Source: Eledone cirrhosa (lineage: Eukaryota). Taken from it: a stretch of DNA of 64,000 nucleotides. A program made the translations under genes and the position numbers. The notes beneath the pieces are model-generated. The model searched no databases. It was not told the origin of the DNA and was given only the letters and a program-made list of their open reading frames with translations. Where the stretch lies: positions 274,660,001-274,724,000 of the forward strand of contig OZ024743.1 in assembly GCA_964016885.1 (NCBI GenBank), written 5' to 3'. Shown here piece after piece: positions 1 through 64,000 of the stretch (position 1 is the stretch's first letter; every line of letters begins with the position of its first letter).

Positions 1-92
1 ATATATATAGATATATATATATATATATATAGATATTTCGTTTCTGAATTTGTTTAGCAAGATTCTTTATCTGAAATCGTGTGTTGAAACCG

Positions 93-284
93 ATATTGTT
101 ATACTTTGGGAGGGTCATGTTGCCAATAAGAAACACACGCACCAGTTGCTTTCACTTCAATTTAATTTAATATATATTTATAAATTTATAAATTTATAAA
201 TATATATTAAATTAAATTGAAGTGAAAGCAACTGGTGCGTGTGTTTCTTATTGGCAACATGACCCTCCCAAAGTATAACAATAT
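93..284. repeat. Near-perfect ~190-bp palindrome (fold-back element) between (TA)n tracts
   Basis: atattgttatactttgggagggtcatgttgcc...ggcaacatgaccctcccaaagtataacaatat. Confidence 0.85.
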
Positions 285-288
285 ATAT

Positions 289-361
<73 letters not shown>

Positions 362-366
362 TAGAT

Positions 367-423
<57 letters not shown>

Positions 424-432
424 TAGATAGAT

Positions 433-543
<111 letters not shown>

Positions 544-595
544 GAGAGAGAGAACTGGATGGTTGCAGAGAGAAAATTTGCTTCGAAGTCGCTAG

Positions 596-688
596 GCGCA
601 TCTGAGGAACTTGCGAATCCAGAGTCAGGTTCGATCCGCAAATAGATCGTACCTCGAGCTGTTCGCCGGAGAAACAATTGTAATACGT
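596..688 (+). ncRNA. Putative type I hammerhead ribozyme with large stem II
   Basis: gcgcat-CTGAGGA-(long stem II incl. ttgcgaatc/gatccgcaa)-GAAA-caattg-TA^atacgt; palindromic stem III ACAATTGT. Confidence 0.6.
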
Positions 689-729
689 AATAAACTGTGT
701 TTCGATGCATCACTGTTTCTTCGTTTTCC

Positions 730-776
<47 letters not shown>

Positions 777-1691
777 AAAGTAAATAACAACAAGGAGTAC
801 AATTACGAAAGGTGTTAGGTATTAGGTTCACGCTTGAGATAGGGCGGGGGGGGGGGCTGTATATTTATATATATCCCTCTAAAAATCGGCTATCGTAGCT
901 ATGGTTCAGCTCCAACTCAATGAGAAGCTATGGAATGAGTGATGGATGAGAATAAGACCAACTGTTGTTATTAAAGGGTTGATATATAATTAATTGAATT
1001 AATTGTTTACCTTTTACATGGCATAGCCAGAGTATGAGGGCATTACCCATGTCCTTTTCCAGGAGCTCTATGACTGATGAGAGAAAAGAATGACATTCTC
1101 TTTAGAGCTGAGACATGGGCAGAATGATTGCAATAGTGTGAACTCCGCTAAAAGTATCCAGTGAACAGGCCTGGGTGTTAAACTTTATGTAAGGTTAAGT
1201 CTACTATTATTAGTACAATTTTAAAGTAAGTCCCGGAATATGGGGGTACTCAGTAACAGCGTTGATTAATCAAGAAAATATAAATAAAATACAATAGTTT
1301 GAGGTGAGGAGAAGAAAAATGACGTTTCGGGCAATTGTCCTTTTTCGTATAGATAAAGCTATCTGTATGCCAGTATCACGGTCCCTAACATTATTTCATT
1401 AGACGCAAAAGAGATGAAAACACATTCGATATCTGAAGATCTAGGTTGTTAAACTTAGAAGTTATTTGATCTTGGTTTCACAGCCCTTTAATGTTTGTCC
1501 ATTAATTTGGGCCAGGTATTTATTTATAATAGCTATGCTCGTCTAACTTATTTGTTTGTTTGTCTGTGCATCGACCACACATAGTATTCTGTCTCCCGCG
1601 TTGTTCCCCTCTTCTCAACAACGCCTTCATACTGTCTCATTTGTTCGTGTTTTGTCGCATTGTTCACTCGACTCTCTCGCTTTTGACTTAC

Positions 1692-1759
<68 letters not shown>

Positions 1760-1782
1760 TGTGTGTGTGTGTATATATATGA

Positions 1783-1927
1783 AACATTCGGGACCCCGAT
1801 GGCTGAGCTCCTGCCGTTTCAAGAGCCGTCAGGATCCCGAATTGTTCATATTACCCAATCTACTACTATCAAGTATCGAGTACTCTGGTGAATAATGGTC
1901 TAACTGGTTTCTACCACTTCCTTTCTA
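1783..1927. mobile_element. Family B copy
   Basis: gggaccccgatggctgagctcctgccgtttc and ttacccaatctactactatcaagtatcgagtactctggtg. Confidence 0.65.
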
Positions 1928-1945
1928 ATATATATATATATATAA

Positions 1946-1983
<38 letters not shown>

Positions 1984-1984
1984 A

Positions 1985-2166
1985 TAATAATTGTTTCTAC
2001 TTTAGGCACAAAGCCAGCAATTACCCAGTGCATTACTGGTACTTTATTTTATGGACCCCGTAAGGATGAAAGGCAAAGTAAACCTCGGCGGGATTTGAAC
2101 TCAGATCGTAAAGGGACGTAACTATGCTGGAAAGCATGGCGTCCGACCCTCTACCGATACTGCCAA
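1985..2166 (-). mobile_element. SINE family 1 copy
   Basis: Homologous to 36078-36272. Confidence 0.85.
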
Positions 2167-2998
2167 ATAATGTGTGTGTGTTGGTTATAGGTTAGTGGAG
2201 AGGTAGATAGAGAAGTTTATCTTACCCAGGCCACTACTGCTGATTTTATCTTTACTGCTGAAGATAATGAAGGGGATTATATGTAAACCCTATGGATTTC
2301 ATTTTGTTGTCATTACTGCTGCTGTTGTTGCTGCTGCTATTGCTACTGTTGTTGCTGCTGCTTTTGCTGCTGTTGTTGCTGCTGTTATTGCTGCTGTTGT
2401 TGCTTGTGTTAGTTTTGCTTTTGTTTTCTTATGTTTAGTTTTGTTATTGGTGGCGGTAGAGGTGGTGATAACGGCGGTGTTGGTTTTTGTGGTGAGATTG
2501 TTGCTGTTGTATGTATGTATCCCTGTATATATATATATGTATCATCATTATTCTTATCGTAATCATCATTGCTTTTAGCTTTGCTTTTCATGCTGGCATT
2601 GTCCAATGAAGAGGTTTGGAAGCAGTGTTCTAAGATTAAACACACTTCCTGAAGCCAACCTTTTAGTCGCCTCTTAAGACACACGGATATATGATGTAGC
2701 TCTTCTAAAAACCGGGCTTTATATATAAATATATATATATATAAATACATACATATATATTTATATACATATATATATATACATACATATATATATATAT
2801 TTATATAGATATATATACATATATATAAATACATACATATATATAAATACATGCATACATATACATATATTTATATAGATATATATACATATATATAAAT
2901 ACATACATATATATAAATACATGCATACATATACATATATTTATATAGATATATATACATATATATAAATACATACATATATATAAATACATGCATAC

Positions 2999-3050
<52 letters not shown>

Positions 3051-4766
3051 TAGCGAGAATCGTATTTCGGCTTTGGAAATTAGCGAAAAACAACTTCCGA
3101 GATGTGTGGCAAGCGCTCAATAATTCTAACGGACCACAGCTACAACATACGTTAAAAGGCCAAACACACTGAGATGATGGTTAAACCATTATCCGCACAG
3201 CCATAGAAACGACCAAGTAATTCGGGTCAAACAAATAAAAAAATATATGATTGAAAAATTTACCCGGACCCCTGGTTGGTAAAAATCCAGCATTTGGGTT
3301 TCTGCGACTCCTAAATCAAGTACTGTCCGCTTAGACAAATAATGTTAGGCTTCTGGTAAGATGATTGAACAAGGAAATCACTTTCTCAACAGGCTTTTAG
3401 TTCAAGTGCCAGGCTAAGGATTGACCGTTACCAATACCCACGTGGGGCTCGACAAGGGAGGCAACCCTTATTTTTGGCGGATGAATTCAGTATGTGTATA
3501 TTATTGCAAAATTGCAAAATATCACAAAAAGAATTAAGTTCTCAACAGATATATATATTCGTATTGTCGTGAATGTATGTGAGTATTTATGGGTGCGTGT
3601 TTGTATGTGCACGATTGTGTTAGTTGTGTGTGGCTCTAAGCGTTTCCGAATGTGTTTGCATGTGTGCATGTATGTCTATAAACATGTGTAGATGAATGTG
3701 TAGATGTCTATAAACATGTGTAGATGAACTTTATTCATTCCAGCAATAGCACCATCCTAAGCATAGTGATTCAAAAATAAATTTTCTTTGGAAAAAATAC
3801 AAAAGAAGCAAAACAAATCCCCTGTACATGTCTAGGCAGCACCGATCATATTACATAGATTGTACGGGGGAACGAGAGATACGAAGAGATAAAAAAAAAA
3901 TATGGAGATGATGGACAAAAAGATAGGCAGGCAGGCAGACAGACAGAATTTTACAGATAGATGGGATGGACTACCGTCGGTTTCAACGGTGGGTGTTACA
4001 ATTGTTCGATGAACATCTTGCTTGTGAAATAAACGTATAAGAGGCTAAGCATTCCATAAACACGTGTAGCCTTTACGTAATTTTCAGAGAGTATTCAGCG
4101 TTACAGTGCATGACAAAGTGGTCATTTGAAATACAGGTAGAGTCTATCCGACGAGCTTCCAAACTGTTTCCTTCAACTCAATTTATTGCACAAGTCGTGG
4201 TGGTCTCGTGGCTATTGTAAATGACACTTGCATAAGACACCACTAACTTGATTCGCACCTAGGATCTAGTGGTTGCGATGCACAGCTCTTAACCATTTAA
4301 CCATGCTCCTTTCACAGAAATATAATATTATAGAATTTACTGATAGAATTTTACAGATAGACTTCGTTTTATGAGCACAACTAGACAAACCGAAATGTTC
4401 AGGCAATTATCAGATATAAAAAGAATGAAGTTTAGTATAGAAATAAAGAAGTGTGCGGGGAGTTATTTGACCGGCCAAAATAGTGACGTAATGGCGACGT
4501 AATGGCGGAAAAGAGATTGGCGCGAATTATGCATTAAACTTCAGACGTGTCAGTAAAAGTGATGGATTCAATAGACATAACACAAACATGGCGACATTAT
4601 CTCTTTTATTTACATATCTTGTTTGTGTTGTTTATTTGTTTGTTTTTTGTTTGGCTTTGGTTTGCGTTTTAATTTGGGTTTTGTTTTCATTTAATTATGG
4701 TATAAGCACTTTTGATTATGTGTATGCATATCACAAACACGTACATAAACAAAACACACATAAACA

Positions 4767-5697
<931 letters not shown>

Positions 5698-7407
5698 GTG
5701 TGTCTGTATGTGTATGCGGGTGCGTGTGCCCATATGATTGTGCATGTGTGTGTGAGGCGTTAGCATTTCAGCATAAAATTTGCATATATATGCTGACTGA
5801 GGGAGAAGTCATGTTTAATGCATCATTCTTGAAAACACCCATGAGATAGCCTCTTGCTTTGCACAGTAGTTCATGTTGTTATTTATTGCAGTTAATGTTG
5901 TTGTTGTCATTGTCGACGTTGTTGTAATCGTTGTTGTCTCCATCGTCGTTGCTGTTATTGTTGTTTTTGTATTTGTGTTGTTATTGTCATTGTTGTTGCT
6001 GTCGTCTTAGATATATATATATTTTTTTTTATCGTTGTCGTTGATGTTCTCTTTGTTGTTGTTGTTGATGTTTTTATTGTGATTACAGTTCCTGTTGTTC
6101 CTTTTGTTGTTGCCGTTGTTGTTGTTGTCGTCATCGTCGTCATCGTGGTCGTAATCATATATATTCCTGTCAGTTTTGCTCTCACACTAAACTTATTTCA
6201 CGGAAATAGCCAATGGAACTGCTCGAAGTAAACCATGTGTTTGCAGTTTTATGTTCATGTGACTGACACATACCTGGTGCACAAGGAATTTATATCTGCA
6301 TAACAGGATAGCCAAAATACGACAACGGTGAAGATAATGATGATGACGACGACGACGACGGCGAGGAGGAGGAGGACAATTACGATAATGATGATTATGG
6401 TGGTGCTGGTTTCTAATTTAGGCACGCGATCAGCCATTTGGAAGGAGGAGAAAACCGATTATATCGACTTCGGTACTTAATGGCATATATAAAGAAACCA
6501 TTAGAATAAAGAAACCATTATATTTTATATACCTCGGAAAGATGAAGTTGACTTCGGCGGTAATTGAACTCAGAACATAAGGAGCCGAAATACATACCGC
6601 ATAGCATTTTGTCTGGCGATCTAATGATTCTGCCAATTCACTACTTTTTAAAAAGGAAATCTCTAAATACGTGAAACCAACACTAGAAACTGAACTGGGG
6701 AGCTCTCGATCAATAATAATATTCTTGTGCTTGTTTTACTCATTAGACTGCGACCAGGATTTAGTGGATCATATTAAATCCAGTATTTATGTTTTTCATG
6801 TTTGGGACTTATTTTATCGATCTCTATTTGTCGAACTGCTAAATTACTAAACATAGACACATACACAAACGTAAACATAGATACGAACACACGCGTATAA
6901 ACAGATAAACTGATCACCGGTTTGCATCTGGAAAGTTCCTTTCTAAGATACAAGCCTAGGTAAGACGTTTTGTGCAAGAGCAGCCGGCATCCATGTATGC
7001 CACTCTCCTCTCTCCACACAATAGATGTCATCTAATGGAAAGTCAAAGGCTTGCCACCAGTGTCATCGCAACCAATTTTTTCAGCAGTTGGGTGGACTGG
7101 AGTAATGTGTAATAAAGTGCCTTGCTCAAAGACACAACCCACCGCTATATTAGGGATTCTAACTCATGATTTTACGATCGCGGGTCCACCACTAAAGCCT
7201 CAAAGCCAGGTATCTTCAGCAACAACCGGAACAGCAGTAATAAAAGTTAAGAGTAAATTAACTCTTATCGTCCTGCACCACACGAAGTCACATTAGCAAG
7301 ACATTTTTTAAAAGTACAAAACAGCATTATGGCTGCAACACATAAAAAAATGATAGTCCTTACTATAATACTGCAAATGTTCACAACAATTTGTCACCTA
7401 GTAAATA

Positions 7408-7628
7408 CAGGGTGAGTCATAAGTAACCGGAAAGTCAATGCATTTTTATTGCAAGATTCAGATAACCTTTTGAACATCCACTTATTTGTGCGATCAGCCT
7501 TGGTTATATTTTTTAACTATTTTTTGTTTGGTGTATTTATAATTACGTAATGTATTACCAGAATTTTAGTAAATATTATCATATGGAATATATATGTTGG
7601 ATTGTCCTGTTACTTATGACTCACATTG
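7408..7628. mobile_element. Tc1/mariner-type MITE
   Basis: TIRs cagggtgagtcataagtaac / gttacttatgactcacattg; TA on both sides. Confidence 0.8.
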
Positions 7629-7909
7629 TATTTTATAAACATTTGAATTAGCAGACCAGATTTTAAATATTTTCTGCTAGATCATTACAGAATGTCAAGA
7701 GTTAAATAGAAAGAAAGAATGCAAGTTAGCAATGGAAGTTATTGGGAAAATGTCAAATTTTAAGTCTCGAAGTAAAGTTACATGCTTGATAGATGAGTTC
7801 GATTAATGAGAGTGACATAAACAAGCGCAAATATTTCCATGAAGTCGCTATATAATGCACGTGAAATTATGTACACAGAAAATATAAATATATACAAGAA
7901 CGAAGTGTG

Positions 7910-7942
<33 letters not shown>

Positions 7943-9490
7943 TTTGAAATGTGCGTATGGGCATTTGTATATTTGGTTAGTGTATGAGCGGATGTGTGAG
8001 AAATATTTCTGTAAAATGTGTGTATGTGAATCAGTTTACTATGTGTGGATGTTTGTGAGTGTGTATGTATATGTATGTGTGTTTATTGTGTGTGTGAGTG
8101 TCAGAACCTGGAGAATGAGAGTGTATATGTGAGTATGTGTATCATACACAGTTCACTGTGTGTGGATTTTTGTGAGTATGTATGTATGTATTTATTGTGT
8201 GTGGGTGTGTGACAGAGCGGGGAGGATGAGCGTGTATATGTGTGCATGCACAGTTAATCTTGATATAAATTAAATGTGTGTACAGTCACACAACTAAATA
8301 TACTGAAGAAATTCTACACATTGAGATCTTAAAGTTTCATGTGTTACACACTCAATAATCCGTGGTGGAAGAGAGTTCTTATAGTCATACATATTAAATT
8401 TACCAATACAAATCAATAAAGAAATATGCAGGCATGTGTATGTATGTATGTATGTATGTATGTATGTATGTATGTATGTATGTATGTATGTTTGTATATA
8501 TGTATATATGAATGTATGTATGCATGCATGTATGTGTGTGTGTATGTATGCGTATATGTGTGCATGGGTGTGTATGTATGTATGTATGTATGCGCGGGAA
8601 TATGAAATATTCGGTTTGGTGCCAGGTGCGTGGTTAGAGGCCCCTGATCTCATAGGACATCATCCTATGAGAAAGAAAACTGATGTAAAACCCCCGACTC
8701 AGTGGCAGCCATTGATGTTAAACTGTTCTTCTTTTTCGATACCTATCCCCAGCCAGTACAAGGCTTTCCTTCACTTAAAAAAGCTTCAAGTTCATGCATC
8801 ACTTGGTCTAAATGTCTTACACGCTTGTTGCATGAGCATGCCTGACCATAGCTGAAAAGGGCCTTTTATTTTTGCTACAGAATATGTTGCAAGAAAGTGC
8901 TTGGTAGGGCTAGAAAGTCTTGTTCGTGCCAGCCATGTCTGTGAAAATGATCAAGTGATGGCAATTCTCGAAATAGAGATGCAGCCATTATGTGTGTATG
9001 TATGTACGTACGTAGGAATATGTATGTATGTATGTAAGAATATGTATGTGTGTATGTATGCATGTAAGTATGTATGCATGTAAGAATATGTAACTATATA
9101 TGTATGTATGCATGCATGTATATATGTATGTATGCATATATGTATTATGCCTGAATGTATGTATGTACGTATGTATGTACGTGTATGCATGTATATAAGT
9201 AAGAATGTATATATACCTGTATAATTCAATGTACATGTGTATACATGTAGCCGTGTGTAAGTATGTTTGGATATTTACATATATGTGCTTTTTAGGCTAA
9301 TGAAAAATATTGGCGCCAAGAAAGGTTTCTCCCATAAAAGAATTCATCCAAAAGTGTTCCCTAAAATGATGTCCAAAGGCGGACATAAAATATTGATAAG
9401 GAGGTGCAGACGGATATATATGTATAAGTCTGTGTGTGATTCTGTGTGTGTGTGGAATGCTCATAAGTCTTTAGGACATCTGTACGAGTA

Positions 9491-9591
<101 letters not shown>

Positions 9592-9734
9592 GTGAGGTTT
9601 TTTTTACAAAATGAAAAATAACCGAGGTGTCCTACACGAGTGAAAGTATAAAGAAAAAGAGATGAAATCGAAAATGTAACTGGAGTCTTATTTTTTTTTT
9701 TTTTTTTTAAATTTATATATTTATTTGGTTCCTT

Positions 9735-9784
9735 AAAAATATGGAACGCTTCACGAATTTGCGTGTCATCCTTGCGCATGGGCC

Positions 9785-9817
<33 letters not shown>

Positions 9818-9841
9818 AATATGTACTGCCGTAACTAGTAC
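9735..9841 (-). ncRNA. U6: Full-length (107 nt) U6 snRNA retrocopy, probably a pseudogene
   Basis: Minus strand reads GTACTAGTTACGGCAGTACATATTCTAAAATTGGAACGATACAGAGAAGATTAGCATGGCCCATGCGCAAGGATGACACGCAAATTCGTGAAGCGTTCCATATTTTT, with the ACAGAGA box, ISL and 5' stem. Its upstream flank is an inverted U6 fragment, not a promoter. Confidence 0.95.
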
Positions 9842-9844
9842 GTA

Positions 9845-9885
9845 GCAAGGATGACACGCAAATTCGTGAAGCGTTCCATATTTTT
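9845..9885 (+). ncRNA. U6: Inverted 3' fragment of U6 snRNA
   Basis: gcaaggatgacacgcaaattcgtgaagcgttccatattttt; reverse complement of 9735-9775. Confidence 0.93.
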
Positions 9886-9958
9886 AAGGAACCAAATAAA
9901 TATATATATTTTTTTAAAAAATAAGACTCCAGTTGCATTTTCGATTTCATCTCTTTTT

Positions 9959-10006
<48 letters not shown>

Positions 10007-10012
<6 letters not shown>

Positions 10013-10224
10013 AAAAAAAGATGAAATCGAAAATGCAACTGGAGTCTTATTTTTTTTTTAATATATATATTTATTTGGTTCCTTTACCGGTTTCGCAGTT
10101 CTTCTGTGAAACCGGTATATATATATTTTTTTTAAATAAGACTCCAGTTGCATTTTCGATTTCATCCTTTTTTCTTTATACTTTCACTCGTGTAGGGCAC
10201 CTCGGTTATTTTTCATTCTGTAAA

Positions 10225-10225
<1 letters not shown>
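10007..10225. mobile_element. Family C fold-back element in (TA)n with partial hammerhead at the centre
   Basis: Same tail as 9585-9962. The centre taccggtttc-gcagttcttctgt-gaaaccggta corresponds to HHR stem II, GAAA and stem III. Confidence 0.8.
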
Positions 10226-10313
<88 letters not shown>

Positions 10314-11605
10314 TTATATACATACTTACTTACATACAAACAGGCAGACAGACAGAGATGCAGACAAATCAAATATACGTACGTACATACATATATATGA
10401 GCAGATTATTATAAAATCATGATCCTTCCAATAACACTAAGTCCCAATATAGATAGCACTTAAAACTCTTAAAAACAGCACCAGTCTTTGTGTCTTCATA
10501 TTCGTGTTAAGTACAATCTGTTAAGTGCTAAAATCATGATCCTTCAATATTTACACATTTCTTTCGTCTAGTGTCTAATTCTAAGTATACTTTCGTATAA
10601 CAAAGATCTTCATTGTCTACAATTTCTCTGAATAAAAAGTATTTAATTTACAGCTCACTCGTTTGTAGGTTTAGATTACTACAAGCAAAAATACATCTCC
10701 TAGGAGGTTTCTCTGGTGTTTTAATGATAGGGACCACAGTCCTGCCATGAAAGCAAATCTGTGAATGACCAGCAGTTACCCCTCCATAACAGTCACTCAT
10801 TCTTTATGTAGCTCAGTGAACTGGCGTCTTACCAAAGAATACAAAGTGTCGCCAGGTTCAGGAATTGAAGCCAAGACCTAATGATAGTGTTCATCAACCC
10901 TAACCCCTAAGCCATGTACCTTCACCTTCTTGCAGTGTTTCTCTTATAAATAGAATGTAAACAACATATAAATAGAATGTCAACAACTTACGTATATATT
11001 ATTTTTGATAACAACCACAAAGGAAGACCATTGAAGTGAAGTCTGGCGATCGCAGTAGTGGCCATTGTGATGGCTCTCTTAGGGCCAGATGCTCACATCA
11101 TTTGTTCTAAGTCTTTGTCTCCTGAGGTCAAATCCCGTATAGAAATTTGAATTCCACTTATGGCCTCTCGCACACTGAGGGAACACATCAAACTAGGCCA
11201 TAGCTGACTAGGACATCAGCATCTTTTTGCAATCGGACAGGCTTCAGATCTTGTCAATGCAGATGTATCGTTGATTCAGGGATTTGAAAGACCAAGCAGT
11301 GAGGTGATTGAGCTCAGGGCTCTGTCTTCACACTAATCAAACTCACTATAGATTAACACCAAGAGTTGGATACGTCACCAACAAGGACCAAAGACCAACA
11401 GAGACGTCATCGTTATGTTAACAATAATCTAATAGTAATTTGTAAAGATTACGAAAAGGTCTTATATTCAGAGATGAGCAAGGCTGTGGTTAAGTCATTG
11501 ATTCTGGATTCATTCCAGTTGCGTACCACCTTGGGCAAGTATCTTCTACTATAGCCTTGATTGATGAATGCCTTGTGAGTAGAATTTGGTACAATTGTGA
11601 GTAGA

Positions 11606-12165
<560 letters not shown>

Positions 12166-12176
12166 ACCTAATAACC

Positions 12177-12227
<51 letters not shown>

Positions 12228-13137
12228 ACGTTTGTGACTGTCCCTGATTATGACCATAACTTTACGATTCAAAAAACAGATCGATAAAGTACCAGACTTT
12301 AAAAAATAAATGCTGGAGTCGATTAGATCAACCAGATCAAAGTGGCGCCCTAGCATGCCCACTGTCTACTGGCTTAAATAAGTAAAGGAGTAAAAGAATT
12401 AAGGATATATTTAATCTTAAGCACATGTGACATCGATGTAGTTGATGTTCGAGATTGAGTTGGAATACAATTCTTGAGCTTTGCAGACCTGGGGATTTGG
12501 TGATTAGGAAAGTGTTTAGTGAAGTATTCAGGTGAAGGTGAACAGTGTTTTACTTGCAAATGAAGGAGGAAGGAAGAGCTGGTTGCACGGGTTTCAGCGG
12601 GGAGAGTATCCAAGCTGCTAATTCAGTAGACCAAACCTTTTTTACTGAATGAAAAACAAAAATAGTTGAGGTAGACAAGTAACGTTGATCCCGATCAAAT
12701 TTGAACTCAGAAAAAATAAAATAAAATACAAGCTCTCACCGTATATTGAGTACTGAAAAATAGTCAAAATAATTAGGGCCTATGAACACCATAACAGAAT
12801 AAAATGAGTATGAGCATGTGTGGGAATCGAACCCCATTATCATCGTATTCTAGTTCACACGGGATTAAATATTTGTCGCTATTAACTTTACAGCTTCTAA
12901 ACTGAACGGAGGAAAAATCGGGTGAGGATGTTGGTGTAATTGGTTTAGCATATTTATCGCGAAAATAGGAGGTGTAGGTTCGAATCCTATTTTCGCGATC
13001 AGTCAACTCATACACACTTCCGTTCTCAGCAGAGCCTGACCCGGGGTGTAAATCTGCTAGGTTAAACGCGCGTCCTCGAATTTGGTATGCTAATTTGTTG
13101 TGGAACTAACTCTCTCTCTCTATATATATATATATAA

Positions 13138-13325
13138 AACAAAAAGGGCGTGGTAAGATACCAGATGGACCATAACGCACCAGAGTACTCAATAGTTAGA
13201 GTAGTAGAGTGTGTAATAGGAAAAGAGTCAGGACCCCGACGGCTGAGCTCCGGCCGTTTCGACAGCTAGTTCGGATCTAGCTGTCGAAATGGCCGGAGCT
13301 CAGCCGTTGGGATCCTGACTCTTTT

Positions 13326-13329
<4 letters not shown>
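13138..13329. mobile_element. Family B fold-back element in (TA)n carrying a hammerhead 3' half
   Basis: ctgtc-GAAA-cggc cggagctca gccg-TC^ggggtc, with tail cttttcctattac..tattgagtactctggtgcgttatggtcc; centre gacagctagttcggatctagctgtc. Confidence 0.7.
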
Positions 13330-13395
<66 letters not shown>

Positions 13396-13398
<3 letters not shown>

Positions 13399-13865
13399 AG
13401 GAAGTTGTAGTTCACTTGAAGCATTGTGTAATGAGATATAAACGTTTGGAGTTGTAAGGCCAAGACAATGCAGGTATGGATATAGAATATAAATGCAAAT
13501 GCAAAAGATATTGTTGACAATTAGTCTTTTACCTTAAATTTATCTAAATATCCTTAATTTTCGAGATAATATCTCTTCTTCGGAGGGAAGTAAAGGGGTT
13601 AATCCAGTGTTCTAATTAGCTTGCCAAGTCATGCTGACAGGAAGTGGTATAGAGATATATACCATTTCCTGTCAGCATGACTTGGCAAGCTAATAAGAAC
13701 ACTGGATTAACCTCTTTACTTCTCTCCGAAGAAGAGATATTATCTCGAAAATTAAGGATAATTAAATAAATTTAAGGTAAAAGACTAATTGTCAACAATA
13801 TCTTTTTTATTTGCATTTATATTCTATATCCATACCTGCATTGTCTTGGCCTTACAACTCCAAAC

Positions 13866-13870
<5 letters not shown>
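13396..13870. mobile_element. Family D fold-back element in (TA)n with ~215-bp arms, each carrying a minimal HHR-like motif
   Basis: Arms 13437-13651 and 13660-13870. Motif cct-CCGAAGA-a-gagat att atctc-GAAA-at-TA^agg at 13551-13590(-), with a near-identical copy at 13721-13757(+). Confidence 0.7.
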
Positions 13871-13946
<76 letters not shown>

Positions 13947-15059
13947 ATATACATACACACTTATACATATGTACATATATACGTGTGTATATACGGGAAA
14001 AAACTGAATATGATATGATGAGTGTCTGTGTGTGTGTTTATGTGTGTGTAGCTTTGTTTAGAATGTATTGATTAAGCCGGTATAATGTGGATATGAAATT
14101 TAATGGTGAAACAAGAGTAAAGTAAACTATGAATGACAGTATATGTTTCATAATATTCATATAACCCGCCACGCCTGAAATAATACTCAAGCTATTATAT
14201 TATATCAACAATAACTGGTAATGATAATAAAATCAACAAAATAATATTACTTACTCAGAGATCTGTAAATGACACCATTAAGTACATCAGTAAAAATGTC
14301 CAAGATTTCTTCTTAGTATGGCAAGTGATACTTTCAAGAAAATGTTGTCTGAAATTCAACAAAAGAAAAAATAGGTTTAAAGATTCTGCATGTATCTTTA
14401 AATAATGCGGAGATGGTGGCGGGGAGGGGGTGTTCAAGTAGATTTACATGTAGAAGTATGTATAAGTGTTTTGTCGTATCCGTCTGTGTTTAAACACCAA
14501 GATAACTCTATTGACGATACTTAAAATAGACATAGGTGTGTGTGTGTGTGTGCGTGTGTTTGTATTTGGATGTGTGTATATATGTATATAATGAAGGTGC
14601 GTGGCTTAGTGGTTAAGTGTGTTCGGCTTGTGATCTTAAGGTCGTAAGTTCGAGTCCAAGCGGCGCGTTGTATCCTTGACTAATGTTCTTTATTTCACGT
14701 TACACCAGGCCACGAAGGAAAAAATGAAATGTTTCTGTGATTCAAAAGGTAAACCTTGTTGCAATGTGTGTACCGCTGAATCTTCCTGAGGTTTATGTTT
14801 ACTGTACAGATTTCTACGAGATGCTCAGTCACTTGCACGTTAATTTCGATAAATTCTACATCTGTAGAAGTCATTCCTATAATAAAATAAACATACTTAT
14901 TCTCAGCTAACATATTTGTGGTCACCTTCCGATATACATCGGGAATCCACCTGTGTATATATGGACCTCAAAACGTACAGCGACACATTAATACAGCCGA
15001 CTAATCACCCTTACTTTACTCTTATACCTACAGTGGGGGCAACAAGGAATCCTTTATGG

Positions 15060-15213
15060 CAGTCATGGGCAATGTGTGGACCGCGATCCACATGCGGTCC
15101 GTTTGGCTTTCTGAATGGCACGCCTAATTTCAAAATTGCCTTGAATTTGCTAGTAGTGCGGCCCACCTTATGATGACCCATATCCACTGCTTCAAAAAGC
15201 TTGCCCATGCTTG
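15060..15213. mobile_element. hAT-type MITE
   Basis: TIRs cagtcatgggcaa / ttgcccatgcttg; 8-bp TSD ctttatgg (15052-59, 15214-21). Confidence 0.85.
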
Positions 15214-15442
15214 CTTTATGGTATCATGCAACCTGCTAGAAATAGTAGCCAAATCGCCATCAACTTACACTGTAATACACTCCAATTACCTTTTAAATAA
15301 ACTGATAATGTTACCGTACAAATACTATATCTGAAAAAAGGCGAGCACTAATGTCATTTATCATAGGTTTCCTCGATCAAGGCTGATCAAAGCCTAAACA
15401 GTAAACACAAAAGCATTGACATTTGAAGGCGAGCGTCTATGT

Positions 15443-15803
15443 CAGAGGTTCACAAAGTGGGTGCTACCGCCCCCGGGGGGATGCTGAGAACATCCAAGGG
15501 GCGCTGGGGCCTGAGGAGGCGGTAGAGATGATATAATAGTATATTAGATATCAAATGATACATATTATATATAATATGATACATATTATATATATATTAT
15601 ATATATTATAACAGTAATAAATATATAATATATATTTATACATAGTATATATGTTATTTATTATGTATAAATTGATGATTTTATTTATTATATATTATTT
15701 ACAATATGCGTGTAGGGAGGTCTCTCTGGAAATATGGGCGGAGCGCTGAGGGTATTACGCTGCCGTGAGGGGGTCGGTGACATAAAAAGTTTGAGAATCT
15801 CTA
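15443..15803. mobile_element. hAT (Charlie-like) MITE
   Basis: Imperfect TIRs cagaggttcacaaa / tttgagaatctcta; 8-bp TSD gtctatgt (15435-42, 15804-11). Confidence 0.82.
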
Positions 15804-16190
15804 GTCTATGTGATCATTCAGACAGCTTAAAACGCACACAAATTAATTCCCTTCAAATTACGCATACTACTCATTTAAAAATAAAGAAAACCCACTAAAT
15901 AATATAGTCTTAGATAAACTATAGCAGAAATCATTATGAAATAGTTACAAAGGTATCATATGACATCTCGACCATAGTTGACTAAACTTCAGTAATCTAT
16001 CTGTATGTATGTATGTATGTATGTATGTATGTATGTATGTATGTATGTATGTATGTATGTATGTATGTATGTATGTATGTATGTATGTATGTATGTGGGT
16101 GTGTATGTATGTATGTATGTGGGTGTGTATGTATGTATGTATTTATGTGTGTATGTATGTATGTGTGTGTATGTATGTGTATATATATAT

Positions 16191-16223
<33 letters not shown>

Positions 16224-17414
16224 CAGAGAGAGAGAAAGGGATGGGAAGGACTAGAAATAAAGAAAAAAATCACATATGTGCATACATATAAACACAATAT
16301 TTGCATATCCAGTAGTTCATAAACACATTTAAAAATTACATGTTGGAATGCATGTTTAGACAGACAGGCATGTATATACATACGCACATACATACATAGA
16401 TACATACGTCATACATATATACATACGCACATACACTTACACACATACGCATGGATATATGCACTTATATACAAACTCTTACACCTGTTATTAACAACAT
16501 TCGCGCAGTGAATGTCGTAATTCCTGCGCCATAAAGAATTTTTCCTTTATAATAACCAATAATCTTAGGCAAACTGTGATGAATGATGAATGAGGTGAAT
16601 GTGAGACTAAGAATCTCTAAAGAAGTCTGTTAAACTCTTCGACTCCTCTTCCTCCTTCACCTGCTTCTCCTCCTCCTCCTCCTCCTCATCATCATCATCA
16701 TCATCATCATCATGATTCACCTCCTCCACGTACCCCTCTTCCTCTACCTCGTTTCCTACACCGACCATCTTGCCCACCTTACCAGCCCATCTTCCGCTAG
16801 ACAAGATTTTTCAATCCATGAATGAAAAGATATGAGTGTGCTGAGTGTGTGTGTAATATTGTGAATATGGCGGTGGTGGAGGGGGGGGGGAGAACTGAAG
16901 AGAATAGAAGGGATAGGAAATTAATTCCATATTCCAAACAGCATTTGTGTGTGTGTGTGTGTGTGTATGTTTGTGTAAATGTGTATGTGTTTGTGTAAGT
17001 GTATATGTGTGTGTGTAATGTTTGTGTGAATGTGTGTGTATGTTTGTATGAATGAATGTGTGTGTTTGTGGGAATGTGTGGGTATATTTGTATGAATCAA
17101 TGTGTGTGCTTGTCTGAATGTGTGTGTATGTTTGTATGAATGTGTGAGTGTGTTTCTGTGAATATGTGTATGTGTTTCTTTGAATGTGTGTGTGTTTCTG
17201 TGAATGTGTGTGTGTGTGTGTGTTTCTGTGAATGTGTGTGTGCGTGTGCTTTTGTGTATGTGTGTGTGTTTGTGTGAATGTGGGTGTTTATGTGAAGATG
17301 TGTTTGTGTGAACATGATGTGTGCGCGTGTATTTATGTGAGTGAGTGAGTGTGTGTGTATGTTTGTGTGAATGAGTATGTGTGAGTGTCATCGTGCGTGT
17401 GTTTGTCTGACTGA

Positions 17415-17452
<38 letters not shown>

Positions 17453-17757
17453 CTTCGTGCAAGTGTGTGTCAGCGTGGAAGTGTGAGTGTATGTTTGTGC
17501 GAATGAGTATGTGTGAGTGTCAGTGTGCGTGTGTTTGTGTGAGTGAGTGTCCGTATGTGTGTGAGTGTGTCAGTGTGTGTGTGTCAGTGTGTAAGTGTGT
17601 GTGTGTCAGAGTGGCACATGTGAAGGTGATTGTGAGGGGAACTAAGAGAGAGACACCATTGCATAATAGCATCGATTACAGAATATCTAGTAATAATTTA
17701 GTGGAGACAACAACGACTTCTAAATGACAACACAAAGTCATTCCTCTTGACAGAAGA

Positions 17758-19033
17758 AAAACAACAAACACAACAAATACAACAAACAACAAATACAACA
17801 AAATCAACAAGCAACAAATACTACAAATACAACAAACACAACAAACAACAAATACAACAAACAACAAATACTACAAATACAACAAACACAACAAACAACA
17901 AATACAACAAACAACAAATACTACAAACAACAAATACAACAAACACAACAAACAACAAATACAATAAACAACAAATACAACGAATACAACAAACAACAAA
18001 TACAACAAATACAACAAATACAACAAATACAACAAACAACAAACACAACAAATACAACAGACAACAAATACAACAAATACAACAAATACAACAAACAACA
18101 AACACAACAGACAACAAATACAACAAATACAACAAATACAACAAACAACAAACACACCAAATACAACAGACAACAAATACAACAAATACAACAAATACAA
18201 CAAACAACAAATACAACAAATACAACAAACAACAAACACAACAAATACAACAAACAACAAACACAACAAACACAACAAATACAACAAATACAACAAACAA
18301 CAAATACAACAAACAACAAACACAACAAACAACAAACACAACAAATACAACAAATACAACAAATACAACAAATACAACAAACAACAAATACAACAAATAC
18401 AACAAACAACAAACACAACAAATACAACAAACAACAAACACAACAAACACAACAAATACAACAAATACAACAAACAACAAATACAACAAACAACAAACAC
18501 AACAAACAACAAACACAACAAATACAACAAATACAACAAATACAACAAATACAACAAACAACAAATACAACAAATACAACAAACAACAAACACAACAAAT
18601 ACAACAAACAACAAACACAACAAACACAACAAATACAACAAACACAACAAACAACAAACACAACAAATACAACAGACAACAAATACAACAAATACAACAA
18701 ATACAACAAACAACAAACACAACAAATACAACAGACAACAAATACAACAAATACAACAAATACAACAAATACAACAAATACAACAAACAACAAACACAAC
18801 AAATACAACAAATACAACAAACAACAAACACAACAAACACAACAAATACAACAAATACAACAAATACAACAAACAACAAATACAACAAATACAACAAACA
18901 ACAAACACAACAAACAACAAACACAACAAATACAACAAATACAACAAATACAATAAATACAACAAACAACAAACAACAAACACAACAAACACAACAAACA
19001 CAACAAACAACAAATACAACAAACACAACAAAC
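17758..19033. repeat. Minisatellite of ACAACAAAT / ACAACAAAC / ACAACAA units
   Basis: Visible 7- and 9-nt units with higher-order blocks. Confidence 0.95.
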
Positions 19034-19189
19034 ATATGTACGACACTGCTTTGGTTTTGTTTTGGGATTTTGTTGCTGTTGTTGTATGTGGGGGGGGGGG
19101 GTAATTTAGTTTATATATTTTAGTATTTGTGTTTATTTTTTGTTGTTTTTTTCTTTATTTCTTAGCTAAATATAACATTATCACTGCCG

Positions 19190-19488
19190 CTGCTGCTGCT
19201 GCTACTACTACTACTGCTGCTCCTGCTACTACTACTGTTGCTGCTCTACTACTACTGCTGCTGTTGCTACTACTGTTGCTGATACTACTACTACTACTGC
19301 TACTACTGCTGCTACTACTACTAGTATTACTACTGCTACTACTACTATTACTACTACTACTGCTGCTGCTGCTACTACTACTACTGCTGTTGCTGCTGCT
19401 ACTACTACTGCTGTTGCTGCTGCTGCTACTACTACTGCTGCTGTTGCTACTACTACTACTGCTACTACTACTGCTACTACTACTGCTG

Positions 19489-19532
<44 letters not shown>

Positions 19533-19695
19533 GCTGCTCTGCTGCTGCTGCTACTACTGCGAATACTACTTCTATTCTCGCCGCCACCAACACTACTACT
19601 ACTACTACTACTCTTGCTACTACTGCTGCTACTACTGCCAATACTACTTCTATTCTCGCCACCACCAACACTGCTACTACTACTATTACTACTGC
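19190..19695. repeat. (CTA/CTG)n trinucleotide tract
   Basis: Direct reading. Confidence 0.9.
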
Positions 19696-20089
19696 AGCCA
19701 CCCTCTACATTATGAGGTTCAAACCCCACTGAAATCAACTTTGCTTTTCATCCTTTTTTTTTTAGCCTTAACTTCTGGTGGAATCATGGGAGTGCTGTCC
19801 TTACGGCGTGACTAGGGTTTGTAAACCAAGTGGACCCCTTTCTTCTTCATGTCCGTACACAGTCGATTTATAATTAAAAAAAAAGGGAGATAGAGAAAAT
19901 AAGAAAGAGATATAGAAGAAGAATGAACACCAATACTGAACCCGTACTTTATTTATCGACTTCGAAAGAAAGGCTAAGTTGGCTTCAATGTGATTTGAAC
20001 TCAGAACACAGGGGGTCGGATCAAACGCTAAAAACATTTCTATGCGACGTTCTATTGACCCTTTCGTGGCTCAATATAATCGACTGTGT

Positions 20090-20412
20090 AAAGGCGCGTG
20101 GCTTTGTCGTTAGGGAATTCGGCTCACAATCGTAAGGTCGTGTGTTCGATTCCCTGCGGCGCGCTGTGTCTTTGGACAAGGCACTTTATTTAACGTAGCT
20201 CCAGTCCACTCAGTTGTCAAAAGTGAGTTGTACCTGTAATTTGAAGGGCCAGCCTTGTCACATTTTGTGTCACGCTGAATCTCCCTGAGAACTACGTTAA
20301 AGGTACGCGTATTTGTGAAATTCCCAGCCACTGGAACGTTAATTTTTACGGGCAGGCTGTTCTGTTGATCATATCACCAGGAATACTCGTCGTCGTAACC
20401 GACGGAATGCCA
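20090..20412 (+). mobile_element. tRNA-derived SINE family 2, representative full copy
   Basis: ggcgcgtggctttgtcgttagg..gttcgattcc..tgtgtctttggacaaggcacttta..tcacgctgaatctccctgagaactacg. Partial copies at ~3970-4135(-), 7075-7210(-), 14593-14850(+), 30615-30780(+), 51001-51092(+). Confidence 0.8.
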
Positions 20413-20805
20413 CTACATAATCGACTACCCACTTCAATCGAATTTGTAGCTTTTTACCTGTGCTAAACAAAATTATTTTCTTTCCATAACCTACCTATTG
20501 TCTGCTTAAACATTTGTGTTCCAAAAGTCAGTCGTAGTAGTAATCGATCATCGATCATGTGTTGATACTGCTCACATCGAAGTCCGGACCGAATATGTGA
20601 AAGTCACTCAGGTGTCGGTGCCATAACTTCCACTTAGTAAGTATGTACATTCTCACATGTTTTGTAACAGATTTTGAATGCCACGCTTTGTATGCCACGT
20701 TTTATATAGTGTGTGAAGATTACTAATCATATAGTCGATAAAATAAAGAACTAATAAAATACTGGGGAGAACGATCAACAAGATCCGACCTCTTCATTTA
20801 CAGAG

Positions 20806-20993
20806 TAATAATAATTGTTTCTACTTTAGGCACAAGGCCAGCAATTACTCAGTGCATTACTGGTACTTTATTTTATCGACCCCGTAAGGATGAAAGGTAA
20901 AGTCAACCTCGGCGGGATTTGAATTCAGATCGTAAAGGGACGTAACTATGCTGGAAAGCATAGCGTCCGACCCTCTACCGATACTGCCAATCC
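20806..20993 (-). mobile_element. SINE family 1 copy
   Basis: Homologous to 36078-36272. Confidence 0.85.
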
Positions 20994-21009
20994 ACATAAT
21001 AAAGAATGA

Positions 21010-21640
21010 TAATAATGAAATTATTGTGTAAAGTGCTCAGCTGCACTACAACTCGTCAAAGGTGCATGTATAGTACATAGAATAATATACAAATGTCAGG
21101 GAAGTGAATAGTGTATGAGTCATGATATACATGTGTGTATGTGTATGGAGGGGGAACATCAGGTGTAGTGTTGGCGAATCTCGGGAAGCATGGAGGTTTT
21201 AAAGGATGCAGTGTCTCGACAGCTAACAACTGATGCAGGTAGTTTGTTCCATGCTTCAGCAACTCTGAGTGTAAAAAAATGTTTCCGAAAGTCATGGGAA
21301 CTGGGCTGTTTTCTGACTTTGTGGGCATGTCCACGTGTGTTAGACACATGGAAATCAAAAAGGTACTCAGGGTTGTTGTTGGCAAGATGGTTAACAATTT
21401 TGTGGGTGTTTACCAAGTCAGTTGCCAGGCGTCGGAGCTTCAATGTATCCATGCCCAGGGAAGCAAAGCGTTCACAGTATGGTAGATGCCTGGTGGAGGG
21501 TATTCGCTTGGTTGCACGTCTCTGAACAAGATAGGGGTTCCAGACTGGTAATGCAAATTCTAAGTGTGGCCGCACCATAGACATGTACAGCCTTAAATAG
21601 ATGGCTGGAGAGCGGCTGACAAAGGTCTTGCTGAGTGATG
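21010..21640 (-). mobile_element. CR1-type LINE 3' fragment (RT C-terminus and 3' UTR)
   Basis: VRPHLEFALPVWNPY..VQRRATKRI..LKLRRL..DL..NTRGH..FFTLRVAEAWNKLP. Confidence 0.85.
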
Positions 21641-21940
21641 GAACTCATCAAATCGAACCAACAAAACAATGTTTCAATTGGTTTTTCCATTGCTAATACT
21701 ATCTAACGGTCGCAACTTCTGGCAGAAAGAGGAACTAAATAAAGTGAAATAAAGTATCTTGCTCTATGTCATTACAGATCACCCGGTCCTGAGATCGAGC
21801 ATGCAACCTCATGATTGCGAATCCAATTATCTAACCACTGAGACACGTGCCATCGCTACGGTTGATTTAATTGGCTTCCCCTCCCCAGAAATTGTTCTTC
21901 TTGTGCCTAAATCCTCATCATCATCAACAAAGCTGCAGCT

Positions 21941-21997
<57 letters not shown>

Positions 21998-22508
21998 TTT
22001 TCAGTAATAAAAGCAGTGTCATAACTAATCTTCATTCATCGTCATCATCATCATTATCATCACCACCATCATCATCATCACCATGACCATCATCCTTATC
22101 ATCATCATCATTATCATCATGAACAGCAACATCATCATCCGCTCCATCACCATCATCACCTTCTTGTCCACCACCATCAACATCTCCTCCAACTCCTCTT
22201 CGTTATAATTATCATCTCCTCCACCTCCACCACCAGCAACATAATCATCATCTTAATCACCATCATTATCATCATCAGCAACACCTTCATTATCCTCGTC
22301 ATCATCATCATCATCGACAACATTATTCTCATCCTCATCACAATCATCGTTATTATAAAATACAATAGATAATTATCTAAAATGATCGATATTAACCCAT
22401 CCCTGCCCCCCCCCCCCTGCTCTGCAGAGATACACCCACCCCTCCCCCACTCGCTTCCTTATTAATTATATATTTATTGCCCATAAATTCTCCATTCCTG
22501 TTTCTATT

Positions 22509-24500
22509 AGGTGGCGGTGTTAGTGACTGTGGTGGTGGTGGTGGTGGTGCTGGTGCTGGTGGTGGGACTGATGGTGGCGGTGGTGGTGTTAGTGACTGTC
22601 GTGGTGGTGGTGGTGGTGGTGATGGTGATGGTGGGACTGATGGCGGCGGTGGTGGTGTTAGTGACTGTGGTGGTGGTGGTGGTGCTGGTGCTGGTGGTGG
22701 GACTGATGGTGGCGGTGGTGGTGTTAGTGACTGTCGTGGTGGTGGTGGTGGTGGTGGTGATGGTGATGGTGGTGGTTGTGATGGTGGTGGTGGTGGTGAT
22801 GGTGGTGGTGGTGGTCGTGGTGGTAGTGGTGGTGGGACTGATGGCAACGGTGGTGGTGTTAGTGACTGACGTGGTGGTGGTGGTGGTGGTGATGGTGGTG
22901 GTGGTCGTGGTGGTAGTGGTGGTGGTGGTGGTGGTGGGACTGATGGCAACGGTGGTGGTGTTAATGACTGACGTGGTGGTGGTGGTGGTGGTGTTAGTGG
23001 CTGTCGTAGTCGTGGTGGTGGGACTGATGGTGGCGGTGGTGGTGTCAGTGACTGTCGTGGTGGTGGTGGTGGTGGTGTTAGTGGCTGTCGTGGTCGTGGT
23101 GTTGGGACTGATGGTGGCGGTGGTGGTGTCAGTGACTGTCGTGGTGGTGGTGGTGGTGGTGTTAGTGGCTGTCGTGGTGGTGGTGGTGGTGGTGTTATTG
23201 GCTGTCGTAGTCGTGGTGGTGGGACTGATGGTGGCGGTGGTGGTGTTAGTGGCTGTCGTGGTGGTGGTGGTGGTGGTGGTGTTAGTGGCTGTCGTAGTCG
23301 TGGTGGTGGGACTGATGGTGGCGGTGGTGGTGTCAGTGACTGTCGTGGTGGTGGTGGTGGTGGTCTTAGTGGCTGTCGTAGTCGTGGTGGTGGGACTGAT
23401 GGTGGCGGTGGTGGTGTCAGTGACTGTCGTGATGGTGGCGGTGGTGGTGTCAGTGACTGTCGTGGTGGTGGTGGTGGTGGTGTTAGTGGCTGTCGTAGTC
23501 GTGGTGGTGAGACTGATGGCGGCGGTGGTGGTGTCAGTGACTGTCGTGGTGGTGGTGGTGGTGGTGTTAGTGGCTGTCGTGGTGGTGGTGGTGGTGGTGT
23601 TAGTGGCTGTCGTAGTCGTGGTGTTGGGACTGATGGTAGCGGTGGTGGTGTCAGTGACTGTCGTGGTGGTGGCGGTGGTGGTGTCAGTGACTGTCGTGGT
23701 GGTGGTGGTGGTGGTGTTAGTGGCTGTCGTAGTCGTGGTGGTGAGACTGATGGTGGCGGTGGTGGTGTCAGTGACTGTCGTGGTGGTGGTGGCGGCGGTG
23801 TTAGTGGCTGTCGTAGTCGTGGTGTTGGGACTGATGGTAGCGGTGGTGGTGTCAGTGACTGTCGTGGTGGTGGTGGTGGTGGTGTTAGTGGCTGTCGTGG
23901 TGGTGGTGGTGGTGGTGGTGTTAGTGGCTGTCGTGGTGGTGGTGGTGGTGGTGTTAGTGGCTGCCGTAGTCGTAGAGGTGGGGCCGATGGCGGCGGTGGT
24001 GGTATCAGTGACTGTCATGGTGGTGGCGGTGTTAGTGACTATCGTGGTGGTGATGGTTATGTGGGCGCTGGTGGTGGTGGTGTTGGTGGTGGGACTGGTG
24101 GCGGCGGTGACGGTTGTGGTGGTGATAAGCATTGTTGTGGTAGCGGTTGCGGTTATGGTGGTTGTTGTGGTAGTGGCGGTGTTGGCGATGGCAGCGGCGG
24201 TGATGTTGGGATCGATGGCGGCGGCAGTGGTGGCGGTCCCGACTGATGGGGGGCGGTGGGACGTGATAGTGGTGGTGGGCACTGCGTTGGTAGGTGTTGT
24301 GGTTGTGGTAGTGGCGGTGTTGGTGATGATGGTTTTCACAGCGGTGGTAGTCGTGGGAATGGTTTGCCATGGGGATGACGGTGGTGGTTCTGCTATCGCT
24401 ATTGATGATGATGATGGTGATAATGATAATGGTGATGATAATGATGGTGGTGGTGTTGGTAGTAGTGGTGGTGGTGGTGGTGGTGGCGGCGGTGATTAGA
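22509..24500. repeat. (GGT)n-based composite minisatellite
   Basis: GGT runs interleaved with gggactgatgg, gtcagtgactgtc and gttagtggctgtc modules. Confidence 0.92.
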
Positions 24501-24611
24501 TGAGTTCAGGGATTCTCCTTCAAGGTTAATTTTGTAATTACAGCGAAAAATATTCTCGTTTTTTTTTCCTCCATTTTGATTATTTGTTTATTTGTAGTTT
24601 GTTTATATCGT

Positions 24612-24681
<70 letters not shown>

Positions 24682-25279
24682 TGTGTGTGTACACGTGTGT
24701 GTATGTGTGTGTGTACACGTGTGTGTATGTGTGTATGTATGTGTTTTATTTTTTGTAAATTTTATTCTCATTTTGTTATATTTGATTGTTGTTATAATGG
24801 TGAATGTGGTGGTGATGGTGGCGACGTTTTTATGGTGTATGTTGTTGTTGGTGGTGGTGTAGCCTTCTTTGTGGTGTGTGTGGTGGTGGCGACGTTCTTT
24901 ATGGTGTGCGTGTGGTGGTGGTAGTCGTTGTGGTGGTAGTGGTGGTGGTGGTGATGGTTGGTGGTGGCGACGATTTTATGGAGTATATAATGGTGTGGTG
25001 GTGGTGGTGGTGTCGACGATTTTATGGAGTATATCATGGTGGGGGGGGGTAGTGATATTAAATTGTTTGTTTTGTCTTTTTTTGTTATAGTTTTGTTTAT
25101 TGATAGGCTGGCGGGCTAACCAGATAGTTGGTTGGTTTATTTCAATGTCGTCTGCTGTTTGTCTGTCTGTGTATCTGGAGAGGGAGTGAGGGAGGGGGAG
25201 AATAGATTTCATAATTTATATAAATTCCATATTAATTCGGTGAAATGAGTGTGAGAACATTAGCATCTACATTGCCAAA

Positions 25280-25654
25280 TTCATCATCATCATCATTATC
25301 TTCATTATCTTCATTATCTTCATTATCTTCATTATCTTCATTATCATCATGAAGTTCATCAACATCATCATCATTATTATCATCATTCTCGTCATTATCA
25401 TCATCATCATTATCATCATCATCATCACCATCATCATCACTAGCATCGCTCTCCTCATCATCATCATCATCGCCCACATCCTCCTCATCATCATCATCAT
25501 CGCCCACATCCTCCACCTCCTCATCAACATCATTATCATCATCGCCCTCATCATCATCATCATCATCATCATCATTACCATCAACATCATTATAATTATC
25601 ATCATTATCCTCATTAACATAATCATCATCAGCAGCCACAACATCAATATCGTT

Positions 25655-25688
<34 letters not shown>

Positions 25689-25705
25689 ACACCATAATCA
25701 TCTTC
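25280..25705. repeat. (CAT)n trinucleotide tract
   Basis: Direct reading. Confidence 0.9.
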
Positions 25706-26029
25706 AAAGAATGGCATTAATTAGAGTTTTTGATTTGTTTTGTTTTAGTTTTGTTTTTTTGCGCTAGTCTCCTAAATGCGGTCGTCTGCGGTGTGAGGAT
25801 ATGTAGACTGGTTTACCTTCGTCTACTATTCCAGCAATATCAAGTCCCACCGAACTTAACTTTGCCTTTCATCCTTACGGGGCCGATAAAATAAAGTACC
25901 AGTAATGCACTAGAATATTGCTGGCCTTGTGCCAAAAGTAGAAACAATATATGTGTGTGTGTGTGTGTGATGGTATTAAGTTAGACATGGCCTGGGCCAA
26001 TACTGGCCGAAGCCTATCAAAGTTATCAG

Positions 26030-26074
<45 letters not shown>

Positions 26075-26104
26075 TGTGTGTGTGTGTGTGTGTATTATAT
26101 ATAC

Positions 26105-26135
<31 letters not shown>

Positions 26136-26159
26136 CATATATATATATGTATATATATA

Positions 26160-26363
26160 TAACGAAGGAAATGTGGTAATGAACCAGATGGACCATAACG
26201 CACCAAAGTACTCAATATTAGTGTAGTAGAGTGGGTAATAGGAAAAGGAATGACCCCGACGGCAGAGCTCAAGCCGTTTCGACGGCTATTTCTGGACTGA
26301 AATAGTCCAGAAATAGCTGTCGAAACGGCATGATATCTGCCGTCGGGGTCATACCTTTTCCTA
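26160..26363. mobile_element. Family B fold-back copy
   Basis: Palindrome centred on gacggctatttctggact-gaaat-agtccagaaatagctgtc; same tail as other copies. Confidence 0.7.
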
Positions 26364-26832
26364 AGGTTGGCAGATCACTGATGAAGGACTAAATTTATTC
26401 ATATGTAACCCATTTGCAACCACGCAGCACGCCATGTTTTCATATTCATATATATATATCTATATATATATATATATATATAGGTATACATTGTATACAT
26501 GCATCCATATAAAGCTATATAAGACATTCAAGGTTTCCATAAAAACAACAAGATGAAGAGATCAAGCTGAAACTTCGAAATCATTGCCACATTTCTATTT
26601 AGAAAATACATTTTTACACTACTCTCCAGTATTGAGTGCTCACTCAGTTAACCTTTGCTTTAAATACTGTGAGGGGGCGGGTGACTGGTTTCTGCACAGT
26701 GTCTGCCTATCAAATTCTACTTACAAGGCATTGGTCAACTTCTGGTTTAAGTCATAGAATTCTGTTTGAAATGTCAAACAATGGCACTGAACCCAAGTTA
26801 GTAGTAGTAGTAGTAGTAGTAGTAGCAGTAGC

Positions 26833-26869
<37 letters not shown>

Positions 26870-27572
26870 ATGGTTGTGGTGGTGGTGGTGACGGCGGCGG
26901 CGGCGGTTGTGCTGTTAGAGTTAGGAAATGGATATAGCGAAGTATTTAAACCTGTGAAAAAATGCACTTGCTGTCATTCTTTTTTTGTTTTTCTATTTGC
27001 TGGCCAATATCTCAGAGCCTCGGGCTGGGGTCGAACCAGTGCATTAAAATACAGATGTTTGATAAAATGATCGAGCTAAGAAAAATAAGACAAAGAGTTT
27101 GTTCAGGACAAAAACACAGATGAGATTGCAAAAGGTGCACCTAATGACCCCTTTATGAAGATTTCTTCTAAACTTGGGTACACTTTGCTTTATCCTCGCG
27201 TGTATGTGTGTACGTATGTTTATACACACATTATGTATATGTATGTAAGTGTGTGTATGCATATATATATATATATGTATGTTCGTATGTACATATATAT
27301 GTATGTATTTTATGTATGTGTATATGTATGTGTATATGTATGCATATATATATGTGTGCATGTATGTATATTTGTATGTACAACTATCTTTATATCGTTA
27401 GCACTTATCTAAGATTGCTCCCAGCAAAAAAGAAAAAACTAGGTATGTTAACGAAGCTATCTTCAATTTGATATATACATAGATACATCCATGTATATAT
27501 TTATATATATATATATATATATATAATTTTATATATATATAGATATTAATATATATATAATTTATATATAAT

Positions 27573-27604
<32 letters not shown>

Positions 27605-27811
27605 CTCTACTCATTGGTAATGGGAATTATTCTATCATGCAAAACGAATGAATTAGCAAGAAAGCTCAATAAAAATGAAATATAACAGGTTTATGGCGAA
27701 AATTAGCTAAAACGCGTGTCGACAGTTTAAAAAATGCCATCTAGCATAGAAATAAGATATTTATCGTCATTGCAGCTTAATATGCGATAGATATCATATT
27801 TACACGTAACT

Positions 27812-28031
<220 letters not shown>

Positions 28032-28054
28032 GTTATTATATATATATATATACA

Positions 28055-28104
<50 letters not shown>

Positions 28105-28170
28105 ACATACATATATATATATATATACATACATATATATATATATACATACATATATATATATATATAT

Positions 28171-28209
<39 letters not shown>

Positions 28210-28210
<1 letters not shown>

Positions 28211-28399
28211 GTTATTCCGAGTTAAATCGGAGGTAACCACAGTAAGTAAGGTACTCAATACATTGCAGAGTATAAAAGTTTTAATATAGATGAGTTTCTA
28301 CAGGACTAAAACTGTTTCATTCTTTAGAAATCATCAGGAATTCTGATGATTTCTAAAGAATGAAACAGTTCTAGTCCTGTAGAATCTCATCTATATTAA

Positions 28400-28402
<3 letters not shown>
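28210..28402. mobile_element. Family A fold-back element in (TA)n with two inverted type I hammerheads
   Basis: CTGATGA-tttc taaa gaat-GAAA-cag tt(c/t)tagtc ctg-TA^gaa on both strands; palindrome 28278-28402. Confidence 0.8.
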
Positions 28403-28471
<69 letters not shown>

Positions 28472-28776
28472 TATATTATATATATATATATTTATATATA
28501 TATTATATATATATATATTATATATATATTATCCAGCATAGTTACGTGCCTTTACGATCTGAGTTCAAATCCCGCCGAGGTTGACTTTGCCTTTCATCCT
28601 TACGGGGTCTATAAAATAAAGTACCAGTAATGCACTGGGTTATTGCTGGCCTTGTGCCTAAAGTAGAAACAATTATATATATATTATGACTTGAAGGCGG
28701 CCGACCTGACTAGAAATTGGTAAATGTGTGGCCGCCTTCTTGTCTCTGCCTTTTCAGCCCATGGATTATATTTCGA

Positions 28777-28834
28777 ATACCTGATGATGCCACCGGATTC
28801 ATACTGAACCCGGTCATTGAAATGTTCATAGTAT
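28777..28834 (+). ncRNA. Putative type I hammerhead ribozyme
   Basis: atac-CTGATGA-tgcc accgg attca tac tgaac ccggt catt-GAAA-tgttca-TA^gtat, followed by aataaa. Confidence 0.65.
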
Positions 28835-29050
28835 AATAAACCTTTAAGGAATTACACCAGTCCAGCCTTCTGTTATTTTATAATAATTAACTCCGTACTC
28901 GCACCACCAACAACACAAACGAAGACGAGTGAGTTGCATTAAGTCGAGTGCTATCCCTAATATTACATCGAGGTTGACCATATGGAATGACCAGTTCTAT
29001 CCTGTGCTGAACCAACAAACCTAAATGTATATATATATATATATATATAT

Positions 29051-29119
<69 letters not shown>

Positions 29120-29124
<5 letters not shown>

Positions 29125-29228
29125 GCTGAGTGACGCTAAGACACCCTCAGCCCTCTTGATAATTTTAGAGACGTGCTTCGTCCAACGCAAATCGCTGCTG
29201 ACCGTAATGCCCAGGTCACGTTGGTTTT
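29120..29228 (-). mobile_element. CR1-type RT fragment
   Basis: QRDLGITVSSDLRWTKHVSKIIKRAEGVL. Confidence 0.65.
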
Positions 29229-31765
29229 CGCTTCTGTATCTTTTATATCTCCACAGTAAATTCATTTGGTCCTCAATGTTTATCATATGTATGTATGTAT
29301 ATATATATGTATATGTGTGTGTATATATACGCATATTTGTGTCTGTTTCTTATTTATAGTGTATGAACAAATATTTTTCAAAGAGAATGTAACTCATAGA
29401 AAGGTCGTTATATTTCAGTTCGTAGAGTGTATATCAATTTATTATGTAATACTTAGCTTATATGTATACAAGTAGTTTAGGGGTAAGGAGAAGTCTATTA
29501 TATCGAACCTAGTAGTTGACTGGTACTTTATTTTATGGGAACTGTGGGAGGCAAAGTTGTTCTCTGCGGGATTTGAACTTAGCATTTAAAGGGCCACAAC
29601 AATTATTGTCCCGTGAGGTGGACTGACTGTTACAGTGGGTCTCTTTGGCTATTCTGAGCGTTAACGCGTTTGCCAATTTGTCAGCTGGGCGCGGCTGAGT
29701 GACTACTGAGAAAGGCGTGTAATGACTGTCCCCCCCCCCCTCCACACTCTTCCTTTCTTTCATTGCTTAATCTTCTTTCTTTTTCTCCTTTTCTCTTTTT
29801 GTTTTCTTCTTCCTTTTATGTTCCCTTTAATAATTGTTTCTATTTTTGGCACAAGGCCAGCAATTAAATCCAGTGTATTACTGGTACTTTATTTTATCGA
29901 CCCCGTAAGGATGAAAGGCAAAGTTAACCTCGGCGGGATTTGAATTAATAATATGTTTTTATTAGATACTGCTCTATTATTTTTAAATAATGCCAATGGC
30001 TTTTCATGACATTGTGAGATATTGGATTAATAACTGCCTATTATTTGTCCGATACTTTAACGGCCTTATGAATCCGTTACTCAAATGTGATAATATACTG
30101 AAACACTTGCCCAAGGTGTCACGCAGCGAGAGAAACTGGACACCACGTGTTTGCAAAGTAAGCTACATAACCACACAGCCATGTCTGCGCCTATATGTAT
30201 ATTTATATTTAATTTCTTTCAATCTCTAATGCTGATGTCACATCAGTTGCATTGCCTGTAGAATTATTGTCTCTGTTAAATGTATAAATGAAAAAGGTCG
30301 GTGGATTGGCAGGATCGGTAGAGCGTCAATCAACATGTTTAACGACATGGAGTTATGGCCCTTTACGTTATGAGTCCAAATCCCGCCGAGGTTAGTTTTT
30401 CCTTTCAACGGTCGATAAAATAAAGTACCAGTAACGCACTGGGGTCGATTTAATCGACTTTCTCCTCCCCAAAAATTGTTGGCCTTGTGCCTAAATCAGA
30501 AACCATTAAATGTATAAACATATTAAAGAAATCAATGCGGTATAGCATCTTTCATTTTGAGTGAAGCTGGGTGGACGGAAACTGTTTAGAAAAACGTTTG
30601 ATAGACGGTAGCAGTAATTCAAAAGGCCAGCTTTGTCATGCCGTGTCACACTGGATCTCCCTGAGAATTACGTTAAGGGAACATGTGTCTCTTGAATGCT
30701 TAGCCACTTACATGTTAATTTCGTGAACAGGCTGTTCCGTTAATCGTACAACTGGAACACTCATCGTCGATACAGACGGCTGTTCAATCCATATATGTGT
30801 ATGAATGCATATAGATGAGCGCATTCTGTCTTTTTATAATAATAATAATAATGACGTGTTCATGTGTGAGTATGTGTGTGCCTGTGTGTGTGTGTGTGTG
30901 TGTGCATGTGTGTATGTGTGCGTGTGTGTATGCGTGTGTGCGTGTGCGTATGTCTGTGTGTGTGTGTGTGCGGGTATGTACGTATACGTGTGTGTGCGTG
31001 TGTGTATTTGTGTGTGTGTGTGTGTGTCTGTGTGTGTGCGTGTGTGTGTGAGCGCGCGCTTGAGGGTGATAGAGTTTGTGCGTGTTGTGTGTTTGTTTCT
31101 GTTTACTTGAGAGTGAGTTTGAGGCTTTGTGTATATGTTTGTTTATGTCTGTGTGTGTTTATTCGTGTATACATGTGTGTTTGTTTATGTGTGTTTTTTA
31201 TGTGTGTTTTTTTATGTGTGTGTGTATGTGTGTGTGCGTGTTTATTCGTATATACATATGTATTTGTATTAGTGCGTATGTATATGTGTGTGTGTGTGTG
31301 TGTTTATTCGTATATATATATGTGTGTTTGTGTGCGTATGTGAGTGTATGTGTGTTGTTTGTGTGCTGTTTGTGTGCTGTTTGTGTGTTGTTTGTGTGTT
31401 GTTTGTGTAGTTCTTTGTTTGTTGTTTGTGTGTTGTTTGTGTGTTGTTTGTGTGTTATTTGCAGGATTAGATCTGGTTTAAATCTAAAAGTGTTGATTAA
31501 TTGTCGCTTTTATTAAATCTAAATCTCATCTCTTCTGATGATGTTGATTAAGGAAAGAAAATGGAGTTCAGTTGAATGACGCATAATTAACCTGAAACAT
31601 ATACAACCACTCCACCCTATACACACACACACATATATACATTGATACACACATACAGACATAAATACATACATACATACATACATACGTACATACATAC
31701 ATACATACATACATACATACATACATACATACATACATACATACATACATACATACATACATACG

Positions 31766-31797
<32 letters not shown>

Positions 31798-31814
31798 TAT
31801 GCATACGTACTTTC

Positions 31815-31851
<37 letters not shown>

Positions 31852-32137
31852 CATGTATACACATACACACATGCAGAGTTCCAATATATAACTAACAGTT
31901 ATACCCTAATTCAAAAGTACATTAAACATCTCTTTGGTGATATATAGGGGAGAGCAGGGGTAGGGAGAGAGAGAGAGCAAGATAGACAGACTGACATGCA
32001 GAGGGACAAACCACGGTTAACTTTGCCTTTCATCCTTACGGGGTCGATAAAATAAAGTACCAGTAATGCACTGGGTATTTGCTGGCCTTGTGTCAAAAGT
32101 AGAAACAATTATTACACATGAATAGAAGGAGATGTAG

Positions 32138-32178
<41 letters not shown>

Positions 32179-32181
<3 letters not shown>

Positions 32182-32451
32182 TGGCTGCCAACTCGTTTTC
32201 GAGTACGGCCAATACTTTATATCCATATAGGAGAACCCCTACCGATGCGCTGAACGAGTGTGACTTTTTAATCCAGCCAGCGACTTGAAAATTCTGGTAC
32301 AAACATTACACTTGTGACAATTATTGACACATAGTGCTGGGCCCATGGTACCATGTGACGACAAGTGCAGAGAGATCTCCAGATATAAAGCAATGCCTGT
32401 GCCGTGAAGCTTTTATAGTGAGCAAAGGCACTGCACAAAGCCAGTCCCACT
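32179..32451 (-). mobile_element. 5'-truncated copy of the same RTE derivative
   Basis: Matches 40165-40437; encodes KCNVCTRIFKSLAGLKSHTRSAH*. Confidence 0.75.
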
Positions 32452-32537
32452 GGTATATATATATACATACAATGTATATATATATACATACAAACATATG
32501 TGTGCACGTGTGCTTGTTTGTTTATATATATGTGTGT

Positions 32538-32676
32538 GTTTCGGGAGGTAACCACAGTTTAAAAGAACACCCAATACGTTGGTAGAGTATAGACATCTTT
32601 ATTATATATAGAGAAATCACTTCTACAGGACTAGATCTGTTTCATTCGTATGAAACAGTTTTAGTCCTGTAGAAGT
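32538..32676. mobile_element. Family A fold-back element truncated in HHR stem II
   Basis: Shared ggaggtaaccacagt end; palindrome 32619-32676 acttctacaggact..tttcat tcgt atgaaa..agtcctgtagaagt. Confidence 0.72.
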
Positions 32677-32781
32677 CACACACCCCCCCCCTCTCTCTCT
32701 CTCTCTCGCTCTCTGCATATATATATATATATACTCTTTTACCTGTTCCAGCCACCCGGCTGAGGCCATGCTGGGGCCTTT

Positions 32782-32828
<47 letters not shown>

Positions 32829-32858
32829 GTGTATTTTATTTCTCATTCTACCTTGTGA

Positions 32859-32894
32859 TCTTCTGATGAAGGATTAGTGTCCGAAACGTTAAAA
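32859..32894 (+). ncRNA. Putative minimal PLE-type hammerhead
   Basis: tt-CTGATGA-a-gga ttagtg tcc-GAAA-cgt-TA^aa; palindromic AACGTT. Confidence 0.6.
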
Positions 32895-33047
32895 CTCTTT
32901 TTTTTTTTTTGTTATTTCAAGCATTAAACTAATGTATTTCTTCATTGTACTGTGTTGTTTGGTTTGTTATTTCTGTTTACTTTTTACATGCATACACATA
33001 TACACAAATATACACACACACACACACACATACATACGTATATTTAT

Positions 33048-33202
33048 ATAGGAAAAGAGTCAGGACCCCGACGGCTGAACTCCGGCCGTTTCGACAGCTA
33101 GATCCGAAGGCAGATCTTTTCCTATTATCCACTCTACTACCCTAAGTATTGAGTACCCTGGTGCGTTATGGTCCACCTGGTTTCTTACCACACTTTCTTT
33201 GT

Positions 33203-33203
<1 letters not shown>
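33048..33203. mobile_element. Family B copy in (TA)n
   Basis: taggaaaagagtcaggaccccgacggctgaactccggccgtttcgacagctagatcc plus inverted tail. Confidence 0.7.
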
Positions 33204-33299
<96 letters not shown>

Positions 33300-33889
33300 A
33301 TGTGTGTGTATACTTAGAGACATAAAGATGAGGACTGAGTAAGGAAGAAATAGAAAGAGAGATATATTAAGCGAAATAATGGGCATATTTTGTTAGTATT
33401 CGTCTCAATCTTTACTGATAAGCTGTTCTTCATATTATTTTTGTTATATGTTTCAAAGATTAAGATGGAGATGGCGGCGATGCATATGTGAGGAGGTTAG
33501 CGGGGTGGACTACGGTAGATATGGATGAGGGTGAGAGTAGGGTGGAAGGAATAGGGCATGCATACGTGTGCCTGTTAGTTGGGGTGCAAGATTGATGCGA
33601 TGTATACGTGTGTGAGCAGAGTGGACGATGAAGGGTGTGTATATATAAGGGTGTGAGGTTGGAGGAAGTTTTAGGGTATGTATAGGTGAAATGGGGTGTG
33701 TTGGGTAGAAAATGAAATATAGTTAAGATATAGGTAGAGATAGAAGTTGGGAAGGGTTATTGTCTAACATATGTGTATGTATATATGCATGTATGCATTT
33801 ACGCATGTATGTATGGATATACATTTACATGCATATGCGTTCTATGTGAACGTGTGAGTGTTTCTATATAATATAAACATACATATCTG

Positions 33890-33965
<76 letters not shown>

Positions 33966-34239
33966 GTGTGTGTGTACCATACTTATGAGGTGGATATATA
34001 CATATATCATTTTAATGAGTATATCTTCGCCCTAGTCCGATGTCGTAGTATTTGGTTTGTTGGTAATGGAAGAAGAAGAAGAAGAAGAAAGCAATGAGAG
34101 GATGTGAGAAGGATAAAGGGACGTGTCAAACAAAAAGCCATATCTCGCTGTATCTCACCATATCTCGTCATATCTCTCGTTATATCTTGTCTCCCGAAGG
34201 AATGCTATCAGACGAGACAAATAAAAATTAATCTGAAAC

Positions 34240-34800
34240 AAACACAACACACACAATAACACGCAGATAAAGACGAACATATACACATACACTCACATAA
34301 ACACACATACACACACATTCACACGCAGATAAAGACGAACATATACACATACACTCACATAAACACACATACACACACATTCACACGCAGATAAAGACGA
34401 ACATATACACATAGACACACACATACACACAATCACACTCACAGAGAGAGAGAGAGAGATAAAGGCGAACCTATACACATACACACACATACACACACAA
34501 TCACATTCACACTCACACACACACAGAGATAGATGCGAACATATACACATACACACACATAAACACTCATACACACGCATTCACACATACACGCACACAG
34601 AATCACACTCACACACACAGATAAAGTCGAACATATACATATACATAAACACACACAGGCACGTACACACAATCTCACTCACACACACAGATAAAGGCAA
34701 ACATATACGCATACACACACACTCACAATCACACTCACGCACGCAGAGATAAAGGCGAACATATACACATACACACAATTAAACACACATACACACACAT
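34240..34800. repeat. CA-rich ~60-75 bp minisatellite
   Basis: cagataaag(a/g)cgaacatatacacatacac recurs about 8 times. Confidence 0.8.
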
Positions 34801-35146
34801 ACATACACATTGACACACACGCAGACAATCTCAGATTTAGACAGGTACACACATACACGAACACGCCCCTACACAGATACAAACATATACAAACACACAC
34901 ATAATTATATATTCATACAGATACACACGACCATATGTACTCATGTAGGAATAGATATTGGAGAGAGAAATGTGAGTGCAAGTTTCGATAGATGTAGAGA
35001 AATGACAGGAAGAATTTTAGGTGAATAGGTGTGTTGAACACATGACATGTAGAAAAAATGGTGGCTTCTACGAATGTTTCGTCTAATCCATTACACCCCC
35101 CACACACACAAACACGCATATATATATATACATATATATATATATA

Positions 35147-35338
35147 AGTTACTCTGGGTTCAATCGGGGGTAACCACAGTAAGTAAGGTACTCAATACAT
35201 AGCAGAGTATAAATGTTTTAATATAGAAAAGCTTCTACAGGACTAGAACTGTTTCATTCATAAGAAATCATCAGGAAGCTCTTCCTGGTGATTTCTCACG
35301 AATGAAACAGTTCTGGTCCTGTAGAAGCTTTTCTATAT
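35147..35338. mobile_element. Family A fold-back element with two inverted hammerheads
   Basis: Minus strand: agcttc-CTGATGA-tttc ttat gaat-GAAA-cag ttctagtc ctg-TA^gaagct (6-bp stem I). The plus arm has CTGGTGA. Confidence 0.82.
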
Positions 35339-35344
35339 ACATAC

Positions 35345-35400
<56 letters not shown>

Positions 35401-35402
<2 letters not shown>

Positions 35403-35616
35403 ATGTGAGAAAAACCACAGAACCACAGACCCTCCATCTCAACTCTACTTTTGAAAAGCAGAAGAACTGCGAAACCGGTAAAGGACCAAATAAATATATA
35501 TATATTTTTTTTAAATAAGACTCCAGTTGCATTTTTCTATTTCATCTTTTTTTCTTTATACTTTCACTCGTGTAGGACACCTCGGTTATTTTTTTATTTT
35601 GTAAAAAAAACCTCAC

Positions 35617-35623
<7 letters not shown>
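35401..35623 (+). mobile_element. Family C monomer with minimal type I hammerhead (U3-A8 core variant) at 35448-35483
   Basis: ctt-TTGAAAA-gcag aagaa ctgc-GAAA-ccgg-TA^aag. The downstream tail matches 9585-9734(-) and 10118-10225. Confidence 0.78.
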
Positions 35624-35701
<78 letters not shown>

Positions 35702-36077
35702 GGTATATACATATATATATAGAGAGAGAGATTTATATATACATATATACATCTCTTTAAGGTTTACTACTTTATATATACATATATGCATCTCTTTAAG
35801 GTTTACTACCCTGTCTTTAACCTAATTCATTCAATCTGAAAATATTGAAGAGATAAGACACTTTCCCATTCTTCTCTGCTAAAATGTATCACTAGAGTTG
35901 ATTCCAATTTTTCCAGCCATCCATCCATCCATCCATCCATCCTTACTAATCTACGAAGGTATTTTAGCCTACATATTGTTGTTAATATTAATGATTAATG
36001 ATGTTCCCTGCTGTATTAGCGATAAATTTTCGAGGGTTTTTCTTAGTAGTTTTTCATGACGTTATTATTTATAATTT

Positions 36078-36272
36078 TAGGGCGGTGAATTGGCAGTATC
36101 GGTAGAGGGTTGGACGCCATGCTTTGACGCATAGAGTTACGGCCCTTGCCATTCTGAGTTCAAATCCCGCCGAGGTTAACTTTGCCTTTCATCCTTATGG
36201 GGTCGATAAAATAAAGTACCAGTAATGTACTGGATAATTGCTGGCCTTGTGCCAAAAGTAGAAACAGTTATT
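36078..36272 (+). mobile_element. tRNA-derived SINE family 1 (MetaSINE-like core), representative full copy
   Basis: A box tggcagtatcgg, B box gagttcaaatcc, core gcctttcatcc..ggggtcgataaaataaagtacc, (TTA) tail. Other copies ~6405-6645(-), 25830-25948(+), 28532-28675(+), 29828-29945(-), 30297-30507(+), 32015-32112(+), 53160-53320(-). Confidence 0.85.
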
Positions 36273-36539
36273 ATTTATAATTTTACTGATGTAGTATTAA
36301 CTTGGATATTTACCATGCGGTATTCTAATTCTATTGTATCTCTCTCAGTTATTTACCATGCGACCCTCACTTCCTACCTCACAAGTCCCCCCCCCCCCCC
36401 CCCACACACACACCACCATAGTCTATTCGACCAATCAAACCTAGCATGCCATTTCCACCACTGCTGCTGCTACTACCTGCCTAACTCACTCTCTCCTCCT
36501 CTGGCGCATCCCAACACACCCTGCCATTACCCCACCACC

Positions 36540-39500
36540 ACTGTTCTTCTAGCCCTCAATTTTCCCACCGTTATGGATGGATGAGCTGAGAATACATTTG
36601 AGCAACTCTGAATCAATAGATGAAATATGAATCTGCGAGCTACCAAGCACCCACGTGAAGCGCCAACCCAGAGACCCTCCCCTACGAGTGTCGACAAATG
36701 CCCAAAACTCCGAGTTGGTACCATCAATGTAGGCTCAATGAAAGGAAGAGCAGGAGAAATCGTAGAAATGCTAGAGCGAAAGGAAGTTGATGTATGCTGT
36801 GTGCAAGAGACTAGATGGAGAGGAGGGTCTGCTAGAGTCCTTGTAGGAAAAAGCCAGTGCTACAAATTTTTCTGGGTGGGAAATGACGATGGGATGGGTG
36901 GTGTAGGTATACTATTAGCTGACAAGTGGGTAGATAAAGTAATCTCAGTGTACAGGGTAAATGCAAGAATCATTAAACTCAGACTAGTCCTGAATAAGAC
37001 AATTACCACAATAATATCAGCTTACGCACCCCAATCGGGGCTGCCAGACGAACTTAAGGATAGGTTTTACGAGTCCCTAATACACACTACTGCTCTAACA
37101 GACGACAAGGACTTCCTAATCATTGCAGGAGATTTTAACGGACACGTAGGTAAACACTGCGACGGCTTCAATAGAGTACATGGAGGCCATGGAGTTGGCA
37201 CAAGGAATGAGGAAGGATTCAGACTTCTAGAATTCTGCGACGCCAATGACATGTCGATATGTAACACAAACTTTAAAAAACCCGACAACCACCTGATCAC
37301 CTATAGATCAGGGGAGCACTCTAGTCAGTTAGATTTTATTCTCATCAGAGGACGTGACAGATGGACGGTCGTAAACACAAAAGCCTTCCCTAGTGAGGAA
37401 TGTACATCCCAACATAGCTTAGTTGTCAGCGACCTCACGGTCAGAACTAGACGAACCCGGAAACAGAGGCCAACCTGGAGAAGAAAGATCTGGAAGCTGA
37501 AAGTCCCCTCAACCAGTAACAGATTTAAAGATATTTTACTCAACGCCTACGACAGTAAAGAAGAACAGATAGAGACATTTAACGTAGAAGAGAACTGGGA
37601 GTTCCTAAAAAATAACTTACTAGAGGCGACGGATGAGGTTTGTGGCTGGAGTAAGACCACAAGCAGGAGGAGAGTGACTTGGTGGTGGAACAATAAGGTA
37701 GATGAAGCAGTCAAGGCCAAGAGACAGGCATGGAAAGAATGGAAGAACGGGGGGAGCAGGGTACATTACATAGAGACCAAGAGGGAAGCTAGGCGACAAG
37801 TATACTTAGCTAGGAGGGAAGCAGAGGATAGAAAATTCAAGCATGTTTTACAACGTGAGGACCAGAAACAGGAGGTATTCAAGATTGCGAGGCAGTGTGT
37901 CAGAGATAGTTGTGATGTCATTGGAGAGAAGTGTATCCGGAATGATAAAGGTGAGCTTTCCCTCACAAGTGCTGAGAAGAAAGATGCATGGAAGAGTCAT
38001 TATGATAGATTACTAAATGAGGAGAATGCATGGGAAGAAGAGACCCTACCCCACGTAGACCCTATAGAGGGACCAGCAGTACAAGTCAGCGGCAGCGTAG
38101 TAAGTAAGGCAATCAGAGATATGAAGATAGGGAAGACAACCGGTCCATCGGGTATAGCTGCCGAGATGCTGAAGGCATCTGGGTCTGTAGGTCACACTAT
38201 AACCACACGTATCGTTAACCAGGTAATACTAGAAGGGGCCATACCAAAGATCGGTGCAGTAGCATCATTGTCAACTGCTACAAAGGTAAAGGCGATGCAC
38301 TAGATAGAGGAAACTATAGAGGTATAAAGTTGATGGACCAGGTCATGAAAGTAACAGAAAGAGTTATAGCACAGCTGATTAGGGACCGGGTGAATATAGA
38401 CGAGATGCAATTTGGGTTTGTACTAGGGAAAGGCACCACTGATGCCCTCTTCCTTGTGAGGCAATTACAGGAAAATTACCTAGCTAAAAGTAAGCCACTC
38501 TACTTGGCATTTGTCGACCTAGAGAAAGCCTTTGACAGAGTTCCACGTGCAGTAATCTGGTGGGCTCTTAGAAAACTAGGAGTAGATGAATGGCTTGTGA
38601 AAGCGGTACAAGCCATGTATAGGGGAGCAGTCAGCAAAGTTAGGATTAGCAATGAGTATAGCGAGGAATTTAGCGTACAGGTTGGGGTCCACCAGGGCTC
38701 TGTTCTTAGCCCTCTCCTGTTCATCATAGTCCTGCAGGCAATAACGGAGGAGTTTAAGACCGGATGCCCATGGGAACACCTGTATGCTGATGACCTCGCA
38801 CTCATAGCTGAATCTATGGTAGAACTAGAGAATAAATTCCAAACCTGGAAGCAGGGACTAGAGAGAAAGGGCCTCAAAGTCAACATGACAAAGACTAAGG
38901 TCCTTGTAAGTAGACGAGAAAACAGAACCCAGATCCCCTCAGGGAAATGGCCTTGCTCAGTATGTAGGAAAGGTGTAGGTAGGAACTCCATTCTCTGCCC
39001 CAAATGCAAACAATGGGTACACAAGAGATGTAGCGGGATCTCAGGAAGCTTAATTAAGAATGTAGGATTCACATGCAGCAGCTGTGCTGAAACAGCAAGC
39101 AAACAGCCACAGGAAACAAGTACCACCAATCTCTGGGAGGGCCCTGTAGAAACAGTAGACAGCTTCTGCTACCTAGGTGACCGAATTAGCAACGGAGGTG
39201 GGTGCTCAGAAAGTACAATAACTAGGGTAAGAACGGGATGGAAGAAGTTTAGGGAACTACTACCACTGCTAGCTGCAAAAGGCTTCTCCCTCAGAATGAA
39301 AGGCAGACTGTATGATGCGTGTATCCGAACAGCGATGTTGCATGGTAGTGAGACCTGGGCGCTGAAGGTGGAAGACTTACGTAGATTAGAGAGAAACGAA
39401 GCCTGCATGCTCCGATGGATGTGTAACAGTAATATACGTGAACGACAAAGCATAAAGGAATTGAGAGAGAGACTGAGCATAAGAGGAATCAAATGCTGCG

Positions 39501-40046
39501 TGCAGGAGAGGCGGTTACGCTGGTATGGACATGTGATGCGTATGAAGGATGACAGCTGCATAAAAAGGTGCAGAGCACTAGAAGTTGATGGAAACCGCGG
39601 AGTGGGGAGACCCAAGATGACTTGGGATGAGGTGATAAAAGCCGACCTTACCCAACTACACCTCTCAAAGTCAATGACACACGACCGTGACTTCTGGCAT
39701 CACGCAGTAATACAGGGTACCCGACCTCCCATGGGTACATGCTGAAGCATATAAACAATATGCCCCCACTCCCCCCACCGCAAGGTGGTCGTGGAGGTGC
39801 CACGGCAAAAAAGCACCCAGCCCACACTGTAAAGTGGACGTGTAGGCGCCACGAAAAAGCACCCAGCACTCACTGTAAATGAGGTTGGTGTTAGGAAGGG
39901 CATCCAGCTGTAGAAATCAAGCCAGATCAGTTCCTGTATGAGCAAAGCATGGTCAGCCGACCAGACACTGCCCACAACAGGACAACCCGTCTAACCCATG
40001 CTAGCGTGGAAGAACGGACGTAAAACGGTGATGATGATGATGATGA
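36540..40046 (+). mobile_element. RTE-clade non-LTR retrotransposon, near full length, (GAT)n 3' tail
   Basis: APE endonuclease and RT reading frames (below), followed by a 3' UTR ending ...ggacgtaaaacggtgatgatgatgatg. The 5' boundary is approximate. Confidence 0.93.
36627..39745 (+). pseudogene. RTE APE endonuclease/reverse transcriptase ORF split by one frameshift near 38247
   Basis: APE motifs GTINVGSM, VQETRW, SAYAPQ, GDFNGHVG, QLDFIL. RT motifs QFGF, AFVDLEKAFDRV, GVHQGSVLSPLLF, YADD, FCYLG, RRLRWYGHV. Shifting frame at ~38247 restores ..CSSIIVNCYKGKGDALDRGNYRGIKL. Confidence 0.92.
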
Positions 40047-40164
40047 TACATATATGTACATATATATATATACATATATACATATATATATATATACATA
40101 TATATACACATATATATATAGATATACATACGCACGTGCCTACATACATACATACACACATACA

Positions 40165-40773
40165 TGGTGGCTGCCAACTCGTTTTCGAGTACGGCCACTA
40201 CTTTATATCCATGTAGGAGAACCCTTACCGATGCACTGAACGAGTGTGACTTTTTAGTCCAGCCAGCAACTTGAAAACTCTGGTACAAACACTACACTTG
40301 TGACAATTATTGACACATAGTGCTGGGCCCATGGTACCATGTGACGACAAGTGCAGAGAGATCTCCAGATATAAAGCAATGCCTGTGCCGTGAAGCTTTT
40401 ATAGTGAGCAAAGGCACTGCACAAAGCCAGTCCCACTCTCTTAACCAAGATGATATTTACCAAAAAGAAGAACAAGTCAACATCATTGGATACCATCAGA
40501 GTTGCAGGTGTTATATCAGAGTTTTCCTTCTCCTAGAATTCTGCCTTGACAAAGGCTAAGGGGTCATCTCTCCCGGTGATTTTGGATGGCCATTGACTCT
40601 TAAGAGCTCCTTTGCCATTTGACAGGTTTTGTTTTTAGTCCTGCAGGATGTCCAAAGTCACCCTCCTCACCAAGAAACCTTGGTGGGGTTGCCAGTTTAG
40701 TCGCCAACGACCCGACCATGAGACAGGTTGTACTGGGATACATGTTACCAGTAGCACCAACTGGTGACCTGAC
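40165..40773 (-). mobile_element. Non-autonomous RTE-derived element in (TACA)n
   Basis: RTE-like 5' UTR motifs (ctaggagaaggaaaactctga; ggcgactaaactggcaacccc), terminal C2H2 remnant KCSVCTRVFKLLAGLKSHTRSVH*, and a (TGTA)n tail. Confidence 0.75.
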
Positions 40774-41497
40774 ATACATACATACATACATACATACATA
40801 CATACATACATACATACATACATACATACATACATACATACATACATACATACATACATACATACATACATACATACATACATACATAAGAAAACACATC
40901 AAGGAAAAATAACACAGATGAACAATGTAATACAATGATGATATATTAGTTTAAGGCTTGATATAGTTGGAAAAGAATCTTATCGTTTTGGACGCTTGTT
41001 CTTCATCGTAAGATAGAATGAGAGAGAAAAGATATGGTGTTTGGCAGAGAGGCTGAGATGAAAAGAATGGTCAGTATTGTCTGAGGGAATCGAACTCACA
41101 TCTACCCTATACCGGACGGCTGCACAATAAATAAACCAAAGTAAGACGACTTAACAGTTATTTTTAGCCATTATCTTTCGACCAGTGGATGTAATCATAT
41201 CATTTGTATTCACAAATCGTTGAGCAAATTTTGTATTAAGAAAGTATGTTAGCTTAATGAAAGCTGCTTCAACGCAGGTTTCTTTTTGACCATAAAAATA
41301 ATCGAACAAGTTGGTCTGTAAGACCTTCGAGACGGGAAAGGTGAACAGTATTTCATGGATGTGTTTTTTCTGACATTGCATATTTTGTATATTTTATTAA
41401 TTCTGGGACGACATAAGATATTGTGGGATTCATGTTTAATACCAAATTCCTCGAACCAATATTCAGTTTATAATATATAGACGTATCTATATATCAA

Positions 41498-41718
41498 TAA
41501 TTGTTTCTACTTTAGGCTCAAGGCCAGCAATTTGAAGGGGGCGGTGTAATCGATTAAAGCGACCCCAGTGAATACTGGTACTTTATTTTATCGATGCTGT
41601 AAACATGAAAGGCAAAACTAACTTCGGCGGACTTTGAAATCAGAACGTAAAGGGCCGTAACTCTAAGCTGCGAAGCATGATGTTAGACGGTCTACCGATT
41701 CTGCCAATCCACCGCCCT
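41498..41718 (-). mobile_element. SINE family 1 copy (long subfamily)
   Basis: Homologous core with extra ggggg..atcgatt segment. Confidence 0.8.
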
Positions 41719-41837
41719 ATCTATGTATTAATAATGTATTTTGTTCTCTCACATTATTGAAATATGTGCGAATAGAGTAAAATATCTGAATTTGCCATAT
41801 AGGATAACCATCCATTACATATATATATGATTCAAAA

Positions 41838-41915
<78 letters not shown>

Positions 41916-42043
41916 TCCTTTCTTTCTTTATATACATATCTCTTACTTTTGAATTATTATGCCTCTGGACAAAGTCTATTGAATATTTTTTATTGAGAAG
42001 CACAAAAATCAAGCATATTTGATATGTTTTGATACCTCACATT

Positions 42044-42087
<44 letters not shown>

Positions 42088-42091
<4 letters not shown>

Positions 42092-42228
42092 AAAAGAGTC
42101 AGGATTCCGACGGCTGAGCTCCGGCCGTCGGAATGGCCGGAGCACAGCCGTCGGAATCCTGACTCTTTTCCTATTACCCACTCTACTACACTGCGTTATG
42201 GTCCACCTGGTTTCTTACCACACCTTCA
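42088..42228. mobile_element. Family B fold-back copy
   Basis: taggaaaagagtcaggattccgacggctg...cagccgtcggaatcctgactcttttccta. Confidence 0.7.
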
Positions 42229-42285
42229 TATATATACATATAAATAATAAAGGTTTACAAGGATTTGAATTAAATCATTTAATTG

Positions 42286-42351
42286 AATTACGACTGTTTC
42301 GTTAGACTAACTGAAATATTCCATTCCTGTTAGAATAAACTCATCAGAACC
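42286..42351 (-). ncRNA. Putative type I hammerhead, stem I degenerate
   Basis: CTGATGA-gtt..ctaac..gttag..aac-GAAA-cagtcg-TA. Confidence 0.5.
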
Positions 42352-42587
42352 GATTAAATACAAATAATATTTACGTTACATGTCCCTAAATTATAGTGGA
42401 AGTAAGGTTTATCTTTATTCTTTATACAATATGCTCTGTGATGTTGTAAAGCTACTATGATTGGAAATTTGCTAATTGGATTAAACTCTGAAATGTCCCT
42501 TACCTATCTTGCTGTGGACTATAAAATCACACACAACTTTGCCTTTATACGGTTGTATTATCAACAACTCATTTAAACGCTTTTGTG

Positions 42588-42725
<138 letters not shown>

Positions 42726-44370
42726 TTCTGATTTTCACTATAAATATGTATATATATATAAATATATATATATGTTTGTGTATATATGAATACACACACA
42801 GGCACATATATACGCACACATTACTAGCAAGGCTACGCACATTAAAAGTTGCTTTTGTGTAGTATTGTTGTATGAAATATATAAGCATAAGATTGTCTCT
42901 AAGATAAACTATAGAAGTTGTTACTGTTTGATGCAAAAGATTCTGTTTCTTTATTGCTTAAAACTCGTTCCTTTTGTATAATATCAACAGCTGCAAGGAG
43001 CTGAACAACTTTGTTGAAAATGATAATATTGTTTTATTTTTAAAATATACACAACAAAAACAAAAGAAAAAAGGTTGAAAAAAACGAAACAAGCTTAGTC
43101 TCCACACCCTTAGTTGAAGAACACATCTCACTACGTCACTCCTAGCCCTCCATCCTATGGACAGGATGGCAAGAACATAGCGACGAAAAACTGTCAGCGA
43201 TATCCACTGCATCAGTCCTTCCATCTGTCGGGGCTCTTTCTTTCTCTGTAATGCGCTCGTCATTAGAGTGAGACTCTTTTGTGATGCGTCTTTTTGCTGT
43301 TTGCTATTTTAGTAGTCACGTCCCCTCTTTTACTCTCTATCCTTCTATAGAAGAAATCTACTGTGTTCAGACCTGGAGAGGAGATGGGTTTCGCCAGGTT
43401 CAAAAAATGCCCTAGAAACGTTGAATGGCGCCCCTACCACTCAAATAGAAGATACGATACCATTTGAATAGCAGCCTTGAGTGGATAGTAAGTTCTTCAG
43501 AGGAAAAAAAGTCCTTGTATCTGAATGAAAGATTGCGGCTATAGCTGTTTGTCACTCATGGCATGCTATTTTTGCTGTTTAGTATCACGTCAGCCCTAAT
43601 CGGACACAGCTATCCAACCTGGCCCTATTTAACAATTGCGTGTCGTTAGCGAATTCTATTTTGAAGCTAACATTCAGCCTATATCTTCAATCTAAAGATC
43701 CCTTCTTCCCTTTTGCCCATTCGACATAAACGCCCTGAAGATGGTCATGGACGCTTCTCATCCCTCTTGTATGTCATGTGAAAATAAAAAAAAATAAAAT
43801 AAAACGGGCATTCCTTTCATGATTCATCCACTCGTCGATAAAATTATGTACCCGCCAAGTACTGCATTTCATATAATATCTGTTCCCTACTTCAGAGGCC
43901 ATGAAATCAATATAAGGCTGAATCAGTCGGGTCAACGTGGGAGCCTCTATGCGAATGAAATACCGGATAGATATAGTAGTCAAATATTCCTCTTACCATA
44001 TCATAACTTCTTTAAAGAAAAAAGGATACATGTGATGATATCATCCAAGATACATTAACAACCAAATACCAACGAGGAAGCCTATAGATAGTCAATTGAT
44101 CTGCAAGAAACAACAGTCACATCCTACTGTGCTGGCTAGATATTAGATAATATAAGAAGTACGAAGGCGTGATTATCAATGGCTTGAATTACTTTGATCA
44201 TAAATTTGCTCAATCGTGGTTGACCTGGAGTTAAACAACAACAACAACAACAACAACAGCAGTAGGAACAACAGCAACAACAACAACAACAGCGATGATA
44301 AAACAAGAAACACAGCAGCCGCTAAAGAGATTTTGAAACCATAGCTACTAAGTTGAAAAAGGTAGACAAA

Positions 44371-44559
44371 TATTGTTTTCTACTTTGGCACAAGACCAGC
44401 GATTATCCCAGTGTATTACTGGTACTTTATTTTATCGACCCCGTAAGGATGAAAGGCAAAGTTAACCTCGGCGGGATTTGAACTCAGATCCTAAAGGGCC
44501 GTAACTCTTTTGCTGCAAAGCATGGCGTCAGACCCTCTACCGATACTGCCAATCCACCA
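44371..44559 (-). mobile_element. SINE family 1 copy
   Basis: Homologous to 36078-36272. Confidence 0.85.
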
Positions 44560-45104
44560 TGTAGACAAATATTAATACTACGTCTTCATTGGTGATACTA
44601 TCTGCCAGTTGCAACACTTGTCAGAAGGAAGCGAGATTTAAGCTGAGAACGTATAAAGCCGGATCAGATACCGCAGAGCACCTTGTCTAATTCCTTTACA
44701 ATTCCGCCACTCAACCGCCTCTGGGTTGGTACATTATTTATAATAAATACCGAAAGGATGAAAGTAATGTTGGCCTCGTCAGGATTTGAAATCAGAACAA
44801 AGTTAACCAGAAAAAATACCAAGGCATTTAATCCGAAGCCCTAACGACTCGACCAAATATTACTTGAAATAAATCTTTCTCAGTAAAACTGCAGATGATG
44901 AAAACAATGTAAAATATCAGTCAAACTGTCGGCTTGTAAAATCATCTGATAGGGCGACGGAGTTACGTTGCAAACTGTAAAAGAATGCGCGTATATCTCT
45001 ATATCTTTATATGCATTCTTGCATAAGTGTGAAGATACGTGGAGTATGTATAAATGAGTATGTTTATGTGTGTGTGTTTATATGCATGTGTCTATGGCTG
45101 AATT

Positions 45105-45197
<93 letters not shown>

Positions 45198-45380
45198 GTG
45201 TGCGTGTGCGTGTGTGCGTGTGTGTGCGTCTGTATGTGTATGTGTTTAAATGTGATATATTAAAATATGATTGATGAGAAAATGTAGGTATGTGATATTT
45301 ATGTATTGGTGACTTTAGCGTTTTTGTGTGCGTTTGTTTGAGTAGATTTATCAACTGATATATAGTATGTCAAACGTAAC

Positions 45381-45466
<86 letters not shown>

Positions 45467-45483
45467 ATGTATATATATATATA

Positions 45484-45549
<66 letters not shown>

Positions 45550-45753
45550 TATATAGACAAACGTATACCCATCTTACTTTTCACACACAATATATAAATT
45601 TAATTGTAGTTGACCTATATATACGTGTATGTATATGTATGATGACGTGAGTGCAGATATATATATATATATATATTCAACAATAGGTGGAGGCAAAAAT
45701 ATCTCAAAGGAAAGCCCTGCACCATCTATATATATATATATATTTGTATATTA

Positions 45754-45790
45754 TTTGCCTCTCACTATATTTAGCATATGAAAACCTCTA

Positions 45791-45829
<39 letters not shown>

Positions 45830-45863
45830 GAGTTTTTCGTATGCTAAATATAGTGAGAGGCAA
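45754..45863. repeat. Inverted repeat enclosing a (TA)n tract
   Basis: ttgcctctcactatatttagcata...tatgctaaatatagtgagaggcaa. Confidence 0.7.
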
Positions 45864-45976
45864 GCCTTCAATGAACCGAAAATATCCTTGCAGTTTGAAG
45901 ACAAAGTCTCCTTTTATGGATGTTCAAATCAAAAGAGAGAAGATACTTATAGATTCAGTTGGCCTAAATCATAATA

Positions 45977-46016
<40 letters not shown>

Positions 46017-46188
46017 ACGTACACACGCACATATATACAACTATACTACAGCAGATACGCACGCCAACATCACTTGATCCAGTAGATGAAAGTTTCTGGA
46101 TAAAAAAGACAATAGTACAGAACAGTTATGTTTAAAAGAATAGCTCTCTCTCTATATCTCTCCCTCTCTCACCCCCTGTCTCATCTGC

Positions 46189-46311
<123 letters not shown>

Positions 46312-46424
46312 AATGAAAATATAGAAATTAATGTGAGCAAGAAGCCAACAGTATTTCATAATATATAAGTGACTATAACGTCAAAATGGAAAATAATTCA
46401 AACTCAATATATATATTATATTTT

Positions 46425-46550
46425 AGCCGTCGAAACGGCTTGAGCTCTGCCACCGGGGTCATACATTTTCCTATTACCCATTCTACTACCCTAAGTATTG
46501 AGTACTCTGGTGCGTTATGGTCTATCTGGTTCCTTATCACAACTCCTTCG

Positions 46551-46552
<2 letters not shown>
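46425..46552 (+). mobile_element. Family B monomer fragment ending in (TA)n
   Basis: gtcgaaacggcttgagctctgccaccggggtc...tattgagtactctggtgcgttatgg. Confidence 0.65.
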
Positions 46553-46620
<68 letters not shown>

Positions 46621-46648
46621 AAATGTGTGCGTTCCTTATTATAGTTAA

Positions 46649-46827
46649 AAGAAGAAAAAGAATGACTTCACTTGTAGTCGGTGTTCGAAACAATTATATT
46701 TTATAATTTTATAATTTTGTTATGTAGATCTATATAGCAAAATTACAAAATTATGTAATTGTAAAATCATAAAATCAAATTGTTATAGAATACCAACTAC
46801 AAGTGAAGTCATTCTTTTCCTTTTTTC
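46649..46827. repeat. Imperfect fold-back element next to (TA)n
   Basis: aaaagaatgacttcacttgtagt...actacaagtgaagtcattctttt. Confidence 0.7.
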
Positions 46828-47752
46828 AAATATATGTATAAGTTGCACAAGGAAAAAAAAGAACGGAATACGTTTACGAATGAACGAAACCACCTAACTT
46901 CCTCATCGGCCACCACATCGGGATTGTATTTTCGTGCATAAAGGTGGCAGTGCATAATATTGTGTCTAGGCTGCTTAGAACAGGGGACAACACAACAAAA
47001 TAGTGACAGTGGAAAACAAGTAAGTGTCTTCGACTAGGAGAGCAGAGTAAGTGCATAAATGAATGATATATATATATCTAATTATAACACACATAAACAG
47101 GTACTTAAGTTTCGTTAGCTTCTAGATCCCAACTCATTCAGCCTGTCATAAGATGAATAAAAATAAAGATGGCCGCCTGGGGTTGATTGTGCTTTCCTTT
47201 TAGAGATATATTATAAGAACTTAAACAAAGGCAAGTAATTTAGAAATTAGTTAGAAAAAGGTTGCTTTTATTTTTTATTAGAAGGTAAAATCAAGGGGGG
47301 GGGGGGGACTCTTGAGAGACCACAGTCAAGATTGAATGAAAATATAAGAAAAATATTTTTTTCTAGCTAGCTCAGAAAATCAGATTTCCTTCATATTCAA
47401 AATAGTCAGTAAATTAAAGTATACTTCTAGACCTCTTAGTCAGGTCTAAGCCATTTATCAAAATATACTTCTTCTCACGAAGACAGCCGCTAAAGCAATC
47501 AAGTCGTGTGTTGAGGCAGTGTTTATATGAAGCTAGTTGTGAGAGTATATATATATAGGGAGTTGAAAACGAGAAAGTGGACAAAGACGTCTGTGCTATA
47601 ATCACCTCTCTACTTCATAACAAGCCGGAACAGAGAATGTCTTCCGTTGGGACTGTACCTTATATGTGTTTATATATGTATAAATATATATATATATATA
47701 TTTATATATTATTTTATATATATATATATATTTATATATTTATATATTTATG

Positions 47753-47797
<45 letters not shown>

Positions 47798-47823
47798 TTA
47801 TATATATATATATATATATATAT

Positions 47824-47868
<45 letters not shown>

Positions 47869-47878
47869 AACACACACA

Positions 47879-47918
<40 letters not shown>

Positions 47919-49399
47919 TGTGTGTGTATGTGTGTGTGTGTGTGTGTGTGTTTATATATATATGCATATATGAATATATATATATATATATATATATATA
48001 CGCGTGTGTATGTATGCAGATGGAGAGAAAGAGATTGGGAGTTACTAGCTTGGACTAGTAAGATCATTGTTCAACTGAGTACTCAATACTTGGGAAAGTA
48101 GAGTTTTGTTATTGCAAATAGTTATTGCCCGACGGCTGAGCTCACATCGTCCCCACGATATATTTATATATATATGTGTGTGTCTGTCTGTGTGTAAACG
48201 TGTGTGTCTGCCTTTGTGCGATTGTTTAAAAGCCTTACTGGTGATCTAACTTATGAACGCCATTTAAAACTTTTACCTAAAGAATTATGTCTATTCTCCC
48301 GCTGCTATTTCTCTATGTTTGAAGTCACACAAGATGGTGTGCGTATGCGTGCGTATGCGTGCGTATGTGTGTATGCAAATGTATATTAATGTGTACGTGT
48401 TTGTGTGTGTCTCCATGTGTGTGTTGTATGTATGAATGCACGTATGTATATGTATAAACATACTAATATGAATATGCATCCATACACATGAATATAATGA
48501 CACACATACATACACACATACATACCTACATACATGCATACATACCCACATACATACATACATACATACTTACCTACCTACCTAGCTACATACATACATA
48601 CATACATACATACATACATACATACATACATACATACATACATACATACATACATACATAAATACATACATACATACATACATACATACATACATACATA
48701 CATACATACATACATACATACATACCTACCTACCTACCTACATACATACATACATACATACATACATACATACATACATACATACATACATACATACATA
48801 CATACATACATACATACATACATACATACATACATACATGTGTCTGCGTTATAAGTTAGCGGTTAACATTTAAATATTTTTAATATAAATATTATCTCAT
48901 ATTTGTGTTTACATAGTTATAATGCTTTATATTGTTTACATAATCTGTGTGTATGTCCATGTCTGTATGTCTGTGGGTACACGTGCCTGCTTGTGTGGAT
49001 GTGTACGCCTTTACAGACATTCAAAATCCACTTGAGAACAGCACTTTGTTCCAAACTGAGACATATTCTAAATCACGTCTATAATTCTTTAATTATAAAC
49101 AGGGAGCTAAGAGAAATATGTCATATAGGCAGTGGTATGACTGTAAATATTTCGGGTAAGTGGGGACGTGCTAAACGACGTCCAGAAAAATTGCCATGAT
49201 AAATATAGATTTGCCCCCTTAGTGTCATTCGTTATCGATTTTTAAATAAGATAAAAAATAATAACAAATTATCTTTTGTCAATATTTCTATCCACTGATA
49301 AAATGACGTTTGTGAACCCTCTGCTTCTTGGTGGGGAGTAAGAAATCTGAAACCTATCCGTAGCTTTCCGTCAAGATCGTATCATCTATTATAATTATA

Positions 49400-49519
<120 letters not shown>

Positions 49520-49569
49520 GTGTGTGTGTGTGTATACATATATGTATATATACATGTATATATATATAT

Positions 49570-49604
<35 letters not shown>

Positions 49605-49619
49605 CATATATATATATAT

Positions 49620-49652
<33 letters not shown>

Positions 49653-49713
49653 AATATACATATATATATACATAGATAGATATATATATACATATATATA
49701 TATACATACATAC

Positions 49714-49744
<31 letters not shown>

Positions 49745-50187
49745 TACATATATATACATATATATATACATACATACATATATATGTATATATATATATA
49801 TATATACACATACATATATATACATATATATATATACATACATACATATATATGTATATATATATATATATACGCATACATATATATACATATATATATA
49901 CATACATATATACATATATACATACATATATATATATACATATATATATATACATACATACATATATATATATATAAATACATATATATAAAGAGAGAGA
50001 GAAAGCACGGCATGCTACACATACATATGTATGTGCGCATGTGCATGCGTGTATGCATTCTCTTCCACTACTTGCATTTTCTCACACGATGAGCTGATAG
50101 TATCAAATGAAAAGCTCTGAGTGGCGACGCAATGAATCACAAGCTTCCTACAAATATGTATACAAATATGTATACAAATATGTAGGC

Positions 50188-50302
<115 letters not shown>

Positions 50303-51594
50303 GGTCCATCCCTGAATCTGTCTACATGTCTGCCTGCCGATCTGTCTATTGCCATTCACAAATCTTTTGCCTCCTTGATTCCAGTGTAACATTGTAACTA
50401 AGTTAAAACGTGTGTGACAAGTAAAGTTATAGAAATTAATCACCAATTCTACAGAGTTAATAATGGAGAAGTTGATGCTTTATATTGGACATTTCAATAA
50501 CAAGTGTTTGTGATATCAAACAAATGCAAACCACTTCTGGTCACTTGAGAAAGGTGAAAACCGAGAATATCTCAGTTATAACAATATAAAGAAGCACTAT
50601 CGATATTGATAAAGATTTGTAGCAGACTGAGGAATGTTAGGAATGTACCCCAAAGACAACCCACCAGCCACTACCCAAACACTAACAATATTACAAGCAT
50701 CACCAGCAGATTCATTGACTAATAACAACTACAGCAACAGTACTATCATCAGCCAGGCTGATTGTTAAATTATCGCTGACTGGTCATTTATGCAACTGTA
50801 TTTAGCGCTATAAGCTATTAAATAGATTAGAAATTGCTTCAAGGATGATGTAATGCAATCAATAATCTAATGAATAAGTGGTTAGAATGTTTGACTTTCA
50901 AGTTGCAGGGGTTGTGTCTTAGGGCAATGTTCGGTAACTTGCATTGGCAGGAAATTGACTATGAGGAATAACACTACTTAAAATGAATAAATTATGTAGT
51001 GAAGACGCGTGGCTTAGTGGTTAGAGAGTTGGATTCAATTCTTGAACAGGGTGATCGTTGTGTCCTTGAGCAAGACATTTTATTTCAAGTTGCGCCTTCT
51101 GCCAAGAGATGCGACCGGTAGATAGTATTAACAAGGAAAAGATCAATGGAAACATTGTTTCCTTGGTCCGATTTGACGAGGTCCATCCCACTCGGCAAGC
51201 GTATGAGCTCTAGTATCTTGTTGATCGATCTGAGAGAGAGATGGATGACTAAAATATATTTAACGTGGACGAATATGTTTCCTTATAGATAAATATTGTA
51301 TAATATTAATAATTTTACTGGTTTCTAATTTTGGCACAAGGCTAATAATTTAACTGAAAGCGGAACATCAATTAAATTGACCCCAGTACTTGACTGGTAC
51401 TTTATTTTATCGACCCGAGAATAAAGAAAGGCGAAGTTGACCTCGCTGTGATTTGAACTCCACTTTGTCTTTCATCTTCCCGTGGTCGATAAAATAAAGT
51501 ACGACATTAATAAAAAGAAAAAATGATAAAGCTGAATGTGAACGATGTAAACAGAAACAATTCTTATAATAATAGGTGCTCAGGAATTGATGGT

Positions 51595-51677
<83 letters not shown>

Positions 51678-51843
51678 TAAAATCCCATGACTTACAAATA
51701 TATACAATAAACAGTACTATTAGACACTCCACTCTTATTACAAAGAATACTTCCATATAATAGAAACAACAATACCACCAAAACCAACACTGCACATACC
51801 CAAGGCGCACAAAGCCGTGTTCATTAATGCACCAATAAAAATG

Positions 51844-52310
51844 ATTAACTAATAATAATTGTTTCTACTTTTGGCACAAGGCCAGCAATTACCCAGTACA
51901 TTACTGGTACTTTATTTTATCGACCCCGAAAGGAGGAAAAGCAAATTTAACCTCGGCTGGATTTGAACTCAGTCCGTAAAGGGACATAACTCTATGCTGG
52001 AAAGCATGGCGTCCGACCCTCTACCGATACTACCAATCCACCGCCCTATTATTAACTAATAATAATTGTTTCTACTTTAGGCACAAGGTCACAAATACCC
52101 AGTACATTACTGGTACTTTATTTTATCGACCCCGTAAGGATGAAAGGCAAAGTTAACCTCGGCGGGATTTGAACTCAGACCGTAAAGGGACGTAACTATG
52201 CTGGAAAGCATGGCATGGCTTCTAATTTAGGCACAAGGCCAAGAATGGGAGGGGAAAGTCTACTAAATCGACCCCAGTCTGTTACTGGTACTTTTTTTAT
52301 CGACCCCGCA
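51844..52310 (-). mobile_element. Three tandem or nested SINE family 1 copies
   Basis: Core ttttatcgacccc occurs three times; attaactaataataattgtttc repeated at ~51844 and ~52051. Confidence 0.8.
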
Positions 52311-52580
52311 AGAAGAAGAAGAAGAAGAAGAAGAAGAAGCGTAATCATCTGTAACAGCTGGAATGGTATATAAACATTGTTGTAAGTATATTTACAGATT
52401 GCTCACAAGGATAGATATAAGCACGTCCCAACACAATATCAGTGCTAGGATCTCTAAATATTGTTTAGAGATTTTCACACAGCATTTGTTAACCTTATCG
52501 TGTATCGTGTGTGCATGTTTTCTAAGATCTGCATAATTCCGTTTCTTGTGAGAAAGAAATTTTGGGGAGAATTTGGCAAA

Positions 52581-52630
<50 letters not shown>

Positions 52631-52643
52631 TTACTACTGCTAT

Positions 52644-52693
<50 letters not shown>

Positions 52694-52726
52694 TTACAAC
52701 TTCCTCTCATTATTGGTGGTGTTGTT

Positions 52727-52942
52727 AGGGCGGTGGAGTGACAGTATCAGTAGAGCGTCAGACACCATGCTTGCAGCACAAAGTTATGGCCCTTTACGTT
52801 CTGAGTTCAAATCCCCCCGAGGTTAGCTTTGCCTTTCATCTTTACGGGGTCGATAAAATAAAATACCAGTAATGCACAAGGTCGATTCAATCGATTTCCC
52901 CTCCCCCCAAATTGCTGGCCTTGTGCCTAAATCAGAAACCAA
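52727..52942 (+). mobile_element. SINE family 1 copy
   Basis: Homologous head, core and tail. Confidence 0.82.
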
Positions 52943-53337
52943 TATTAATGCTGTTGTTGTCGTTGTTATTGTAGGTGCTGTTGTTGTTATCGTTGTTGCA
53001 GAAGTTTGTGTTGTTGTCATTATTGCCTTTGTTGCTTTCGTTTGTTTTGTTTTTGGTGATGTTGGTGTTGTTGCTGTTGTTGTTGTTAGCGATTCTGCTT
53101 GTAGTGGTGGTAGTTGTGAGCACAATTCATTATGGTGACAGTGTTGGGGGCGATGTCACTACTCTCAGTGCGTTACTGGTATTATATTTTATCGACCCGG
53201 TAATGATGAAAGGCAAAGCTAACCTCGGCGGTATTTAAAATCAATATGTTAAAGGGCCGTAACTCTATGCCGAGACTTGTGGTATCCTTCTCTCTACTAA
53301 TTCTGCCAATCTCGCGTCCTATTAATAATAATGATGA

Positions 53338-53371
<34 letters not shown>

Positions 53372-54169
53372 GGTGGTGGTGATGATGATGATGATTCCTC
53401 TTATTGACCAACAAGGCCCGAGATATTGGGAGCAGTACAAGAACGAAAACCATCACAAAATGAGGCTTACATCGAAGACGGAGACAGTAGACATAACAAC
53501 AACAATAATAATTGTAATAAATAGTTATAAGAATACACAATAGTAACAAATGTCTAATGGTAACATTTCTCCAATAGGGAGGTTTGTGCGTCAGAGGAAT
53601 TTTACGGAATCGCCACACAAAATCCCGATTACTCTGTCGCTTCACGAGCATAGAAAGGGCTCGCTTTCGTTTTTTTTTCCTCTTTCTTAGAAAAGTATAA
53701 TCTTTGAAAATGCTAGTCCGTGTAATCTGACCATGTTCTTACCCACCTTTCATAAACCACAATGTAACTGCACTCCCAGCAAGCTTGCTTGATGATGAGG
53801 GGGATTTGGGGCACCCTGCCGAATGAAAAACAAAACCCATCAAAGGCCAGAGGTACTCAGGAGAGTCAACGGCCATCTAATAATTTTTTTTTTTTTTTTT
53901 TATTGTGAGGCGAGAGACTCCTGGTCTTCATTAAGAAATCTCTCTAGGAAAAGGTCACTCTGCGATTTCATTTGCATCCAATGAAGACCATGTCTTCTTT
54001 GGAGGAATTTGCATTCGATGTTCAGAAAGTGTGATTGGCCACGTGCAAAGTCTTTCCTCACTTAAAAAAAAGCTTCAAACACAGGCATTCGCTTGATATA
54101 TGACATTTAGGGATATGCAAGATGCAACCGGTACTATCAGTAAAACCCATGCTAGTCCTGTCAACTTAT

Positions 54170-54208
<39 letters not shown>

Positions 54209-54472
54209 GAGGGGGGGTAGAGAAAGAGGCAGACAGATAGGGTGGAATGATGGGTGATAGAGAAATAGACAGAATGATATATAGATAGATAGATATCTTT
54301 CTTTATTTGCCACAGGGGCGTATAAAAATGGGACATTACAAGACGTGACGGCGGGGGTTTTACATAAAATATTTAACAATGATAAATAACAATAAACTAT
54401 ATAAAAATAAAACAATTGAAATCCCCATTGGTGGTGGGGTAACGCTACTGCGGGGTTGTTTTACACCCCGTG

Positions 54473-54554
<82 letters not shown>

Positions 54555-54557
<3 letters not shown>

Positions 54558-54721
54558 ACAAAGAAAGTGTGGCAAGAAAACAGGTGGACCTTAACGCACC
54601 AGAGTACTCGATATTTAGGGTAGTAGAGTGGGTAATAGGAAAAGAGTCAGAACCCCAATGGCTGAGCTCTAGCTGTCAAAACGGCCGGAGCTCAGTCATC
54701 GGGACCCTGATACTTTCCCTA
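54555..54721. mobile_element. Family B fold-back copy in (GATA)n
   Basis: cgcaccagagtactcga...taggaaaagagtcagaaccccaatggctgagctc...ggccggagctcagtcatcggg. Confidence 0.65.
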
Positions 54722-55347
54722 GATAGATAGATAAATAGATAGATAGATTGATTGATAATGTTTTTGTACTCCCGGAGGAGACGTAACATAGGTCATCTTA
54801 GACATTTAAGTTGGTTCTTTTCCTATCATCTATCTCCTTGGCTATCAATCACGCCAGTTGCTCATCTATGTTTTTACTTTAACCAAACGACACAGATAAT
54901 ATATATATATATACACGGTCTCACAAACAGACACAAACATTCACACGCGTACACACACACACACTCACACAGACACACAAGCACACATACAGACACAAGC
55001 ACGACACACACAAACACATAAACACGCAAAAAAAACTCACGCACAAACGTACTTTGATAGTCGGTGATGGTAAAATACTTGATGAGGTAAAAGCTAGAAT
55101 AGGAAAGGTGGGGGAAGTAATAAAAATAATCTTTTCTCTTTTTTTTTTTTCAAATCAAATAGATGCGACTTCTCTTTGGGGATTATAAGTTACATGCATC
55201 TACAACAAGCAGACATCATAAATACATACACACACACAAATAAACACACACAAATACACACGCACACACACATACATACATATATATAAATATATATGTA
55301 TTTATAAGTGTATATATATATATATATATATATACAAATATATACAA

Positions 55348-55426
<79 letters not shown>

Positions 55427-55442
55427 TATACAAATATATATG

Positions 55443-55551
<109 letters not shown>

Positions 55552-56912
55552 GCACATACATATATATATATATACATATATACACACACACACGCATGCA
55601 TACTTTGTCAATGAGATTCCCGTGCGACATCGTCATGACAATAGTTCCCGCTTTAAGAAAATAGATAAGTCAAACGAACCGATGTAGATTCTCCTGTCTT
55701 ACTACCGAAACTTTTTTTATGGCTCTTCTATATGAGTTAATGTGTCATGCGTGAGAGCGTGTGTTTATGTGTGTGTGTTTGTGAGTTTGTGAGTGTGTGA
55801 GTGTGTGAGTGTATTCAGTGTATGTGTGTTTGTGAGTGTGTGTTTTTGTGTGTTTGTGAGTGTGTGAGTGCGTGTATGCTTGTGTGTGTGTGTATTTGTA
55901 TTTGTCGTGTATTGTGTATATGTTTGTGTGTTTGTGAGTGCGTGTATACTTCTGTGAGTGTGTGTGTGTGTGTGTGTGTGTTTGTATGTGTGTGTGTATT
56001 GTGTGTGTATGTGTGTGTATGTGTGTTTGTGAGAGTGTGAGGGTGTGTTTGTATGCTTGTGTGTGAATGTGTGTATGTACGTATGTGTTTGTGATTCTGT
56101 ATGTGTGTTTGTGGATGTGAATGTATGTTTGTGTGTTTGTGAGTGTCTGAGTGCGTGTATGCTTGTGTGAGTGTGTGTGTATGTGTGTGTGTGATTGTAT
56201 TTGTGTGTGTATTGTGTATGTATGTGCGTTTGTGAGAGTGTGAGTGTGTGTGTGCTTGCATGCTTGTATGTGAGTTTGTGTGTTTGTGTGTGTGTATGTG
56301 TGTATGTATGTATGTGTTTGTGATTGAGTAGGTGTGTGTGTGTGGATGTATGCTTGTGTGTTTGTGAGTGTGTCAGTGCGTGTATGCTTGTGTGAGTGTG
56401 TATATCTGTATGCCTTTGTGTGTGTGTGTATGTTCATGAGTTAGTGTGTGTTTTTGTGTATGTGTATGTGTGTCTATATCTGTGTGTGTGTTTATATGTG
56501 TCTGTGTATATGTATGTGTATATGTATGTGTATCTATATATGTATGTGTGTTTATGGGTGTCTGTGTATGTGTATGTGTATGGGTGTCTGTGTATGTGTA
56601 TGTGTATGTTTGTCTATATGTGTATGTGTGTCTGTGTATGTGTATATGTATATGTGTCTATATGTGCATGTATGTCTTTATATTGTTACTTTAAAAGAGT
56701 CAAGAGAAAAAAAATTAAAGTGATAAAAAAGTTGGAGTGTATGAGAAAACTGTATTTAACTATGTTGGGAGACTTTCATCTTTTATTTATTTGTTGGTTT
56801 GTTTTTGTTTTTTATACATTCATTCATTTATTTATTTGTTTAGGATTTTTTTTTTTTTAATGCAGGAAATATGGAAATTTATGGAAGTAATTTTTTTCTT
56901 TCTCACTACCTT

Positions 56913-57055
<143 letters not shown>

Positions 57056-57338
57056 CTAGCTAGCTATCTGTTTCTCTTCTCGTTATTTCGTTCTCTCTCT
57101 CTCACACTCTCTCCCTCTCCCTCTCCCTCTCTCACTCTCTTTCTCATTCTCTCTCTCACTCTGTCTCTCTCACTTTCTCTCTCTCTCTCACTCTCTCTCT
57201 CTCGTTCTTTCTTTCTCTCTCTCTCTCTCTCTCACTCTCGTAGATATATATATGTATGTATGGATGCGTGTATGTATGTATATAATGTACGTATGTATAA
57301 TATACGTATGTATATTATATATATATGTATGTATGTAT

Positions 57339-57935
57339 GTCAGGTCACCAGTTGGTGCTACTGGTAACATGTATCCCAGTACAACCTGTCTCATTTCGGG
57401 TCGTTGGCGACTAAACTGGCAACCCCACCAAGGTTTTTTGGTGAGGAGGATGACTTTGGATATCCTGCAGGACTAAAAACAAAACCTCTCAAAGGGCAAA
57501 GGGTCAATGGCCATCCAAAATCACCGGGAGAGATGACCCCTTAGCCTTTGTCAAGGCAGAATTCTAGGAGAAGGAAAACTCTGATATAACACCTGCAACC
57601 CTGATGGTATCCAATGATGTTGACTTGTTCTTCTTTTTGGTAAATATCATCTTGGTTAAGAGAGTGGGACTGGCTTTGTACAGTGCCTTTGCTCACTATA
57701 AAAGCTTCACGGCACAGGCATTGCTTTATATCTGGAGATCTCTCTGCACTTGTCGTCACAAGATAACATGGGCCCAGCACTATGTGTCAATAATTGTCAC
57801 AAGTGTAGTGTTTCTACCAGAGTTTTCAAGTCGCTGGCTGGACTAAAATGTCACACTCGTTCAGCGCATCGGTAGGGGTTCTCCTACATGGATATAAAGT
57901 AGTGGCCGTACTCGAAAACGAGTTGGCAGCCACCA
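57339..57935 (+). mobile_element. Second full copy of the non-autonomous RTE derivative, in (TGTA)n
   Basis: Colinear with the reverse complement of 40165-40773, with the same termini. Confidence 0.78.
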
Positions 57936-58145
57936 TGTATGTATGTATGTATGTATGCATGTATGTATGAATGAATATATGTATGTATGTGTGTATTTAT
58001 GTATGTATGTATGTATGTATGTATGTATGTATGTATGTATGTATGTATGTATTTATGTATGTAATATACGTATTCCATATTCTTATATGTATATATGAAT
58101 ATATCTATGTATGATGTATTAATGTAATATAGGTATGTCCATACT

Positions 58146-58180
<35 letters not shown>

Positions 58181-58830
58181 TAATAAATGAACAGAGAAGA
58201 AAAAACAGAGAGGCAGTACAAATGATATTAGTATTAGTTTCACGCTTGAGAGTGGGGAGTGGGGGACTATATATATATATGTGTGTAGTGTGGGTGTGGG
58301 TGTGTGTATACTACATCACCGGTTCACTTCCCTTCACACCACCCACCGTTACATATTCACCTCACACAAACACACATATATTATAACGTTGTACTGTATT
58401 TCATATTCTTCAAGAATAAACAATGATGATGACGATTCCATCTAGCTTATGAGCAGTTCATCAAATTGTCAAATGGTCAATATATTTCTCAATTAACTAA
58501 ACACTTTATGTTTAAACAGATGGTATTTTCAGCTCTAGAGACCAACACCGTTTAAATGTAAATAGCAAAACAACATTACAACGTTCTATAGAAGGGTTGT
58601 TTTGCAAACTTCGTGTTCCGATCCGTTAGTGGTCACAACATTTTTAAAAAATGGCTTCTGACATTCAAAAACATCTACAAAAACAAACAAGTGATAGCGA
58701 CAAGCTAGGCATACTGGATCACTATACAAAATGTTGCTTTTGCAGTAGGTCGCTATAAAAATAAATGTCTGAAACTCGCTAGTCAATGGTGTGGCTTCTG
58801 AGGAAGATTATTATTATTATTATTATTACT

Positions 58831-60422
58831 AGGGCGGTGGATTGGCAGTATCGGTAGAGCGTCAGGTACCATGTTTTGCAGCATAGAGTAATGGCCCTTT
58901 ACGTTCTGAGTTCAAATTTCCACCTAGGTTAACTTTGTCTTTCATCCTTACGGGCTCAAGCACCTATAATGCACTGGGGTAATTGTTGGTCTTGTGCCAA
59001 AAGTAGAAACAATTCTATTACTATGATGGTGAAGGCTTTCGATTAGCAGAATCGTTAGTGTGTCGGATAAAATGAAGTGCAGTTATGGGTCTCTACATTC
59101 TGGTTTCAAACCCAACCGAGATCAACTTCGTCTTTCATCCATGCGGGGTCGATAAAATAGAGTACCTGTTAGTTTCTAGGGTTAATTAATCGACTTTCTA
59201 ATCTTCTAAAATTGCTAGTCTTGTGTAAATTAGAAATCATTGGTACAAAAGTGATGGCTTGGCAGAATTGTTAGAGTGTGGACAAATGCTTTGTGGTATT
59301 TAGATACGGATCTTTACATTCTGAGTTCACATTGCACCGTGGTCAACTTTGCGTCTTATCATTCCGAGGTCGATAAGATAAAATACCAGTCAAGTACTTG
59401 AGCAATTTGATCGGCTAATCTCCTCCCAATATTGCTGGCCTTGAGCCAAAATGAGAAGCCATTATTATTTACCTAAAAATATAAATATAAGGACAGAAGA
59501 AATATTTGTCAAGAATACAAGTTTTCTCTTTATGGCTCTGTTGAGAGAGGCTGGCAAGATTGGGTTGTAGGCCAAGCAGACCATGTGGGTCACTTAGCAT
59601 AAGCGGAACATTTTGAAGGGGCCATAATCCCATCAAATTTTAGAACATATATTTTGTATTGTCTCTTGTAAGTATATTACGTACTGAAAAAAATATTAAA
59701 ATGTACCTCTCCCACATAAGCAAGATTAACTGGCCTCATACACGGATACATCTTATACAGTAGGAGGCGCCTCGGGTGTTTTAATGATAAAGGCCCTCAG
59801 TTCTATCATGAAAACCAATACGAAAAGAAACATTATACATTGTCCAGTCCAGGAATCGAACACATGAAGTTGTGTTCGTGAGTCCTGCACCCCTAACAGC
59901 TAGGCCACACACTTTCACTAAAACAATAATAGATATACCAATAGAGAATAACTATTTGACAACGGTACGTTTTGTCTTTATTCTTATTTTCTATTTAGGT
60001 AAGTGGATTGGCAAAGTCGTTAGAACGTTGGACAAATGCGTAGTAGTATTTTTCAGACTCTATATATTCTGAATTCAAAACCCGACGAGGTCTACTTTAC
60101 CTTTCATCCTTCTAGCCTGATAAGATAATGTACCAGCCAAGTACCGGGTTCGATTTAATCGACTTTCTCCTCCCTAACTTTGCTAGCCTTGTGCCTAAAA
60201 TGAAAATCATTAAAATGGGTGGTGGATTGGTAAAGTTGTTAGAGTGTCAACCAAATGGTAAGCAGTATTTTTTCTGGCTCTTTACATTCTAAGTGCCAAC
60301 CCCGCAGAGGTCAAATTTGCTTTTCATAATTCCAAAATGAAGTACCAGAAATGAATTGAGATCGATATAATAGTTTCTCCTCGCCATGACCTGTTGGCCT
60401 TGTACCAAAATTAGAAACCATT
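58831..60422 (+). mobile_element. Cluster of about five same-strand SINE family 1 copies of varied divergence
   Basis: Heads at ~58831, 59030, 59250, 59997 and 60215, each followed by B box and core. Confidence 0.75.
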
Positions 60423-60659
60423 ACAATTTTTCTATTTCTGGCTCCGTCAAGAAAAGCGAGTCAGACTAGAGGATGTAGGCCAGTTAGCATGGGCATACAA
60501 TTTGGGGAGCGTTTATTTAGTTCAAGTTTTAGTTGTTTGTGTTCTGTTATGTGTGAGTATACATCATGTATACTACATATACATTTATGTACTCGTAACC
60601 GATATATAAATCATATATATTTTTTACTGATAACTAAAATACTTAATAAGCAGTTGTAA

Positions 60660-60980
60660 AAGGGACCTTCATTTTACATATAGCCTAAGCCTTCTACCAG
60701 CTTGGGGTTGGAGGCTACATTACACATCTGGCCTGGGTCTATTAACATTGGGAGGACTACATTTTACATTTGGTCATGACCTAAGCTTAATACCAGATTT
60801 GGAAGGAATACATTTTGAACATGGCCTAGGCCAATTAACAGTTTTGTGGAGAAGCTATATTTTACATCTGGCCTGGACGTATTATCAGCTTTTGGAGGAC
60901 AACGTTTTAAACTTAACCTTGGCTTTGTACCAGCTTGGGGGCTAAATTTCACATCTGACTGTGGCTTATTACCAGCTGGT
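60660..60980. repeat. Degenerate ~40-50 bp tandem repeat
   Basis: cattttacat..ggcct..taccagcttgg units recur. Confidence 0.65.
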
Positions 60981-61506
60981 GGTGGTTGTGGTGCTGTCTC
61001 ATTTGCTCTTTTGCTCTACTCCTATTTTCAGCTTGTAAAGCGGGAGTGGGGAGAGAGCAACATTCTATATCTGACCTAGACCTATTAGCAACCATGCACG
61101 GGTCTTAGGAGAGAAAGGGCTGCATTTGAAAGATTTTTGTAGAACATCCATGACTGCTGAGGAGAAAGGGAGAAAATCCTAATAATCCTCAGAAAGGAGA
61201 CCTTGTTGCAGTGTTGACTCAGTTAAAGACACTCAACAGCAGAAACGGTGGGGTTAAACCGAGGCATGAATTATGAATACATATAAACAATGTATTCTCC
61301 TCACCTGAACTTGATATAGTTTATTGTAACTTGAACTATTACATGTGTGACTAAGGGAAGTAACTTACACGACTTTCTGAGTAATGAATGTATCCAGTTG
61401 TTACTGATTATATGAAAACATGGGTATGGAATTAATACGACAGCTCTTTACACTACATATACATTATCATATAATTGCACTTGTATACGTATGTTATATA
61501 TATATA

Positions 61507-62581
<1,075 letters not shown>

Positions 62582-62682
62582 CAGTGTGCCCCCAAAAAAT
62601 GTGTACACATTTTGATTACCTCTACAGCCAATGTTTATTAGAATGCTGTTGAATTGTGTATATATTTTTGGAGAACACCCTA
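62582..62682. mobile_element. Short Tc1/mariner-type MITE in (TA)n
   Basis: cagtgtgcccccaaaaaatgtgtacaca / tgtgtatatatttttggagaacacccta. Confidence 0.55.
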
Positions 62683-62683
62683 T

Positions 62684-62831
<148 letters not shown>

Positions 62832-63004
62832 AAGAGAGAAAGAGAGAGAGACAGAGAGAGAGCGGGGTAAGGAGAGGGGAGGGAACTGAGATGTAGGGAG
62901 ACCCAGAACGAAGGAAATATATAAATATCGATTGATAGATAGATAGATAGATAGGAATTTATACATGATATACATATGGCGATAAATCTGTTACTATATA
63001 CGCA

Positions 63005-63122
<118 letters not shown>

Positions 63123-63176
63123 CATATATATATTTACAAGTGGTATATATATATATACATATATATATATACAAGT

Positions 63177-63232
<56 letters not shown>

Positions 63233-63237
63233 CAAGT

Positions 63238-63299
<62 letters not shown>

Positions 63300-63519
63300 A
63301 GTGGAAACTTGGTAAAATCGAAACCTTTGGCTGTGGTCAAGCAAAGTCGACCTACAATAGTAGGTCTTAAGAGTAATAACATACGTTTAATAGCTTGACA
63401 AATTGAACATTGCGGTAGGTAAACCCAGCCATACAATACCAATGCAACGAAAGAACTAATATATATATATATATATATAACATTATAAACATCTGTATAT
63501 ATATATACTTTTATATACT

Positions 63520-63562
<43 letters not shown>

Positions 63563-63575
63563 TTGAAAATGAACG

Positions 63576-63611
<36 letters not shown>

Positions 63612-63617
63612 TTGTTT

Positions 63618-63793
63618 ATAATTGTTTCTACTTTTGGCACAAGGCCACCAATTCACCAGTAAATTACTGGTACTTTATTTTATCGACCCCGTAAGGATGA
63701 AAGGCAAAGTTAACCTCGGTGGGATTTGAACTCAGATCGTAAAGGGACGTAACTAAGCTGGAAAGCATGTCCGACCCTCTACCTATACTGCCA
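63618..63793 (-). mobile_element. SINE family 1 copy
   Basis: Homologous to 36078-36272. Confidence 0.85.
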
Positions 63794-64000
63794 TGTTTAT
63801 AATGTTTTCCGTACGATGACTCTAATCTACTGTGACGGGGAAATCATTCGCTGCGAAAAATGTGTATTAAAAAAATCCCGACAGCATAGGAAAATGATAT
63901 GGTAGTTCTCATACATGGATATATATATTACACATATATTAATAGATTCTACATATTGGCTTCCAGCGGCTTACTATGACACACAATGTTACATGGTGAC

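Follow-up and report, generated by a model that had tools for sequence, protein, structure and literature searches.

Inverted, one-sidedly tailed retroelement stubs carrying minimal hammerhead motifs, and a U6 snRNA junction at a predicted ribozyme cleavage site: a possible case of twin priming with cDNA fold-back

How the inverted, tailed ends of Penelope-like elements (PLEs) originate, and whether the minimal hammerhead ribozymes of such elements cut inside cells, are questions described as open in the accessible portions of PMC8557442, PMC4209133, and PMC11167929. Both are raised by the 64-kb stretch of AT-rich, animal-type DNA analyzed here (the window), which contains 132 simple-repeat runs and in which palindromes were found by self-comparison with simple repeats masked. 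Models of insertion are separable by the register of the apex and by which arm owns the spacer, and U6 small nuclear RNA (snRNA) sequence joined at the scissile bond would demonstrate in vivo cutting by the ribozyme; the very high copy number of one stub family in this genome renders both questions testable by counting.

Fourteen palindromes were identified, a sample of insertions picked by eye and BLAST from this one window. Eleven are inverted stubs of hammerhead type belonging to three families, designated A (seven copies, six inverted), B (three copies, all inverted), and C (three copies, two inverted), and the remaining three are free of hammerhead sequence. All nine centers quoted in a preliminary description of this DNA are present, with spacers at 10099-10103 (5 nt), 13270-13276 (7 nt), 26299-26303 (5 nt), 28338-28342 (5 nt), 32646-32649 (4 nt), 35279-35280 (2 nt), 42127-42134 (8 nt), 1805-1823 (19 nt) and, at a turn involving a U6 copy, 9776-9844 (69 nt, mostly the 5′ part of U6). 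That description did not include the family A inversions at 33105 and 54678 or the hammerhead-free palindromes centered at 188, 13654, and 46728. Nearly all of the palindromes are composed of one long and one short arm and adjoin microsatellites, mostly (TA)n, and a one-sided tail (45 to 80 nt where measured) was evident in all 11 hammerhead-type copies and in two of the three others, the palindrome at 46.7 kb being unclear; when target-site duplication was examined, the flanks were found to be simple repeats. The unequal arms and the outward tails into microsatellites that had been described previously were therefore upheld, with three exceptions as regards the latter: the short arm at 26363 enters another repeat, that at 32676 enters a C/CT tract, and the copy at 54.6 kb lies within (GATA)n.

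Because turn points vary between copies (five distinct turns in the six inversions of family A, three in three of family B, and two in two of family C), the mirror half appears to have been made at insertion. The palindromes are real and most probably 5′-truncated PLE ends whose mirror half is rebuilt at each insertion, which is a published pattern, and in themselves they represent ordinary PLE debris. No open reading frame of the window adjoins any stub, and neither an autonomous partner nor a full RNA was seen for the families, which counts against the model preferred below. Pattern scans yielded no matches in viral contigs or prokaryote genomes and, for family C, none in metagenomes; matches of family A to four metagenome loci, aligning over only 20 to 22 nt, were dropped as chance.

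The uninverted member of family C (35421-35622, plus strand) harbors a type I hammerhead with a U3-A8 core at 35451-35480 and a predicted cut after position 35480. This core was the sole match in the window to a type I hammerhead descriptor, which produced one match in 20 shuffles of the masked window, and it displays the features of the minimal type, namely, a 3-8 pair, GAAA, UH, G10.1-C11.1, a minimal, palindromic helix III, and a short helix I. Its U3-A8 pair replaces C3-G8, a covariation reported for Schistosoma PLE hammerheads in the accessible part of PMC4209133; helix II comprises 4 bp, while helix I is extended from 3 to 4 bp by common variants at 35446-35447 (approximately 30% of contig word depth). 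The family is abundant, as 3,504 contigs of run X1, 2,189 reads of run X17, and nine contigs of run X4 aligned to it; run X14, of which 0 reads aligned, constitutes no test. No Rfam hammerhead model reached the gathering score in the window, nor was one present among 133 weak matches in the 26- to 36-kb region; minimal hammerhead motifs may fall outside the Rfam models. When ribozyme copies were folded singly, z-scores were significant only across apexes, where the result is circular. A further minimal hammerhead, with a complete core and short helices, is located on an uninverted stub at 32827-32910 which starts approximately 36 nt upstream of the core and adjoins (TA)n, and weaker core-like motifs occur at 28781 (plus strand) and 42347 (minus strand).

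The two inverted copies of family C, insertions X and Y, lie side by side, their short arms being separated by (TA)24 (9962-10009) and stopping at the same family C position. In insertion X, the short arm (10010-10107, minus strand) comprises native stem II (loop in sense orientation), GAAA, a minimal stem III, the cleavage triplet, and the tail to the fixed short end, while the long arm (10104-10224, plus strand) runs from the stem II 3′ strand and GAAA, carries a deletion of approximately 15 nt after the cleavage triplet, and enters (TA)n. The apex at 10095-10107 matches the register of native stem II (4 bp and a 5-nt loop), and its earlier identification as stem II of a hammerhead proved correct; it is the sole quoted center for which an uninverted copy displays the native hairpin (35458-35470), the other stem assignments being weaker. 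Since the loop is in sense on the short arm, it was the short strand that did the folding, and the tail-bearing arm was not simply the first strand copied into the other arm.

Family A copies contain only the second half of the core (GAAA, helix III, and UC), and none of the seven elements in the window extends further upstream. The palindrome at 13139-13327, with its long arm to the left, has its apex at 13261-13285 (9 bp around the 7-nt spacer), where the native stem is presumed, and that of a second subfamily at 26162-26363 turns in the stem II region around a 5-nt spacer. The spacer of the palindrome at 42090-42226 (8 nt) adjoins stem III, and an in-register reading is arguable there. Three further inversions were assigned to this family: 33049-33202, the short arm of which extends to the same 7-nt spacer as that at 13270 and the long arm of which has no ribozyme part; 54558-54719, located in (GATA)n; and the diverged copy at 1782-1926, the short arm extending further 5′ than the long arm in both of the last two. 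The uninverted stub (46424-46551, plus strand) is truncated within the stem II 3′ strand. Family B possesses the two core boxes together with helices I and III, but its helix II is weak, with T opposite T in place of G10.1-C11.1. Its palindromes turn approximately 5 nt upstream of C3, with the whole core in both arms (28211-28402), at the 5′ edge of stem I (35148-35333), and within the stem II region, out of register (32540-32676). Subfamily or private variants are shared by the arms at 26301, 42130, 28340, and 35279; in two old family A copies, the arms are no closer to each other than to other copies. Short motifs common to the tails of A (13139-13255) and B (35148-35240) suggest related parent elements.

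Among the hammerhead-free palindromes, that at 31-280 has identical arms (the only such case, at 97-280), a zero spacer, a 66-nt one-sided tail, and (TA)n flanks; that at 13396-13868 has arms of approximately 210 nt, a 45-nt one-sided tail, and (TA)n flanks; and an older one at 46616-46834 has a zero spacer and uncertain outer ends. Smaller inverted repeats at 45758-45860, 7403-7633, and 12956-12999 include one around (TA)16, one pair 230 bp apart, and one tRNA-like hairpin region. Several other repeats share the window. At 61508-62462, two 276-bp direct repeats (99% alike) surround a pyrimidine-rich spacer and end in (TA)n, with a first-half core motif, and a fragment of this repeat (26365-26446) directly follows the short arm at 26363. 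At 63134-63460, the end of the adjoining element recurs as an identical unit of 7 to 9 nt, present four times with (TA)n between, as if end-priming had restarted repeatedly. A young repeat family (32180-32451, 40166-40771, and 57341-57934; 95 to 97% alike) has a common end which abuts (TA)n or (TACA)n-type repeats, and an abundant SINE-like family of approximately 200 bp is represented at 1982-2166, 20801-20995, 36062-36275, and 51851-52214, among others, with a diverged palindrome at 51397-51502. Two overlapping long open reading frames (36624-39745; 559 and 508 amino acids), with one frameshift, have the look of a LINE endonuclease and reverse transcriptase (RT), an assignment made by eye.

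The preliminary description held that apexes fall on ribozyme hairpins, a nascent cDNA stalling at RNA structure, snapping back, and copying itself. In the form assessed here, a single target-primed cDNA would stall at such a hairpin and snap back in register, the short arm being purely second strand, trimmed by the endonuclease. An in-register turn was established for one of the 11 hammerhead-type copies (X), and two more are arguable, i.e., 13273, where it is probable given the presumed stem, and 42130, where an 11-nt stretch carrying the private variant of that copy is repeated at the apex. The other eight turns are out of register, among them those at 32647 and 1826, which had been assigned to stems, and those of the B copies at 28340 and 35279, which are placed at the 5′ boundary of helix I and leave the entire core in both arms. 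It is in keeping with snap-back at stems that none of the 11 turns falls outside the motif, its 5′ boundary, and the fused U6 (where the turn is at the template 5′ end), as are the tight spacers and the ascription of the tail to endonuclease resolution in the accessible text of PMC8557442. However, hairpins account for 62%, 70%, and 88% of the motif in C, B, and A, respectively, and any turn within a motif will thus tend to lie “on a stem.” With an assumed chance of 5 to 10% per event, a rough binomial gives P values of 0.10 to 0.30 for two in-register turns and 0.015 to 0.09 for three, and the observed turns point only weakly to apexes on hairpins above expectation.

Read depth in run X17 does not fall over family C stem II (812, 845, 874, and 895 going upstream), while decreases are seen at the boundary of helix I (727 and then 473) and near 35421 (224); this profile, from which X1 contig word depth was omitted owing to edge effects, excludes 35481-35520, just past the predicted cut, such that copies ending inside stem II may be undercounted, and it samples few loci. 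Among the joints listed, the one opposite-strand family C joint (58 X17 raw reads with two start places, probably from one locus) is at the element 5′ end (35421), three further joints without stated orientation being left out of the count. In the uninverted C copy and in the minimal hammerhead at 32863, copying had passed every stem. Considering also the three palindromes without a hammerhead, the loop of X belonging to the short arm, and the short arms which outrun long ones, stalling followed by in-register snap-back is an unlikely account of these insertions, and ribozyme stems as the general determinant of the turn point are not supported.

A different part of that proposal, namely, self-copying, fared better. 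Spacers of 8 nt or less were measured in 7 of the 11 hammerhead-type copies and in all three hammerhead-free palindromes (10 of 14 overall), two of them being zero; the inversion at 33105, for which no innermost stem was found, was entered as a large spacer. Relative to independent stops over an assumed 60-nt range, a rough binomial for 7 of 11 tight spacers gives a P value of approximately 0.005, or 0.04 upon omission of two B copies which may sit at the template end. Spacers this small are indicative of coupled synthesis, probably by self-priming, and in this respect the snap-back idea is retained without stalling at ribozyme stems as its rule.

The outer ends of the short arms offer a second line of evidence. 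These ends are fixed in all six A copies and both C copies and differ among the three B copies, the latter being a point against the model preferred below. The C end lies past nine earlier TA dinucleotides, including one TA run, and a “first TA microhomology” therefore fails to explain where short arms stop in this family. In 4 of the 11 copies (X, 1826, 33105, and 54678), the short arm extends further 5′ than the long arm, which could reflect later central deletions or a flip of the spacer (two are old copies) and is not decisive. Tight spacers favor a fold-back step, whereas fixed short ends and outrunning short arms favor separate priming of each arm; the spacer is owned by either arm.

We consider the best model, with a probability of roughly 0.45, to be twin target priming, in which a single RNA is copied from two RT start sites and either cDNA folds back to bridge the two. 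The PLE enzyme would nick both strands of a (TA)n-type target, and from the two resulting 3′ ends cDNA synthesis would begin on one RNA, at a pair of start sites particular to each family, of which the outer would give rise to the long, tail-bearing arm and the inner to the short arm. Copying would halt within the hammerhead or at the RNA 5′ end just upstream of it, whereupon either cDNA could fold back, usually on 0 to 2 nt of microhomology and only occasionally on a native stem, to make a sense copy that would pair with the other cDNA and close the insertion. The fold-back half of this model is read from the spacer sizes, while the priming half would hold by analogy with an anole PLE which, according to the accessible part of PMC11167929, nicks and extends both strands in vitro, is modeled as a dimer, and starts reverse transcription at two internal sites matching the tail boundaries. 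The T/A tract of family C counts against twin priming with fold-back: in all five arms (9690-9725, 9900-9925, 10035-10060, 10117-10140, and 35495-35515), the plus strand of this tract has a long run of T followed by a short one of A, an order which ignores arm orientation, and the partner arms consequently differ there in both X and Y, which direct copying does not predict.

Twin priming could also be completed by plain end-joining, in which cDNAs primed on opposite strands would be joined by repair in the absence of self-priming, with stems providing occasional microhomology. The fixed short ends and outrunning short arms are as expected in that case, as are the turn at U6, with three extra bases and no microhomology, and the both-strand priming observed in vitro (PMC11167929, accessible part). 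Nonetheless, spacers of 0 to 8 nt in 10 of 14 palindromes would require two cDNAs to halt at almost the same base despite variable turn points, and we rate this explanation as doubtful, on a par with in-register snap-back. Inheritance from preformed, MITE-like palindromic masters, or DNA-level fold-back repair after insertion, is more improbable still; 13273 and 33105 have one 7-nt spacer in common and the turns of the two long B copies are only a few bases apart, yet most apexes differ within a family, and the copies resemble PLE insertions in having a tail on one side only, fixed inner ends, and microsatellites lying outward. The fixed MITE considered previously is excluded by this within-family variation together with the unequal arms and the existence of uninverted copies (35421 and 46424). 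Sequencing or assembly fold-back artefacts, which the fully identical arms at 97-280 might evoke were it not for their having the same one-sided tail, can be dismissed, since substitutions, many being transitions, separate the arms (3 of 54 positions at 13273, all transitions, and 8 of 216 at 13654, the two copies to which mismatch counts were restricted because some other arm alignments extend into flanking repeats), the architecture recurs by family, and the opposite-strand family C joint is present in the raw reads of another study's run, X17.

Insertion Y bears on the question of cleavage. Its long arm (9586-9734, minus strand) extends from the first base past the predicted cleavage site of family C to the 3′ end, and this cleavage-site base is joined to a full-length copy of U6 snRNA with five T at its end (9735-9841, minus strand; RF00026, 111.6 bits, model positions 1 to 105 of 105), the only RNA reported by Rfam at gathering score across the whole window. 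The short arm (9845-9961, plus strand) comprises the last 41 nt of U6, the same junction, and the family C tail to the fixed short end, preceded by three extra bases (9842-9844). In both arms, the five-T end of U6 abuts the first base after the predicted cut with no microhomology, and the presence of the same junction in both arms implies one template for both. That U6 was a resident gene struck by the insertion is ruled out, as the inverted arm is attached to its 5′ end and (TA)n lies on either side.

Cleavage by a hammerhead yields a 3′ product with a 5′-OH, and R2-type RTs are capable of end-to-end template jumps. Mature U6 has a five-U end with a 2′,3′-cyclic phosphate, and RtcB ligates U6 to RNAs bearing a 5′-OH, as detailed in the accessible part of PMC6789731. 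The template of Y may accordingly be pictured as U6 joined to the hammerhead 3′ cleavage product, via RtcB-type ligation or an end-to-end template jump; a jump would likewise require an RNA beginning at the scissile bond, and the same holds for read-through of a U6 gene into a copy whose truncation lies at the cut. The chance of a junction at one position in an element of approximately 200 nt is approximately 0.5%, or 1.5% counting the A run, figures which apply to a single event noticed after the fact. The position of the junction at the predicted ribozyme cut suggests a possible trace of cleavage in living cells. We would put at even odds the fuller proposal that the junction at 9734/9735 records in vivo cleavage by a minimal U3-A8 metazoan PLE hammerhead, the 5′-OH product of which was joined to U6 by either route and mobilized by PLE machinery, with closure through twin target priming and cDNA fold-back from either arm. 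If this is true, U6-hammerhead chimeras would provide a genome-wide readout of ribozyme activity.

The architecture of these insertions is already known for PLEs, and the U6-hammerhead junction is the more novel point. As described in the accessible parts of PMC8557442 and PMC3846280, endonuclease-bearing PLEs form inverted, 5′-truncated pLTRs with a one-sided tail, and the stubs resemble these in their head-to-head inverted truncated copy, one-sided tail, (TA)n targets, and junction palindromes; they differ in being only 100 to 470 nt long and devoid of an open reading frame, with tails of 45 to 80 nt compared to the published 30 to 40 nt. Self-priming was inferred from junction palindromes in 2013, as RNA self-priming on an antisense template rather than cDNA fold-back (PMC3846280, accessible part), and a literature search largely confined to open-access main texts returned no other report of cDNA snap-back or twin priming in PLEs. 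The family C core resembles the minimal type I hammerheads of metazoan PLEs (PMC4209133) in its short helix I, tiny palindromic helix III, G10.1-C11.1, and U3-A8 core, whereas it has a helix II of 4 bp, and the other families also depart from that type, B in the absence of G10.1-C11.1 and A in retaining only the second core half in the window; the accessible portion of that study describes opposite-strand motif pairs 100 to 700 bp apart and presents no evidence of in vivo cleavage. The two RT start sites bounding the tail, the AT-rich targets, and the nicking and extension of both strands are shared with the Anolis element Poseidon PAc in vitro (PMC11167929). For Poseidon PAc, the accessible text reports that cleavage is dispensable in vitro and that 0 RNA-seq reads start or end at the cut site; the U6 junction points in the opposite direction, albeit as one event in a different organism.

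The search of open-access main texts likewise returned no report of U6 fused to a PLE or a hammerhead, and the words “Penelope” and “ribozyme” are absent from PMC4476161, a survey of U6 chimeras, and from the preprint PMC11838501. The chimera in Y shares with the U6/LINE chimeras described in the accessible parts of PMC6789731 and PMC4476161 a full-length U6 with a T tract, positioned 5′ of a truncated retroelement with no microhomology. It differs from them in that its partner is a family C tail with PLE-type ends as opposed to L1, L2, or RTE, that the chimera is partly duplicated in inverted form, and that the junction coincides with a predicted ribozyme cut which would itself supply the 5′-OH.
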